In this document: positions 1-64,000 of the stretch, piece after piece | Position numbering within the stretch: the first letter of the stretch is position 1 | Layout of the letters: every line of letters begins with the position of its first letter | NCBI GenBank assembly: GCA_963763245.1 | Contig: CAVXNU010000011.1 | Location: 157,281 to 221,280 of the forward strand | Direction of reading: 5' to 3' | DNA from: an uncultured Bacillaceae bacterium | GTDB taxonomy: Bacteria > Pseudomonadota > Alphaproteobacteria > Rhodobacterales > Rhodobacteraceae | Length of the DNA stretch: 64,000 bases | The notes under the pieces: generated by a model | Databases searched by the model: none | The model's input: the letters and a program-made list of their open reading frames with translations, nothing else | What the model was told of the DNA's origin: nothing | Position numbers and translations under genes: made by a program

Positions 1-183
1 TGCCTGCGCACCAGCTCGATGCCGATCCCCAGCCGATCGAAGATGTCGTCCAGCGCCTGGTCGATCGCGAGCAGGTAATAGGCCACGTTCATGTGGCCGT
101 TGTAGTCGATCCATTCGGGCAGCACGCGCCGCGTCGGACGAGCGCAAGGGCCTGGCCTCGAAGGTCTCGGTGCTCGCGTCCAT
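1..183 (-). CDS. Thioesterase (HotDog/4HBT-like) family protein, runs off the window edge; apparent 1-nt frameshift near 135
   Basis: Manual translation of the minus strand gives VLPEWIDYNGHMNVAYY, the thioesterase motif; ATG at 183 is in a different frame. Confidence 0.75.
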   Translation of the reverse strand, partial: MDASTETFEARPLRSSDAARAARMDRLQRPHERGLLPARDRPGAGRHLRSAGDRHRAGAQA

Positions 184-265
184 GCCGTCTCCCGCGTTGT
201 TGCGCGCCACCCTAGGTCGGCTATTGTCCTGCGCAAGACCATAATGGGCGGAAGGAAGCGCGGGC

Positions 266-1642
266 ATGAGCATCGATGTCGCGATCGCGGCACTGGCGCC
301 GCATTTCGGCGAGCGGCTGAGCCGGGCGGACGCGGTCCGCGATCAGCACGCCCGCGACGAATCCTGGCACGCGCCGCATCTGCCCGACGCCGTCATCTGG
401 CCGCGCTCGACCGAGGAGGTTGCGCTGGTGGCGCGCACCTGCAACGAGCATGGCTGCCCGGTCGTCGGCTGGGGCGCCGGCACCTCGCTCGAGGGCCACG
501 CCATCCCCGTGCGGGGCGGCATCAGCCTGGATTTCGCCCAGATGGACAAGGTGCTGGCGGTCCACGCCGAGGACCTCGACGTCGTCGTCCAGCCCGGCAT
601 CACCCGCAAGCGCCTGAACGAGGAGCTGCGCCACACGGGCCTGTTCTTCCCCATCGACCCCGGCGCCGATGCCAGCATCGGCGGCATGACCGCGACGCGC
701 GCCTCGGGCACCTGCGCGGTGCGCTATGGCACGATGCGCGAATCCGTCCTGGCGCTCGAGGTGGTGCTGGCGGACGGCCGCGTGATCCGCACAGGGACCC
801 GGGCCAAGAAGTCCTCGGCCGGCTATGACCTGACGCGCCTCTTCGTGGGCTCCGAGGGCACGCTCGGCCTGATCACCGAGATCACGCTGCGCCTCTACGG
901 CCAGCCCGAGGCCGTCTCGGCGGCGATCTGCACGTTCCCCGGCACAACCGACGCCGTCGACACGGTCATCCAGACGATCCAGATGGGCGTGCCGGTCGCC
1001 CGGATGGAGTTCATCGACGCCGCCTCGATCCGGGCGGTGAACCGCTACTCGAACTACGCCATGGCCGAGCAGCCGACGCTGTTCATGGAGTTTCACGGCA
1101 CGCCCGCCGGCGTCGCCGAGCAGGCCGAGACGGTCGGCGAGATCGCCGCCGCGAACAACGGCTCGGCTTTCGAGTGGACGACCAAGCCCGAGGAGCGCAA
1201 CCGCCTCTGGGCCGCCCGGCACAACTACTACTATGCGCTCAAGGCGATGCTGCCCGGCAAGCGCGGCTTCGCGACCGACGCCTGCGTGCCGATCTCGCGC
1301 CTGGCCGAGTGCATCGACGAAACCGAGCAGGACCTTGCGAGCGCCGCGATCTTCTTCGCCATCGTCGGCCATGTCGGCGACGGCAACTTCCATGTCAGCC
1401 TGATGATCGACCCCGAGGACAGGGCCGAGATCGACGAGGCCATGCGGCTCGCCGACCGATTGACCGAGCGCACGCTGCGCCTCGGCGGCACCGTCTCTGG
1501 CGAGCACGGCGTCGGCATCGGCAAGAAGAAGTTCATGGCGCGCGAGCACGGGCAAGACGCCTGGGAGCTGATGGCGGCGATCAAGCGCACCTTCGACCCG
1601 GCCGGCATCCTGAACCCGGGCAAGATGCTGCCAGGGAACTGA
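266..1642 (+). CDS. FAD-linked oxidase / D-lactate dehydrogenase (cytochrome), GlcD/Dld family
   Basis: GAGTSLEG FAD loop, PIDPGADASIGGM, GYDLTRLFVGSEGTLG, GHVGDGNFH, SGEHGVG, DPAGILNPGK. Confidence 0.92.
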   Translation: MSIDVAIAALAPHFGERLSRADAVRDQHARDESWHAPHLPDAVIWPRSTEEVALVARTCNEHGCPVVGWGAGTSLEGHAIPVRGGISLDFAQMDKVLAVHAEDLDVVVQPGITRKRLNEELRHTGLFFPIDPGADASIGGMTATRASGTCAVRYGTMRESVLALEVVLADGRVIRTGTRAKKSSAGYDLTRLFVGSEGTLGLITEITLRLYGQPEAVSAAICTFPGTTDAVDTVIQTIQMGVPVARMEFIDAASIRAVNRYSNYAMAEQPTLFMEFHGTPAGVAEQAETVGEIAAANNGSAFEWTTKPEERNRLWAARHNYYYALKAMLPGKRGFATDACVPISRLAECIDETEQDLASAAIFFAIVGHVGDGNFHVSLMIDPEDRAEIDEAMRLADRLTERTLRLGGTVSGEHGVGIGKKKFMAREHGQDAWELMAAIKRTFDPAGILNPGKMLPGN

Positions 1643-1651
1643 GGTGCGGCC

Positions 1652-2242
1652 GTGGAGCTCTTGCGCGAGATCGCAATCGAGACGCCGGACGGGCAGTCGC
1701 GCATCTCGCTCTGGCACGGCGATCTGACGCGCCTGCCGCCGGAGCTGGCCGTCGACCTGCTGCTGGTCTCGGCTTTCCCAAACAACTATGCGCCGCGGCA
1801 GGGCACGCTGATCGGCGCGCTCGACCGCGCCGGGCTGTCCGTTGAACGGCTGGCGCAGGACAAGGCGGCCGATCTGCGCAAGACGTCCGGGTTCTGGATG
1901 TCGAAGCCGCTGGGCGATGCGAAGCTGAACATCGGGCGGGTGCTCTGCTTCGAGCACGCGCCGCTCGGCACCCCGGCCGGACTCGCCGGAGAGATCTTCC
2001 GCAACCTCGGCCCCTTCCTGCCGGAGAGCGGCGCGCGGATCGCCACGGCGCCGCTCGCCGCCGGCAACCAGGGCTGGCCGCCCGAGATTGTGCTGCCGGC
2101 GCTGGTGGGCGCGGCCTCGGAGTGGATGCGTCGCGGGCTGGAGATCCGCGACTTGATGATCGTCGAGATCGACCGCGCCCGGGCAGAGGCATGCGCGCGG
2201 ATCATTGACGGCCTGGCGCCGGCCATTGCCGGTCAGCCATGA
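1652..2242 (+). CDS. Macro domain-like protein; probably the N-terminal part of a Macro-CsbD-TIR fusion split by a frameshift
   Basis: ISLWHGDLT, VDLLLVSAF and IATAPLAAGNQG resemble macrodomain elements (GDIT, D-x-hh-N/S-A, A-h-P-h-h-G-x-G); GTG start after GAGGT. Confidence 0.65.
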   Translation: MELLREIAIETPDGQSRISLWHGDLTRLPPELAVDLLLVSAFPNNYAPRQGTLIGALDRAGLSVERLAQDKAADLRKTSGFWMSKPLGDAKLNIGRVLCFEHAPLGTPAGLAGEIFRNLGPFLPESGARIATAPLAAGNQGWPPEIVLPALVGAASEWMRRGLEIRDLMIVEIDRARAEACARIIDGLAPAIAGQP

Positions 2243-3023
2243 CCCGTTCGGACCCGCCGGACAGGGCGCCGATGATTTCGACGAACTGCTCGGGGATGAG
2301 TTCGGCGCGCCCTCGCCCGCCCCGCCCCGAAGCGCCCCGCCCCGGAGCGCTCCGACAGGCCCGCCGGGAAAGGACGCCGGCGCAAGCTGGGAACGTCTGA
2401 GCGGTCAGTGGAAGCGGCTCCGCGGCGACGTCTACAAGCGGTGGGGCAAGCTGACGCAGGACGATCTCGACCGCATCGAGGGCGGGAGCGACCAGCTCGC
2501 CGGAAAAATCCAGGAGCGCTATGGCGTCGAAAAGGAAGAAGCGCGCCGCCAGATCGAAGACTGGGCGCGCAGGCCCGAGGCGGATGGCAAGCGGCCCTAT
2601 GATGTTTTCATCAGCTACACGTCAAACGACAGGCAGGCGGCCGAGGCGCTGGCGGCCGCCGTTCGCGAGGCCTGGCCGGAGGCGCGGCTCTTCGACTACC
2701 GCCACGAAATCGACCAGAGCCTTTTCTGGCAGCGCGAGATCGACGCCGCTATCGAGAACTGCGAGCGGATCGTCGCCGTTCTGAGCCCCGAATACTTCGC
2801 CTCGCCGGAATGCACCGAGGAGATCATGATCGCCCGGCTGCGCAACAAGCGCGCCGGCGGCGGCGTGCTGCTGCCCGTCTACTGGCGCAGCCTGCCGGGC
2901 GATCTTGCGCTCTGGTTGCAGATCATCAACTATGCCGACTGTCGCGAGAGCGACGCCGCGCTGCTGCGGACCTTTGCCGGCAAGCTTCGAGCCCGTGGAT
3001 TCGAGCCGAACGCTGCGGTCTGA
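2205..3023 (+). CDS. CsbD/YjbJ-like domain fused to a TIR domain
   Basis: WERLSGQWK..WGKLTQDDLDRIEG..LAGKIQERYG..EEARRQIEDW (CsbD), then YDVFISY..IVAVLSPEYFASPECTEEI (TIR); no in-frame ATG precedes these domains. Confidence 0.8.
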   Translation: MTAWRRPLPVSHDPFGPAGQGADDFDELLGDEFGAPSPAPPRSAPPRSAPTGPPGKDAGASWERLSGQWKRLRGDVYKRWGKLTQDDLDRIEGGSDQLAGKIQERYGVEKEEARRQIEDWARRPEADGKRPYDVFISYTSNDRQAAEALAAAVREAWPEARLFDYRHEIDQSLFWQREIDAAIENCERIVAVLSPEYFASPECTEEIMIARLRNKRAGGGVLLPVYWRSLPGDLALWLQIINYADCRESDAALLRTFAGKLRARGFEPNAAV

Positions 3024-3346
3024 CCGTAGCTGATAGTCCAGATGTCAGCGTTTCCAGTTTGTCGGCGCGTTATCCTGTCGGCCCGAGCCAGCGACCTCCA
3101 GACAAGGCGGCCCATATTCGTAAGAAGAGCCTCTCGGCAACCTGGCATGTGGTGAGTCTCGACCAGATCGACTTCAGCAGCCAGCCGGTCCATAGTCGAA
3201 AATCCCGGGCCTTGTTGCAAAGCGTCACAAAGCGTGACTTGAGCATCAGACCGAGCGCCCATAGGAACGTGTTTCATAGGCCGGCGATCCGGCGCCTTTG
3301 CGCCTGGCCGTCAGAGCAAGAAACAGAGCAGGCGCGGGACAGAACA

Positions 3347-4288
3347 ATGAACACTTCGGCAGTGACGCGGACGGTGCGATCAGGCGTCGTCTTCAACGGG
3401 GTCGGATTGCATGGCGGGCAGGCGGTCACGATGCAGGTCGGGCCGGCGCCCGCCGGCCATGGCATCCTGTTCCGCCGCACGGATCTGGCGCTCGGCACGG
3501 GCGACATCCCGGCGCGCTGGGACCATGTCGTCGACACGCGGCTTTGCACGCGGCTGGGCAACGAGCACGGGGCCTCGGTCGGCACGGTCGAGCATCTCAT
3601 GGCCGCGCTCGCCGGCTGCGGCATCACCGACGCGCTGATCTCGTTGGCCGGCCCCGAGGTGCCGATCATGGACGGCTCGGCCGCGCCCTTCGTCGCCGCG
3701 CTGCTGCGCACCGGCCTGGTCGAGACCGGGCGGCCCGGCCGCGCCATCCGCATCCGCGAGAAGGTGGTCGTCGAACAGGACGGCAAGCGCGCCGAGCTCC
3801 TGCCCGCCAACCGGTTCGAGATGGCGTTCGGCATCGACTTCGCCGACCCGGCGATCGGCGTCCAGTCGCACGCGATGGCGTTGGTCGACGGCGCCTTCGT
3901 GAACGAGCTCGGCGACTGCCGCACCTTCGGCCATCTGGGCGAGGTCGAGCAGCTGCGCGCCATGGGCCTCGCGCGCGGCGGCAGCCTGCAGAACGCCATC
4001 GTCGTCGATCGCGGCCGGGTGCTGAACCCCGAAGGCCTGCGCCGGCCGGACGAATTCGTGCGCCACAAGATGCTGGACGCCGTCGGCGACCTGGCGCTGG
4101 CCGGTGCGCCGATCGTCGGGCGCTATGTCGCGTTCCGCGGCGGCCACGAGATGACCAACCGGCTGCTCCGCGCGCTCTTTGCGCGGCCGGAGGCGTGGAG
4201 CTGGATCAATCTGCGGCCCGGCCAGTGGATGGGCGGCGTCACGGCTGCGCCGGCCACCCAGCCCGAGATCGACGCCGTCGCCGTTTGA
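3347..4288 (+). CDS. lpxC: UDP-3-O-acyl-N-acetylglucosamine deacetylase
   Basis: GVGLHGG, TVEHLMAAL, EVPIMDGSA, RTFG, EFVRHKMLDAVGDL. Confidence 0.97.
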   Translation: MNTSAVTRTVRSGVVFNGVGLHGGQAVTMQVGPAPAGHGILFRRTDLALGTGDIPARWDHVVDTRLCTRLGNEHGASVGTVEHLMAALAGCGITDALISLAGPEVPIMDGSAAPFVAALLRTGLVETGRPGRAIRIREKVVVEQDGKRAELLPANRFEMAFGIDFADPAIGVQSHAMALVDGAFVNELGDCRTFGHLGEVEQLRAMGLARGGSLQNAIVVDRGRVLNPEGLRRPDEFVRHKMLDAVGDLALAGAPIVGRYVAFRGGHEMTNRLLRALFARPEAWSWINLRPGQWMGGVTAAPATQPEIDAVAV

Positions 4289-4398
4289 GGCGGTCCGCGA
4301 CGATCGGGGCGGCGCTTTCGTTGGTGCGCCGCCCCTTTTCCTGTGCCGTGCCCGGCTATATGGTCCGGCCCGTGCCGAGCGGGTCGGAAGGGACAGGG

Positions 4399-5235
4399 AT
4401 GCGGGTCAAACTGGCAGGAGCGCTCGTCGTGCTGTCGCTGCTTGGCGGATGCGAGACGACCAGCGGCTGGTTCGCCAAGAAGAAGGATCCGTTCGAGGAT
4501 CGCTCGGCGCGCGAGATCTACGACATGGCCGAGCAGCAGATGGCCGAACGCAACTACGAGGAAGCGTCCAAGACGTTTGATGAGGTCGAGCGCCTCTACC
4601 CTTTCTCGCAGCTCGCCAAGCGCGCCACGATCATGTCGGCCTTCTCCAGCTACGAGGGCGGCAACATGCCGGCCGCGCGGACCGCGGCGAACCGCTATCT
4701 CGACCTCTACCCGTCCGACACGGACGCGCCCTACGCCCAGTACCTGATCGCCCTGACGTACTACGACAACATCGTCGATGTCGGGCGTGACCAGTCGGGA
4801 ACCCAGAAGGCGCTGCAGGAGCTGACCGAGCTCGTCCGCCGCTATCCCAATTCGGAATTCGCCCGCGACGCGGCGCTGAAGATCGACCTGACCAACAACC
4901 ACCTGGCCGGCAAGGAGATGGAGATCGGCCGATACTATCTCAAGCAGGGCCAGTACATGGCCGCCATCAACCGCTTCCGGGTGGTGATCGAGAAATACCA
5001 GACCACCGCCCACACGCCCGAGGCGCTGCACCGGCTGGTCGAATCCTATTTGGCGCTCGGCCTGAACCAGGAGGCCCAGGTGACCGCGGCGGTGCTGGGC
5101 GAGAACTTCGTAGGCTCCGACTGGTACGCCGCGAGCTATGCGCTCCTGACCGACCGCGATCTGCGGCCGGCAACCCGCAACGACAGCTTCTGGGACCGAG
5201 TCTACCGCCGCGTGATACTCGGCGAATGGCTCTGA
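4399..5235 (+). CDS. bamD: Outer membrane protein assembly factor BamD (lipoprotein)
   Basis: Lipobox LGGC, TPR helices, HLAGKEMEIGRYY, AAINRF, PEALHRLVESY; lpxC-bamD-recN synteny. Confidence 0.95.
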   Translation: MRVKLAGALVVLSLLGGCETTSGWFAKKKDPFEDRSAREIYDMAEQQMAERNYEEASKTFDEVERLYPFSQLAKRATIMSAFSSYEGGNMPAARTAANRYLDLYPSDTDAPYAQYLIALTYYDNIVDVGRDQSGTQKALQELTELVRRYPNSEFARDAALKIDLTNNHLAGKEMEIGRYYLKQGQYMAAINRFRVVIEKYQTTAHTPEALHRLVESYLALGLNQEAQVTAAVLGENFVGSDWYAASYALLTDRDLRPATRNDSFWDRVYRRVILGEWL

Positions 5236-5293
5236 CCCCGGCGCCAAGGCACCACCCCGCCATGCATCCCAGGTGCACCGCCGGCCACGCGCG

Positions 5294-5330
5294 CCCCCTT
5301 CCCCCGCCCGGGGGAGGGTCAGGCAGGGGA
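5294..5330. repeat. GC-rich palindromic intergenic element (REP-like, CCCT(T)CCCCC-Nx-GGGGAGGG)
   Basis: Same pattern as the copies at 20501 and 20577. Confidence 0.5.
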
Positions 5331-5388
5331 CGCGCCGCCGGCGCCGTGCCCCGCCGTTTCCACCCCTAGCCGCGCCGCCGGCGCCCGC

Positions 5389-7056
5389 ATGCTGCGAAGC
5401 CTCTCGATCCGCGACATCGTCCTGATCGAGGCCTTGGAGCTGGACTTCAGCCCCGGCCTGACGGTGCTGACGGGCGAGACCGGCGCCGGCAAGTCGATCC
5501 TGCTTGACGCGCTCGGCTTCGCGCTCGGCCGCCGGCCCGGCCGCGATCTGGTGCGCGCCGGCCGGCCCGAGGGCACCGTGACCGCCGCCTTCGAGCTCGG
5601 CCGCACGCATCCCTTGGCCGCGGTGCTAGACGAGCTCGGCCTGCCCGGCGGCGCCGAGCTGATCCTGCGCCGCATCGCCTCGGCGGACGGTCCCAGCCGC
5701 GCCTTCGTCAACGACCAGCGCGCCAGCGCCGAGACTCTGGCCCGCATCGCCGCGCTGCTCGTCGAGGTGCACGGCCAGCATGACGACCGGAGCCTCCTCG
5801 ACCCGCGCGCGCACCGGCCGCTGCTCGACGCCTTCGGCGGGCTCGAGGCCCAGGTCTCGGACCTGCGCGCGCTCTGGGCCGCGCGGCAGGCCGCGGCGCG
5901 GCGGCTCGTCGACGCCGAGGCCGCCCGCGCCAAAGCCGAGGCCGAGGCCGACTTCCTGCGTCACAGCACTGCCGAGCTCGAGCGGCTGGCGCCCGAGCCT
6001 GGCGAGGATGCGGCGCTCGGCGCCGAACGCCGGCTGATCAAGCAGGCGGCCGGCCTCGCCGAAGAGGTCGTGCGCGCCACGGCCCTCCTGTCCGAGGGCG
6101 CGAGCGGTGCCCTCGCCGACGCGCTGCAGCGGCTGACCCGCATCGCCGATCGCGCGTCGGGCGAGATCGTCGGCCGGCTGGAAGCCTCGATCACCGCGAT
6201 CGATCGCACCATGGTCGAGCTCGCGGCGGCCGAAGACGGCCTCGCCGAGCTGCGCGACGCGCTCAGCTTCGATCCCGGCCGGCTCGAACAGGTCGAGGAG
6301 CGGCTCTTCGCCATCCGCGGGCTCGCGCGCAAGCACGCCGTGCAGCCCGACGAGCTGGCGGCGCTCGCCGAGGATTTCTCCCGCCGGCTGGCCGAGCTCG
6401 ACGCCTCTGACGCGCGGATCGCCGCGCTCGAAGCCGAGGCGCAGACCGCCGGCCGCGCCTACCAGGCGGCCGCGGCGGCGCTCTGCGCCGCCCGGCGCCA
6501 GGCGGCCGCGGCGCTCGACGCCGCGGTCACCGCCGAGCTCGGGCCGTTGCGGATGGAGGCAGCGCGCTTTCTGACCGAGATCTCTCCGGGCGAGCCGGGC
6601 CCGGAGGGCGCCGACCAGGTGCGCTTCACGGCGGCCATCAACCCCGGGACTCCGGCGGGCCCGATCGACCGCATCGCCTCGGGTGGCGAGCTCTCGCGGT
6701 TCCTTCTCGCGCTCAAGGTGCGGCTCGCCGGCCGCGCCGAAGGGCTGACGCTGATCTTCGACGAGATCGACCGTGGCGTCGGCGGCGCCACGGCCGACGC
6801 GGTCGGCCGCCGCCTCGTCCGGCTGGCGCGCGCCGGTCAGGTCCTGGTGGTGACGCACAGCCCGCAGGTCGCCGCCCTTGGCGACCATCATCTACGCATC
6901 GCCAAGACCGGCGACGCCCAGACCACGCGCACCGAGGTGACCGCGCTCGACGCCGCCGCGCGCAAGGACGAGATCGCCCGGATGCTGGCCGGTGGCCGGG
7001 TGACGGATGCCGCCCGCTCGGCGGCCGCCGCGCTGATGGCCGAGGGCCAGGGCTGA
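5389..7056 (+). CDS. recN: DNA repair protein RecN
   Basis: Walker A TGETGAGKS, EVHGQHD, ASGGELSRFLLALK, LIFDEIDRGVGG, VTHSPQVA. Confidence 0.97.
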   Translation: MLRSLSIRDIVLIEALELDFSPGLTVLTGETGAGKSILLDALGFALGRRPGRDLVRAGRPEGTVTAAFELGRTHPLAAVLDELGLPGGAELILRRIASADGPSRAFVNDQRASAETLARIAALLVEVHGQHDDRSLLDPRAHRPLLDAFGGLEAQVSDLRALWAARQAAARRLVDAEAARAKAEAEADFLRHSTAELERLAPEPGEDAALGAERRLIKQAAGLAEEVVRATALLSEGASGALADALQRLTRIADRASGEIVGRLEASITAIDRTMVELAAAEDGLAELRDALSFDPGRLEQVEERLFAIRGLARKHAVQPDELAALAEDFSRRLAELDASDARIAALEAEAQTAGRAYQAAAAALCAARRQAAAALDAAVTAELGPLRMEAARFLTEISPGEPGPEGADQVRFTAAINPGTPAGPIDRIASGGELSRFLLALKVRLAGRAEGLTLIFDEIDRGVGGATADAVGRRLVRLARAGQVLVVTHSPQVAALGDHHLRIAKTGDAQTTRTEVTALDAAARKDEIARMLAGGRVTDAARSAAAALMAEGQG

Positions 7057-7245
7057 CGCACGGCTGGCCGCGTAAAACGGCGCACTGCAACTTATAAGCG
7101 ACAGCACCGCCAAAAATGCGCGCCAAGGTGACAGCTTGCCACGAAATAGTACCTTCCCGCACAGAAATATGACGGAACGATAATGGACTTTAAGGAACTT
7201 TGGGCCCACCTTGGCGGTTAGTGGTAACGAGGCAGGCCACAGGAC

Positions 7246-7461
7246 ATGGGTAGCAAAGAACGTCAATTAGTCGCGCGGCTTTCCGAAGAAGAGCAGCAAT
7301 CGTTGCGTAAGCTGTGCCGGTGCTGTTGTAAAGAACAGCGGATTCCGGACGAGCACGCCGAGAAGCTGCTGATCCTCGGCTTGGCCGAAATGACATGCGG
7401 CGGTATCGGACCGACGAGTTCGGGCCGGCACGCGGCGGCCTCGCTCAAATCGCCGGCCTAA
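7246..7461 (+). CDS. Small hypothetical protein (71 aa) with CRCCC cluster
   Basis: AGGA RBS directly before ATG, AT-richer promoter-like region upstream, fills an intergenic gap. Confidence 0.55.
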   Translation: MGSKERQLVARLSEEEQQSLRKLCRCCCKEQRIPDEHAEKLLILGLAEMTCGGIGPTSSGRHAAASLKSPA

Positions 7462-7507
7462 GGGCCGCGGCAGAGCAGAGCGCACGACGGATGCGGGACT
7501 GTCTGGA

Positions 7508-8800
7508 TTAAAGGCGGTCACGCAGCCCGTACCAGAACAGCGCAAGCCGCAGCAGCGGCATGCGAAACCAGTCGCCGCCGGGGAAGGCCGGCGTCGGCAT
7601 CCGCGCAAGCACGTCCCAGTCGCCCGTCTCGCCGCCGATCGCCTCGGCGGCGATCCGGCCGCCCATGGTCGCCATGTGGATGCCCGAGCCCGACCAGCCG
7701 CCGATCGCCCGGATCCCGCGGCCGATCTCGTGGAACAACGCGAACCGCGTCGCCGTGATCGCCAGCGTGCCGCCCCAGGCATGCGTCACCGCCAGGTCGC
7801 TCAGCTCGGGATAGATCTCCAGCATCCGCGCCCGAACCATGCCGCCGATGTCGGCGGGAAAGCGCCGACCGCTCCCTTCACCGCCGCCCCAGAGAAGGCG
7901 CCGGTCGGGCGTCAGCCGGTAATAATTCAGCACGAAACGGGTGTCGGCGACGCAGAGATTGTCGCGGTTGACCTGGCGCGCCCGATTCTCGCCCAAGGGC
8001 TCGGTCGCGAGAATGAAGTTGTTGATTGGCAGCATCCGGCGCGAGGCCGCCGGCGCCAGCCCGTCAATATAGCCGTTGCAGGCCACCAGGATGTGCTCGG
8101 CGCGCACGCTGCCGCCCTTGGTCGTCACCTGCCCCGGCGCGACGGCCAGCGCCTGCGTGCCCTCGTGGATGGTGGCGCCCGCCCCGACCGCCGCCCGGGC
8201 GAGGCCGAAGGCCAGCTTTAGCGGATGCAGGTGCCCGCTCATTCGGTCGACGAAGCCGCCATGATAGCGCTGGGTGCCGATCAGCGCCGCCACGCCGGCG
8301 CGGTCCAGCACCTCGACGTCGTGCGCGTACGTCCGGGCGACATGCGCGGCGTAGGCGCTCATGTCGTCGAGGTCGGCGCGCCGCCAGGCCGCTTCCAGAT
8401 AGCCGTCGGCCAGGTCGCAGTCGATGCCATGCCGCTCGATCAGCTCGCGCACCAGTCGGTTGGCCGCGAGCGAGATTTCCCAGACCTTGCGCGCGTCGTC
8501 GCGCCCGACCATGGCCTCGTATTTGCGGATGTCGGCGCGCGGCCCGACCCCGAGCTGCCCGCCGTTCCGCCCCGAGGCGCCCCAGCCGATCCGGTTGGCT
8601 TCGAGCAGCACGACCCGCCGCCCCGCCTCGGCCAGGTGCAGCGCGGCGCTCAGGCCCGCATAGCCGGCGCCCACGATGCAGACGTCCGTCCGCACCTCGC
8701 CCCGCAAGGGCGGATGGTCGGGCAGCAGCCCCGCCGTCTCGGCATACCAGCTGCGCGCGTGCTCGCCCGGCCGCTCGTTGGCCGTCAGATAGCCTGTCAT
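7508..8800 (-). CDS. FAD-dependent oxidoreductase, gamma-glutamylputrescine oxidase (PuuB-like)
   Basis: DVCIVGAGYAGL, GASGRNGGQ, GHLHPLKL, SGSGIHMAT; polyamine gene context. Confidence 0.88.
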   Translation of the reverse strand: MTGYLTANERPGEHARSWYAETAGLLPDHPPLRGEVRTDVCIVGAGYAGLSAALHLAEAGRRVVLLEANRIGWGASGRNGGQLGVGPRADIRKYEAMVGRDDARKVWEISLAANRLVRELIERHGIDCDLADGYLEAAWRRADLDDMSAYAAHVARTYAHDVEVLDRAGVAALIGTQRYHGGFVDRMSGHLHPLKLAFGLARAAVGAGATIHEGTQALAVAPGQVTTKGGSVRAEHILVACNGYIDGLAPAASRRMLPINNFILATEPLGENRARQVNRDNLCVADTRFVLNYYRLTPDRRLLWGGGEGSGRRFPADIGGMVRARMLEIYPELSDLAVTHAWGGTLAITATRFALFHEIGRGIRAIGGWSGSGIHMATMGGRIAAEAIGGETGDWDVLARMPTPAFPGGDWFRMPLLRLALFWYGLRDRL

Positions 8801-9294
8801 CCGAGCGCCGCGAAGGCAGGCGGATAGCGGATCTCGCCGCCATCGGCCAAGGCCTCGGCCAGGGCGCCGGGGCGCAGCTCGCGCGCCATCATGAACTCGG
8901 GCGGATAGGGGCTGACGAAAGGCCGCGCGGCCTCGACCGAAAAGTCGAAGCGCCTGTAGTAGAGGGGCTCGCCCAGGACGAAGATGGCCGCATGCCCGGC
9001 CCGCCGGCCCCAGGCGACGCTCGCGCCGATCAGCGCCTTGCCCAGCCCCTGGTCGCGCCGGTCGGCAGCGACCGCGATCGGGCCGAGCGCCAGCGAGCCC
9101 TCGGGCGCGGCGAGGTGCGAGAGCACGGCCACTGCCGCAACCTCGTCGTCCGCTCCGTTGACGAGCGCCACCGCCAGTTCGTCGCTGCCCCACAGCCCGC
9201 GGACCAGCCGCGCCTCGTCAGGCTGTCCGAAGACCTCCTCGAGCAGTGCCGCTATGGCATCGAGATCGTCATCTCGTGCATGACGGATCGTCAC
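8797..9294 (-). CDS. GNAT family N-acetyltransferase (YhbS-like)
   Basis: LALGPIAV..RDQGLGKALI, FVLGEPLYYRRFDF, YPPAF; GTG start overlapping downstream gene. Confidence 0.85.
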   Translation of the reverse strand: MTIRHARDDDLDAIAALLEEVFGQPDEARLVRGLWGSDELAVALVNGADDEVAAVAVLSHLAAPEGSLALGPIAVAADRRDQGLGKALIGASVAWGRRAGHAAIFVLGEPLYYRRFDFSVEAARPFVSPYPPEFMMARELRPGALAEALADGGEIRYPPAFAALG

Positions 9295-9330
9295 CGCGTC
9301 CTCGGACGGAGTCCGGCGGAGGTGCGCGCG

Positions 9331-9354
9331 GTCATTCCGGCGCAGGCGGGGATC
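9331..9354. repeat. Single REP-like palindrome GTCATTCCGGCGCAGGCGGGGATC
   Basis: Matches the common alphaproteobacterial GTCAT(T/C)CC..G(A)ATC intergenic palindrome pattern. Confidence 0.55.
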
Positions 9355-9424
9355 ACGAGTTGGCTGGGCGGTGTGCGATCTCGCGGGCACGGGTCGGTGC
9401 CGCGGGCACGATCGCTTCGACGCA

Positions 9425-10819
9425 CTAGATCGACCCTTCCCGGGCCAGCGCGTCGGCGAGCTCGTCCAGCGTCCGCCGGGCGCGGGCGACCAGCTCGTCG
9501 CATTCGGCGTGGCTGATCACCAGCGGAGGCGCCACGACCATCGTGTCGCGCACCGCGCGCATGACCAACCCGTTCGCCACCGACAGGTCCCGGCAGCGCG
9601 TGCCGGCCGCGCCGACATCCTGAAAACGTGCCAGCGTCGCCTTGTCCGCCACAAGTTCCGCCGCGCCGATCAGCCCGACCATCCGCGCCTCGCCCACCAG
9701 CGGGTGATCGGCGAGCTCCAGCCAGCGCTCCTGCAGATAGGGGCCGATGTCGTCGCGCACGCGCTCGACCAGCCGCTCCTCGCGCAGGATGCGCAGGTTG
9801 GCGAGCCCCGCCGCGCACGCCAGCGGATGGCCGGAATAGGTGTAGCCGTGAAAGACCTCGCCGGCCTTGTCCAGGATCGGCCCGGCCACCCGGTCCGAGA
9901 TGTAGACGCCGCCCATCGGCACGTAGCCGCTCGTCATGCCCTTGGCGATCGGAGCGAGATCCGGCGTGACCCCCACGGTCTGCGAGCCCCACCAGTTGCC
10001 CGTCCGGCCAAAGCCGCAGATCACCTCGTCGACGACCAGCAGGATGTCGTAGTGTCGGCAGATACGCTCGATCTCGGGCCAGTAGCTGGCGGGCGGCACG
10101 ATGACGCCGCCCGCGCCCTGGAACGGCTCGCCGATGAAGGCGGCGACGGTCTCGGGCCCCACCTCCAGCAGCTTGGCCTCCAGCTCGCGGGCGCGCGCCA
10201 GCCCGAACTCCTCCGGGCTCATCCCGGTCTCGCGCCCCTCGCCGAACCAATAGGGCTGGCCGATATGGTGGATGCCCTCGATCGGCAGGCCCGACTGCCC
10301 GTGCATCGCGCTCATGCCGCCCAGCGAGGCCGAGGCGACCGTCGAGCCATGATAGGCGTTCACCCGGCTGATGAAGGCCTTTTTCGTCGGCCGCCCCAGA
10401 CAGTCCCAGTAGACGCGGGCCATGCGGAAGACGGTGTCGTTCGACTCCGAACCCGAGTTCGTGAAGAAGACGCGGCTCATGCCGGCCGGCGCCACCTCGG
10501 CGAGCGCCGCCGCGAACTCGGCAGCCGCCGGATGCGTCGACTGGAAAAACGTGTTGTAGTAGGCGAGCTCGCGCGCCTGCCGAGCGATCGCTTCGGCGAT
10601 CTCCTCGCGCCCATATCCCACCTGCACGCACCAGAGCCCCGACATGCCGTCGAGGATCTCGTTGCCCTCGGAATCGCGCAGCCAGACGCCGTGCCCGCCG
10701 GTGATGACGCGCACGCCCCGCCGCGCCAGATCGGCCGAGTCGGTGAACGGATGCCAGTGATGCGCCGCGTCCATCGCCTGGTACTCGGCAGTCGGGCGCA
10801 GGTTCCTAGCCATGTCCAT
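9425..10819 (-). CDS. Class III PLP aminotransferase (putrescine/omega-amino acid:pyruvate, SpuC-like)
   Basis: HHWHPFT, LDGMSGLWC, NSGSESND, AYHGST, DEVICGFGRTG, AKGMTSGY, HGYTYSGHP. Confidence 0.93.
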   Translation of the reverse strand: MDMARNLRPTAEYQAMDAAHHWHPFTDSADLARRGVRVITGGHGVWLRDSEGNEILDGMSGLWCVQVGYGREEIAEAIARQARELAYYNTFFQSTHPAAAEFAAALAEVAPAGMSRVFFTNSGSESNDTVFRMARVYWDCLGRPTKKAFISRVNAYHGSTVASASLGGMSAMHGQSGLPIEGIHHIGQPYWFGEGRETGMSPEEFGLARARELEAKLLEVGPETVAAFIGEPFQGAGGVIVPPASYWPEIERICRHYDILLVVDEVICGFGRTGNWWGSQTVGVTPDLAPIAKGMTSGYVPMGGVYISDRVAGPILDKAGEVFHGYTYSGHPLACAAGLANLRILREERLVERVRDDIGPYLQERWLELADHPLVGEARMVGLIGAAELVADKATLARFQDVGAAGTRCRDLSVANGLVMRAVRDTMVVAPPLVISHAECDELVARARRTLDELADALAREGSI

Positions 10820-10938
10820 CGGCGCTCTCCGGTAAGATATGCAGGCTTGTCGCGCGCCGGACGCGAGGGCGTCAAGCGGTCACGCCGGCCGGCGCGCGCC
10901 GGATCCACCGGACCGGGCAGGGGGCTATGCGCACAGGG

Positions 10939-12690
10939 TCACTGCGGCAGCCCGGCCGCGGCCAGCGCCGGGATGACCGGCTCGTAGATGCGCGGGTCGA
11001 CCGCCCGCGGCGTCATCATGCGCTCCATGAAGCGCATGACGGTGAAGCTCGGCTCGAGCGCCGTCAGCTTGGCGGCCAGCGCCGCCGCGCGCTCGCCGCG
11101 GCCGAGCAGCTGCAGCGCCGCCACCTCGATCACCCGGAAGGTGACGACGCTGTTCTCGAACAGCCGCGCGCGTTCGACGGAGGCGAGCGCCCCCTGCCAG
11201 TCGCGCCGCGCCAGGTGCGCCAGCGCCATGCCGTAATGGATGCGGTAGGCCATCGGGTCGCGCGGGTTCAGCCGCAGCGCCCGCTCGCCATGCGCCAGCG
11301 CCGGCTCGCTGCGGCCCCGCATGCCGTTCAGCAGGCAGCTCGAGCCCCAGGCCGAGACGCAGTTGGGGCTGGCCTCGACGGCGCGCTCGACATGCAGCAG
11401 GCCGCGCTCGAAGCCCTCGGTGTAGAAGGCCAGCACATAGCCGGCATAGGCGGACGCCTCGACATCGGCGTCGGGCGCGGCGAAGACGGCGTCGGCCAGC
11501 CGCAGCGCCAGCTCGGTGCGCTCCGGGCTCGGCCCGAACAGCGGGTGCCAGACCAGCGTGTGCAGCCAGGCGCGCATGCCGTTGGCGATCGGATAGCTCG
11601 GCGCCAGCCGGATCGCCGCCGCCAGCGAGGCGTCGGCCTCGCGCATCCAGAACCGGTTCACCTCGGACTGGGCATGCAGGAAGTGGTCATAGGCATCCAG
11701 GCTGTCGGGCCGCTTCAGCGCCGCCCGGCCCATCTCGGCGTTGCGGATCTCGGGCGCGATGGCCGCCACGACAGCCTCGGTGATCCTGTCCTGCAGCTCG
11801 AAGACGTCGCGCATCTCGCCGTCGAAATGGTCGGCCCAGAGATGCCCGCCCGTCTCGGCATCGATCAGCTGCCCGGTCACGCGCAGCCGGTCGCCCGCCC
11901 GCCGAACGCTGCCCTCGAGGATGTAGCGCACGCCGAGCTCGCGCCCGACGCGCCTGATGTCGACGGCCAGCCCGCGATAGGAGAAGGACGAGTTCCGCGC
12001 GATGACGAACAGCCAGGGCACCCGGCTCAGCGCCGTGATGATGTCCTCGGTGATGCCTTCCGCGAAATAGTCCTGCTCGCCGCCCCCCGGGGACCGGACA
12101 GACATGTCGTCGAAGGCCAGCACGGCGACCGAGGGCTTGGACGGCCGCTCCGGCTCTGCCGCCGCCGGCGGCGCGGCGCCGTCCAGCAGCACGGCAAAGG
12201 CGCGCACCGGGCGGTGAATGTTCTTCAGCCGCTGCTCGCCTAAGTTGAGAAAGCCCAGATCCATCTTGTCGGCGACGTCGTCGTGCACCCGCCCCGACAC
12301 GACGATGCCGCCCGGCTGGGCGACGCCCTGCAGCCGCGCCGCGATGTTGACGCCGTCGCCCAGGATATCGTCGCCGTCGACGACGACGTCGCCGGTGTGG
12401 ATGCCCATCCGGAACGCCATCTGCAGCCCTTCGGGCTGAGCGGCGTTGCGCTCGGCCAGCTGTCGCTGCATTGCGACCGCGCAGGAGACGGCGGCCACGA
12501 CCGAGCTGAACTCGGCCAGGAACCCGTCGCCCGTCGATTTCACGAGACGCCCGCCGTTCAGCCCGATCATCGGCTCGATCGCCGCCAGATGCCCCTTCAG
12601 CGCACGCACCGCGCCAGCCTCGTCGCGGCCGAGCAACGCGCTGAAGCCCACCACGTCGGCGGCGAGAATGGCGGCGAGGCGACGGTCCAA
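10939..12690 (-). CDS. Class III adenylate/guanylate cyclase with TolB-N-like and TPR domains
   Basis: RRLAAILAADVVGFS, KSTGDGFL, FRMGIHTGD, GDGVNIAARL, PSVAVLAF, VIARNSSF. Confidence 0.92.
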   Translation of the reverse strand: MDRRLAAILAADVVGFSALLGRDEAGAVRALKGHLAAIEPMIGLNGGRLVKSTGDGFLAEFSSVVAAVSCAVAMQRQLAERNAAQPEGLQMAFRMGIHTGDVVVDGDDILGDGVNIAARLQGVAQPGGIVVSGRVHDDVADKMDLGFLNLGEQRLKNIHRPVRAFAVLLDGAAPPAAAEPERPSKPSVAVLAFDDMSVRSPGGGEQDYFAEGITEDIITALSRVPWLFVIARNSSFSYRGLAVDIRRVGRELGVRYILEGSVRRAGDRLRVTGQLIDAETGGHLWADHFDGEMRDVFELQDRITEAVVAAIAPEIRNAEMGRAALKRPDSLDAYDHFLHAQSEVNRFWMREADASLAAAIRLAPSYPIANGMRAWLHTLVWHPLFGPSPERTELALRLADAVFAAPDADVEASAYAGYVLAFYTEGFERGLLHVERAVEASPNCVSAWGSSCLLNGMRGRSEPALAHGERALRLNPRDPMAYRIHYGMALAHLARRDWQGALASVERARLFENSVVTFRVIEVAALQLLGRGERAAALAAKLTALEPSFTVMRFMERMMTPRAVDPRIYEPVIPALAAAGLPQ

Positions 12691-12942
12691 GAGGTGGTCT
12701 CCGAGGGTTTGCAGTACTCTATTGAATGCCGCAGGCGAGCGATATCGATTTCCGCTAACCCCCAGGGTTGTCGTGGCTGGTCAGCTGTCCCGACCATTGC
12801 AGTGCGGCTCGGATTGTGGCCATGTCCCGCGCGATATGCTCGGAAACAAAGGCGCCGCTGTGACGAAGATCACCGCCCACCGGCTGAACCGCAAGCGTGC
12901 CGGCATGCATGGCATCGGGGGCGCGGCTTGGCCCGTCGCCGC

Positions 12943-14362
12943 ATGAAGGACGCGGCACCAGAGGGGGGGCCGGCGGCAGGCCGAGAGGCGGACATCGAGC
13001 CCTCGGCCCAGCGGATGCCCTTCGCGGGCGAGCTCGCCGCCTTCCGCGCGGCGCATCCCGATGTCGCGTCGGCCGAGGTCTTCGTCATCGACCTGAACGG
13101 CACGGCGCGCGGCAAGCTGGTGCCGATGGAAACGCTCGCCAAGCTGGGCAAGGGCGGGATGAAGATGCCGTCCTCGACGCCCGGCCTCGACATCTTCGGC
13201 GAGGACGTCGAGGAGGCCGGCATCGCCATCCAGACGGGCGACCCCGACGGCGCGCTCGACGCGGTGCCGGGCTCGCTCGGGCCCATGCTGTGGGCGGCGC
13301 GCCCCACGGCGCAGGTGCAGGCGACCATCCGCATGCCCGACGGGGCGCTCTCGCCCTTCGACCCGCGCAATGTTCTGGCCCGGGTGGTCGCAGCAGGCAG
13401 CGGCGCGTGGGCTGACCCCGTGCGTGGCGCTCGAGCTCGAGTTCTTCCTGATCGACCCGCGCGAGCCCTGTCCGCCCATGCATCCGGCCTGCGGCGGCCG
13501 GCTCGCCGCCAACCAGGTCTACGACCTCGAGCTCCTGCGCGCCTTCGAGCCCGTCATCGCGCGCATCACGGCCGCCGCGCACGCCCTTGGCGCGCCGGCC
13601 GAGACGGTGATCGCCGAGTTCGGCACCGGCCAGTTCGAGGTCAACCTCCTCCACGTCGCCGACGCGCTCGCCGCCGCCGACAAGATGGTGGCGCTGAAGC
13701 GCGCCATCCGCGGTGTGGCGCGCGCCGAGGGCTACGATGCCACCTTCATGCCGAAACCCTATGGCGACAAGGTCGGATCGGGCCTGCACCTGCATCTCAG
13801 CCTGCTCGACGCTGCCGGCCGCAACGTCTTCGACGCCGGCGCCCCCATGCCCAACGAGACCATGCGCCATGCCTTGGCCGGCATGCTGCGCCACATGGCC
13901 GACTGCCAGCTGATCTTCGCGCCGCACCTGAACTCGTACCGACGCATGGTGCCCGGCAGCTTCGTCCCCGTCGAGGCGCACTGGGCCTTCGACAACCGCG
14001 GCTCGGCGCTGCGCCTGCCCGAGACGGCGGGCCCCGGTGCCCGAATCGAGCACCGCGTCGCGGGTTCGGACGCAAACCCCTATCTGGTGACGGCCGCCGT
14101 CATCGCCGCGGTTCTGGCCGGCCTCGACGAGCGCGCCGACCCACCGTCGCCGCTCGAAGGCCGGATCGTGCCGGGCCAGGGCGAGCCCTTGCCGCTCTCC
14201 TGGGCTTCGGCCGAGCGGCGCTTCTCGCGCTCGGACTTCGTCGCCCGCTGGCTCGGCGAGCCCTTCCGCCACATCTACGGCGCGCAAAAGCGCCAGGAGC
14301 AGGCGCACATGCTGACGCTCGTGACCGACCGCGAATACGAGGTCTACCTCCGCCGCGTCTGA
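12943..14362 (+). CDS. Glutamine synthetase family (gamma-glutamyl-polyamine ligase, PuuA-like); apparent frameshift ~13395
   Basis: DLNGTARGK and GDPDG in the first frame; ELEFFL, EFGTGQFE, ATFMPKP, GSGLHLHLS, RIEHRVAGSDANPY in the second. Confidence 0.88.
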
Positions 14363-14428
14363 GGCGCGCCGACCAAGCCAGGCGACCAGGCTTGCCCGCG
14401 CGGGCGAGCAACGCAGCCCTGCCTCCCT

Positions 14429-15211
14429 TCAGGCGAGGGCGGGCCCGCCCCCCGCGGGGCCGGTCTGCGGCACCAGGCCGGCCGCCGCGACGGCGTCCCG
14501 CAGCCGCCGGTCGTAATCGCCGGCAAGCTCGCGCAGCGCCGCCGCGCCGTCCCCCTCGAAGGTCGGCCCATGCATCAGTGCCAGCCGGCGCGGTGCCAGC
14601 CCGGCCAGCCTCCGGATCGTCGCCCCCATCCCTGGGTTGAGGCTCGAGAAACGGAACATGTCCTCGGCCGCGACCGCCGGCCCGACGATGTCTCCGGTCG
14701 CCAGCGCCGCCCCGCCGCCCGTCTGCGTGAAGAGGTCGCCGCACAGCAGCGTCCCCGTCGTCTCCTCGTACATCACCCCCGCATCCCAGCCGTGCGGGAT
14801 GTGCGGCGTGTCGAGGTAGTGGACGCGCCGGCCCCCCAGATCGATCGCCTCGCCATCCTCCAGCACGCGCGGCGGCCGGTCCGCCATGTCGGTCAGCGAC
14901 ACGGCCGCGCCCGTCCGTCCATGCGCCACCTCGGCCCGCGGCGCCACCGCCAGCCAGTCGTTCATCGCCCCGCACTCGTCGGCCTCGTAATGGCCGAAGG
15001 CGATCCAACGCAGCCGTTCGGGGGCAACAACCCGGCCGACGGCCGCGTGCAGCGCCGGGAACATCCGGCGCAGCCCGGCGTGGAACAGCAGCGGCTCGTC
15101 GCCGAGCACGAGGAAATGATTGAAGGTGAACCCGGCCGGCGGCGCGATCTCGGGCACGAAGACCGAAAAGCGGAAGATGCCCCCGGCGATCTCGTCCGTC
15201 CTGGTCTCCAC
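14429..15211 (-). CDS. Metallo-beta-lactamase-fold protein (FprA/ODP-like di-iron domain)
   Basis: FGHYEADECG, TPHIPHGW, LLCGDLF, MHG. Confidence 0.85.
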   Translation of the reverse strand: METRTDEIAGGIFRFSVFVPEIAPPAGFTFNHFLVLGDEPLLFHAGLRRMFPALHAAVGRVVAPERLRWIAFGHYEADECGAMNDWLAVAPRAEVAHGRTGAAVSLTDMADRPPRVLEDGEAIDLGGRRVHYLDTPHIPHGWDAGVMYEETTGTLLCGDLFTQTGGGAALATGDIVGPAVAAEDMFRFSSLNPGMGATIRRLAGLAPRRLALMHGPTFEGDGAAALRELAGDYDRRLRDAVAAAGLVPQTGPAGGGPALA

Positions 15212-15310
15212 GTCGGCTCCCCTTGCAGTCCTGCCCCACTATGACGCAGGGGAAGCCTTCGGGAAAGCGGGCAGCCGCGCATCGCCAGCCCGCCGGGATC
15301 GACGTGTGCC

Positions 15311-16387
15311 TCACCCGTCGATGCGGCGCGCTTCCGTCTCGACCCGGGCCACCCGGGCGCGCATCTCGTCCGGGCGCAAAAGGCCGCTCGTCGTGTCGAG
15401 GTGCTCGACCACGCTCGACGCGTTGACCGCCGCCTCGCGCATGGCGGCTTCGGGCGCCATGCCCTCGGCCAGCGCGGCGCTCAGCGTCGAGCAGAAACCG
15501 TCGCCCGCGCCCGCCGTGCCCTGCACCTCGGCGGGCACGACCGGGTGCCAAAGCACCGCGTCTGGCGTCGCGAGGTAGGATCCGTCCTTGCCGTCGGTGA
15601 TCGTCACCCAGCGCGGCCCGGCCGCCTGCACCGCCCGCAGGAACCGGACGACGCCCATATGAAATCCGCCGAAGCTGAGCCCGCGACGCAGCAGGGCAGG
15701 CGCATCGGTCGGCGCCGCAGCGTCAGGGCCTTCGGCCCGGGGCGCAAAGCAGGGCACCAGCGCCTCGGCCTCGACGCGGTTGATGTTCAGCAGGTCGAGG
15801 TTCTCCAGCGCCGCCAGGAACCCCGCCGTCCGCGCCGTCAGCTGGCGGATGCCGGGGTTGGCCGCGACGATCGCCCCGGCGGCCTTGGCCTGCTCCAGGA
15901 TGTGCGGGAAGCAGTCCGCCGATTCGTTCGACAGCGGCCCGACATAGACGAGGTCGAAGCCGCGGAACGCCTCGGCCGGCAGCTCGTCGACCCGGATCGT
16001 CTCGTTGGCGCCGCGGTGCACGAAGATCGAGGCGTTTCGGTCATGGCTGGCGATCATCACAGCCTTGCCCGTCGCCGTGCCGGGCGCCTCGATCAGCCGC
16101 GCCTCGATGCCCTCGTTGTCGAGGTGCCGGCGCACCTCGTCGGCCGCCGGGTCGTCGCCCGTCTTGGCCGTCACCGCCGCAGCCCAACCGCGCCGGGCGA
16201 GGCTGACCGCCGTGTTGCAGGCGCCGCCGCCGACATGCCAGGTGATCGCCTTGGCCGGCACCTTCCGGCCCGTCTCGAGCATCAGATAGGTCTTGCCGTC
16301 ATTGCTGAAGCTCGCCTGCTCGATGTCCTCGGACGCCACCAGCGTGACGGTGTCGATCATGGCCGAGCCGATATGCAGCGATCGCAT
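15311..16387 (-). CDS. PfkB family carbohydrate kinase
   Basis: GGGACNTAVSLAR, NRVEAE, GTAGAGDGF. Confidence 0.9.
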   Translation of the reverse strand: MRSLHIGSAMIDTVTLVASEDIEQASFSNDGKTYLMLETGRKVPAKAITWHVGGGACNTAVSLARRGWAAAVTAKTGDDPAADEVRRHLDNEGIEARLIEAPGTATGKAVMIASHDRNASIFVHRGANETIRVDELPAEAFRGFDLVYVGPLSNESADCFPHILEQAKAAGAIVAANPGIRQLTARTAGFLAALENLDLLNINRVEAEALVPCFAPRAEGPDAAAPTDAPALLRRGLSFGGFHMGVVRFLRAVQAAGPRWVTITDGKDGSYLATPDAVLWHPVVPAEVQGTAGAGDGFCSTLSAALAEGMAPEAAMREAAVNASSVVEHLDTTSGLLRPDEMRARVARVETEARRIDG

Positions 16388-16497
16388 GCCACCCTCCTGC
16401 CGGGCCTGGCCGATCCGAGGGAACGCCTCGCACCGGCCGCCCGTTTCCGAAACGTATGGGCGCGTGCCCCAACTGACAGGCAAACGCAAGGATGCGC

Positions 16498-16656
16498 ATG
16501 AAACGCTACGAGCCGCAGGACCCCAGGGCCAACGAGCCCGGCGACCACCCGGTGAACGCCGAGCGCAAGGGCAATTGGCGCGTCGCCGCCGTCAGCACCG
16601 GGCTGGCCTTTGTCGTCGTCATCATCATCGGCTTCGCCTTCGGCTGGATCTATTGA
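16498..16656 (+). CDS. Small single-pass membrane protein (52 aa), not in the ORF track
   Basis: MKRYEPQDPRANEPGDHPVNAERKGNWRVAAVSTGLAFVVVIIIGFAFGWIY*; AAGGA upstream; GC3-rich codons. Confidence 0.6.
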   Translation: MKRYEPQDPRANEPGDHPVNAERKGNWRVAAVSTGLAFVVVIIIGFAFGWIY

Positions 16657-16683
16657 CGGTCACCGGATTTTGATGGCCCCCGG

Positions 16684-17082
16684 ATGCTGACCACGCCCAC
16701 CGTCATCGAGATTGGCACCGACAATCCCGCCGTGCACGCCTTCGAGATCAGGGGCGGCACGCGGGCCGAGGACATCCGCGCCATGGCGCGCCACATGGAG
16801 GCGGTGTTCGACGAAGCCGGCACGGTTGGCGGGGAGGTCTCGATGCTCCTGCGCATGCGCGACTACGAGCTGGGCGACGCGCTGCGCTCGACCGGTTTCG
16901 AGACGCTCCGGGCGCAGATGCGCTCGCCCTGGCGCGTCGCGAAATACGCCGTCATCGGCGCCCCGCCCGCGGCGCGGACGATGATCGAGACGATGGCGCC
17001 GCTCATCCCCGTCGACGCCCGGACCTTCGCGCCCGAGCAGGAGGCCGAGGCCTGGGCCTTCGTCGACGCTCAGCCCCGCTGA
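16684..17082 (+). CDS. SpoIIAA-like (STAS/SEC14) family protein
   Basis: HAFEIRG..KYAVIGAP..ARTFAPEQEAEAWAFV pattern. Confidence 0.75.
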   Translation: MLTTPTVIEIGTDNPAVHAFEIRGGTRAEDIRAMARHMEAVFDEAGTVGGEVSMLLRMRDYELGDALRSTGFETLRAQMRSPWRVAKYAVIGAPPAARTMIETMAPLIPVDARTFAPEQEAEAWAFVDAQPR

Positions 17083-17134
17083 CGCAGGCAGGAGAGGCGG
17101 GGGTTACGCCCCCGACCCTCGATCCGAACAGCGC

Positions 17135-18022
17135 TCACCCAGCCGCTTCCAGCTTGTTCTGCGTGCGCGTCTCGAAGTCGCCGGCGGCGTGGCGCTCGCG
17201 CAGCTGCTGCTCCAGCGGCCCGGTGATGCGGTTGACCATGCGGCCGCGCCTGACGGCCGGCCGGGCCCCGACCTCCTCCGTCCAGCGGACCACGTTCCCG
17301 TAGCTTTGCGCGTCGAGGAACCCGGCCGCGTCGAACCCCTCGCCGCTGTAGAGCGCACCCGTCGTCAGCACGCCGTACCAGGGCCAGATCGCCATGTCGG
17401 CGATGGTGTACTCGTCGCCGCAGACGAACCGCCGCTCGGCCAGGTTGCGGTCGAGCACGTCCAGCTGCCGCTTCACCTCCATCGCATAGCGGTTGATCGG
17501 ATACTCCATCTTCTCGGGCGCATAGGCGTAGAAATGGCCGAACCCGCCGCCCAGATAGGGCGCCGAGCCCATCTGCCAGAACAGCCACGACAGGCACTCG
17601 GCCCGCGCCGAGGGCTCCTGCGGCACGAAGGCGCCGAACTTCTCGGCCAGGTAGAGCAGGATCGCGCCCAACTCGAACACCCGCACTGGCTGGCTCAGGC
17701 TGTGGTCGACCAGCGCCGGGATCTTGGAGTTCGGGTTGATCGCGACAAAGCCGCTGCCGAACTGGTCGCCCTCGCGGATGTTGATCACCCAGGCGTCGTA
17801 CTCGGCGTCGTGCCCGGCCGCGAGCAGCTCCTCGAGCAGCACCGTCACCTTCACGCCGTTCGGCGTGGCGAGCGAATAGAGCTGCAGGGGATGCTTGCCG
17901 ACCGGCAGCTCCTTCTGGTGCTGGGCCCCGGCGGTCGGGCGGTTGATGCTGGCGAAATGGCCGCCGCTCGGGGCGTCCCAGGTCCACACCTTCGGCGGCA
18001 CATAGGCGGTGGCGTCGTTCAT
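17135..18022 (-). CDS. yghU: Glutathione-dependent disulfide-bond oxidoreductase (Nu-class GST)
   Basis: YVPPKVWTW, INRPTAG, YSLATPNGVKV, NPNSKIPAL, WQMGSAPYLGGGFGHFYAYAP. Confidence 0.93.
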   Translation of the reverse strand: MNDATAYVPPKVWTWDAPSGGHFASINRPTAGAQHQKELPVGKHPLQLYSLATPNGVKVTVLLEELLAAGHDAEYDAWVINIREGDQFGSGFVAINPNSKIPALVDHSLSQPVRVFELGAILLYLAEKFGAFVPQEPSARAECLSWLFWQMGSAPYLGGGFGHFYAYAPEKMEYPINRYAMEVKRQLDVLDRNLAERRFVCGDEYTIADMAIWPWYGVLTTGALYSGEGFDAAGFLDAQSYGNVVRWTEEVGARPAVRRGRMVNRITGPLEQQLRERHAAGDFETRTQNKLEAAG

Positions 18023-18240
18023 GAGCGGTCTCCGCTGTTACGGCGCAGCGAACTTCCACACTGCTGGCCGGCTAGCTGGGAAGAGATCGGCCTTTGGCAA
18101 TGGGAAACCTCGCGTCCTGCAGCGGAAACGCGCGAAATCACAACGGTGCTCGTCGCGGGATCGTGAACGGGCCGCGGCCGAGCCGGCGCCGTTCCGCCGG
18201 GGCTGGACGTCCCTCGCGGCGCGCGTCATGGTGCCGGCCG

Positions 18241-19745
18241 ATGCGCCCGAACATCCTCGTCCTCATGGTCGACCAGCTGAACGGCACGCTCTGGCCGGAC
18301 GGCCCGGCCGAGTGGCTGCACGCGCCGAACCTGCGCCGCCTCGCCCAGCGCTCGACGCGGTTCGCCAACGCCTACACAGCCTCGCCGCTCTGCGCCCCGG
18401 CGCGGGCCAGCTTCATGTCCGGCCAGCTGCCCCGCCGCACGCGCGTCTACGACAACGCCGCCGAGTTCGCCTCGGCCATCCCGACCTATGCCCACCATCT
18501 GCGGCGCGCCGGCTATCGCACCGTGCTGTCGGGCAAGATGCACTTCGTCGGCCCCGACCAGCTGCACGGGCTCGAGGAGCGGCTGACGACCGACATCTAC
18601 CCTGCGGATTTCGGCTGGACGCCCGATTACCGCCGCCCCGGCGAGCGCATCGACTGGTGGTATCACAACCTGGGCTCGGTGACTGGCGCGGGCGTGGCCG
18701 AGATCACCAACCAGCTGGAATACGACGACGAGGTCGCCTTCCACGCCGTCCGCCGCCTCTACGACTTCGCCCGCGCGGGCGACGCGCCCTGGTGCCTGAC
18801 GGTCAGCTTCACCCACCCGCACGACCCTTATGTCGCCCGCCGCCGGCACTGGGACCTTTACGAGGGCTGCGACCACCTCGCCCCGGAGGTCGCCGCCATT
18901 CCCTACGGTCGAGCAGGACCCGCACAGCCGCCGCCTGCTCGACGCCTCGGACTGGCGCGCCTTCGAGATCACGCCCGAGCACGTCGCCCGCGCCCGGCGC
19001 GGCTATTTCGCCTCGATCAGCTACATCGACGAGAAGATCGGCGAGGTCTTGGCGGCGCTCGAGGCGACGCGGCAGGAGGCGGCCATCGTCTTCCTCTCGG
19101 ACCATGGCGACATGCTGGGCGAGCGCGGCCTCTGGTTCAAGATGAGCTTCTACGACGGCGCGTCCCGCGTGCCGCTGACGATCGCCGCGCCCGGGCTGCC
19201 GGCCGGGCGCATCGACGCGCCCGTCTCCACCCTCGACGTCCTGCCGACGCTCGCCGCGCTCGCCGGCGTGCCTCTCGACGAGGTGCATGCCCTGGACCGA
19301 CGGCGAGTCGCTGGTGCCGCTGGCGACCGGCACGCCGCGCGCGACGCCCGTGCCGATGGAATACGCCGCCGAAGGCACGGTCGCGCCCATGGTCGCGCTG
19401 CGCCAGGGCCGCTGGAAGCACGTCCGCTGCGCCGCCGACCCCGACCAGCTCTTCGACCTGCAGGCCGACCCGCACGAGCTGACGGACCTCGCCGGGGATC
19501 CCGCGCATGCCGAGACGCTGGGCCGGCTGCGCGCGGCGAGCGTGGCGCGCTGGGACCTCGCCGCCTACGACGCCGAGGTCCGCGAAAGCCAGGCGCGGCG
19601 GCACGTGGTCTACGCGGCGCTGCGCAACGGCGCCTATTACCCGTGGGATTTTCAGCCGCTGCAGCGCGCCTCCGAGCGGTACATGCGCAACCACATGGAC
19701 TTGAACGTGCTCGAGGAGCAGAAACGGTTTCCGCGGGGCGAGTAG
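18241..19745 (+). CDS. betC: Choline sulfatase; apparent frameshifts ~18905 and ~19285
   Basis: PNILVLMVDQL, SPLCAPAR, GKMHFVGPDQLHG, SDHGDMLGERGLWFKM, YMRNHMDLN across three frames. Confidence 0.92.
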
Positions 19746-19826
19746 CGCCCGGCGGACCGCGCATTCCACCTGACGCCGGCGGCCGGCCCTCGGGCCAGGG
19801 GATCGGCGAGGAGAGGAGACACCCCA

Positions 19827-20465
19827 ATGATCATCGTGCATGGCCGCGCCACCTCGTCGAACGTCCAGATCGTGATGTGGGCCATCGGCGAGCTCGGGCT
19901 GAAATACGAGCGACGCGACGTCGGCGGGCGGTTCGGCGGCACCGACACGCCCGAGTACCGGGCGATGAACCCCAACGGTCGCGTCCCCGTGATCCAGGAC
20001 GGCGAGCTGACCATGTTCGAGTCGCCCGCCATCCTGCGCTATCTCGCCGGCACCTATGGCAAGGACCCGTTCTGGCCGGCCGAGCCCAAGCGCCGCGCCG
20101 AGCTCGACATGTGGGCCGAGTGGATGAAGACCTCGTTCTGCGTCGCCTTCGCCAACGACATCTTCTGGCCGCTGATCCGCACCCGCGAAAAGGACCGCGA
20201 CGCCAAGCAGGTCGCGCGGGGCGAATCCGAGCTCGCCCGCCTCGCGCCGATGATCGACCGGCGCATCGGCAAGGGGCCCTGGCTCGGCGGCGAGGACTTC
20301 ACCTTTGCCGACATCATGGTGGGCCACATCCTCTACCGCTATTTCGACGTCGATTTTGCGCGCGTGCCGACCCCGCATCTCGAGGCCTACTACAAGCGCT
20401 GCACCGATCGCCCCGCCTACCGCGAGCACGTCATGGTCAGCTACGACTCCCTCCGCGTCAGCTGA
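19827..20465 (+). CDS. Glutathione S-transferase family protein
   Basis: GRATSSNVQ, NPNGRVP, ESPAILRYL, FTFADI. Confidence 0.92.
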   Translation: MIIVHGRATSSNVQIVMWAIGELGLKYERRDVGGRFGGTDTPEYRAMNPNGRVPVIQDGELTMFESPAILRYLAGTYGKDPFWPAEPKRRAELDMWAEWMKTSFCVAFANDIFWPLIRTREKDRDAKQVARGESELARLAPMIDRRIGKGPWLGGEDFTFADIMVGHILYRYFDVDFARVPTPHLEAYYKRCTDRPAYREHVMVSYDSLRVS

Positions 20466-20500
20466 CGTGACCGCGGCCACCCGCATCCGGGAGCAACGCG

Positions 20501-20614
20501 CCCCCTCCCCCCTTGTGGGGGAGGGCTGGGGAGGGCGCGGGCGCGCGGCCGCCTTCCACACCCGAGCGCGACAGGGCCCCTCCCCCCTCGGTGGGGAGGA
20601 ATGGGGAGGGGGGG
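20501..20614. repeat. Two tandem GC-rich palindromic REP-like elements
   Basis: CCCCCTCCCCCCTTGTGGGGGAGGG..GGGGAGGG at 20501-20535 and CCCCTCCCCCCTCGGTGGGGAGGA..GGGGAGGGGGGG at 20577-20614. Confidence 0.65.
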
Positions 20615-20640
20615 CCGGCTATCCGGCCCCGCGCCCCTGA

Positions 20641-22309
20641 ATGCAGGCCGACTACGTCATCGTCGGCTCCGGCTCCGCCGGCTCGGCAATGGCCGCGCGC
20701 CTCTCCGAGGCCGGCGCCTCCGTCCTCGTCCTGGAATACGGGGGCACGGATGCCGGGCCGCTGATCCAGATGCCGGGCGCGCTCAGCTACCCGATGAACA
20801 TGCCCCGTTACGACTGGGGCTTCGTCACCGAGCCCGAGCCGCATCTCGGCGGCCGCCGCCTCGCCTGCCCGCGCGGCAAGGTCATCGGCGGCTCGTCGTC
20901 GATCAACGGCATGGTCTATGTCCGCGGCCATGCGCGCGACTTCGACCACTGGGCCGAGGCGGGCGCCGATGGCTGGGCCTTCGCCGACGTCGCCCCCTAT
21001 TTCGAGCGCTTGGAGTGCTGGCACGGGCCGGAAACCCATCCCGGCGGCGACCCCGGCTGGCGCGGCACCGCCGGCCCGCTGCACGTCACCCGCGGGCGGC
21101 ACGAGAACCCGCTGAACGCGGCCTTCATCGAGGCCGGCCGCCAGGCCGGCTTCGAGCTGACGCCCGACTACAACGGCGCCAAGCAGGAAGGCTTCGGCCC
21201 GATGGAGATGACGGTGTGGCGCGGCCGCCGCTGGTCGGCGGCGAGCGCCTATCTGAAGCCCGCGCTGCGCCGGCAGAACTGCGACGCTCGTCCGCTGCCT
21301 CGCCCGCCGGGTCGTCATCGAGGACGGCCGCGCGACCGGCGTCGAGATCGCGCGCGGCGGCAGCGGATCGAGATCGTCCGGGCCGAGCGCGAGGTCATCC
21401 TCGCCGCCTCGTCGATCAACTCGCCCAAGCTCCTGATGCTCAGCGGCATCGGCCCCGCCGCCCATCTCGCCGAGCACAAGGTTCCGCTCGTGGCCGACCG
21501 GCCCGGGCGTCGGGCAGAACCTGCAGGACCACCTCGAGCTCTACATCCAGCAGGCCTCGACCCAGCCGGTCACGCTCTATCGCTACTGGAACCCGCTCGG
21601 AAAGGCCTGGGTCGGGCTGCAATGGCTGCTGCTGAAGGACGGGCCCGGCGCGTCGAACCAGTTCCAGGCCTGCGCCTTCCTGCGCTCGGGCGCGGGCGTC
21701 GAGTACCCCGACATCCAGTACCATTTCCTGCCGATCGCCGTGCGCTATGACGGCAAGGCGGCCGCCGAGGGGCATGGCTTCCAGGCGCATGTCGGCCCGA
21801 TGCGCTCGCCCTCGCGCGGCGAGGTCCGGCTCGCCTCGGCCGACCCGGCCGTCCCGCCGCGCATCCGCTTCAACTACATGAGCACCGAGCAGGACTGGGC
21901 CGACTTCCGCCACTGCATCCGGCTGACCCGCGAGATCTTCGCCCAGCCCGCCTTCGCCCCCTATCGCGGGCGCGAGATCCAGCCGGGCGAGGACGTGCAG
22001 TCGGACGACGAGCTCGACGACTTCATCCGCGCCCATGTCGAGAGCGCCTACCACCCCTGCGGCACCTGCCGGATGGGGCGGCGCGACGACAGCCATGCCG
22101 TCGTCGACCCCGAGTGCCGCGTCATCGGCGTCGACCGCCTGCGCGTCGCCGACAGCTCGATCTTCCCGCGCATCACCAACGGCAACCTGAACGGGCCCTC
22201 GATCATGGTGGGCGAGAAGGCGTCCGACCACATCCTCGGCCGCAGCCCGCTGCCGCGCGCCAACCGCGAGCCGTGGATCAACCCGCGTTGGCGCGCCTCC
22301 GACCGCTGA
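20641..22309 (+). CDS. betA: Choline dehydrogenase; apparent frameshifts ~21285, ~21365, ~21495
   Basis: [50 protein letters not shown]. Confidence 0.92.
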
Positions 22310-22523
22310 CTTGCTGGGGCCTTGGCAAAGGCCAGATCTCGTTGATCAAGGCTTGCGCAAAGATCGTCGCACCGAGGCTCGACGAACGATTGGGCGAACG
22401 GTTTCGCGAACGGGTTATGCAAACAATTGCGCAAAGGCTTTCGTACGCGCGACAAGGCGGCAGCACCGCTAGCCAAGCCCCTGATCGGCTGCTAAGACCC
22501 GACGCGGTCAGCTCGGAGCCGGC

Positions 22524-23537
<1,014 letters not shown>

Positions 23538-23763
23538 CCCCCTCCTCCCCCCGGGCAGACCGTCTTCTCCTCGCCTCGCCCATCGTCGCGCCGAAGGTCT
23601 GAGACGAAAATCTCGCACGAGTCGGTCGAGCCGCCTCGGTGTCACCAAGGATGGGAGCATGACCAGAGAACGCTAAGCGGCGTTCTGCGGATGGTGGCGT
23701 GGTCTGGGGCAGGGCATTTTTTCGTGGAAAGGTGGGCATCAATCTCGTTCAGGCCATCCCCGC

Positions 23764-24535
23764 CTACCCGTCCCGGACCGCCTGTTCCAGCGGCTCCAAA
23801 TGCTGGTCGATTGCACGGCGGATCAGGTTTGGCTTGCGGCTGGAAATCGCGCTGAGTGTCGTCTCATGCAGCAATATCACGGCATCCACATCCTCGATCA
23901 TGTCGAAGTAGTCCTGAACCCGGACGAAAAGCTGCTCCAGGATCTGGTGCTGATAGAGTGCAAGGGCCTCAGATCGTGCGGCGCGGCCGATCGTGTAGTG
24001 AAAGAGGTGGTCGAAGCGGATTCGGAGGGGCAGCGCGCTGCCCCGGTGATCGCGCAGCCTGTCGATACAGATCCTCATCTCGTTCAGATCATCGGCCGTC
24101 GCTCGCTCGCCCGCGAGCAGGGCCAGCTGCATCTCGACCGGGCGGCGCGCCTCGACGATCTCGCTGAGCGCAACATGCCAGAGAGGGGCCGTGCGGGCCA
24201 TGATGCTGTCCGGAACGTTGTCCGTGATCAGCAGCAGGCCGCCTTTCACGCCGCGCCGAACGCGCACCAGGCCGGCATTCGTCAGAACCTTGAGCGCCTC
24301 GCCGACCACCGGCTTGCGGACCTGCATCTCGCGCGCGAGCGCCTCTATGTTCGGCGGCCTATCTCCGGGCTTGAAGGCGCCGGACAGGATTGCGGAGATG
24401 ATCTGCTCGACCACCTCCTGATGCCCCCCGCAGGTTGAGGATCCGGTGGAAGTGCCAGCGATCTGAGGCCGGCGCGCCGGAGGCGGGCTGATCGCTGGCG
24501 CGGTTGTCGTCGGCAGGAGATGCGAGCACAGACAT
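23764..24535 (-). CDS. GntR/FadR family transcriptional regulator; frameshift in a G run at ~24425
   Basis: VVEQIISAILSG.FKPGD, VVGEAL, RRGVKGG, FCD domain DHLFHYTI. Confidence 0.75.
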
Positions 24536-24546
24536 ACCGCCTCCGC

Positions 24547-25499
24547 TCAGCTGCCGGTGAGGTCGCGGATGTGGGGCATCAGGTCGGGCTTCTCCTCCAG
24601 GCCGAATCCGGGCGCGTCGGTCGGTGACACCGTCCCATTCTCCACCTTGCATCCCCGGGTCAATCCGCCGGCCGGAGCAAAGACCCCGGGATAGGCCTCC
24701 GATCCTCCCACGTTGAGCCCGACGACGATGTGAAGCGCCAGCATGTGCCCGCCATGCGGATGAAGCTGCCGCCTTGAATAGCCCGCCTGCTCAATCAGGT
24801 CGATCGTTCGGGCGAACTCGCAGAGCCCGTAGGCGAGTCCCGGATCCATCTGGAACAGGTCGAGATCCCGCCGCATTTCGCCATAGGTGATGAGATTCTG
24901 CAACATCCCGCGCGGAAAAGAGGTTCTCTCCCGTCGCCAGCGCATGCGGGTAGTCTTCGGCAAGAGCCGCCATCACCCCGTAGTCGAGCGGATCGCCGGG
25001 CTCCTCGTACCAGCGGAGCCCGAACTCTCGCATGCTGCGCCCGTATTCCAGGGCGGTCGTGGTGTCGAACCGCCCGTTAGCGTCTACGGCGAGGTCGGCG
25101 GGATCGCCGACAACCTCGATTGCCGCCTCGACCCGCTCCATGTCATGCGCGCGATCGGCGCCGCCGATCTTCATCTTGAAGTGGCGGTAGCCAAGATCGC
25201 GATACTCCCACATCTCATCCTGCAACCGGGTGAGGCTGTCGGTCGGGTAGTAGTCGCCGCCCGCAGCGTAGACCGGCGTCGCCGCGCGAGGCTCGATTCC
25301 GTGGTCAGCGATGCGCCTCCAGGCCGGAACATCAAGCAGCTTGGCGTTCAGATCCCAGATGGCGAGCTCGAGCGCGGCCGCCGCGTGGGCGCGGTCGCCA
25401 TGTCCGCCCGGTTTCTCGTTGCGCATGATGACGCGCAGCACCTTCTCCGGGTCGAAGAGGTGCCCGCCCGCCACCAGAATGTCGTCCGGCGCAGCCTCC
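24547..25499 (-). pseudogene. D-tartrate dehydratase-like enolase superfamily gene, 5'-truncated by an IS21 end; frameshift ~24905
   Basis: NEKPGGHGDR, VYAAGG, KMKIGG, AVDANG, WYEEP, ATGENLF, PHGGH; the 5' part stops at the IS21 IR. Confidence 0.8.
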
Positions 25500-25592
25500 T
25501 GTCAACGGCGGAGCAAAGGCAGGCCAGTGGGCGGCGCAAAAGTTTGCCAGCCCGGGGATCGGGAGCTGATGCTGGGACATGGCGCGCGCCTT
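25500..25592 (-). mobile_element. Orphan right end of an IS21-family element
   Basis: Inverted copy of 35612-35704 (4 mismatches in 93 bp), starting TGTCAACGGCGG. Confidence 0.9.
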
Positions 25593-25787
25593 TCCGGCAT
25601 AGCCGCCATCCGCGAAGACGCGCTCGACGAACGGGAACCGGCGACGAGACCGCTTGAGCACTGCCTTCGCACCATCGCGGTCCTGGACGTCGGCGCCATG
25701 AACCTCGACCGTCAGGAGCCGCCCGTCGGTGTCGGTCAGGATATGCCGCTTGCGCCCGTGGATGCGTTTTCCGGCGTCATACCCTTT
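25593..25787 (-). pseudogene. IS5-family transposase internal fragment
   Basis: GYDAGKRIHGRKRHILTDTDG..ADVQDRDG..VFADGGYAG. Confidence 0.88.
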
Positions 25788-26149
25788 GAATCTGGAGGGT
25801 TCTGTGAGGCGCGGCGGGACGGTGGCGGCGAGCGCGACGCCGGTCGGCGCCTCATAGAAGCCGGATTGAACGAAGCCGCGGGACGCTGGGGCCATGGGTG
25901 AAGTAGCGCCGAGCATTGGTGGTGGCCTGGGGCTTCGCGGCCACGCTGGCGTGTCTCGGCGAGTTTGATCGCGGTGATCTTTGTCGCGTCGCCGATCGGG
26001 CCCATCGCTGGCTGCGGTGCGGTGCGCCTGCGGGGCACGCGGGCTCCGGATGGCGAGCCTCGCCGGAGCGCTGTGGCGCGCGGATGTCCGGCCGCTGGAA
26101 TCGGTCGGGGTGGCCGGGTTTGGCTGGAAGATGTGGGCGGGTTCGGCGC

Positions 26150-27382
26150 TCATCGCTGCCTCGGGACGGAATGAGGGGGCGCACGGGCCAGCGTCGAGCG
26201 GATCAGGGCGAGGCCCCCGCAGGACGGACAGACGTCCGGGATGACCGGCGGCGACGGCAGGGCGGCTGCGTTGGCTGCGACGATGGGATCGGGGTCGTCA
26301 TCTTGATTGGAGCCGGCGTTGGCAAGCAGCCGGCGGCACAGGGCGAGCCGTGCCGCGCGATGGCCGTTGGCGAGGAAGCCGAAGTGGCGGATGCGGTGGA
26401 AGCCGGGCGGCAGGACGTGCAAGGAGGAACCGGCGCATGAACTCGCCTGCCTCCAGCGTCATGACCTTGCGGCGCCCCTCCTGGCGATAGTCCTTCCAGC
26501 GGAAGCTCACTTTCCCGTCGGCCATGCCGATCAGCCGGCTGTTGGCGATGGCGACGCGATGGGTGTAGCGGCCGAGATAGGCGAGCACCTGCTCTGGTCC
26601 GCCGAAGGGGCGCTTGGCGTAGACCACCCAGTCGATCCGGCGCAGCGCCGCGCAGTGGGCGGCGAAGGCGTCGGTCGCCGCGAGCGGCGCGAGGTCGCCG
26701 AAGAAACGCAGCCCGCCCTCGGCGAAGGCGGCGGCGAGGCGCTCGAGGAACAGCCGCCGGAACAGCTTGGCCAGCACCTTCACCGACAGGAAGAAGCCTG
26801 GCGGACAGGCGATCCAGCGCGTCCGGTCGGGCGAGAGGCCGCCGCCCGGCACGATGCAGTGGACGTGCGGGTGGTGCTGCATCGCCTGGCCCCAGCTGTG
26901 CAGCACCGCGACGCCGCCGATGGTGGCGCCGAGATGGCGCGGGTCGGCGGCGACGAGGCGCAGCGTCTCCGCGGCGGCGCGGAACAGGATGGCATAGACC
27001 ACGGCCGTTCGCCACGGTGCTCGGACCCGTGGCGCACTCGTGGCTCATCTGGAATGCGATCGCGCCGACCGGAGCCGGCAGGGTGAAGACAACGTGGAAG
27101 TAGGGCACGGGCAGCAGCTCGGCGCGGCGCGCGGCGACCCAGCGCCGCCCGCGCCTGGCCCTGGCACTTGGGGCAGTGGCGGTTGCGGCAGGAGTTGTAG
27201 GCGACAGCGATGTGGCCGCAGTCGGCGCAGCGCTGGACATGGCCGCCGAGCGCCGCCGTGCGGCAGGCTTCGATCGCGCCCATCACCCGGCGCTGCATGC
27301 GATCGAGGTGGTCGCCTCGCTCGGCGCGCCATGCGGGGCCGTAGCGGCGGAAGACGTCCGCCACCTCCAGACCGCCCGTCAT
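26150..27382 (-). pseudogene. IS91-family rolling-circle transposase disrupted by a 42-nt insert (27007-27048) and frameshifts
   Basis: CRTAALGG, YNSCRNRHCPKC, YFHVVFTLP, HUH motif HPHVHC, YLGRYTHRVAI, HRIRHFG. Confidence 0.9.
27007..27048 (-). other. 42-nt structured insertion, copy 1
   Basis: ATGAGCCACGAGTGCGCCACGGGTCCGAGCACCGTGGCGAAC interrupts AIAFQ|AVVYAILF. Confidence 0.85.
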
Positions 27383-27391
27383 GACAGAGCG

Positions 27392-28252
27392 TCAGGCGGG
27401 CGGCGTCACCTCCAGCCGCAGCCGATCGAGCGGGCTCTCCGTCCGGCGGATGACAACCTGCGAGACATGCGTGTAGCGGGCCGTCGTCGACAGGTGGGCG
27501 TGGCCGAGCAGCACCTGGATGACGCGGATGTCGACGCCGCTCTCCAGGAGATGGGTGGCGAAGCTGTGCCGCAGGACGTGGACGGTCACCTTCTTGTCGA
27601 TGCCGGCCGCGGCCCGCGCCGAGCGGCAGGCGGCGTGCAGCACGGTCGCCTCGATCGGCCGGCTCGCGTCGCGCCCCGGAAACAGCCAGTGTGCCGGGCG
27701 GGCGAGGCGCCAGTAGGTCCGCAGGATGCCGAGCAGCTGCTCGGAGAGCATCACATAGCGCTCCTTGCCGCCCTTGCCGCGCTCGATCCGGATCAGCATC
27801 CGGCCACTGTCGATGTCGCCGACGCGCAGCCCGATGACCTCCGAGACGCGCAATCCGGCCGCATAGGCGGTGGTCAGCGCCGCGCGCGCCTTCAGGCTCG
27901 GCACGGCCTCGAGAAAGCGCACCACCTCGTCGGCGCCGAGCACCACGGGAAGGCGGCGCGGCTCGCGGGCGTAGGCGATCCGTTCGGGAACCTCCGCCAA
28001 TCCGAGCGTCACGCCGTAGAAGAACCGGAGCGCCGCGACCGTCTGGTTCAGGCTCGCCCACGCCACGCCCTTCGAGGCGAGATGCACTTGGAATGTCCGG
28101 ACGTCCTCGAGCGTCAGGCGGTCCGGAGAGCGGCCAAAGAACCGGCTGAACTTCGAGACCGCGTGGACATAGGATCGCTGCGTCGCCGGCGAGAGGTTGC
28201 GGACGGTCATGTCCTCGAGCATGCGCCGGCGCAGAGGGCTGATCTCGGCCAT
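27392..28252 (-). CDS. Tyrosine recombinase/integrase, apparently intact
   Basis: YAAGLRVSE, GKGGKER, HVLRHSFATHLLE, LLGH, TARY (catalytic R-K-H-R-H-Y). Confidence 0.93.
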   Translation of the reverse strand: MAEISPLRRRMLEDMTVRNLSPATQRSYVHAVSKFSRFFGRSPDRLTLEDVRTFQVHLASKGVAWASLNQTVAALRFFYGVTLGLAEVPERIAYAREPRRLPVVLGADEVVRFLEAVPSLKARAALTTAYAAGLRVSEVIGLRVGDIDSGRMLIRIERGKGGKERYVMLSEQLLGILRTYWRLARPAHWLFPGRDASRPIEATVLHAACRSARAAAGIDKKVTVHVLRHSFATHLLESGVDIRVIQVLLGHAHLSTTARYTHVSQVVIRRTESPLDRLRLEVTPPA

Positions 28253-28985
28253 CGGAAATCTCCTGTCTGGAAGTGGGTTGCAGCAACCCAGAGCTTCCAA
28301 TCAGGAGCGCCGACCGCGAAGGGCCCCTACCGCGCAGCGGTTTCGTTCAATCCCCCTTCTCAAACACGCTCTGAGGGGATTCAAGCAGATCAGCTGAGTA
28401 TTATCTTTTCCCGCTTTTCCCGCATTTCTTTTTGTATCTGGTGTCCTCGCACCAATCTTTTCGCAGGGGTGGCGGTGGTCGCCACCCGTGAAACAGAGGC
28501 GAATACATAAATTCCATCATCACTATCCACTACAAGCTCAACGGCGCCCTTCACGGCGGTGCCGGCTGCAGGGCGCAGATCTGCTTTGGCCTCGATTTAC
28601 GTGCAGGCGAGGTAGATCAGCGCTGCCGAGCCGACGTCCGTTTCATCCCATCACCATGGCAACCAATCCGAAATTCAGGAGAGACGTCGATCGCCGCTCA
28701 AACGCGTCTGCCATGCGGTCTGGGAGGTCCTTCGGAAGCCGCACCAATACCCGCGTGCGATGGCCTGAAGCGCGGCGATCGGCGGCCGCTTGGGCATGAT
28801 CGGATCGTCCATATGGCGCACCCAGTGCGATGACACGGAGCACTCATGTTCCTTTTATGTTCTCATCTACCGAGGATGACACGCCGTTTCGCCGTTTAAA
28901 CCGTCCAGGCCACTCCCCATTGCGATGCACCGCCTTGTCGGTCATCGTCTTGTCAGCGCTGAGCCAGCATTCAGGAGGAGTGGCG

Positions 28986-29756
28986 ATGAACGCGATCCGC
29001 GAACGCGTTCTTGCTGGCAAGCAGGTTCTAGGCGCCATGATATTCGAGTGCTTCACGCCGGGTATTGCACGGCTGATGGAGCTGGCCGGCTGCGAGTATC
29101 TCATCTACGACATGGAGCATACGGGCATCGGGCTCGAGACGCTCCGCGTCCAGGCGGCCCACTGCCGGGGGCTTTCGGTTGTTCCCATGGCGCGCGTGCC
29201 GCGCTGCGAGTACCGCTTCATTGCCGGGGCGCTCGACATCGGCATGAGGGGCGTGATGGTGCCGATGGTCGAGTCGGCGGGCCAGGCCCGCGTGATCGCC
29301 GAGGCGTCGCGCTATCCGCCGGCGGGGCGACGTGGCGCCGCCTTCGGCTTCGCGCATGACGACTACGCGCCCGGGGATCCGGTCGACAAGATGCGCCGCG
29401 CCGATGCCGAGGTGCTGACCATCGCCCAGATCGAGACCGAGCGCGGGCTCGAGAACCTCGACGCCATCGCCGCGACCGAGGGCGTCGACGTGCTCTGGCT
29501 CGGCCATTTCGACATGACGAACTTCCTGGGCGTGCCGGGCCAGTTCCGCAGCGAGATCTATCTGGCCGCGGTCCGCAGCATCGTCGCGGCGGCGCGGCGC
29601 CACGGCAAGGGGCTGGGCTTCATGGCGGCGGACGCCAACTGGCTGCGCGAGTATCGCGCGCACGGCTTCAACATGCTCGCCGCCGGGACAGACCAGGCGA
29701 TGCTGGTGCAGGGCGTGCGCGGCGTGCTGGCGGGGGCCGAGGAGGACCGGGCATGA
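28986..29756 (+). CDS. HpcH/HpaI family aldolase
   Basis: DMEH, LDIG..GVMVPMV, RYPPAGRRG, AQIET; AGGAGG RBS. Confidence 0.9.
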   Translation: MNAIRERVLAGKQVLGAMIFECFTPGIARLMELAGCEYLIYDMEHTGIGLETLRVQAAHCRGLSVVPMARVPRCEYRFIAGALDIGMRGVMVPMVESAGQARVIAEASRYPPAGRRGAAFGFAHDDYAPGDPVDKMRRADAEVLTIAQIETERGLENLDAIAATEGVDVLWLGHFDMTNFLGVPGQFRSEIYLAAVRSIVAAARRHGKGLGFMAADANWLREYRAHGFNMLAAGTDQAMLVQGVRGVLAGAEEDRA

Positions 29757-30736
29757 GGTTCCGCGTCGGCACCACCCGCGACCTGATGACCGGCTCGGGC
29801 CGCCCCGCCTTCGACGAGCGCGCCTTGAACGAGCTCAATGCGAACCCGGAGATCGAATGGGAATGGATCCCCGAGAGCGTGCGCGAGATCACGCCCGAGA
29901 TCGCCGCGCGCTATGACGGGCTGCACCTGAATGCACCGAAGCTGACCGCGAGCAGCATCGCCCGGGACGATTGCCGGCTGAAGATCGTCGCGCGCAACGG
30001 GGTGGGCTTCGACTCGGTCGACCTGGCCGCCTGCGCGGCCAAGGGCATCCTCGTCACCAACACGCCGCTGGCGATCCGCCGTCCCGTGGCGGTCGCGGCG
30101 ATGACGCTGATCCTGGCGCTTGCGGGCCGGCTGTTCGTCAAGGATCGGATCGTCCGCGAAGGCCGCTGGGGCGAGCAGGTCGAGCACATGGGCGAGGGGC
30201 TGACGACCCGAACGCTCGGGCTCGTCGGCGGCGGTGGCATCGGGCAGGAGCTGATCCCGCTCGCGCGACCGTTCTTCGGCGAGGTAATCGTCGCCGACCC
30301 CCAGGTTCAAGGCGAGGTTTTCGAGAAGCTCGGCGCCCGCAAGGTGACGTTCGAGACGGTCCTCGAGGAATCGGACTACCTGGTCGTCGCCTGCCCGCTG
30401 AACGAGGAGACGCGCCACCTGATGGACGCCGGCGCCTTCGCCCGCATGAAGCGGGGCGCCACATTCGTCAATGTGGCGCGCGGACCGATCCACGACGAGG
30501 CGGCGCTCGTCGCGGCGCTGAACTCGGGCCAGCTGCAGGCAGCGGGCCTCGACGTCCACGAGGTCGAGCCATTGCCCGCCTCGAGCCCGCTGATAGGCAT
30601 GGACAATGTCATCCTGACGCCGCACGCGCTCTGCTGGACGGACGAGTGCTTCGAGGACATCGCGCGGACGGCGTTGCGCTCGATCGCCGATGTGTCGCTC
30701 GGACGGAGGCCAAAGCACGTGGTCGAGGCTCGCTGA
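29753..30736 (+). CDS. D-isomer-specific 2-hydroxyacid dehydrogenase
   Basis: RNGVGFDSVD, GLVGGGGIG, VNVARG, AAGLDV, TPH. Confidence 0.9.
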   Translation: MRFRVGTTRDLMTGSGRPAFDERALNELNANPEIEWEWIPESVREITPEIAARYDGLHLNAPKLTASSIARDDCRLKIVARNGVGFDSVDLAACAAKGILVTNTPLAIRRPVAVAAMTLILALAGRLFVKDRIVREGRWGEQVEHMGEGLTTRTLGLVGGGGIGQELIPLARPFFGEVIVADPQVQGEVFEKLGARKVTFETVLEESDYLVVACPLNEETRHLMDAGAFARMKRGATFVNVARGPIHDEAALVAALNSGQLQAAGLDVHEVEPLPASSPLIGMDNVILTPHALCWTDECFEDIARTALRSIADVSLGRRPKHVVEAR

Positions 30737-30839
30737 TGGCGTCCTCGTCACGACATCCGCTCGGCGCGCCGTCTTGGCCGCAGCGGATGCAAGAATGCGA
30801 AATGCCTCGGCCGCAGCCTGATCACCGATGGGAAACCAG

Positions 30840-31607
30840 ATGAGCGTCCAGCTATTCGACCTGAGCGGGAAGACCGCGCTCGTGACCGGCTCGTCGCGCG
30901 GCCTCGGCCGCGCCTTCGCCGAGGGGATGGCGGCTGCCGGAGCCCGGGTCGTCCTGAACGGCATCGACACTGGCCGGCTCGAAGCTGCCGCAGACGAGAT
31001 GCGCGCGGCCGGCCACGACGTCCTGACGGCCGCCTTCAACGTCACCGACGAGGCGGCGGTCGTCGCCGCGTTCGAGCGGCTCGACGCCGAGGGCATCGCC
31101 GTCGACATCCTCGTGAACAATGCCGGGATCCAGTTCCGCAAGCCGATGCTCGAACTGGCGACCAGCGACTGGCAGCGCGTGGTCGATACCAACCTGACCG
31201 CCGCCTTTGTCGCAGGCCGCGAGGCGGCGAAGCGCATGGTGCCGCGCGGACGGGGAAAGATCGTCAACATCGGTTCGCTGATGTCGGGCCTCGCCCGTGC
31301 GACGGTCGCGCCCTACACAGCCGCGAAGGGCGGGATCAAGATGCTGACCAAGTCGATGGCGGCGGAATGGGCCCAGCACGGTATCCAGGCGAACGCCATC
31401 GGTCCGGGCTATATGCTGACCGAGATGAACGAGGCGCTGATCTCGAACCCGGACTTCAACGCCTGGGTCACGGGCCGCACGCCCGCGGGCCGATGGGGCA
31501 GGCCGGACGAGCTGGTCGGCGCCGCGATCTTTCTCGCCTCGGCCGCCTCCGACTATGTCAACGGCCAGATCATCTATGTCGACGGCGGCATGAGCTCGGT
31601 GCTCTGA
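30840..31607 (+). CDS. SDR, gluconate 5-dehydrogenase (IdnO-like)
   Basis: TGSSRGLG, NNAGIQ, YTAAK, NAIGPGY, YVDGG. Confidence 0.88.
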   Translation: MSVQLFDLSGKTALVTGSSRGLGRAFAEGMAAAGARVVLNGIDTGRLEAAADEMRAAGHDVLTAAFNVTDEAAVVAAFERLDAEGIAVDILVNNAGIQFRKPMLELATSDWQRVVDTNLTAAFVAGREAAKRMVPRGRGKIVNIGSLMSGLARATVAPYTAAKGGIKMLTKSMAAEWAQHGIQANAIGPGYMLTEMNEALISNPDFNAWVTGRTPAGRWGRPDELVGAAIFLASAASDYVNGQIIYVDGGMSSVL

Positions 31608-31670
31608 TGCAGGCCATCGTCATTCATGCGCCTGAGGATCTCCGCCTCGACGAGCAGCCCGACGCCGGCC
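31607..31670 (+). pseudogene. N-terminal stub of an L-idonate 5-dehydrogenase-like gene
   Basis: TGATG-coupled MQAIVIHAPEDLRL, then similarity is lost. Confidence 0.6.
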
Positions 31671-31736
31671 GGGCAGCCTTTCTGGACTCCTTGCGCGTCC
31701 GATCGCAGAGTGGTTCCGAGGGAAATCGGAGCAGTC

Positions 31737-32525
31737 ATGAAACACGTGTCAGTTTCGCGAGATGGCCGCATTGCTGTCGTGCGCTTCGACCGCGGAAAGC
31801 CGGCAAACCCGCTCTCTTACGAGCTGATGCGGGAGCTGACGGAGACGGCGCGCAGCTTTGAGACCGACCCAGAGATTTCGGCGGTCGTGCTCACCGGCCG
31901 CTCCGACAACTTCACCATGGGCGTGGACCTGAAGGACGCCGAGACGCAGGCGCTGCCCGGGATGCCATTGGCCGAGCGTCGGCTGGCGCTGATGACGGGC
32001 GCCCGCATGTGCCGTGCCTGGGCGGAGGTGCAGGCGCTGGTGATCTCGGCGATCGAGGGCTGGTGCGTCGGAGGTGGTGTTGCGCTCAGCGTCGCGACCG
32101 ATCTGCGCGTGATGGGCCGGTCGGCGACCATGTATGTCCCCGAGATCGAGCGTGGCATGAACATGGGCTGGGGCTCGGTGCCGCGGATCGTCAATCTGGT
32201 CGGGCCGGCACGCGCCAAGCGCTTGGTCGTCCTGGCCGAGAAGGTCGAGGCCGAGAGGGCGGCGCACTGGGGCGTGGCAGACCAGGTGGCGCCGGATGGC
32301 GACGCGGTCGCGGCGGCGATGCACATGGCCGAGCGGGCGGCCTCGATGCCCCCTGTGGCGCTGCGCATGTGCAAGCAGGACATCGACGCCTATGCGAACG
32401 CGATGGCATGGACCGCCAGCCATGCCGATTTCGACCAGTATGCGCTCGCGCAGTCGGGGGCTGACTTCGCGGAGGGTGTGCAGGCATTCCTGGACAAGCG
32501 CCCGCCGCGCTACACCGGGGGCTGA
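31737..32525 (+). CDS. Enoyl-CoA hydratase/isomerase family protein
   Basis: FTMGVDL, AIEGWCVGGG, PEIERG, EGVQAFLDKRPP. Confidence 0.9.
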   Translation: MKHVSVSRDGRIAVVRFDRGKPANPLSYELMRELTETARSFETDPEISAVVLTGRSDNFTMGVDLKDAETQALPGMPLAERRLALMTGARMCRAWAEVQALVISAIEGWCVGGGVALSVATDLRVMGRSATMYVPEIERGMNMGWGSVPRIVNLVGPARAKRLVVLAEKVEAERAAHWGVADQVAPDGDAVAAAMHMAERAASMPPVALRMCKQDIDAYANAMAWTASHADFDQYALAQSGADFAEGVQAFLDKRPPRYTGG

Positions 32526-32619
32526 CGGCAAGCGCTCGAGTGCGCGCCCGGCTGGCGGATCATCTGCAGCCAAGACTGCCGCCGTTAGGCTGTGCTTCGG
32601 ATCGTTTGGAGGAGAAACC

Positions 32620-33711
32620 ATGGCGAAGATCGCACAGGTCCGCGTCGACCGCTTCACGCTGCCACTGCCGGAACCGATCGAAGCATATGCGGCGGGCGTG
32701 ATGGGCGCCTTCGACATGGTCGCGGTGCGGATCACCGATGCGGACGGTGCCGAAGGGGTTGGCTATACGGTCATGCACGAGGGCCAGGGCGGCTCGATCG
32801 CCGCGGTCGCGGATGGCCCGTTTCGCGAGGCCATCATGGGCGAGGATGCCGACCGGATAGAGTGGCTCTGGCGGCGCATGTATCGCCGGGTTCATTATGC
32901 CGGGCGCGGAGGGCCGGTCAGCTTCGCGCTCGCTGCTGTCGACGTCGCTCTTCATGATCTGCGCGGCAGACGCCTCGGCCAGCCTCTCTGGCGCCTGCTC
33001 GGCGGATATGATCCCAGGGTGCGGGCCTATGCCGGCAACATCGACCTCAACTTCCCGCTCGAGAAGCTGCTGGAAGGAGCGAGCCGAAGCGTCGAGCAGG
33101 GGTTCCGCTCGGTGAAGATGCGTCTTGGTCGCCCGACCCTCTCGGAAGACATCGCGCGGGTCGAGGCAATGCGCGCGCACCTCCCGCCGGAGATCGAGAT
33201 GATGGCCGACGCCAACGAGGCGTGGCGCATCGACGAGGCTGTCCGCGCCATGCAGAGGCTGCGCCCCTTCGATCTCATCTGGCTGGAAGAACCGATCGCG
33301 CCCGACGACCTCGACGGCTACGTCCATCTGCGGCGGCTGGGGCTGGTGCCGCTCGCCGCCGGCGAGAACCTGCACACCCTCCCCGAATTCACGGCACTGA
33401 TTGCGGCCGGTGGCGTCGATTTTCCCGAGCCGGACCTGACCACCTGCGGCGGCATCACGCCATTCATGAAGGTTGCCCGCCTGGCGGAGGCGCATGGGCT
33501 ACCGGTCATCAGCCACGGTGCGCACGACCTGCACGTGCACCTTCTCGCCGCTTGCCCGAATGCCGCCTATCTCGAGTGGCACGCCTTCGGGCTCGACAGT
33601 TTCATGGCCGAGCCGCTGACGGTGCGCGACGGGTATGCCTCTGCACCCGAGCGCCCCGGGCACGGCATTGTCTTCGATTGGGAGAGGCTCTCGGCCCACC
33701 GGTCCGGCTGA
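32620..33711 (+). CDS. Mandelate racemase/muconate lactonizing enzyme family (enolase superfamily)
   Basis: VKMR, MADAN, WLEEP, AAGEN, PGHGI; GGAGG RBS. Confidence 0.9.
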   Translation: MAKIAQVRVDRFTLPLPEPIEAYAAGVMGAFDMVAVRITDADGAEGVGYTVMHEGQGGSIAAVADGPFREAIMGEDADRIEWLWRRMYRRVHYAGRGGPVSFALAAVDVALHDLRGRRLGQPLWRLLGGYDPRVRAYAGNIDLNFPLEKLLEGASRSVEQGFRSVKMRLGRPTLSEDIARVEAMRAHLPPEIEMMADANEAWRIDEAVRAMQRLRPFDLIWLEEPIAPDDLDGYVHLRRLGLVPLAAGENLHTLPEFTALIAAGGVDFPEPDLTTCGGITPFMKVARLAEAHGLPVISHGAHDLHVHLLAACPNAAYLEWHAFGLDSFMAEPLTVRDGYASAPERPGHGIVFDWERLSAHRSG

Positions 33712-33909
33712 AACAGCGAGGCGAAGCTGGGCTAATACCGGCTTGCATAGGCGCCCAACTCGCGTGAGGGATTCCCAAGATCGCCGATCTCTGAGAACGG
33801 CGGTGAGAAAGTCGGCCACGGGAGCGGCGGGATGATCCCGCGGCGGGCGGCGTAAAAGTCGGCCACGATTGCCCTTTCTGACGGCAGGGAGGGCGGGGGC
33901 ATCTTCACC

Positions 33910-34700
33910 GTGGAGCTGTATCGGAAAGTTCGCCGGGCCTACTTCAGGCAGGGCATGAGCAAGCGGGCGATCGCGCGCCACTTCGGGATCTCGCGCGACA
34001 GCGTGGACAAGATGATCGTCTATGCAGTGCCGCCGGGCTACCGGAGGACGGCGCCGGTGAAGCGGCCGAAGCTGGATGGGTTCACCGAGATCATCGACGC
34101 GTGGCTGCGCGAGGACGCCGAGCGTCCTCGCAAGCAGCGTCACACCGCGAAGCGTGTCCTGGATCGGCTGCGGGAGGAGCACGGGTCCATCGGCGGCTAC
34201 ACGATCGTGAAGGCGTACCTGCGCGAGCATCAGCGGCGCGGCCGGGAGATGTTCGTGCCGCTGCACCACGCGCCCGGGCACGCGCAGGCGGACTTCGGCG
34301 AGGGTGAGCCATCAGCGCGCCATCGGTTCGAGCGCGATGGCGAACGGTGGTGATCGGCGGGATCGAGCAGACGGCGCACTTCTTCGCCTTCGACCTGCCG
34401 CACAGCGACGCCTGCTACGTCCGGGCGTATCCGGCGGCGACGGCCGAGGCGTGGGCCGACGGCCACGTCCACGCCTTCGCGTTCTTCGGGCGCGTGCCGC
34501 TGTCGGTGCTCTACGACAACGACCGTTGCCTGGTGGCGCGCATCCTGGCGGACGGGACGCGCAGGCACCTTGTCCTGTGCCAGGTCGAGAGGCGGCCACC
34601 GAGGCTCGACCTCGATGTCTATCCCTACCTGCCGCGCGCCAGGGTCGGGACCACGTCGGCATCGAGCTACATGTCTCTCATGGCCGGCGCCACCGCATGA
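33910..34700 (+). pseudogene. istA: IS21 transposase with a 42-nt insert and a large internal deletion at ~34563
   Basis: HTH, RKQRHTAKR, QADFGE, LYDND, then a jump from ADGTR to the C-terminal HLVLC..RRPPRLDL. Confidence 0.88.
34304..34345 (+). other. 42-nt structured insertion, copy 2
   Basis: GTGAGCCATCAGCGCGCCATCGGTTCGAGCGCGATGGCGAAC interrupts QADFGE|VVIGG. Confidence 0.85.
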
Positions 34701-34787
34701 GCGACGCGCCCAAGCTGCTGCTCGACCACCACCTCAAGACGCTGAAGCTGCCGACCTTCCTTCGGGAATACGCCAAGCTCGCCCGCC

Positions 34788-34837
34788 CGGCGGCATACGC
34801 CGCCAGGATCGTGATCTGCGCGCGTCCGCGCGCGGGG
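34788..34837. other. ~50-nt triple-hairpin insertion in istB
   Basis: CGGCGGCATACGCCGCC-AGGATCGTGATCT-GCGCGCGTCCGCGCGC-GGGG interrupts KLAR|AAEGQDHV. Confidence 0.75.
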
Positions 34838-35253
34838 CGCCGCCGAGGGGCAGGACCATGTGCGGTTCCTCGCCCGGCTGGTGGAGCTCGAGCTGATCGA
34901 CCGAGAGCGACGGATGATCGAGCGCCGGATCAAGGCCGCAAAGTTCCCGGCCACCAAGAGCCTCGACAGCTTCGACTTCAAGGCGATCCCCAGCCTCAAC
35001 AAGATGCAGGTGCTGGAGCTGGCCCGCTGCGAGTGGATCGAGCGGCGCGAGAACGTCATCGCCCTCGGCCCGAGCGGGACGGGCAAAACTCACACAGCCC
35101 TCGGGCTCGGCCTGGCCGCCTGCCAGAAGGGCCTCTCCGTCGGCTTCACCACCGCCGCCGGCCTCGTCCACGAATTGATGGAGGCCCGCGACGAACGCCG
35201 GCTCCTGCGCCTGCAGAAGCAGATGGCGAGCCAGACGCTGTTGATCATCGATG

Positions 35254-35295
35254 GTGAGGCGCGAGCGCGCCACCGGTTCGAGCGCCGCGCCGAAC
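35254..35295 (+). other. 42-nt structured insertion, copy 3
   Basis: GTGAGGCGCGAGCGCGCCACCGGTTCGAGCGCCGCGCCGAAC splits the Walker B region LIID|GFVP. Confidence 0.85.
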
Positions 35296-36159
35296 GGCTT
35301 CGTGCCCCTCTCCAAGACCGGCGCTGAGCTGCTGTTCGAGCTGATCAGCCAACGCTACGAGCGTGGCGCTACGCTGATCACCAGCAACCTGCCGTTCGAA
35401 GAATGGACCGAGGTCTTCGGCTCCGAGCGCCTGACCGGCGCATTGCTCGACCGGCTGACCCACCATGTCACCATTCTCGAGATGAACGGCGACAGCTATC
35501 GGCTCGCCCAGAGGCGCACGAGAAAAACCTCAGCCAACGCCTGACGCCAGGGTTGGCCTTTCAGGCCAACGCGCCTTGGCACACGCCAGCTGTTCGGGGA
35601 GCGCGCGTGCCAAGGCGCGCGCCATGTCCCAGCATCAGCTCCCGATCCCCGAGCTGGCAGACTTTTGCGCCGCCCATTGGCCTGCTTTTGCTCCGCCGTT
35701 GACATTAGGTCCGCTCAGGGTCACCCCGAGACCCACCACTGGCGTAGTCCGCATGTCCGGAGACGGAGAGAAACGGACATTCGCGGCAAGTGATCGATGC
35801 CGATTAGTATCGACGTTCTTTCTGGCGATGATCAGTGACCTCGCTGATCCGACCAGACCCCGTGATCGAAAATGGGTGGGATGTTTCCCCGAGAGATCAT
35901 GCGAACCCGGAATGTGTCCAACGCATGGGAGCAACGGCAATTCATGATCACAAATACCCACGACACTCGCGACAAATTCAGTGGTCACGGTTCCACAAGT
36001 TTCCGCGCGTTTCCCAGCGCGCATGCCGAGTTGAGCTCGCTGCGTGCCGAGGCGAGCCGGATCCGCTCGCTGCGGCTGGCGCGAGAAGATGTCATGAAGG
36101 CGATCGTTATGGCCGCCTTTCGCGGCTCGGAGCCCGCCATCGATGCGCGATCGGGCGGT

Positions 36160-36550
36160 GGTCGCAGCGATGGCCAGATCGCACCTGGCAACCAGCTGGC
36201 AACCGCCGCTGTTGAATACCTGCCACCTCGGCGATGACCGGCTTCGGGCAGTTTACGACGCCTGCATCACCCAGAACACATCTGTCATGACCCCGGTGAA
36301 ATAAGCTCTGCCGCGATCGGGCTTTGCGTGTCCGGCGGTCATCTCCTGCAGAGACCCGCGCAGCAGGCCCGCCCGTTCGCGGCAAGAATGACAACACGCA
36401 CGGACGGGTTCCTCCCAGCATCCGCAAAGGCTGCGCCGACTTCAACCAACATCGCTTCGGACAGCGCATTGCGTCGTGCGGAGTCGTTCAGTGTCAGGCG
36501 ACGTATGCCGCCATCGTTCTGTCCCGCAGCAGAATGTCACTCGCCTGCAT
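36160..36550 (-). pseudogene. Degraded enoyl-CoA hydratase
   Basis: Fragments RRLTLND..RRNALSEAML, VRVVILAANG, CPKPVIAEVAG, CQLVA..CDLAIA in shifting frames. Confidence 0.7.
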
Positions 36551-37016
36551 GGGTTCGCTCCTTCGCCGGGTCTATCCTGACCTCGACGCTGTCGGCGAGG
36601 CTGTTGGCGATGAAGCAGTAGCGATGCGCGCGGTGCTGCATCTCCTCGAGCTTTGCCGCTTCGACCGCGAAGCCGTTGTCGAAGCGCACCACCGGATGAA
36701 GGTCGATGCGCGTGACCGACATCTGGCCCCTGGGGTTCTTGCCGAGATGCGCGACGGCATGGTCGTGATAGCTGGCAACCGGCCACCTGGCCTTGGCGGC
36801 GAGCGCGAGGAAGGTCATCATGTGGCAGCTCGACATCGCCGATGCGAGCGCCTGTTCGGGGTTCGTGTTGCCTGGATCACCGCCCCAGTCCGGCGCGGCG
36901 TCCACCTGGAGATCATGATCGCCGTTGAACTGCACGGTGTGCGCGTTCGAGTACTTTCCCGGCCGCAGTTCAGGCTCTGCGCGCTGCCAATGCAGTTGGA
37001 TCGAAAGGTCTGTCAT
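36537..37016 (-). CDS. OsmC family protein
   Basis: NPEQAL..SSCHMMTFL, AHRYCFIANS. Confidence 0.9.
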   Translation of the reverse strand: MTDLSIQLHWQRAEPELRPGKYSNAHTVQFNGDHDLQVDAAPDWGGDPGNTNPEQALASAMSSCHMMTFLALAAKARWPVASYHDHAVAHLGKNPRGQMSVTRIDLHPVVRFDNGFAVEAAKLEEMQHRAHRYCFIANSLADSVEVRIDPAKERTHAGE

Positions 37017-37046
37017 TCCCGGTGGTCCCCGTCTTGGCCGTGGCGT

Positions 37047-38190
37047 TCAGGCGGCGGCGAGCGACTTCTTGGGATCGTAGAACGGGCGCTCGACGATCGT
37101 GGCGTGGGCGGGGCCGCTCGCGGTGGCGACATCGACCTGCGTGCCGATCTGCGCGCACTGCGCAGAGACCATTGCCAGCGCGATGTTCTGCTTCAGCCGG
37201 GGCGAATAGACAGCCGAGGTGACCTTGCCGACGGCAGCGCCGTCCTTGCTGATGGTCCAGAACGTGGTGTTCGGCCCCTCCAGGGGCGCGCCTTCGATGA
37301 CCAGTCCCGACCTGCCTGCGGCGAACGCCCTCTTCCCTGATGCGCCTCAGGGCGGCCTTGCCGATGAAGTCGGCTTCCATGTCGAGGTTCACGAGCCGGT
37401 CGAGCCCGAGCTCGTAGGGGTTCGTGTTGATATCCGCGTCGGCGTGATAGGAGAGCATGCCGCCTTCGATCCGGCGGATCGACGAGGTGTGGCCGGGCTT
37501 GAGGCCGAAGGGCGCGCCCGCCGCCATGATCTTCTCCCACAGCTCGTTGCCGCGCGATCCGTCCCGCAGGTAGAGTTCGTAGCCGAGTTCACTGGACCAT
37601 CCGGTGCGCGACACGACGAGCGGAATGCCGTCCAGCTCCACCTCGCGCAGCCAGTAATAGCGCAGGTCCATGATGCCGCCGCCGAAGAGCGCCTTCATCA
37701 CCTCGCCGGACTTCGGGCCCTGCAGCTGCAAGGGCGAGACGTCGGGCTCGCGGATCGTGACGTCCATGCCCGAATGCACGGCGACCCCTTGCGCCCAGAG
37801 CAGAATGTCGCTGTCGGCCAGCGAGATCCAGAAGTGGTTCTCGCCCAAGCGCAGCAGGATCGGATCGTTCAGTATGCCGCCATCGGCATTGGTGATGAGC
37901 ACGTACTTGCACTGCCCGACCGCCATCCTGGAGAGATCGCGCGGGGTCAGCATCTGGACGAACGCCGCGGCATCCGCCCCGGTGATCTCGACCTGCCGCT
38001 CGACCGCGACATCGCAAAGGATCGCGTCGTTGACCAGGTTCCAGAAGTTCTGCTCGGGATCGCCAAAGTCCCGCGGAATGTACATGTGGTTGTAGACCGA
38101 GAACGCCCTCGCGCCCCAGCGAACCGTCGCGTCGAAGTAGGGTGATTTTCGGATCTGCGTTCCGAAACCGAAACCCTCTGCCTGTGCCAT
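37047..38190 (-). CDS. GcvT-family aminomethyltransferase, DmdA-like paralogue; frameshift ~37305
   Basis: SVYNHMY, DVAVERQV, LQLQGP, SRTGWSSELGYE, RRIEGG, GKVTSAVYSPRL, PFYDP. Confidence 0.85.
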
Positions 38191-38354
38191 CCTGATTTCC
38201 TCCCGCGGCGGGTCTTCCGCAGACCACGCGACCTCGTCGAAGACGGACTTTACCGGCAATCAGCGGATGTCAGCGGTCTGAAGATCCCGAACAAGGAGCC
38301 CGAACGGACCTATTTTCCGCGCACCGCGGACCATTCGGCCTTTTCGCCTGCGGG

Positions 38355-38847
38355 TCAATTTTCCCGACCGGCCGTCAGGCGGCCGAGATCCGGCTGGGCG
38401 GACTTGACCTCCCTGGTCGCGATGTAGGTCATGTAGCGGTCGATCCCCAACTCTGCGGACAGCATCTCGTCCATCAGGTCCTGGAAGGCGGCAAGGCTGG
38501 TCGTGACAACCGTCATGACATAATCCATTCCACCGCCCGTCGCGACGCAGTCAACGACCTCATGCCGTTGATTAATATGCTTTCTCGAACCGGTCGAAAT
38601 CCGACTTTCGGTGGCTCTTCAAAGACACAGTCACAATGACCTTGCAGACATCAACAATTCTGTCCAGCGAAAGCTCTGCGTGGTAGCCGCGAATTAAGCC
38701 TGCTTCCTTCAACTTGGCGAGACGAGCCCAGCACGGAGTGGCAGAGAGCCCAACCAACTCTGCAAGTTTGGATTTGCTGAGCTGGCCATGCTGCTGCAGC
38801 GCGCAAAGGATACGAATGTCGGCGGCGTCTAGTGCAGTCTTTTTCAT
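38355..38847 (-). CDS. Lrp/AsnC family regulator; frameshift ~38575
   Basis: LDAADIRIL, LAELVGLSATPCWARL, then C-terminal CVATGGGMDY. Confidence 0.85.
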
Positions 38848-38885
38848 TCTTTCAGCGCTCAGGATTGGCTCCCCTCGGGAGAACT

Positions 38886-38897
38886 CCCCCCCCCCCC
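38886..38897. repeat. C12/G12 homopolymer ~40 nt upstream of the Lrp start codon
   Basis: Directly visible in the sequence. Confidence 0.8.
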
Positions 38898-39777
38898 GGC
38901 GAAACGAACATCGGACCATCTTTGCCGACCGGTTCTCGTAGCGATTATAGCGCTGGCACCGAGCAAAGTCAGCGTGTCAGGCCTCATCGGCTGCGAGTGT
39001 GCAGGGCGACGTCGACGGCCACAAATCAGTTGAGACGTGCGGCGCCCGAATCCACGATTGCAGCGAGATTGCGCTCTCCTCCCGTCAGCCGCTCGGTGGA
39101 GCAAAAGCCCGGCTCTCCGCGGAGGGTGACTTTCCCGAGGTACTACGGCCGTCGGTACTTCTCGGCGTCGGCGCGAAGAATGGCGCTTTGCCGGGTGATT
39201 TCGCAGATCGCGTCGAGCCGGTTCCTTCCTTGGATCAGTCGTTGGCGCGAGTGCCCGCTCCCGCGCCGCTGCGACGCGAATCTTCGTCGGGGAAGCGTAT
39301 GTTCGATGAGCGTAGCGGTCGAGCCGACGCCAGGGATCGACGGAGACCTCCAGCCCTGTCGCCACAGCTTTCGCCGCCTGCACAGGGCTGCCGGCGGACG
39401 CGGTAACTGAGACCCCGTCGGGAACCGGCATGCTCAGGAAGCCCCAGTCATCCACGACCGGACCGGCCGGCGTCGCGACGATCGTAAGGCTCCCGCGCAG
39501 AAGCCGGACCGAGGCGCCGACCCCGCGCGCGGCCATGCAGAGAAAGGGCGCGAGCAACAGCGGCGAGAGCACCGGTCCAAGCCGGTCTGAGGCAGCGGCT
39601 CACACTATGAGGACTGCCGAGGCAATAACGGCCTGCGGGACCTGCTCTGCCAGCGAGGAAAACGCGCCGTAAGCAGACGCTGCCTTGAGCTGGCAGGCCA
39701 TCGCCCGCTCAAGAGCAAAGCGCCGTTGCCCTGCGTGCGGAGTTGCCGGGAGCCGCCGAATGTACGAGAGGCGATGC

Positions 39778-41495
39778 ATGATCGAATCTCCAGACATCCA
39801 TCCCGCGCTCGCCCAAACCTTGTCGGCGCGGGGATATGCCGAACTCACGCCGGTGCAGCAGGCGGTGCTCGAGCCGGAGGCCGGCGAACGCGACCTGCTC
39901 GTCTCGGCGCAGACGGGGTCGGGCAAGACGGTCGCCTTCGGGCTCGCCGTCGCGGGCATGCTGCTCGCCGGCGCGGACCGGTTCGGGCGGGCGGATGCGC
40001 CGCTCGCCCTTGTGGTGGCGCCGACGCGCGAGCTTGCGCTGCAGGTGCGCCGCGAGCTCGAATGGCTCTATGCGCCGACCGGCGCCGTGATGGCGTCTTC
40101 TGTCGGCGGCATGGACCCGCGCGCCGAGCGGCGGGCTCTCGAGCATGGCGCCCACATCGTCATCGGCACGCCGGGGCGCCTGCGCGACCACATCGAACGC
40201 GGCGCCCTCGACATGACGGCACTGCGAGCGGTCGTGCTGGACGAGGCCGACGAGATGCTCGATCTCGGCTTCCGAGAAGACCTGGAGTTCATCCTCGGTG
40301 CCGCCCCGTCCGGGCGGCGCACACTCTTGTTCTCCGCCACCGTGCCGCGCGCCATCGCGGCACTCGCCCAGCGATTCCAGCGCGATGCCCTGCGCATCGT
40401 CGCGACGGGCGAGCGCGAGCAGCATGCCGACATCGAGTACCGCGCCTACCCGGTGGCACCGAGCGACCGCGAGAACGCGATCTACAACCTCCTGCGCTAC
40501 CACGACGCCGAGAGCGCCCTGGTCTTCTGCGCGACGCGCGCCGCGGTCAGCCACATGGCGGCGCGGTTCACCAATCGCGGCTTCTCGGTCGTCGCGCTGT
40601 CCGGCGAGCTGAGCCAGAGCGAGCGCACGCACGCGCTGCAAGCGATGCGGGACGGGCGTGCCCGGGTCTGCGTCGCCACGGACGTTGCCGCCCGCGGCAT
40701 CGACCTGCCGTCGCTGGAGCTGGTGATCCACGCCGACCTGCCGGGCAACCGGGAAGCGCTGCTCCACCGGAGCGGCCGCACCGGGCGCGCCGGGCGCAAG
40801 GGGATCAGCGCGCTCGTCGTGCCGCACCGCGCCCGCCGCCGCGCCGAAAGCCTGCTGGCTGCGGCCGGGGTCAGCGCGACCTGGTCGGCGCCGCCCTCGC
40901 CTGCCGAGATCCTCGCCGCCGACGATGCCCGCATCCTGGCCGATCCGACCCTGGCCGAGCCGGTGACGGCGGAAGAGGAGGCGCTGGTCGCGGCCCTGCT
41001 GGAGCGGCACGGTCCCGAACGTGTCGCGGCCGCCTTTCTGCGCCGCCTGCGCCGCGGCCTGGCCGCGCCCGAGGAACTGGTCGACCTCGCCGGGCCCGAC
41101 ACGGTGCGACCGCCGCGCGATGCCTTCGGCCCGAGCGCCTGGTTCTCGCTGTCGGTCGGGCGCAGGCAGAAGGCCGAGCCGCGCTGGCTATTGCCGCTGA
41201 TCTGCGGCGCCGGCGGGCTGAGCCGCCGAGATGTCGGCGCCATCCGCATGCAGCGGAACGTCACACTCGTCGAGATCGCCGCCGAGCGCGCCGATGCTTT
41301 CCTGGCGGCACTCGGGCCGGAGCGCGCGCTGGAGAGCGGCATCACGGTGACACGCAGCGAAGGGCCCACGGACGACGGCCCGACGGCCCGACCGGCAGGT
41401 CGGCCACGGGTTCCGAGCGGTCCGGGAACGGCAAGCGGCGGAGCCCGCGGGCTCCTGCCGCGGGCGGCCCCAAGCGGCGTCCTAAAGACCGCTGA
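39778..41495 (+). CDS. DEAD-box RNA helicase with DbpA-type RNA-binding domain; probable frameshift in the C-terminal tail
   Basis: TPVQ, AQTGSGKT, PTRELA, TPGR, DEAD, SAT, ARGID, HRSGRTGRAG. Confidence 0.92.
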
Positions 41496-41508
41496 CCGCA
41501 GGTATCAC

Positions 41509-42199
41509 GTGCTTCCGTGGATCCATCTCGAGACCGCGACAACCCCCGATGGAGGCGTGCTGCGCCTGTTGCGGCGCGGCGACGAATTCTCGATCCGGAT
41601 CGACGGAGCGGAGCTGATGAACAGCCGCCTGAGCGGGTCGGAGGAGGCGCTGGCGACCCTGGCGCTGGCGCAGATCCCGGGCAATCCGGCGCCGCGCATC
41701 CTGATCGGCGGCCTGGGCATGGGCTTCACCCTCCGTGTCGCGCAGGCCAGCGGCGGGTCCGGACGCGCGCCTGGTGGTGGCCGAGATCGTGCCGGAGCTC
41801 GTCGCCTGGGCGCGCGGTCCGATGGCCGGGCTCTTCGGCGACAGCCTCGCCGATCCGCGGCTGGATCTGCGGACTGCAGACGTGGCCGAGATCATCCGCG
41901 ACCGGGCGGTGCCCTACGACGCCATCCTGCTGGACGTCGACAACGGCCCGGAGGCGCTCACCCGTCCGGCGAACGACGCACTCTATGGCGAGGATGGCCT
42001 GCGCGCGGCGCACCACGCGCTGGCGCCGGGCGGCGTCCTCGCCGTCTGGTCGGCCGCACCGGACAACGGCTTCACCCGGCGGCTGCGCCGCTGCGGCTTC
42101 GAGGCAGAGGCCAGGCTCGTCCGCGCCAGCCGGACGGGGCGCGGCGCACGCCATACAATCTGGCTCGCGGTCCGTCACGCGGTTGCGCGCTCGGGGTAG
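41509..42199 (+). CDS. Spermidine synthase-like SAM-dependent methyltransferase; frameshift ~41750
   Basis: ELMNSRLSGSEEALA, LIGGLGMGFTL, DAILLDVDNGP, GGVLAVWS. Confidence 0.85.
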
Positions 42200-42214
42200 G
42201 AGCTCCTCGATTCC

Positions 42215-42500
42215 AGAGTTCGAGCGGGGGCGCGGCACACCTCAAGCCGCCGGCTCTGGCGCAGCGCGACGGGCCAGCTCGGCCTCGAACTCGGCGATCC
42301 GGGCCGTCAGCGGTTCGGCGACCGCCCGCGATTCCTCGAGAGTGTAGCGCTCGGTGATGTGCTGCGGACAGTTCCAGTCGAGCCCTTCGAGCGTGATGAG
42401 GAATTCGCGCTCGACCCGCGCCCGGTAACCGGAGCCGCATCAGGCCATGCTCGTCGAATGCCCAGTTCTCGTTTCCGTGGCTGCCGAACCAGTTGACGAC
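42215..42500 (-). pseudogene. Fused remnants of a DUF1348 (NTF2-like) gene and a pyridoxamine 5'-phosphate oxidase-like gene
   Basis: NWFGSHGNENWAFDEHGLMR followed by GYRARVER..LDWNCPQHITERY. Confidence 0.65.
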
Positions 42501-42704
42501 GCAGCGCCCCCCGACTGGGATAAGCCGCCATCGAACCACATCGAACCACGCCCGCAGCAGCCGTGCGTCGATCGATTTGAAATCCGGGATCGGCACTGTT
42601 ACCTCGTTCCGACCGGCGCAACGCGTTTGCCGTCTGGTCCAGCAACCTCGCATTTGCGGAAGTCGCGTAGCCCCGCGAACCGCCCAGCATCGACTGAGAC
42701 ATTC

Positions 42705-43937
42705 ATGCAGACCTTCGCCCGTTTCGTGGCGGCCAATTCTCGCTGGCTGGCGGGCGGCTTCCTCCTGGCCTTCTTCTCCTCCTTCGGCCAGACCTTCTTC
42801 ATCGCACTCTCGGGGAGCGAGATCCGCCGGACGTTCGAGCTGACGAACGGCGAGTTCGGCAGCCTCTACATGGCGGCGACCCTGCTCAGCGCCGGGACCC
42901 TGCCGTTCCTCGGCAAGCTTCTCGACCGATATTCGGTCCTTGCGGTCTCGATCGGCACCATGCTGATGCTGGCCGCGGCGACCGCCGCATTCGGCCTCGC
43001 CTGGAGCGTGCCAACTCTTCTTCTCGCGGTCTACATGCTGCGGCTCTTCGGTCAGGGGATGATGACCGAGGTGGCGCTGACCGCGATCGGCCGCTGGTTC
43101 GCGGCGAACAGGGGGCGCGCGGTTTCGATCACGACGATTGGCAACCGGGTCGGCGAGGGCGTCTATCCGCTTCTCTTCGTGCTCTTCGCCGCTCAGATCG
43201 GCTGGCGCGACACCTGGCTGGTCTGCACCGGCGTCATACTCTTAATTGCGCTGCCGGCGATCGCGGCGCTCGTTCGCGTCGAGCGTAGCCCGCGCGGCGA
43301 CACTCCGCAGGAGGCGCAGCAGGCAATCCGCGACTGGACGAGCCGGGAGGTCCTTCGCGACCCGAAGTTCTACGTGATCTGCGCCGGTTCCCTGGCGCCC
43401 GCCTTCATCGGCACCACCGTCTTCTTCCACCAGGCGTATCTCGCCGAGCTCAGAGGGTGGTCGCTCGGCACTTTCGGTGCCGCGTTCATGCTGATGTCCG
43501 CCATCACGGTCGTCTTCGGCCTCATGGCCGGGGTGCTGATCGACCGCCTCTCGGCAGTGCGGCTGTTGCCGGTGTTCCTCGTGCCGCTCGCGCTGTCCTG
43601 CTTCTCGGCGGCCTGGATCGAGCACGAAATCGGGGTCTTCGTGTTCATGGCCTTCATGGGCGTGAGCTACGGCTTCTCGTCGACGATCTCCGGGGCGATC
43701 TGGCCCGAGCTCTACGGCATCCGGCACCTCGGGGCGATCCGCTCGGTGGTCATCTCGACGATGGTGCTCGCGACGGCGATGGGGCCGGGCATCACCGGGC
43801 TCCTGATCGATGCGGGTGTGCCGTTTTCGCTGCAGCTCGCGGGCATGGGGGCTTACAGCCTCGGCGCATCCGTCGTGATGCTGCTGCTGGCACGCCGACT
43901 CTCGGCCGAGCGTGCCCGCTGCGAACTTCCGGCCTGA
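42705..43937 (+). CDS. MFS transporter
   Basis: SSFGQTFFI, GKLLDRY, about 12 hydrophobic segments, ELYGIRHLGAIR. Confidence 0.9.
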   Translation: MQTFARFVAANSRWLAGGFLLAFFSSFGQTFFIALSGSEIRRTFELTNGEFGSLYMAATLLSAGTLPFLGKLLDRYSVLAVSIGTMLMLAAATAAFGLAWSVPTLLLAVYMLRLFGQGMMTEVALTAIGRWFAANRGRAVSITTIGNRVGEGVYPLLFVLFAAQIGWRDTWLVCTGVILLIALPAIAALVRVERSPRGDTPQEAQQAIRDWTSREVLRDPKFYVICAGSLAPAFIGTTVFFHQAYLAELRGWSLGTFGAAFMLMSAITVVFGLMAGVLIDRLSAVRLLPVFLVPLALSCFSAAWIEHEIGVFVFMAFMGVSYGFSSTISGAIWPELYGIRHLGAIRSVVISTMVLATAMGPGITGLLIDAGVPFSLQLAGMGAYSLGASVVMLLLARRLSAERARCELPA

Positions 43938-43996
43938 GAGGCGGCGCGCGGCTGATCGATGGCTTAAGGGCTATGATGCATCGAGGAAGAGAGCCG

Positions 43997-44165
43997 GTGG
44001 ACATCAACGACGAACACCTTCGAGCGGAGTTCGAGCCGGTCCTGCCGCGAATTGGAGGAACTCGAGACGAGCTCTCGCAAGACCGCAGACGACCGAAAGC
44101 CGGTCGAACTCGACCAGCAGAGCGTAGGCCGGCTCGCTCGCACGGACGCCATGCAGCTCCAGGAC
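43997..44165 (+). pseudogene. TraR/DksA family remnant lacking the zinc finger
   Basis: RKPVELDQQSVGRLARTDAMQ motif; frameshifted and truncated. Confidence 0.65.
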
Positions 44166-44312
44166 CCGCCGCCGAAGTGCAGCGAACCCGCCCTTAGGTG
44201 AAGGTGAGCGCGTAGCCGGCCAGCTACCTTCGGACGCGCGTGTCTCCGGCGCGTTCCAGACGCGCGGCACTTGATCAGCTGAGTCCGTCCACCTGAAGCT
44301 TGCGCTCCCACA

Positions 44313-45689
44313 TCACCGTCGGCCTCCGATGCTGCTCGGGTCGACGCACAACTCCGGGCCTGAAGTTTGAATCCTGATGCGCGCCTCGAACCCAGACCCG
44401 CGGCCGGGCCGGGGGGAGGTCAGGACAAGCTGGCTGCCGATCCGGTCGGCAATCGCAGCGACGATCGCGAGCCCGAGACCGCTGCCATCCGCCTCTCCGT
44501 TTGCCCGCTCGAAGCGGCCGGTGAGGCGAGCCAGTGCTTCAGGCGGCACGATCGGCCCCTCGTTCGTGACGACCAGCTCCCCATCCGCCCGCAGCGTCAC
44601 CTCGATGGGCGCGGCCTTGCTGCCGTGGCGCAGAGCGTTGTCGACGAGGTTCCGGCAGAGGATGCCGGCGGCGTCGGGGTCGAGGTCCGACATCACCGGC
44701 CGCTCGGGAAGCTGCAAGCTGATGCGGCCGGGCTCGGTCATGCGGTCGATGTCTTCCACGACAACGCGGATCACGCCGCGCAGATCCAAGGTTCGATCAA
44801 GGCGAAGGCGACCGCCTTCCGCTCGAGCCATCTGCATCAGACGTTCGGCTAGGCGTGTCAGCCGCTTGAGCGTCGCCTCGATCTCGGCGGCCCGCCTTCG
44901 AGCCACCGGATCGGCAGATTCCGTCCGCAGGCGCTGCGCCTGCGCGATGGCGCCCGCGAGCGGGGTCCTGAGCTCGTGGGCCGCGTTGGCGGCGAAGCTG
45001 CGCTCGGCGTGGAAGGCGGCTTCGAGCCGGTCGAGAAGGCCATTCAGCGTCGTTGCCACCGGCGCGAGTTCCGAGGGCAGGTCGTCAGCCGGGACCGGCG
45101 ACAGATCCTGGGCCGAGCGAGCCTCCAGCCTTTCGCGGAAGCGCCGGAGGGGCGCGATGCTGGTCCTCGCGGCGAGGACGATGGCGCCGAGGGCAATCGG
45201 GATGACGACGACGAGCGGGAGCCCGAGGCCGATCTGGATCTCGCGGGCGACCGCCGCCCGGTGGTCCAGCGGCTCGGCCACGGTGATCCGCACGGTCCCC
45301 TGCAGGGCGTCCTCGTTGTAGAAGCGATGGGTCGGGGTCTGCGCGAAGCCCGGTCCTGTATACGCCGGGAAGATCTCGGGGTCCGCGGCATGGGACTGCA
45401 GCAGGACGCGGCCATCGGCGTTGCGCACGATGTAGGTGAAGAATTCGTCGTGCTCGCGGACGGCGGCGAGGCGTTGCACGATCCCGTCCTCCTCCTCGCG
45501 GCCTACGATATCCATCACGGCGAGCGGCAGGAGCCGCTGCGCCGTCTCCTGCAGGGCGGAGTCGAAGACCTCGTCCATCTCGTGCCGCACGACGACAGCC
45601 GTCACCGCCGCCGCGCCGATCCAGAGAAGCGTCAGCAGTATGCCGATCGACAGCCCCAGCCGGGCCTGAAGGCTGCGCGGCCTCCTCAA
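44313..45689 (-). CDS. Sensor histidine kinase (QseC-like)
   Basis: Two TM segments, AAHELRTPL, NLVDNALRHG, GSGLGLAIV; TTG start overlapping the regulator stop. Confidence 0.92.
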   Translation of the reverse strand: MRRPRSLQARLGLSIGILLTLLWIGAAAVTAVVVRHEMDEVFDSALQETAQRLLPLAVMDIVGREEEDGIVQRLAAVREHDEFFTYIVRNADGRVLLQSHAADPEIFPAYTGPGFAQTPTHRFYNEDALQGTVRITVAEPLDHRAAVAREIQIGLGLPLVVVIPIALGAIVLAARTSIAPLRRFRERLEARSAQDLSPVPADDLPSELAPVATTLNGLLDRLEAAFHAERSFAANAAHELRTPLAGAIAQAQRLRTESADPVARRRAAEIEATLKRLTRLAERLMQMARAEGGRLRLDRTLDLRGVIRVVVEDIDRMTEPGRISLQLPERPVMSDLDPDAAGILCRNLVDNALRHGSKAAPIEVTLRADGELVVTNEGPIVPPEALARLTGRFERANGEADGSGLGLAIVAAIADRIGSQLVLTSPRPGRGSGFEARIRIQTSGPELCVDPSSIGGRR

Positions 45690-46345
45690 GGGGCGCCGAG
45701 CCGATAGCCGAGACCGCGCTCCGTCTCGATCACCCCGGCCCCGAGCTTCTTGCGCAGCCGACTGACATGGACCTCGATGGTGTTGCTCTCGATCTCGGCG
45801 TCGAAGGTGTAGAGCTTCTCCTCGAGCTGAGCCTTGGAGAGGAGCTGCCCCGGCCTGGCGAGGAAGGCTTCGAACAGGGCCCATTCCCGCGCGGTCAGCT
45901 GGACCGGCCTGCCGTCGCGCCGGATCGTGCGCGCGGCAAGGTCGATCTCGAGCGGGCCGTGGCTGATGATCGGGTTGGGGTTGCCGGTATACCGCCGCGC
46001 GACCGACCCGATGCGCGCCGACAATTCGGTCAGGTCGAAGGGCTTCACGAGATAGTCGTCGGCCCCGGCGTTCAGGCCCTCGATCCGGTCCGACACCTGG
46101 TCGAGCGCCGTCAGGATGATCACCGGCGTCACGTCGCCCCGCGCGCGCAGGGTCTTGAGGAACCCGATCCCGCGCCCGTCGGGCAGCATCAGGTCGAGCA
46201 GGACGAGGTCATAGGCCGCGCCGGCCATCGCAGAGCGCGCCGCGTCGAGCCGGGTGACCCAGTCCACCGACTGGCCGCCGGCCGCGATCTGGTCCCGCAC
46301 GGCGGCGCCCAGAACGGTATCGTCCTCGACCAGCAGGATGCGCAT
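45686..46345 (-). CDS. OmpR-family response regulator
   Basis: MRILLVEDD, LLDLMLPDG, GADDYLVKPF, NTIEVHVSRLRKK, RGLGY. Confidence 0.95.
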   Translation of the reverse strand: MRILLVEDDTVLGAAVRDQIAAGGQSVDWVTRLDAARSAMAGAAYDLVLLDLMLPDGRGIGFLKTLRARGDVTPVIILTALDQVSDRIEGLNAGADDYLVKPFDLTELSARIGSVARRYTGNPNPIISHGPLEIDLAARTIRRDGRPVQLTAREWALFEAFLARPGQLLSKAQLEEKLYTFDAEIESNTIEVHVSRLRKKLGAGVIETERGLGYRLGAP

Positions 46346-46390
46346 GCCCGTCCGTTTCCTCTGCCTTGCCGACCCTCCTTGTCCGCCCAG

Positions 46391-46441
46391 GCTGACGGTT
46401 GGCTGACGGCCGCGGCGCCCGAGCTTCAGGATCCTGTCAGC
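46391..46441. promoter_or_regulatory. Four-box operator, putative response-regulator binding site 1
   Basis: GCTGAC-N5-GCTGAC-N17-TTCAGG-N5-GTCAGC in the divergent promoter. Confidence 0.7.
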
Positions 46442-46488
46442 TTGGCCGCGCACCGTCCGCGAAATGGCCGCATGACGGAGTTTGGCCC

Positions 46489-46803
46489 ATGAAGAAGACG
46501 TGCACAATTCTTGGCTTGCTCGCGCTTCTGCCGGGGGGCGCGGCGCTCGCCGACGACGACTGCTTCGTCCCCATGGCGGACTGGCAGCCGCGGGAGGCGG
46601 TCGCGCGACTTGCGGAGGAGAACGGCTGGGCCGTCCGCCGGATCAAGATCGACGACGGCTGCTACGAGATCGACGGCACGGACGCCGAGGGGCACCGCAT
46701 CGAGGCGACCGTCCACCCGGCAACGCTTCAGGTGATCGAAATCGAATACGAGGACGACGACGGTCGTCCGCGCCGTGACCGGGAGGGCCGGAGCGATGAG
46801 TGA
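46489..46803 (+). CDS. PepSY domain secreted protein
   Basis: Signal peptide, DWQPREAV, IKIDDGCYEI, HPATL. Confidence 0.88.
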   Translation: MKKTCTILGLLALLPGGAALADDDCFVPMADWQPREAVARLAEENGWAVRRIKIDDGCYEIDGTDAEGHRIEATVHPATLQVIEIEYEDDDGRPRRDREGRSDE

Positions 46804-47470
46804 TACCGTTGTGGACCAGGCTGTGCCGAGCGGCGGCCAGGCGGAGGCCAAGGTCCGGGTCTGGGATCCGCTCGTCCGCGCCTTCCACTGGAGCCTGGTC
46901 GGCGCCTTCGCGATCGCCTGGCTGACGGCCGAGGAGCTTCAGCCGGTCCACGAGATCGCCGGATACATCGTGGCGGCGCTCGTGGCGTTCCGGCTGGCCT
47001 GGGGCGTCATCGGCAGCCGCTATGCGCGCTTTGCCCAGTTCCTGCGCGGGCCCTCGGCCACGCTCGCCTATCTGGGCGATGTGGCGCGGGGGCGGGAGCG
47101 CCGCTATCTCGGTCACAACCCCGCCGGCGCGGCGATGGTTCTCGCGTTGCTCCTGACGCTGTCGGGCACCGCCTTCACCGGCTGGCTGATGGAGGAGCCG
47201 GCCCGGATCGCGATGCTGCCCGACCTGCCGCAGATCGCCGCCCCGGCATTCGCGGACGAAGATCGGGAAGACGAGGGCCACGGTGCGAGCACCGACGGCC
47301 GCGAGAGCGTCGTCGGGGAGGTGCATGAAACGCTCGCCAATCTGATGCTCCTTCTCGTGGTCCTGCATGTCGGAGGGGTGGTGCTCGCCTCCTTCCGCCA
47401 TCACGAGAACCTCGCGCGCGCCATGATCAGCGGCGAGAAGCGTGCGCCCGGACCGGGCGACATCGCCTGA
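46796..47470 (+). CDS. Cytochrome b/b6 domain membrane protein
   Basis: VWDPLVRAFHW, HEIAG, GHNPAG, HETLAN, HVGGV. Confidence 0.9.
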   Translation: MSDTVVDQAVPSGGQAEAKVRVWDPLVRAFHWSLVGAFAIAWLTAEELQPVHEIAGYIVAALVAFRLAWGVIGSRYARFAQFLRGPSATLAYLGDVARGRERRYLGHNPAGAAMVLALLLTLSGTAFTGWLMEEPARIAMLPDLPQIAAPAFADEDREDEGHGASTDGRESVVGEVHETLANLMLLLVVLHVGGVVLASFRHHENLARAMISGEKRAPGPGDIA

Positions 47471-47641
47471 CCCTTCCCCGGTCGACTGCCATGTCGGCCG
47501 GACCGGCTCAGCTCTTTTGGCATCCGTTCGAAGGCGACGTGGTCCTTCTCGGTGCACTGGCCGGGCTCGGTACGGTGCGGGCGAAGCAAGGCGATGCGAG
47601 ATCTCGCGCCTCGCAGAGATCTTGATCTCGGCATAGTCGTT

Positions 47642-47670
47642 CGAGGGCCGGCTGCGACAGCCGGCCCTCG
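47642..47670. terminator. 13-bp perfect hairpin, possible terminator
   Basis: CGAGGGCCGGCTG-CGA-CAGCCGGCCCTCG followed by a weak T-rich tail. Confidence 0.5.
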
Positions 47671-47680
47671 GCATTTCGTT

Positions 47681-47731
47681 CCTGACGGCTGGCTGAAGCG
47701 GAAATCGCGGCGCCGTCAGGTACCCCTCAGG
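47681..47731. promoter_or_regulatory. Four-box operator, putative response-regulator binding site 2
   Basis: CCTGAC-N5-GCTGAA-N17-GTCAGG-N5-CTCAGG; spacing identical to site 1. Confidence 0.7.
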
Positions 47732-47775
47732 CACGGTCTCCAGAGTCCACGCACCAACTGGAAGGAGATCCATTT

Positions 47776-48135
47776 ATGCGAACGACCCTCGCCCTTCTCA
47801 TTGCCTCCACCGCGCTGACGGTCGCTATCGGCGTGCCCGCCTGGGGCGCCATGAGCGGCTCTGCCGAGCCAGAAGAACGCCCTCTCGCGGTGGCTGCCGG
47901 CTCGGGAGAGGCGGCGCTGCCTTTGATCTTCGTCAGCGACGATGACGATGGCGATGATCACGCATACCGCCGTTCGTCCGGCCGCGACGATGATGACGAC
48001 GATGATTGCGACGACGATGACGATGACGACGAGGGCTGCCGCGGCGCCGGCAATCCGGCGCCCGCCGGCAGCGTCGCCCCACCGGCGAACGGGCTCTTCG
48101 GCAATGGGGCGCCGCCGCAGGTCAAGGTGAACTGA
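47776..48135 (+). CDS. Secreted Asp-rich hypothetical protein
   Basis: AAGGAG RBS, signal peptide, poly-Asp with two Cys, C-terminal NPAPAGSVAPPANGLFG. Confidence 0.8.
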   Translation: MRTTLALLIASTALTVAIGVPAWGAMSGSAEPEERPLAVAAGSGEAALPLIFVSDDDDGDDHAYRRSSGRDDDDDDDCDDDDDDDEGCRGAGNPAPAGSVAPPANGLFGNGAPPQVKVN

Positions 48136-48176
48136 CCTCCGCTCCTCCTCTCCTCGCTTCCGCAACAGGTGAAACC

Positions 48177-48647
48177 ATGAAATCCGTTCTTGCAGCGCTC
48201 GCGCTGACGACCGCGCTGACGCTTCCCGGCCTGGCGGTGGCGCGCCCGGTCACGCTGACCACCACGCTCAACGACTATGGCGGCGATGGCGCCTATCTCG
48301 CGATCTACGCGACCGATCCCCAGGGCGCCTATGCCGGCACCCTCTGGATGGCCGGGGGCAAGTCGAAATACTATGAGCACCTGACCGACTGGTACCGCGC
48401 GACAGGGGGCGATCCGGCGCAGATCAACGGCATCACCGGCGCGAGCGTCGGAGCGGGTCGCACCCTCGAGATCACGCTCGACCTCGCCGACGCGCTCTTC
48501 GACGCGGGCTATACGCTGCATGTCGACGCCGCCGTCGAGGACATGCGCGACAGCCCGAACGAGGTCGCGGTGCCGCTGACGACGGCGGGTGCCGGGAGCC
48601 CGGCGCGCGGCCGCCGCTACGTCGCCAGCTTCGGCTACGGCATGTGA
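48177..48647 (+). CDS. DUF2271 domain protein, putative flavinylation substrate
   Basis: Signal peptide, YGGDGAYLAIY, NGITGAS motif; apbE in the same cluster. Confidence 0.82.
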   Translation: MKSVLAALALTTALTLPGLAVARPVTLTTTLNDYGGDGAYLAIYATDPQGAYAGTLWMAGGKSKYYEHLTDWYRATGGDPAQINGITGASVGAGRTLEITLDLADALFDAGYTLHVDAAVEDMRDSPNEVAVPLTTAGAGSPARGRRYVASFGYGM

Positions 48648-48658
48648 GGAGCCCGGGC

Positions 48659-50868
48659 ATGATCCGCCTTCTCCACCGCTGGCCGGGCCTGATCGCGCTG
48701 GCTCTCGTCACGGTGCTCGCGCTCAGCGGGGCGGCGCTGTCGGTCTTTCCGGCGGCGGAGCGGCTCGCCGCGCCGCAGGCGGAGAGGGGCTTGAGCGTGG
48801 CCGATCTCGCCACGCGCATCCAGTCGGTCTTCCCCGGCGTCGAGCAGATCCGCCGCGCGCCGTCGGGCCGTATCACCGCCTACTGGTTCGATGACGGCGT
48901 GCCAGGCGCCGCCGTCATCGACCCGGCAACGGGCCAGGCGCGTCGCTTCCGCCGACCCCAACCCGGCCGAGCGCTGGCTCACGAACCTGCACCGCTCGCT
49001 TTTTCTGGGCGATGGCGGCCGCATCGGAACGGCGGTCGGAGCGGCGGCGATGCTGGTCCTGTCGCTCTCCGGTGCAGCGCTCGTCGCGCGTCGGGCGGGC
49101 GGCTGGCGGCGCTGGTTCGCGCCCCTGCGCGGGTCGCTCGCCGGCCGGCTGCACGTGGAGATCGCGCGCGTGGCGGTGCTGGGGCTGACGCTGTCCTCCG
49201 CCACGGGCCTCTGGATGACGGCCTCGACGTTCGATCTGCTGCCCGATGGCGGGTCCGCTCCGAGCTTCCCGGCCGAGGTGAGCGGCGAGACCGGGGTGGC
49301 GCCGGGCGCGATGGAACTCCTGAAGGCGACGCCCGTGTCTCGAACTCCGCGATCTTGGCTTCCCCTATCGTGGCGACGCCACCGACGCCTTCACGCTGAA
49401 GACCGACCGCGGCACGGGATACATCGACCAGGGCACCGGCGAACTCCTTGCCTGGGCCGACCTGACCGGCTGGGAGCGGGTCTCCGAGACGGTCTACATG
49501 TTGCATACCGGCCAGGGCGCCGCGGCGCTCGGGCTTTTGCTCGGGATCATGGCGCTCGGCGTGCCGGTGATGGGCGCAACCGGGATCATGCTCTGGTCTC
49601 GCGGACGGTGCGGCAGGCCCAGCATCCGCAGTAACCAGCCCGCCTCCCGCGCGGAGACGATCCTGCTCGTCGGCAGCGAAGGCGGCAGCACCTGGGGCTT
49701 CGCGGCGACGCTGCATCAGGCGCTGACCGATGCCGGGCAGAGCGTCCATGCCGCCCCGATGTCTGTCTTCGATCCGGGCCGGTATGCGCGTGCGCAGCGG
49801 ATCATCATCCTTGCGGCGACCTATGGCGATGGCGACGCTCCCGCATCGGCGAAGGGGTTCCTCGATCGGCTTGCCAAGCTCGACCCCGTTCCGGACATCG
49901 CGCTCGCCGTGCTCGGCTTCGGCGATCGCAGCTTCCCCGCCTTCTGCGCCCATGCGCGAAGGGTGGCCGAGACGGCCCAGGCAAGGGGCTGGACGCTGCT
50001 TCTGCCGTTCGAGACGGTGGACCGGCAATCACCCCAGGAGTTCGCCCGCTGGGGCCGCGCGCTCGGGGATTCGCTCGGGATCGAGCTGGAACTTATGCAC
50101 CAGCCCGTCCAGCCCGCAACGGAGGCGCTGACCCTGATATCGCGCCGCGACTATGGGGCGGAGGTCCAGGCGCCGACCGCGATCCTCCGCTTCGCGCTCC
50201 CGCGCGCCTCGCTTTGGCAGCGCCTCGCAGGCCGGGGCTTCGCGCGCTTCCGGGCGGGCGATCTTCTGGGCATCCTGCCGGAGGGCTCGCCCGTCGCGCG
50301 CTTCTATTCGCTGGCCTCGGCGCGGCGGGACGGGTTTGTCGAGATCGTCGTCAGGAAGCATCCCGGCGGCCTCTGCTCCGGCCAGCTTATGGCGCTCGAG
50401 GTGGGCCAGACGGTCCGCGCCTTCCTGCGTCGCAATCCCGGATTCCGCCCCGGGCGCAGCTCCGTGCCGCTGATCCTGATCGGAGCAGGAACCGGGGTGG
50501 GGCCGCTTGCGGGCGTCATCCGGGCGAACGAGCGGCGGCGGCCAATTCACCTGTTCTTCGGCATGCGCCACCCGGACAGCGACTTTCTCTATGGCGACCA
50601 GATGGACGCCTGGCGGGCGGAAGGTCGCCTTGCGCGACTGATCACCGCCGTCTCGCGCGGCGCCAGGCCGCATTACGTTCAGGACGCCCTGCGCGCGGAA
50701 GCATCCGAGGTCTCCCGGCTGATCCTGAAGGGGGCGCGGGTGATGGTCTGTGGCGGGCGCGAGATGGCTGCAGGTGTCGCCGACGCCCTCGCCGACATCC
50801 TGGCGCCGGTCGGGCTGACGCCGGCCGCGCTCAAGGCGGAGGGACGCTATGTCGAAGACGTCTACTGA
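48659..50868 (+). CDS. PepSY-TM / flavodoxin / FNR fusion (sulfite-reductase-flavoprotein-like); frameshifts ~48940 and ~49340
   Basis: LHRW, NLHRSL, LHTG; GSEGGST, ATYGDGDAP, GFGDRSF; RFYSLAS, GLCS, GAGTGVGP, YVQD, YVEDVY. Confidence 0.85.
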
Positions 50869-51835
50869 GCTCGTCCGCCACGCGCTGAACGGCCCTACCA
50901 TGGGCACCCGCTGGTCGGCGCTGTTCTTCGCCGCGCCCTGGTTCGACCCAGCACCCCTGAACGCGGCGCTGCAGGCGGCGGTGGACGAGGTGGACGCGCA
51001 GATGTCCACATGGAAGCCCGGCAGCGACCTTATGCGCCTGAACGCCGCGCCAGTCGGCGAGTGGATAGGTGTACCCGCGCGGCTGATGGAGGTGCTGCGC
51101 CTGGGACTCGAGATCGGGCGCGCCTCGGGTGGCGCCTTCGAGATCGGCCTGGGCGATGCGGTGCGCGCCTGGGGCTTCGGCCCTGAGGCAGCGATGCCAG
51201 ACCGCATCCGGGCAGCGATGAATGCGCCACGCCTGCGCGCAGCCGATACGCTCGACCTCGACTCCTCGTGCGCTCGCGTCCGGAAACGCGCCGCGATCAC
51301 GCTCGACCTGAACGGGATCGCCAAGGGCTACGGCGTCGATCGGCTGACCGAGACGCTCATGGACGTCGGCGTCCGCTCGGCCCTCGTCGGCATCGACGGA
51401 GAGATGCGCGCGCTCGGCCTGCGCCCCGACGGCGAAGCGTGGACGGTGGCGGTCGAGAGGCCGGACTCCGGGCGCCGCGCACCCCATTCGATCCTCGCAC
51501 TTGCGGACGCCGCGGTCGCAACCTCGGGCGACTATCGCCATTGGATCGAGGTGCGCGGGCGCAGGCTGTCGCATACGGTGGACCCGGCGCGCCGCGCGCC
51601 GTTGCTCACCTCGCCGGCCTCGGTCACCGTGGTCGCGCGGAGTTGCGCCGAAGCCGACGCCTGGGCGACTGCCTTGATGGTTCTTGGTGCCGGCGAGGGC
51701 GCGAGGCTCGCGCGGCGGCTCGGGCTCGACGCCCTCTTCCTGCTGCGCGATGGTGACGCGGACATCCGCAGCGCAGGGGTCGGAGCTCTGTTCTCAGAAA
51801 CGCCCGCGGCGTGCGCCCCGGCCGGATCGAGGTGA
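50849..51835 (+). CDS. apbE: FAD:protein FMN transferase
   Basis: TMGT, DLNGIAKGYGVD, ATSGDY, SHTVDP, ADAWATAL. Confidence 0.93.
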   Translation: MSKTSTELVRHALNGPTMGTRWSALFFAAPWFDPAPLNAALQAAVDEVDAQMSTWKPGSDLMRLNAAPVGEWIGVPARLMEVLRLGLEIGRASGGAFEIGLGDAVRAWGFGPEAAMPDRIRAAMNAPRLRAADTLDLDSSCARVRKRAAITLDLNGIAKGYGVDRLTETLMDVGVRSALVGIDGEMRALGLRPDGEAWTVAVERPDSGRRAPHSILALADAAVATSGDYRHWIEVRGRRLSHTVDPARRAPLLTSPASVTVVARSCAEADAWATALMVLGAGEGARLARRLGLDALFLLRDGDADIRSAGVGALFSETPAACAPAGSR

Positions 51836-51841
51836 ACTCGC

Positions 51842-53692
51842 GTGACCCCCACGAACAGCGACCGGCTGAAGAAAGCGCTCCTGCTGATCGCGCTGGGAGG
51901 GCTTCTTTCCGGACTCGCCCTGCATTTCGCCGGCAGGGCCGACGCCGCGCGCATCGCCTGGAACGGCGGGGTGCTGCCGGTCCTCGCGGCCCTTCTGGTG
52001 GAGATCCTGCGCAGCCTGCGGCGCGGCGAAGTGGGGCTCGACATCGTCGCGGCGCTCTCCATGTCGGCGGCGCTCGCCTTCGGCGAGGCGCTGGCGGCCG
52101 CCGTCGTCGCGCTGATGTATTCCGGTGGCACCTTCCTCGAGAGCTTTGCCGAGGGGCGCGCGCGGCGCGAGATGCACGACCTCCTGTCGCGCGTACCGCG
52201 CACGGCGACACGGCACCGGAATGGCGGGCTCGAGGAGGTGCCGCTCGACGAGATCGCACCCGGCGACAGGCTGCTCATCCGACAGGGCGACGTCGTTCCC
52301 GTTGACGGCACCATCGCCTCGACGACCGCCTTTCTCGACACCTCGGCGCTGACCGGGGAATCCCTGCCGGTCCGGCTCGGCCAGGGCGACGACGCCATGA
52401 GCGGGTCGACCAATTCGGGCGAGGCCTTCGACCTCACGGCGACCCGGCTTGCGAAGGAAAGCACCTATGCGGGGATCGTCCGCCTCGTCGAGGAGGCGCA
52501 GCGGTCCAAGGCACCGATGTCGCGGCTGGCGGATCGCTGGTCGCTCGGCTTTCTCGCCGTCACCGTCGCGCTGGCCTCCGCCGCGTGGTGGGTCACGGGC
52601 GATCCCATCCGCGCCGTCGCCGTTCTCGTGGTGGCGACACCCTGTCCGCTGATCCTCGCCGTGCCGGTGGCGCTGGTCGCCGGCCTGTCGCGGGCCGCGC
52701 ATTTCGGCGTCCTGATCAAGGGAGCGAAGCCGCTCGAGACGATGGCGCGCATCCGCACGCTCATCCTCGACAAGACCGGCACCCTCACCGACGGCCGGCC
52801 CCGGATCGTCTCGATCGACAGCCCGGGCGGAATGGCCGAGGACGATCTCCTGCGGCTCGCGGCGGCGCTCGACCAGGCGTCGAAGCACCCCGTCGCCCAA
52901 GCCATCGTCGCGGCGGCGAAGGAGCGGGGCCTCGCCCTGCCGGTGCCCTTGGAAGTCGCGGAAGTCCCCGGCGAAGGCGTGGCCGGGCGCGTCGAGGGGC
53001 GCAGTGTCGCAATCGGCAGCAACGACTTCGTCGCTCGGAAGGTCGGGCGCACGGCAGGCGGCCATCCGGCGCGCGCGGCTGGCGCCCTCCTCGTCGCGGT
53101 GGCGGTCGATGGCCAGCTGGCGGGCCATCTCGTGATGGCCGACCCCTTGCGCGAGGGCGTGGCGGGGATGATCGCCGGCCTGCGCCGGGAAGGCATCGCG
53201 CGCGTTCTCCTCGCGACGGGCGACCGGGCCGAAGTGGCCGAGCGCGTGACCGAGGGGCTCGGCCTCGACGGGCTGCGCGCGGGGCTGACGCCCGACCAGA
53301 AGGTTCTCCTCGTGCTGAGCGAGAGAAAGAACGGCCCGGTCATGATGGTCGGCGACGGCGTCAACGATGCCCCGGCGCTTGCCGCGGCCGATGTGGGGGT
53401 GGCCATGGGCGCCCGCGGCGCGGCCGCCTCGGCCGAGGCGGCCGACGTCGTCCTGCTGGTCGACCGGATCGACCGGCTCGGTGCCGGCATCGAAGTCGCC
53501 CGGCGGTCGCGCCGCATCGCCGTCGAGAGCGTCGTTGCGGGGCTCGGGCTCTCGGTCCTCGGCATGGTGGCCGCCGCCTTCGGCTATCTCACCCCGGTGC
53601 AGGGTGCGCTGCTGCAGGAAGCGATCGACGTCGCCGTCATCCTGAACGCGCTGCGCGCGCTGCGGATCGTGCCACAAGGGCCAAGTTCTTGA
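51842..53692 (+). CDS. Heavy-metal P1B-type ATPase (P1B-5-like), no soluble metal-binding domain
   Basis: TGES, TPCP, DKTGTLT, HP, GDGVNDAP, QEAID. Confidence 0.9.
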   Translation: MTPTNSDRLKKALLLIALGGLLSGLALHFAGRADAARIAWNGGVLPVLAALLVEILRSLRRGEVGLDIVAALSMSAALAFGEALAAAVVALMYSGGTFLESFAEGRARREMHDLLSRVPRTATRHRNGGLEEVPLDEIAPGDRLLIRQGDVVPVDGTIASTTAFLDTSALTGESLPVRLGQGDDAMSGSTNSGEAFDLTATRLAKESTYAGIVRLVEEAQRSKAPMSRLADRWSLGFLAVTVALASAAWWVTGDPIRAVAVLVVATPCPLILAVPVALVAGLSRAAHFGVLIKGAKPLETMARIRTLILDKTGTLTDGRPRIVSIDSPGGMAEDDLLRLAAALDQASKHPVAQAIVAAAKERGLALPVPLEVAEVPGEGVAGRVEGRSVAIGSNDFVARKVGRTAGGHPARAAGALLVAVAVDGQLAGHLVMADPLREGVAGMIAGLRREGIARVLLATGDRAEVAERVTEGLGLDGLRAGLTPDQKVLLVLSERKNGPVMMVGDGVNDAPALAAADVGVAMGARGAAASAEAADVVLLVDRIDRLGAGIEVARRSRRIAVESVVAGLGLSVLGMVAAAFGYLTPVQGALLQEAIDVAVILNALRALRIVPQGPSS

Positions 53693-53865
53693 CCGTCGGC
53701 CGCCAGATAGGGCCGTGGAGGGATGCCAGATCCGCCTCGCGGCAGCCTCACAGCGGCCGGATCGCCAAAGGCGGCCAGATCCGGGCGCGCCCCTCAGGCC
53801 GCCAGCGCCCCGAATCGGCACGCCGAACGGGAAGAGGCGCGGCCGTCCGCAATCCCTGAGCGGCA

Positions 53866-53879
53866 TTGATCGGAGTCAT
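53866..53879. promoter_or_regulatory. FNR-like box upstream of the cytochrome c peroxidase
   Basis: TTGAT-CGGA-GTCAT vs consensus TTGAT-N4-ATCAA. Confidence 0.55.
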
Positions 53880-53936
53880 TGCGTCGGGTTGAGATCCCTG
53901 CAGTCTTCCCTCGCCCACCAACCAATGGAGTTTGTG

Positions 53937-54986
53937 ATGACGACCAACCCGCATCGGAGAACGGTCCTGTCGCTGGGGTCGGCCATCGCCGCCATGCTCG
54001 CCGCGGCCGCAGGTCACGCCGACGACGCAGCCCTGCGCGAGCAGGCGCTCGCGCTGATCCAGCCTCTCCCCGACGCGCCCGACCCGGCGCCCGCGCCGGC
54101 GCTCGTCGAGCTCGGCACCAAGCTCTTCTTCGACCCGCGGCTGTCGGAAGGCCACAACATCAGCTGCAACACCTGCCACAACCTCGGCACCGGCGGCGCC
54201 GACATCGCCTCCGTCTCGCTCGGGCACCGGTGGCAGAAGGGCGGGCGCAACTCGCCGACGGTGCTGAACGCGGTTCACAATACCGCGCAGTTCTGGGACG
54301 GGCGCGCGGCGGACCTCAAGGAGCAGGCTGGGGGGCCGATGGTGAACCCGGTCGAGATGGCCTCGAGCGAGAGCCACGTTCTCGAGATGCTGGCGGGCAT
54401 CCCCGGCTACCGCCCGCTCTTCGAGGCGGCCTTCCCCGCAGAGGCCGATCCGATCACCTTCGCCAATGCCGAGGCGGCGATCGCCGCCTTCGAGGCGACG
54501 CTCATCACCCCGAACGCGCCCTTCGACCGCTTCCTGCGCGGCGACGACGCGGCGCTCGATGACCGCGCGAAGGCCGGCCTGCAGCTCTTCCTCGACCAGG
54601 GCTGCGTCGCCTGCCACAACGGCGTAAACCTCGGCGGCAACGGCTACCAGCCTTTCGGCGTCGTCGAGAAGCCGGAATGGTCGGTCATGCCGCCCGACGA
54701 CAAGGGCCGGTTCGCGGTGACGCGGGCCGAGGAGGACGCTTACGTCTTCAAGGTGCCGTCGCTGCGCAACGTCGCGATCACGCTGCCCTACTTCCATTCG
54801 GGCTCGGTCTGGGACCTCGAGACGGCGGTCGAGATCATGGGGACGGCGCAGCTCGGCGCGGCGCTCGAGTCGGGCCAGGCGAAGGAGATCGTCGCCTTTC
54901 TCGAGAGCCTGACCGGCGACCAGCCGCAGGTCGTCTACCCGATCCTGCCGCCGAGCACGGCCGAGACGCCGCAGCCCCAGCCCTGA
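53937..54986 (+). CDS. Di-heme cytochrome c peroxidase
   Basis: LFFDPRLS, CNTCH, RNSPTVLN, QFWDGRA, CVACH, FKVPSLRN. Confidence 0.95.
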   Translation: MTTNPHRRTVLSLGSAIAAMLAAAAGHADDAALREQALALIQPLPDAPDPAPAPALVELGTKLFFDPRLSEGHNISCNTCHNLGTGGADIASVSLGHRWQKGGRNSPTVLNAVHNTAQFWDGRAADLKEQAGGPMVNPVEMASSESHVLEMLAGIPGYRPLFEAAFPAEADPITFANAEAAIAAFEATLITPNAPFDRFLRGDDAALDDRAKAGLQLFLDQGCVACHNGVNLGGNGYQPFGVVEKPEWSVMPPDDKGRFAVTRAEEDAYVFKVPSLRNVAITLPYFHSGSVWDLETAVEIMGTAQLGAALESGQAKEIVAFLESLTGDQPQVVYPILPPSTAETPQPQP

Positions 54987-55034
54987 CGAGCAGATGAAGG
55001 ACGCGCAGCCCGGATGTGATCGAGCGCGTCCGGA

Positions 55035-55048
55035 TTGACCGGAGTCAA
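55035..55048. promoter_or_regulatory. FNR-like palindrome
   Basis: TTGAC-CGGA-GTCAA, ~90 nt upstream of ATG 55141. Confidence 0.55.
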
Positions 55049-55140
55049 TGCCCGCCGGTCGCTCTTCCGCGACGGTCCGAATGAGTGACGCAAGGGGGGT
55101 GCCCTGCAGCGACAGAACCCAAGTGACGGAGGTCGGGACG

Positions 55141-55581
55141 ATGCGACAATTACTGATGGCGGCTCTGGCCACGGGCCTGCTGGTGGCGGGGCAGGCCGCC
55201 GCCCAGGACCAGACCCCTGACCGGACTACCCTTCAGAACCTCGACCTGGACCAGGACAGGGATCGCGACTTGGACAGGGACCGCGACATGGACCAGATGC
55301 GCGACCAGCTTCAGGTCCAAGAGCTGGAACACGATCTCCTGCATGAGCGAATTCAGCTGCTTGAGCGCCAATACCTGCTGCTGCGCGAACGATTTAATCT
55401 TCAGGAGCGCGAGCGCGACCGGGACCGCGCGCGCGAGCGGGACCGAGCCGCGACTGGCGCGGGCGGCGCTGGAGCCGGCGGTAGCGCCGGCGGGGGCGCA
55501 GGCTCGGATGACGGTGGCGCTGGTGGCGGTGGCGCTGGTGGCGGTGGCGCTGGTGGCGGTGGCGGTGGCGGTGGCGGCTGA
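55141..55581 (+). CDS. Secreted low-complexity protein (DR/ER repeats, coiled coil, poly-Gly tail)
   Basis: GGAGG RBS, signal peptide ending AAA-Q, GGCGCTGGTGGCGGT x3 at 55516-55560. Confidence 0.75.
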   Translation: MRQLLMAALATGLLVAGQAAAQDQTPDRTTLQNLDLDQDRDRDLDRDRDMDQMRDQLQVQELEHDLLHERIQLLERQYLLLRERFNLQERERDRDRARERDRAATGAGGAGAGGSAGGGAGSDDGGAGGGGAGGGGAGGGGGGGGG

Positions 55582-55824
55582 AATCGCGCGGCACGCCAAA
55601 AATCCCACCCTTGCAAGCTGCGCGCCATCCACCGGAATGATCAGCGGCGTGGTCGCCGCCGCGCCTTGTCGGAGCACCGAGACGAGCCGCGCGCGGCGGT
55701 GCAGATAGCGCCGACCGCCTGCCGCGCCAAGCGGCGCTCAGGGATCGGAAGCGATCGGAAAGAGCCGCTAGAGGCGCAAGACGTATGACGGCGAACCGCG
55801 CAAGCTCCGATGCCGCGCTCGGTG

Positions 55825-55980
55825 TGGCGACGATCGCGATCGAGAACGTCCGGTTGTTCGAGGAAGTGCAGGGGGCACCGCCGAATTGAGCGATGCGCTG
55901 CAGCAGCAGACGGCGACGGCGAATATACTGAGGCGATCGCCAGCGCGGCATTCGATCTCGACGCGGTGCTCTCGCTCGTC
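55825..55980 (+). pseudogene. Remnant of a GAF-repeat signalling protein
   Basis: IAIENVRLFEEVQ..ELSDALQQQTATANIL..FDLDAVL in shifting frames. Confidence 0.7.
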
Positions 55981-56407
55981 AAATCCGCTCTTGTCCGATG
56001 ACGGGCGTCGGCCGGCAATATCCATCTGCGCGCCGGCGGAGTGTTTCGTCCAGCATTGCAGGTTGGGTGGCCCACCGAGTTATATTATCGGCAGCTTGCG
56101 CTCGGACGCCCGGCCGGTCTTGGACACGACGGTGGAGGCCGGCAGGAGAATGTTGCCCGAGGCCGCCGTGAGCATCGCACCCCCCGAAGACGACATGGTG
56201 ATTGCTGCGGCCGTGGCCGAGACGGATCCCGAACGTGCGGCAGCCTGGCAAGCACGACGGAAGTCACCTTTTCCGGCGTCCCGTACGGCGGAAGGCTGGC
56301 TCCGACGAGGCGGGCGGCAGCGTCTCCCACCGGCGCGAGCCAGAGCGCCGAGGTCGCCAGGGCTGGGGCGATGGCGGCTCCGCACCAGCCCTGGGCGCCC
56401 CGAGTCC

Positions 56408-57220
56408 TCATCCGCAGGCGTCGATCGCACCGTCGGCGAGCTCGCGGTCGACCAGCGCCCGCAGCTTGGCCTCGCCGATCGCCCCGACCACCGCCGTGCG
56501 GCCGACGACCAGACCCGGCGTGCCGGGAAAGCCGAAGGTCGCGGCGAGCGCGCGGGCTTCGGCCAGCTCGCGGTCTACGTCCGCGCTCTGCATGTCGTCG
56601 AGCAGGCGGTCGGCTTCGATGCCGATCTCCTCCGCCAGGCTCGTCAGATACGCAGGGGTCGGCACGAAAGACGTGCGCATCAGCCGCCTGTGGAACGCCG
56701 CATACGCATCCTGTCGCCGCGCGGCCAGAGCTGCCCTGGCGGCGAGGTCCGAGGCTGGCCCGAAGACGGGCCATTCGTGCCAGGCGATGCGCACCTCGCC
56801 CGGCCGCTCCTCCTCCAGTGCCGCGAGGCGCTCCGACAGGACGCGGCAATAGGGACAGCGATAGTCCGAGAAATAGGCGATCGGAACCACGCCTGCCGCC
56901 GGCTCCGCCCCGAACAAGGCCAGGCAAAGCGCCCGCCCCTCCGGATCGGCCGCCGCGCCGTCGGTCGCATCCGACGCGCCGCCCAGGCCGGCCAGCGGAT
57001 CCGACGCGCCGGAGACATCTCCGCCGGCGATGCGTCGAAAGCCGGCGGGCCGCTCGAGATCCGCGAAGTCAAAGTCGCCGAGCAGCATGCGTTCGACCCA
57101 CGGCGCCGCGAGCCAGACCGCCAGCCCGCAGAGCGAAAGCACAGCGACCACCGCTAATCTGCGCCAGTTGCCGGCTTGCTCCCGTTCCGGCCGGTTCCAG
57201 CCCTTCTTCTCTGGCTCCAT
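56408..57220 (-). CDS. DsbA family thioredoxin-fold protein
   Basis: N-terminal TM segment, FSDYRCPYC, EWPVFG, GTPG. Confidence 0.85.
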   Translation of the reverse strand: MEPEKKGWNRPEREQAGNWRRLAVVAVLSLCGLAVWLAAPWVERMLLGDFDFADLERPAGFRRIAGGDVSGASDPLAGLGGASDATDGAAADPEGRALCLALFGAEPAAGVVPIAYFSDYRCPYCRVLSERLAALEEERPGEVRIAWHEWPVFGPASDLAARAALAARRQDAYAAFHRRLMRTSFVPTPAYLTSLAEEIGIEADRLLDDMQSADVDRELAEARALAATFGFPGTPGLVVGRTAVVGAIGEAKLRALVDRELADGAIDACG

Positions 57221-57719
57221 TGCGCCGACCCTCGGTATCGCCGCTGCCATCAGGCCCGAGCGGCGTGAAAAGGCAACCCCGGCTGGCATCCCGCAGCTCT
57301 GCGGAAGAGCCACGGCTTCTTTGGTCCCGGGAGAGGAACAGCGTTCTGGTAGCGCGAAATGAGCGCTCAGGCGCATACTGGGCGCTGCACAGCGAGTCTG
57401 CTATGGCCGAAGTGCCCTCAGAACCGCCTACGGGGCGGGCGATGCGCGACCCGAACCGGTCGTTTCACGCTGACTTTTTCGCTGGCACTCTCCCACCGGA
57501 GGGTTGAGCTGGAGCACCGTAGCAGCCGCATTTCGGCCCTGTGAGGTCGTCAGGCGTGCCGATGGCGCTGTCGAAACTGTGGCTCGGCATATGGCAATGG
57601 AATATGGGCTGGACGATGGGCGCCTGCTCCACACTCACAACGGGCGACCTGATCGCCGGGAGTTGGATAAGGATCGGCATATCAGCCATGAAAATGATGA
57701 ATCAGGCGATGAGGGCGGC

Positions 57720-58518
57720 ATGAGCGTGGCGACCGCGAAGCCCGAGGCAACCCGGCTGATCGAGCGCATTCCCTTCGAGACCGATGCCGGCGTTGCTGCG
57801 CGCGCGCGGCTCGGCCTCGTGGCGCTGGCGACCGATTACACGCTCGAGCACGAGTTTCGGACCGTGCTGGCGCATCTGCCGGGTGTCGCGCTCTACACGG
57901 CCCGACTCTGGAACGACACGACGATCAACTCGCAGACATTGGCCGCGATGGAGGGTCGCATCGCGCCGGCGGCCGAGCTGCTGTTGCCGGGCGACCGCTT
58001 CGACGTCGTCGCCTTCGGCTGTACCTCGGCGTCGATGATCCTCGGCGAAGAGCGGGTCTTCGAGCTGCTCGCCCAAGCAAAGCCCGAGGCCAGGGCGACG
58101 ACGCCGATCACGGCAGCGTTCGCGGCGTTTCGCGCCCTGCGCGCGCGGCGGATCGGCGTGCTGACCCCCTATGCCGCCGAGGTGAACGCCACCGTCCAGC
58201 GCTATATCGAGGGGGCCGGCTTCGAGATTCCGGTCTTCGGCTCGTTCAACGAGGGACACGACCCGACGGTCGCGGCGATCTCGCCAGCCTCGCTGCGCGG
58301 CGGCGGCGCGGAAGATCGCCGATGCAGCCGAGATCGATGCCCTGTTCGTCGCCTGCACCTCGCTGCGCCTGCTGGAGGCGGCGAAGTCGATCGAGGGCGA
58401 ACTCGGCGTCCCCGTCACCTCGTCGAACCATGCGATGATCTGGCACTGCCTGCGGCTGGCAGGCGTCGACGACGCGGTCCCCGGGCTCGGGAGGCTCTAC
58501 GAGCTGCCGCTGCTCTGA
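57720..58518 (+). CDS. eutA: Asp/Glu racemase / maleate isomerase family, ectoine utilization EutA-like; frameshift ~58300
   Basis: GLVALATD, FGCTSAS, LTPY, ACTSLR, TSSNHA; eut context. Confidence 0.72.
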
Positions 58519-58771
58519 CGGGGTCCTCGGCAGTCTGCCCACGCGACTGGGGCAAGGCACCAGTCATAATCATATGGACTCCGGATGGGTTTGCTGTGCC
58601 GAGCCGATTTCGACGGCCCGTCCACGCCCCAACAAAACGGTTGGCCGCTGATCGCTCGGGTGCCAGGCTCCGAAGGATAGCCGCCGCGCGGCCAGGCAGG
58701 GGGCCAGCGGCGAACCTTCGAGGAGCACCGCGAGCGGAAGTCTTTGTGACCAGCGCCGGCCCGCGAAGGGC

Positions 58772-59764
58772 CTATGCCGTGAACGTTTGGCCCAGACCTG
58801 CACGACGGGGCAGTGCAACGGCATGGCTGGCGATCGCCGTGTCTTGCGCGCCCGTGCCCGTCAGGTCGCAGAGGGTGATCTGGTCGTCCGACGTCCGGCC
58901 CGCGACACGACCGGCGACGATGGAGCCGAGTTCCGGCACCTTGTCCGACGACAACAGCCCCGCCTCGACAGCGCTACGGAGCTCGCCGAGCGACGCGCAC
59001 TGGCTGACACGGTCGGCAACGTAGAGGTCGGCGCGGGCGAGCGCGGCGGGCTCGACCTCGTTCTTGCCGGCCTGATCCGAGCCCATCGCGGTCACGTGCA
59101 GACCGGGATGCAGCCAGTCGGCGCGCAGCACCGGCGTGCGGGCGGGCGTGGTGGTGACGACGAGCTGGCTTTCGGCGACGAGCCGCGCCGGGTCGGGCTC
59201 GGCGCGGGCCTCGACCCCGAGACGGGCCGCGAGGTCGTCGGCGCAGGCGGCAGCCTTGTCAGCGTCGCGGCCCCAGACGAGGACGCGGCTGAAGGGCCGG
59301 ACCAGCCGGGCGGCCTCGATCTGCAGGCGTGCCTGCACGCCCGTGCCCATCACGCCGGCCGTCTCGACGCGCTCGGGGGCGAGATGCCGGGCGGCCACGG
59401 CGCCGGCGGCCGCCGTCCGGATGTCGGTCAGATAGCCGTTGTCGAGCAGCAGCGCCTCGACCAGCCCGGTGCGCGCCGAGAAGAGGATCATCAGCCCGTT
59501 CAGGCTGGGCAGTCCCAGCTTGGGATTGTCGAAGAAGCCCGGCGAGACCTTCACGGCGAAGCCGTCGAAGCCCGGGATGTAGGCGGTCTTGACGTCGACC
59601 TCGCCATGCGCGTCCGGGATCTCCATCGACAGGATCGGCGGCATCACGACGTCTCCGCTGGCGAGCGCCGCGAAGGCGCGCTCGACGACATCGACCGCCG
59701 CCAGGTCGAGGCGGACCAGCTCGCGCAGATCGGCCTCGGTCAGGATCGCGATGTCACGCGGCAT
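58772..59764 (-). CDS. eutC: Ectoine utilization cyclodeaminase-family protein
   Basis: EVDVKTAY, KVSPGFFDNP, LTDIRTAAAG, DLTGTGAQD. Confidence 0.9.
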   Translation of the reverse strand: MPRDIAILTEADLRELVRLDLAAVDVVERAFAALASGDVVMPPILSMEIPDAHGEVDVKTAYIPGFDGFAVKVSPGFFDNPKLGLPSLNGLMILFSARTGLVEALLLDNGYLTDIRTAAAGAVAARHLAPERVETAGVMGTGVQARLQIEAARLVRPFSRVLVWGRDADKAAACADDLAARLGVEARAEPDPARLVAESQLVVTTTPARTPVLRADWLHPGLHVTAMGSDQAGKNEVEPAALARADLYVADRVSQCASLGELRSAVEAGLLSSDKVPELGSIVAGRVAGRTSDDQITLCDLTGTGAQDTAIASHAVALPRRAGLGQTFTA

Positions 59765-60767
59765 AGGGCTGCCCCCTCACGGTCAGGTCGCCGAGCCGGA
59801 CGTCGCGACCCTGCATGATGTCGGCATGGAGCTTCATGTCGAGATTGCGCCCGGTTATGATCGTCGCGACCGGTCCGCCGAGTGGCGGCAGCCGGCCGGC
59901 CTGCAGGGCGGCGATGCCGACGACGCAGGCGCCTTCGCAGACGATGCGGTCCTCGTAGTAGACCGTCTGCAGCGCGCGATAGATCTCGTCCTCGCTGACC
60001 AGCACGACATCGTCGAGCAAATCGCGGCAGAGCGGGAAGGACAGGCGGTTGGCGAGCCCGACGCCGCCGCCGAGGCTGTCGGCGAGGCTCGGCCGCTCCT
60101 CGACCTCGACCGGATGCCCGGCCTGCAGCGAGGCGTGCATCGCCGCGCCCCGGTCCATGCTGACCCCGATCACGCGGATGCCAGGCTTGATCGCCTTCGC
60201 CGCCAGCGCGATGCCGCCGGCCAGCCCGCCGCCCGACAGCGGCACGAGGATCGTCTCGAGGTCGGGCCGCGCCTCGAGCAGTTCGAGCCCGATCGTCGCC
60301 TGGCCGGCGATCACCAGCGGGTCGTCGAAGGGCGAGATGTCGGTCAGCCCCTCCTCGGCCACCAGACGGTCGGCCTCGGCCTGCGCGTCGTCCTGGCTGC
60401 GCCCGACGATGCGCGCCTCGGCACCGAGGGCGCGGATGCCCCGGACCTTGGCCTCGGGCACGAGCGACGACATGCAGATGACGGCGCGCATGCCCCGCGC
60501 GCGGGCCGCCCAGGCGACGCCACGGCCGTGGTTGCCCGTCGAGCAGCAGGTGACGCCAGCGACGTCCTCCGGCAGCGAGAGGACGGCGTTCGCCGCCCCG
60601 CGCAGCTTGAACGCGCCGATCGGCTGGCAGATCTCGAGCTTCAGCAGGAACTCGTGTCCGGCCGCCGCCGAGAGAAAGGGCGAGGGCACCAGGGGGGTCT
60701 CGAGCGCCGTCCCGGCGATGCGGCGCCTGGCGGCGAAGACATCGGCGAGCGTGAGGCCGTGTGGCAT
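59754..60767 (-). CDS. eutB: Hydroxyectoine utilization dehydratase (threonine dehydratase family)
   Basis: AFKLRGA, STGNHG, PLSGGGL, LADSLGGG, TGRN. Confidence 0.9.
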   Translation of the reverse strand: MPHGLTLADVFAARRRIAGTALETPLVPSPFLSAAAGHEFLLKLEICQPIGAFKLRGAANAVLSLPEDVAGVTCCSTGNHGRGVAWAARARGMRAVICMSSLVPEAKVRGIRALGAEARIVGRSQDDAQAEADRLVAEEGLTDISPFDDPLVIAGQATIGLELLEARPDLETILVPLSGGGLAGGIALAAKAIKPGIRVIGVSMDRGAAMHASLQAGHPVEVEERPSLADSLGGGVGLANRLSFPLCRDLLDDVVLVSEDEIYRALQTVYYEDRIVCEGACVVGIAALQAGRLPPLGGPVATIITGRNLDMKLHADIMQGRDVRLGDLTVRGQPYAA

Positions 60768-60873
60768 CAGATAGACCGGAGCCTTGCAGGGATGCGTGCG
60801 CCCGCCGCGCAGGCGAGCCGCCGCACGCGCGGGCGCTGAACGCGCAGCATCGCGGCGAGGCCGACCGGGGGCG

Positions 60874-62055
60874 TCACGCGCCCAGCCGGGGCAGCAGCCG
60901 CTCGATCATGCCGAGGCACTGCGAGAGCTGGTCGAGCGAGACGAACTCGTCGGGCTTGTGGGCCTGGGCGATCGAGCCGGGGCCGCAGACGACGGCCGGG
61001 ATGCCGGCGCGCTGGAAGAGCCCGGCCTCGGTGCCGAAGGCGACGAGCCCCGTCTCGTTGCCGCCGGTCAGCTCGGTGACGACGCGCACCGCCTCGGAGT
61101 CGGGCATGGGCTCGAGGCCGCCGACCTCGCCGACCGTCTCGGTCTCGATCGTGGCCTCGGGGTGGACGGCGCGCATGCGCGGCAGCAGCTCCTCGTCGGC
61201 GAAGCGCCAGACGCGGTCCTTGACGAAGGCGGCGTCGTCGCGGCTCACGGGCCGGAACTCCCAGTCGACCTCGCAGCGGTTCGGGATGACGTTGTGCGCG
61301 ATGCCGCCGCGGATGGCGCCGACCGAGACGGTCGTCCAGGGCGGCTCGAAGCGGCTGCCGGCGGGTGCCCGGCCGCGCAGCGCCTCGCCGGTCGCCAAGA
61401 GCTCGCCGACATAGCGCGCGGCGTATTCGCAGGCGTTGACGCCCGCCTCCGGGCGCGAGCCGTGGCCTTCGAGCCCGGTGAAGCGGGTGGTGTATTCGTG
61501 ACAGCCCTTGTGGCCCTCGATGATGCGCATCTCGGTCGGCTCGCCGACGATGCACAGGCCCGGCAGCCGCCCCTGGTCGAGCAGCGCCGCCAGCAGCAGG
61601 GGGGCGCCGAGGCAGCCGGTCTCCTCGTCGAAGGTCAGCGCCAGGTGCAGCGGGCGCGCGAGCCCGGCCTCGGCGAAGCGCGGCGCCATGGCCAGTGCGC
61701 AGGCGATGAAGCCCTTCATGTCGCAGGCGCCGCGGCCATAGACCAGCCCGTCCGCCTCGTGCGCCGTGAAAGGGTCGGTCGACCATTCCTGCCCGGCCAC
61801 CGGCACGACGTCGGTGTGCCCGGAGAGCACGACGCCGCCGTCCACGTCAGGCCCGATGGTGGCGAAGAGGTTCGCCTTGTCGCCGGCCGGGCTGAGCGTC
61901 AGGTGCGTCTTGGCGCCGAGCGCATCGAGCCGCGCATTGGCATAGGCGATCAGCTCGAGATTGCTGTCGACCGAGATCGTCGGGAAGCCGATCAGGTCAC
62001 GCAGGATCGACCTCGTCTCGGCCAGCGCCCCCGTCATGTCCGGCGCGCTGGTCAT
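60874..62055 (-). CDS. M20 acetylornithine deacetylase-like amidohydrolase (ArgE family)
   Basis: LSGHTDVVP, GRGACDMKG, DEE, GEPT, GTEAG, AHKPDE. Confidence 0.9.
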   Translation of the reverse strand: MTSAPDMTGALAETRSILRDLIGFPTISVDSNLELIAYANARLDALGAKTHLTLSPAGDKANLFATIGPDVDGGVVLSGHTDVVPVAGQEWSTDPFTAHEADGLVYGRGACDMKGFIACALAMAPRFAEAGLARPLHLALTFDEETGCLGAPLLLAALLDQGRLPGLCIVGEPTEMRIIEGHKGCHEYTTRFTGLEGHGSRPEAGVNACEYAARYVGELLATGEALRGRAPAGSRFEPPWTTVSVGAIRGGIAHNVIPNRCEVDWEFRPVSRDDAAFVKDRVWRFADEELLPRMRAVHPEATIETETVGEVGGLEPMPDSEAVRVVTELTGGNETGLVAFGTEAGLFQRAGIPAVVCGPGSIAQAHKPDEFVSLDQLSQCLGMIERLLPRLGA

Positions 62056-63245
62056 TTGACGAACAGCTTGCGCGGATAGTCGGTCAGGCATTCGGCGGCG
62101 CCCTGGTCGCGTATGCGCAGGGATTCGGTGATCTCCAGACCCCATTCGGCGCCCCAGAGGCCAGGCATGAAATGGAAGGTCATGTTGGGCTGCAGCAAGG
62201 TCTCGTCCTCGGGCCGGATCGAGTAGGTGCGCTCGCCCCAATCCGGCGGGTAGCTGAGCCCGATCGGATAGCCGCAGCGGCCCTCGCGCTGGATCCCGTG
62301 CTTGGCCAGCACGCCATAGAAGGCGCGCGCGATGTCTCCCGTGGTGTTGCCGGCGCGGGCCGCGTCGATGCCGGCGTCGATGCCCTCGATCAGCGCCGCC
62401 TCGGACCGGCGCATCTCGGCCGGCGGCTCGCCCAGCCAGACGGTCCGGCAGAGCGGCGCGTGATAGCGCCGGACGCAGCCCGAGATCTCGAAGAAGACAC
62501 CGAGATTGGGCGCATAGGCCTTGTCGGTCCAGGAAAGGTGCGCCGCGGTCGTGTCCTTGCCGGCCGGCATCAGCGGCGCGATGGCAGGATAGTCGCCGCC
62601 AAAGCGGCCCTCCTCGTCCTCGGCGCCGTAGATCGCGGTCTGGTAGACCTCGGCCGCCACCTCGTTGCCGCGGACGCCCGGAGCGATCACCTCGAAGGCA
62701 CGCGCCTGCATCCGCTCGCTGATCTTCGCGGCGCGGCGCATCAGGCGGATCTCGGCCGGCGATTTGACGGCGCGCTGCCAGTTCACCAGTGCCGTGGCGT
62801 CGACCAGTTCGCCTTGCGTGAGCTCGGCCTGCAGCACGGCGTGCGCCTTGGCGCTGTAGTAGTAGTTCTCGAGTTCGACGCCGATGCGGCCACGCGCCAG
62901 CCCGCGCTCGCGCAGCAGGCCCGCAAGGTGCTGCATCGGGTGGCGCACAGTCGACATGACGTAATTGTCCGGATAGCCGACGATGTCGTCGTCCGCCATG
63001 TAGCAGGTCAGCGTCGCGCCGACCGCATCCATCCGCCGGCCCCAGTAGAGCGGATCGCCCTCGGGCCCGACGATCACGGCCTGCGGCGTGTAGAAACTCC
63101 AGCCGTCATAGCCGGTCAGCCAGGCCATGTTCGAGGGATCGACGGTGACGAGGGCGTCCAGCCCCGCCTCGGCCATCGCGCTGCGCGTCCGCGAGAGCCG
63201 CTCGGCATATTCCTCGCGCGTGAAGTTTGGCTCGGCACTCGGCAT
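62052..63245 (-). CDS. eutD: Ectoine hydrolase (M24 fold, DoeA/EutD)
   Basis: DPSNMAWLTGYDGWSFY, VNWQRAVKS, GGDYPAI, GYPIGLSYPPDWGERT, TFHFMPG. Confidence 0.88.
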   Translation of the reverse strand: MPSAEPNFTREEYAERLSRTRSAMAEAGLDALVTVDPSNMAWLTGYDGWSFYTPQAVIVGPEGDPLYWGRRMDAVGATLTCYMADDDIVGYPDNYVMSTVRHPMQHLAGLLRERGLARGRIGVELENYYYSAKAHAVLQAELTQGELVDATALVNWQRAVKSPAEIRLMRRAAKISERMQARAFEVIAPGVRGNEVAAEVYQTAIYGAEDEEGRFGGDYPAIAPLMPAGKDTTAAHLSWTDKAYAPNLGVFFEISGCVRRYHAPLCRTVWLGEPPAEMRRSEAALIEGIDAGIDAARAGNTTGDIARAFYGVLAKHGIQREGRCGYPIGLSYPPDWGERTYSIRPEDETLLQPNMTFHFMPGLWGAEWGLEITESLRIRDQGAAECLTDYPRKLFVK

Positions 63246-63550
63246 GGACGGTCTCCTGATTCCCTGTTGCCATCAGAGGTGGAGATCGCGGGCGATCACA
63301 ACGCCACATGCGACCTCGGTAGGACCATCTGCGCCGCAACGGCGGAAACCCTGGCGCTCTGGTCTCCAGTGTCCCGCCGCCTGTGTTGCTGTCGACGCGC
63401 ATTCCCACAGCCGACGGCGAAGGTTTGGCCCCCGCGCGAGCTTCTCAAGCGGGCAAGGCACCTTGAGCCCATGAGTTCGCAAGAACGCTCTCTGCCGCGC
63501 AGGAAGCGTTCTGTGGCGGTCGAAGATGGAGAAGGGCCTCCACGGATCGG

Positions 63551-64000
63551 TCAGCCGAGCGTGTCCTTCACTGCGCCAGCGATCGCCGCCACAACCTTAT
63601 CGGCCTCGTCGCGGGACAGGCAAAGCGGTGGGGCGAAGCCGATGATGTCGCCTTGCGGCATCGCTCGGGCGATGACGCCCCTCGCGAGCAGTGCCTGGGT
63701 GACGCGCGCACCGACCTTGGCCGAAGGGTCGAAGAAGCGACGACCCTCGCGCTCCTCGACGAACTCCACGGCGGAGAGCAGGCCCTCGCCGCGGATGTCG
63801 CCGACGTTCGGGTGCCGGCCCAGCGCATCTTTCAGCGCTCCGTTGAAGTAGGCGCCGGTCTCGGCGGCGTTGGCGACGAGGCCGAGGCTGTCGACCAGCT
63901 CAGGTTGGCGATGCCGGCCGCGGCGCCGATGGGATGGGCCGAATAGGTCCAGCCGTGGCCGATGGGGCCGTTCTCGTCGGTGCCGCTGCTCCAGCACCTT
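63551..64000 (-). CDS. Class III aminotransferase (DoeD-like), 3' part only; frameshifted
   Basis: GHGWTYSAHP, GDIRGEGL, RAMPQGDIIGFAPP. Confidence 0.8.
   Translation of the reverse strand, partial: KVLEQRHRRERPHRPRLDLFGPSHRRRGRHRQPELVDSLGLVANAAETGAYFNGALKDALGRHPNVGDIRGEGLLSAVEFVEEREGRRFFDPSAKVGARVTQALLARGVIARAMPQGDIIGFAPPLCLSRDEADKVVAAIAGAVKDTLG

Follow-up and report, generated by a model that had tools for sequence, protein, structure and literature searches.

Small structured hairpins inserted in the genes of alphaproteobacterial mobile elements: copies of a candidate non-autonomous micro-element

Results

The window (the whole 64-kb stretch of DNA analysed here) holds two insertion sequences (IS), an IS91-family transposase gene and a decayed IS21-family istA-istB element, with metabolic genes between them and three small hairpins inside them (Table 1). 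A Y2_Tnp match at C11:183698-184198 (window 26418-26918) lies in the former, and the families Mu-transpos_C_2 and IstB_IS21 were matched on relatives of the latter, which contains both plus-strand hairpins and, besides them, an unrelated insert and an internal deletion. An earlier note on this DNA had described the hairpins as ungapped 42-nt inserts with paired stems, lying in sense orientation in IS91 tnp, istA and istB and shifting their frames; positions, strands, pairing, orientation and frame effect were all borne out, and the ungapped length holds for the istA and istB copies, but the window IS91 copy lacks the initial G of GTGAG and consists of 41 element bases plus an A of the flank. 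Its sister copy (C9:60646-60687) retains GTGAG. The consensus pattern matched three times in the window, against 0.02 matches expected from shuffles.

Table 1. Features of the window, with positions counted from its first base
Feature	Position	Strand	Description
IS91-family transposase gene	26203..28286	-	two frames, split by the hairpin at 27007-27048; ORFs 27045-28286 and 26203-27240
IS91 hairpin	27007..27048	-	in the IS91-family (Y2) transposase gene after YFHVVFTLP...AFQ; shifts frame; covariance model 66.5 bits
Decayed IS21-family element (istA-istB)	33791..35711	+	extent by blastn against the G083 copies
istA hairpin, 42 nt	34304..34345	+	directly 3' of the QADFGE codons; shifts frame; covariance model 69.4 bits
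Junction of the ~500-nt istA deletion	34563..34571	+	~9 nt of filler, AGGCACCTT, matching neither side; blastn against L047
Unrelated 49-nt insert in istB	34788..34836	+	three mini-palindromes; shifts frame
istB hairpin, 42 nt	35254..35295	+	inside the Walker B LIID(EL)G codons; shifts frame; covariance model 69.2 bits

The unrelated insert in istB replaces 3 nt (metagenome contigs have AGT or AAT instead of 34788-34836) and was confined to this IS21 lineage in blastn searches. It is older than the istA hairpin, because the G083 copies share it, and at least the istA hairpin entered a lineage in which istB was already frameshifted. Together with the istA deletion and its filler, this replacement indicates that break-repair-type scars also occur in this DNA.

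Seven comparisons of filled and empty alleles, those with metagenomes based on assembled contigs, showed that the hairpin replaces 4-5 target bases without duplication, in agreement with the earlier estimate of about 4-5 nt replaced and no target duplication. Empty sites were recovered for istA, istB, IS91 and an IS5 element. The istA hairpin replaces 4 nt (CGCT, CGGT or CGAT in G083 and in contigs of three metagenome runs), the istB hairpin AGCT plus one base (AGCTG or AGCTC by allele; empty alleles ..ATCGACGAGCTGGGCTTC..) and the IS91 hairpin ACAA, the empty paralog on C15 reading TTCCAGA-ACAA-GGCG. Furthermore, two hairpin sites in terminases of 85% identity are each the empty site of the other. 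In the IS genes the resulting net gain of +37 or +38 nt breaks the frame, as it does in IS91 tnp, istA and istB of the window. To our knowledge, no known transposition chemistry yields a constant target deletion of 4-5 nt.

The target preference reads RGR-N(4-5)-G, with its orientation fixed relative to the hairpin: R at -3, G at -2, R at -1 (94/99) and G at +1 (86/99), a pattern repeated at 73 independent metagenome sites (-1 R, 70/73; +1 G, 67/73). The flanks given previously as G and GG are therefore better described as R at -1 and G at +1, and the sense orientation of the three window copies does not extend to the family, in which either orientation relative to the gene was found. Independent hits recur at FIDE of IS630, IIDE of IstB, FLDE of terminase and YDNAV of IS3. 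Such hits at hhhhDE-type conserved motifs follow from the target preference, since GAG followed by a purine is what hhhhDE codons offer; the DNA motif suffices, and recognition of gene function is not needed.

Across the family the hairpin measures 39-45 nt. Its ends pair together (GTGAG...CGAAC, with tandem G.A/A.G), and a 6-bp stem and a 4-bp stem with a bulge between them lead to a 13-nt loop with GCCAYYGGTYCGA; the loop CGCCAYYGGTYCGAG and the tandem G.A/A.G near the base are conserved. DNA folding of the three window 42-mers gave -11.5 to -13.4 kcal/mol. Among 78 distinct sequences, pairing holds in 92.3% of stem cells, compared with 71% for shuffles and 16-36% with the partners slid, and 10 of 12 stem pairs show changes on both sides, which upholds the claim of a covarying structured family. 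At paired positions G.T and A.C mismatches are about equally frequent (45 versus 37), which gives no independent sign of folding limited to one strand. The loop GGTTCGA is T-loop-like and resembles the tRNA T-arm, and many copies also form an alternative hairpin with a 5-8-bp stem and a 7-nt TTCGAGC loop. Stems copied from the local target, or guiding the element to it, were rejected, the longest words shared by arms and flanks being like those of permuted pairs.

Clustering at >=95% core identity groups the 170 distinct sites into 108 clusters, the largest of which span 17, 14, 10, 8 and 8 separate sites spread over different genomes; these subfamilies are heritable copying lineages. Hairpin elements were also found nested inside the loops of others. 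An excision scar, another option raised before, is improbable, since it is the centre of the element that is conserved, whereas the stems on either side differ among copies. Rfam returned no match in the 64-kb window at gathering thresholds, and a permissive search with the hairpins returned only chance-level matches (<=16.5 bits). No description of the family was found in full-text literature searches; it is apparently an undescribed one, widespread in Alphaproteobacteria.

A covariance model built from six copies recovered seven strong copies in the 5.0-Mb assembly of the organism itself, all in or beside transposase DNA, and one weak copy 3' of a stop codon. Transposase-like DNA makes up at least 0.6% of this assembly (a lower bound) but contains 6 of the 7 strong copies. 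No copy was found in host genes, including the metabolic genes that separate the two IS elements, so that the earlier observation for the window extends to the whole assembly. (A generic scan of this genome for GAG...CGA-tagged hairpins gave 157 against 99 in a reversed-sequence control; it was too noisy at 70% G+C and was not used.) Matches occurred in 24 of 36 sampled genomes of the genus, 12 being without any, with 0-28 per genome.

Relatives, metagenomes and viral contigs supplied some of the 170 sites; others came from finished plasmids of alphaproteobacterial strains in culture (Ruegeria pomeroyi DSS-3, Paracoccus, Cereibacter and Azospirillum), which shows that the hairpins are not an assembly artefact. 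Almost all lie in transposase genes, which belong to at least 11 IS families, sometimes with several hairpins in one IS copy; a plasmid-type helicase gene is hit as well. Among the flanking frames (110 and 146 scanned), nearly all Pfam matches were transposase families, and just two copies, both of them weak, lay 3' of stop codons. The family is restricted almost wholly to mobile-element genes; it disrupts transposase genes in unrelated families, as proposed before, and is no ordinary intergenic REP or MITE. Ordinary REPs imported from a "source" taxon were considered too; intergenic high-copy contexts were absent from the metagenome scan (>120 contigs, 73 sites) and from the plasmid searches, both non-exhaustive.

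Frame-keeping hairpins occur inside phage terminase, portal and capsid genes and in GTA tail genes, and in phage genes only net lengths that are multiples of three were seen. The terminases L259 and L268 have gained 12 amino acids at two different sites, both inserts reading EPLSAIGPRTMA. A copy in IS3 orfB of the organism's own genome is in frame. In IS3-type elements of G015 and R. pomeroyi DSS-3 the hairpin follows an A_AAA_AAA or A_AAA_AAG slippery site at a distance of 9-18 nt, and a 43-nt hairpin at such a site leaves the IS in frame and is present in seven identical copies (G015). Interrupted IS copies still multiply, given that five identical IS5 copies each carry four hairpin inserts. 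Selection for IS knock-out as the sole cause of the IS bias was rejected on the grounds that one dead copy can hold several hairpins and that the istA hairpin is younger than the frameshifting istB insert.

A mobiliser co-occurring with the hairpins, as previously envisaged, did not emerge. G000 and 55 of 61 genus genomes, among them the hairpin-rich G027, G012, G015 and G008, lack PF01797 (Y1_Tnp/RAYT); RVT_1 is absent from the hairpin-richest G027, G012 and G008; and Y1_Tnp/RAYT, RVT_1 and Y2_Tnp are each missing from several of the hairpin-richest genomes. None of RAYT/Y1, reverse transcriptase or the IS91 Y2 transposase tracks hairpin presence across the 61 genomes, which is not proof of absence, and the copies in hairpin-rich genomes that lack them may be fossils brought by host elements. 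Identical host elements with and without a hairpin in one genome, a mark of recent movement, were not seen, no longer parent element with hairpin ends was seen at any locus, and no host disabling machinery was found.

Discussion

With a probability that we put at roughly 0.6, the window inserts represent a non-autonomous mobile DNA element, small and defined by its structure, that lives in the genes of other mobile elements and is moved by a dedicated cut-and-join reaction. An enzyme acting in trans would recognise the folded top strand, most probably as single-stranded DNA, and would join the entire hairpin, always in one orientation with respect to the weak target motif, removing the 4-5 bases between the two joints and leaving a small, rarely a large, target deletion; where the net length came to a multiple of three, the hairpin could be read through. 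The restriction to mobile elements may reflect where this reaction is possible, or where its products survive and spread, and does not show a host purpose. The best reading is accordingly a selfish micro-element riding mobile DNA, close to the "hyperparasitic mini-element" proposed before as one option, with a host role in disabling transposons as the less likely alternative. In a bolder version, which we offer tentatively, the hairpin is the substrate of an undescribed transaction that writes a folded element of about 42 nt into IS, phages and plasmids while excising 4-5 target bases, either as anti-mobile-element "insertional silencing" or as a hyperparasite with a new transposition chemistry acting on transposition or replication intermediates.

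A defence system of the host, or one carried by an element, that disables foreign or mobile DNA by inserting the hairpin into it, with broken IS as its fossils and only frame-keeping phages surviving to sampling, would account for the near-exclusive location in mobile-element genes beside untouched host genes, for the independent hits at functionally critical positions (FIDE, IIDE, FLDE and YDNAV) and for several hits per IS copy. We nevertheless judge it unlikely, and the "transposon-disabling system" of the earlier note found no support in that form: no host machinery was found, frame-keeping copies persist in phage, GTA and IS3 genes and leave the IS multiplying, the heavily interrupted IS5 still spreads, and hairpins entered an IS lineage that was already dead, its istB being frameshifted. 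Moreover, the family is patchy within the genus, as selfish DNA would be, the hot spots are accounted for by GAG plus purine, and the heritable subfamilies resemble replicating lineages, not the products of one host template. Distinctly unlikely, too, is the capture of hairpins as filler DNA during end-joining repair of double-strand breaks in mobile DNA, without an insertion reaction of their own. It would suit the combination of a small target deletion and an insertion with no duplication, the hairpin at a ~1.2-kb deletion junction in G083, the hairpin joined with 43 nt of istA flank to a truncated IS91 copy on C9, and the 49-nt palindromic insert (replacing 3 nt) and 500-nt deletion (9 nt of filler) in the same IS21 copy; yet the loss is a constant 4-5 nt with no scatter in size, the elements at the 170 sites are complete and exact at their ends, the flank motif goes with element orientation where random capture would give both, and there is no known source of free hairpin DNA.

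We see a slim chance that the hairpin moves via RNA, i.e., that a processed RNA with its T-loop-like GGTTCGA and tandem G.A is reverse-transcribed at a nick, as in some non-LTR retroelements. Target-primed reverse transcription can cause target-site deletion (R2 elements), and the exact ends, the likeness to the tRNA T-arm and the alternative TTCGAGC hairpin would fit; the absence of RVT_1 from the hairpin-richest genomes, the lack of a tail, primer-binding feature or Rfam match, and G.U being no more frequent than A.C at paired positions speak against it. It is scarcely credible that the hairpins belong natively to the IS as functional parts, either frameshift stimulators or intron-like or bypass elements removed in expression, even though those of IS3-type elements lie where a stimulatory structure is expected past the slippery site and the ends GTGAG...AC recall group II introns. 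Empty alleles encoding the conserved residues exist at every site tested, the same element sits in phage genes and in both orientations relative to the gene, and taking out the exact element, or one constant number of bases, does not put all three window genes back in frame: 41 or 44 nt would have to go from istA and from the intact IS91 insert on C9, against 40 or 43 nt from istB. A group II intron or derivative is likewise rejected at 42 nt, with no Rfam match, a 4-5-nt deficit after exact removal and many carriers lacking RVT_1.

Small palindromic repeats are already known. Rickettsia palindromic elements (RPE) are palindromic selfish DNA of Alphaproteobacteria in protein-coding genes, read through when in frame, traits that they share with our hairpins, down to in-frame insertion in an otherwise intact ORF and absence from homologues; by description, however, RPE measure 100-150 bp and occupy ordinary, including essential, host genes, whereas the hairpins measure about 42 nt and spare host genes. 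RPE are discussed in PMC3733652, and REP/REPIN repeats with their RAYT (TnpA-REP) tyrosine transposases, including GTAG-tagged REPs, in PMC3733652 and PMC3116915. Both REPs and our hairpins are GC-rich, 20-45 nt long and tagged by a short conserved foot (here R-Y-GAG...CGA-R-Y), both have subfamilies, compensatory stem changes and occasional in-frame genic copies, and both are presumably recognised as folded single strands. REPs are nevertheless high-copy and intergenic, with a RAYT gene flanked by REPs, whereas the hairpins number 0-28 per genome, lie almost all in mobile-element genes, mostly in carriers without Y1_Tnp, and have a long conserved loop and a loss of 4-5 target bases; with no RAYT gene in most of their genomes and no high-copy extragenic repeats, they do not belong to the REP/RAYT system.

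MITEs, too, are non-autonomous, with inverted repeats at their ends and an ability to nest within other elements, but they derive from a parent IS, with its terminal repeats and target duplication. The hairpins are far below the usual MITE size, show a 4-5-nt loss in place of duplication at empty sites and match no longer element with the same ends, which places them outside the MITEs. With integron attC sites and the end hairpins of IS200/IS605 they share conserved structure over varying sequence, extrahelical bases and internal mismatches, and one-strand-specific function; those systems delete no target bases, and Y1 transposase is absent here. An attC identity was rejected: the ends read GTGAGCC...GGCGAAC, the other strand gives GTTCGCC first, which is the wrong order for R'' (RYYYAAC)...R' (GTTRRRY), and the copies are solitary in genes, without cassette context. 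Mitochondrial GC clusters or hairpin elements are likewise very small GC-rich palindromes, sometimes genic and spread by an unknown mechanism, but belong to another compartment and sequence family, and they show target duplication.

The family stands outside described REP, MITE and RPE behaviour in its confinement to the genes of other mobile elements (11 or more IS families, plus several phage genes), its target-deletion signature and its lack of a RAYT partner. Many transposase "pseudogenes" of Alphaproteobacteria are accounted for by hairpin inserts, which can also serve to date IS lineages and follow their descent, and which reveal that terminase, portal and capsid proteins tolerate tiny structured insertions. 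Their presence in the tractable R. pomeroyi DSS-3, Cereibacter, Paracoccus and Azospirillum makes experiments possible. If the restriction reflects mechanism, the hairpin would mark a DNA state common to transposons and phages and imply an unknown enzyme; if it reflects host function, it would represent a new way to silence mobile DNA.

Structured insertions in the window and its own genome

The three 42-nt elements described in the earlier note were recovered at their exact places in the window, where their consensus pattern has three matches, the expectation from dinucleotide-preserving shuffles being 0.02. Each entire element folds as a single hairpin, in which the outermost G:C and U:A pairs are followed by tandem G.A/A.G and then, inward, by a 6-bp stem, a bulged A, a 4-bp stem and a 13-nt loop, with DNA folding energies of -11.5 to -13.4 kcal/mol. 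A covariance model made from six copies found seven strong copies (58-70 bits) in the own assembly (5.0 Mb, 70% G+C, 75% complete), of which the window is C11:157281-221280. The start of the C9 IS91 copy indicates that the IS91 hairpin of the window has lost one G. Transposase-like DNA, as detectable with 23 queries, makes up 0.6% of this assembly (a lower bound) and holds six of the seven; the seventh abuts an istA fragment. Metabolic genes separate the two IS elements of the window, and these genes are free of hairpins.

Hairpins were also seen at rearrangement junctions. On contig C9 the second IS91 copy, which is truncated, shares a 9-nt overlap with an adjoining 43-nt piece of istA upstream flank that carries an istA-type hairpin; this hairpin starts GTAAG and is cut at its 3' end at GCGA, after which host DNA (an adenylate cyclase-like gene) follows. 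In the related genome G083, a hairpin marks the junction of a large deletion, with mid-istA on one side and the end of istB on the other. Clearly non-mobile contexts were seen solely for the two weak members in the table, both a few tens of bases beyond the stop, in terminator position.

Hairpin insertions, their empty sites and associated scars (positions without a prefix are those of the window)
Feature	Position	Strand	Context and bases replaced
Strong copy 1, hairpin in IS91 tnp	27007-27048	-	Empty allele TTCCAGA-ACAA-GGCG in 84%-identical paralog on contig C15; 4 nt replaced
Strong copy 2, hairpin in istA	34304-34345	+	Empty alleles GAGG-CGCT-GGTGG (IS21 relative in G083) and CGGT, CGAT or CGCT (contigs of three metagenome runs); 4 nt replaced
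Strong copy 3, hairpin in istB	35254-35295	+	Empty allele ..GACGAGCTGGGC.. instead of 42 nt; AGCT and one base replaced
Deletion junction	34563-34571	+	~500-nt istA deletion relative to G083 copy; about 9 nt of filler, neither side matched
49-nt insert	34788-34836	+	In istB; three consecutive mini-palindromes; replaces AGT or AAT (3 nt)
Strong copy 4	C9		Second IS91 copy; starts GTGAG
Strong copy 5	C9:60200-61394 (locus L002)		43-nt istA fragment and hairpin, fused to the truncated IS91 of strong copy 4
Strong copies 6-7			Two IS3-family orfB copies; 41-nt hairpin read through in frame
Weak member, 29 bits	C8:96200-96241 (own genome)		Just past stop codon of PQQ-dehydrogenase-like gene
Weak member, 36.5 bits	L097:816-853		Past stop codon of DctP gene
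Ruegeria pomeroyi DSS-3 hairpin	megaplasmid 92015-92056 (L236)		After A_AAA_AAG site of IS3-type orfA
Rhodobacter sp. CZR27 IS5 element (L237/L238)	plasmid NZ_CP023549.1:159323-160713		83%-identical uninterrupted paralog delimits four inserts; 62-nt one replaces TGCT
Terminase, two sites			Two 85%-identical viral-contig terminases with reciprocal empty sites; 5 nt replaced by 41 nt, net +36

Insertion sites and target preference

The empty alleles demonstrate that the hairpins are true insertions that remove target bases; both terminase inserts read EPLSAIGPRTMA. Across 99 non-redundant sites the flanks carry R at -3, G at -2, R at -1 (94/99) and G at +1 (86/99), with little information at the remaining positions, and 73 independent metagenome sites gave the same picture. 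This motif is asymmetric and keeps a constant orientation relative to the hairpin. It had been proposed that the inserts lie at conserved protein motifs; such sites are indeed hit, but the DNA target motif explains them, because GAG followed by a purine is present in the codons of hhhhDE motifs. Among such sites, independent insertions struck IstB IIDE, IS630 FIDE (three times) and terminase FLDE, and likewise YDNAV in IS3 elements and NKAV in IS91 and IS256.

A heritable family under structural constraint

The covariance model matches 24 of 36 sampled genomes of the genus, with at most 28 matches each; outside the genus, few genomes of the class are matched. When 51 and 80 of the matches were aligned, the loop CGCCAYYGGTYCGAG proved conserved, the stems variable and the ends covarying (e.g., GTGAG..CGAAC, GCGAG..CGAGC, ATGAG..CGAAT, CTGAG..CGAAG). 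Among 78 distinct sequences, in an alignment itself fitted to the model, 92.3% of paired cells are complementary; the figure is 71% for shuffles and falls to 16-36% once the partners are slid. Change on both sides is seen in 10 of 12 pairs. Half of the copies have a second pairing option, in which the loop hexamer GCCAYY complements the 3' arm without a mismatch; the alternative hairpin so formed is T-arm-like and, for the IS91 copy, has the lowest energy of all folds.

With a core identity of at least 95% as the criterion, the 170 distinct sites make up 108 clusters, of which the largest span 17, 14, 10, 8 and 8 separate sites from different genomes; such recurrence of one core implies that the sequences are inherited by copying rather than remade at each site. 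No relation was found between hairpin stems and local flanks. Within a subfamily (38-nt core at least 95% identical) the outer two base pairs vary between copies and are always complementary (GT/AC, GC/GC, AT/AT, CT/AG, AC/GT, TC/GG; e.g., loci L017, L057 and L117), so that the ends change faster than the core, on both sides each time.

The family is not an assembly artefact, because finished plasmids of cultured strains carry it: besides R. pomeroyi, these include Paracoccus yeei plasmid pYEE1 and plasmids of Limimaricola, Leisingera, Cereibacter, Sagittula, Rhodobacter sp. CZR27 and Azospirillum brasilense. Its distribution is wider than the genus, and a metagenome scan gave more than 120 contigs, from many habitats, among the matches listed.

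Carrier genes and the fate of interrupted elements

For 110 sites from relatives and 73 metagenome sites, the Pfam matches of the best flanking frames were almost all to transposase families (rve, rve_3, DDE_Tnp_1 and relatives, Transposase_mut, DDE_3, IS66, IS110, Y2_Tnp, IS240, IS1595, IstB), and the hairpin occurs in either orientation relative to the gene. Viral contigs yielded 20 distinct sites, whose identified IS contexts are IS3, IS5, IS110, IS256 and IS630. Others of these sites hold in-frame copies in phage genes: two in the terminase large subunit, and further ones in a lambda-type portal gene, a capsid gene, a GTA TIM-barrel tail gene and an unnamed gene of 18 contigs. A further in-frame copy, 43 nt long, is in an AAA_30/UvrD-like helicase gene. 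The range of the family is therefore mobile-element genes, beyond IS elements alone; frame-breaking copies persist in IS elements, whereas phage genes show only frame-keeping ones. The 18-contig site, where the hairpin stands between ..CGGAACAAGG and GCGCTCGC.. in a gene without a Pfam match (L248 and 17 other IMG/VR contigs; also L095 in related genome G011), resembles a read-through copy that has become fixed in a prophage or GTA-like element of wide distribution.

Interrupted IS elements still spread. In the related genome G015, an IS3 element in seven copies bears a 43-nt hairpin (net +39, in frame) 9 nt past A_AAA_AAA, and the CZR27 IS5 element with its four inserts exists in five identical full copies. 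Of those inserts, two are canonical hairpins; a third, structured and 62 nt long (GTGAAGGGC...GCCCTG), bears the same signature; and the fourth, a hairpin of canonical type, has within its loop a nested element that shares the ends but has another core. These other cores point to a wider group defined by ends and insertion signature. In IS3-type elements the hairpin repeatedly stands just downstream of the orfA/orfB slippery site (L049/L050 in G015; L016:1023; L236); a stimulatory structure is expected at that position, and such copies may have been co-opted as frameshift stimulators.

The IS21 copy of the window records other scars. Its 49-nt istB insert, which shifts the frame, occurs only in this IS21 lineage (own genome and G083) and matched no repeat family among the sequences compared, and the ~500-nt istA deletion with filler is an end-joining-like scar. 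Since the 49-nt insert is shared base for base with G083 copies lacking the istA hairpin, that hairpin entered a lineage whose istB was already frameshifted.

Origin of the hairpins

Our preferred reading is that the hairpin is a selfish, non-autonomous element moved in trans by a structure-specific enzyme. In favour of this, the elements are complete with exact ends, form heritable subfamilies under structure constraint, have a target motif tied to their orientation, and nest inside the single-stranded loop of another hairpin. The order of events in IS21 bears on the rival defence function, in which, as the earlier note offered as one possibility, the insertions would disable transposons: with istB frameshifted before the istA hairpin arrived, selection for knocking out active IS elements is ruled out as the full cause of the IS bias. 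Capture of filler at breaks would have a local parallel in the istA scar, but the asymmetric flank motif in fixed orientation to the hairpin argues against random capture and for a dedicated reaction. A native IS function would suit the copies next to slippery sites; the empty alleles document insertion. An RNA intermediate is a further rival to the reading of a selfish element whose enzyme would act on DNA.

As to the enzyme, three candidates (Y1_Tnp/RAYT, RVT_1, Y2_Tnp) were considered; each is absent from several of the genomes richest in hairpins, which suggests that the mobiliser is of an undescribed kind, rare or a general host protein. Rfam gave no family match to the hairpins, even in a permissive search, and full-text literature searches found no description of them. 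The closest paper, on GTAG-/CGTC-tagged REPs (PMC3733652), deals with intragenic REPs in host genes and, unlike the present case, describes no family tied to mobile elements.

For the selfish element, the putative enzyme would act on the folded top strand and make the two joints of the insertion at a spacing of 4-5 nt in the target. Many of the copies now seen may be fossils that arrived with their host elements. Our preferred guess for the mobile-only targeting is that the reaction needs a state common to transposons and phages, candidates being free or single-stranded intermediates and repair-type synthesis, and that only copies on mobile DNA would travel between hosts.
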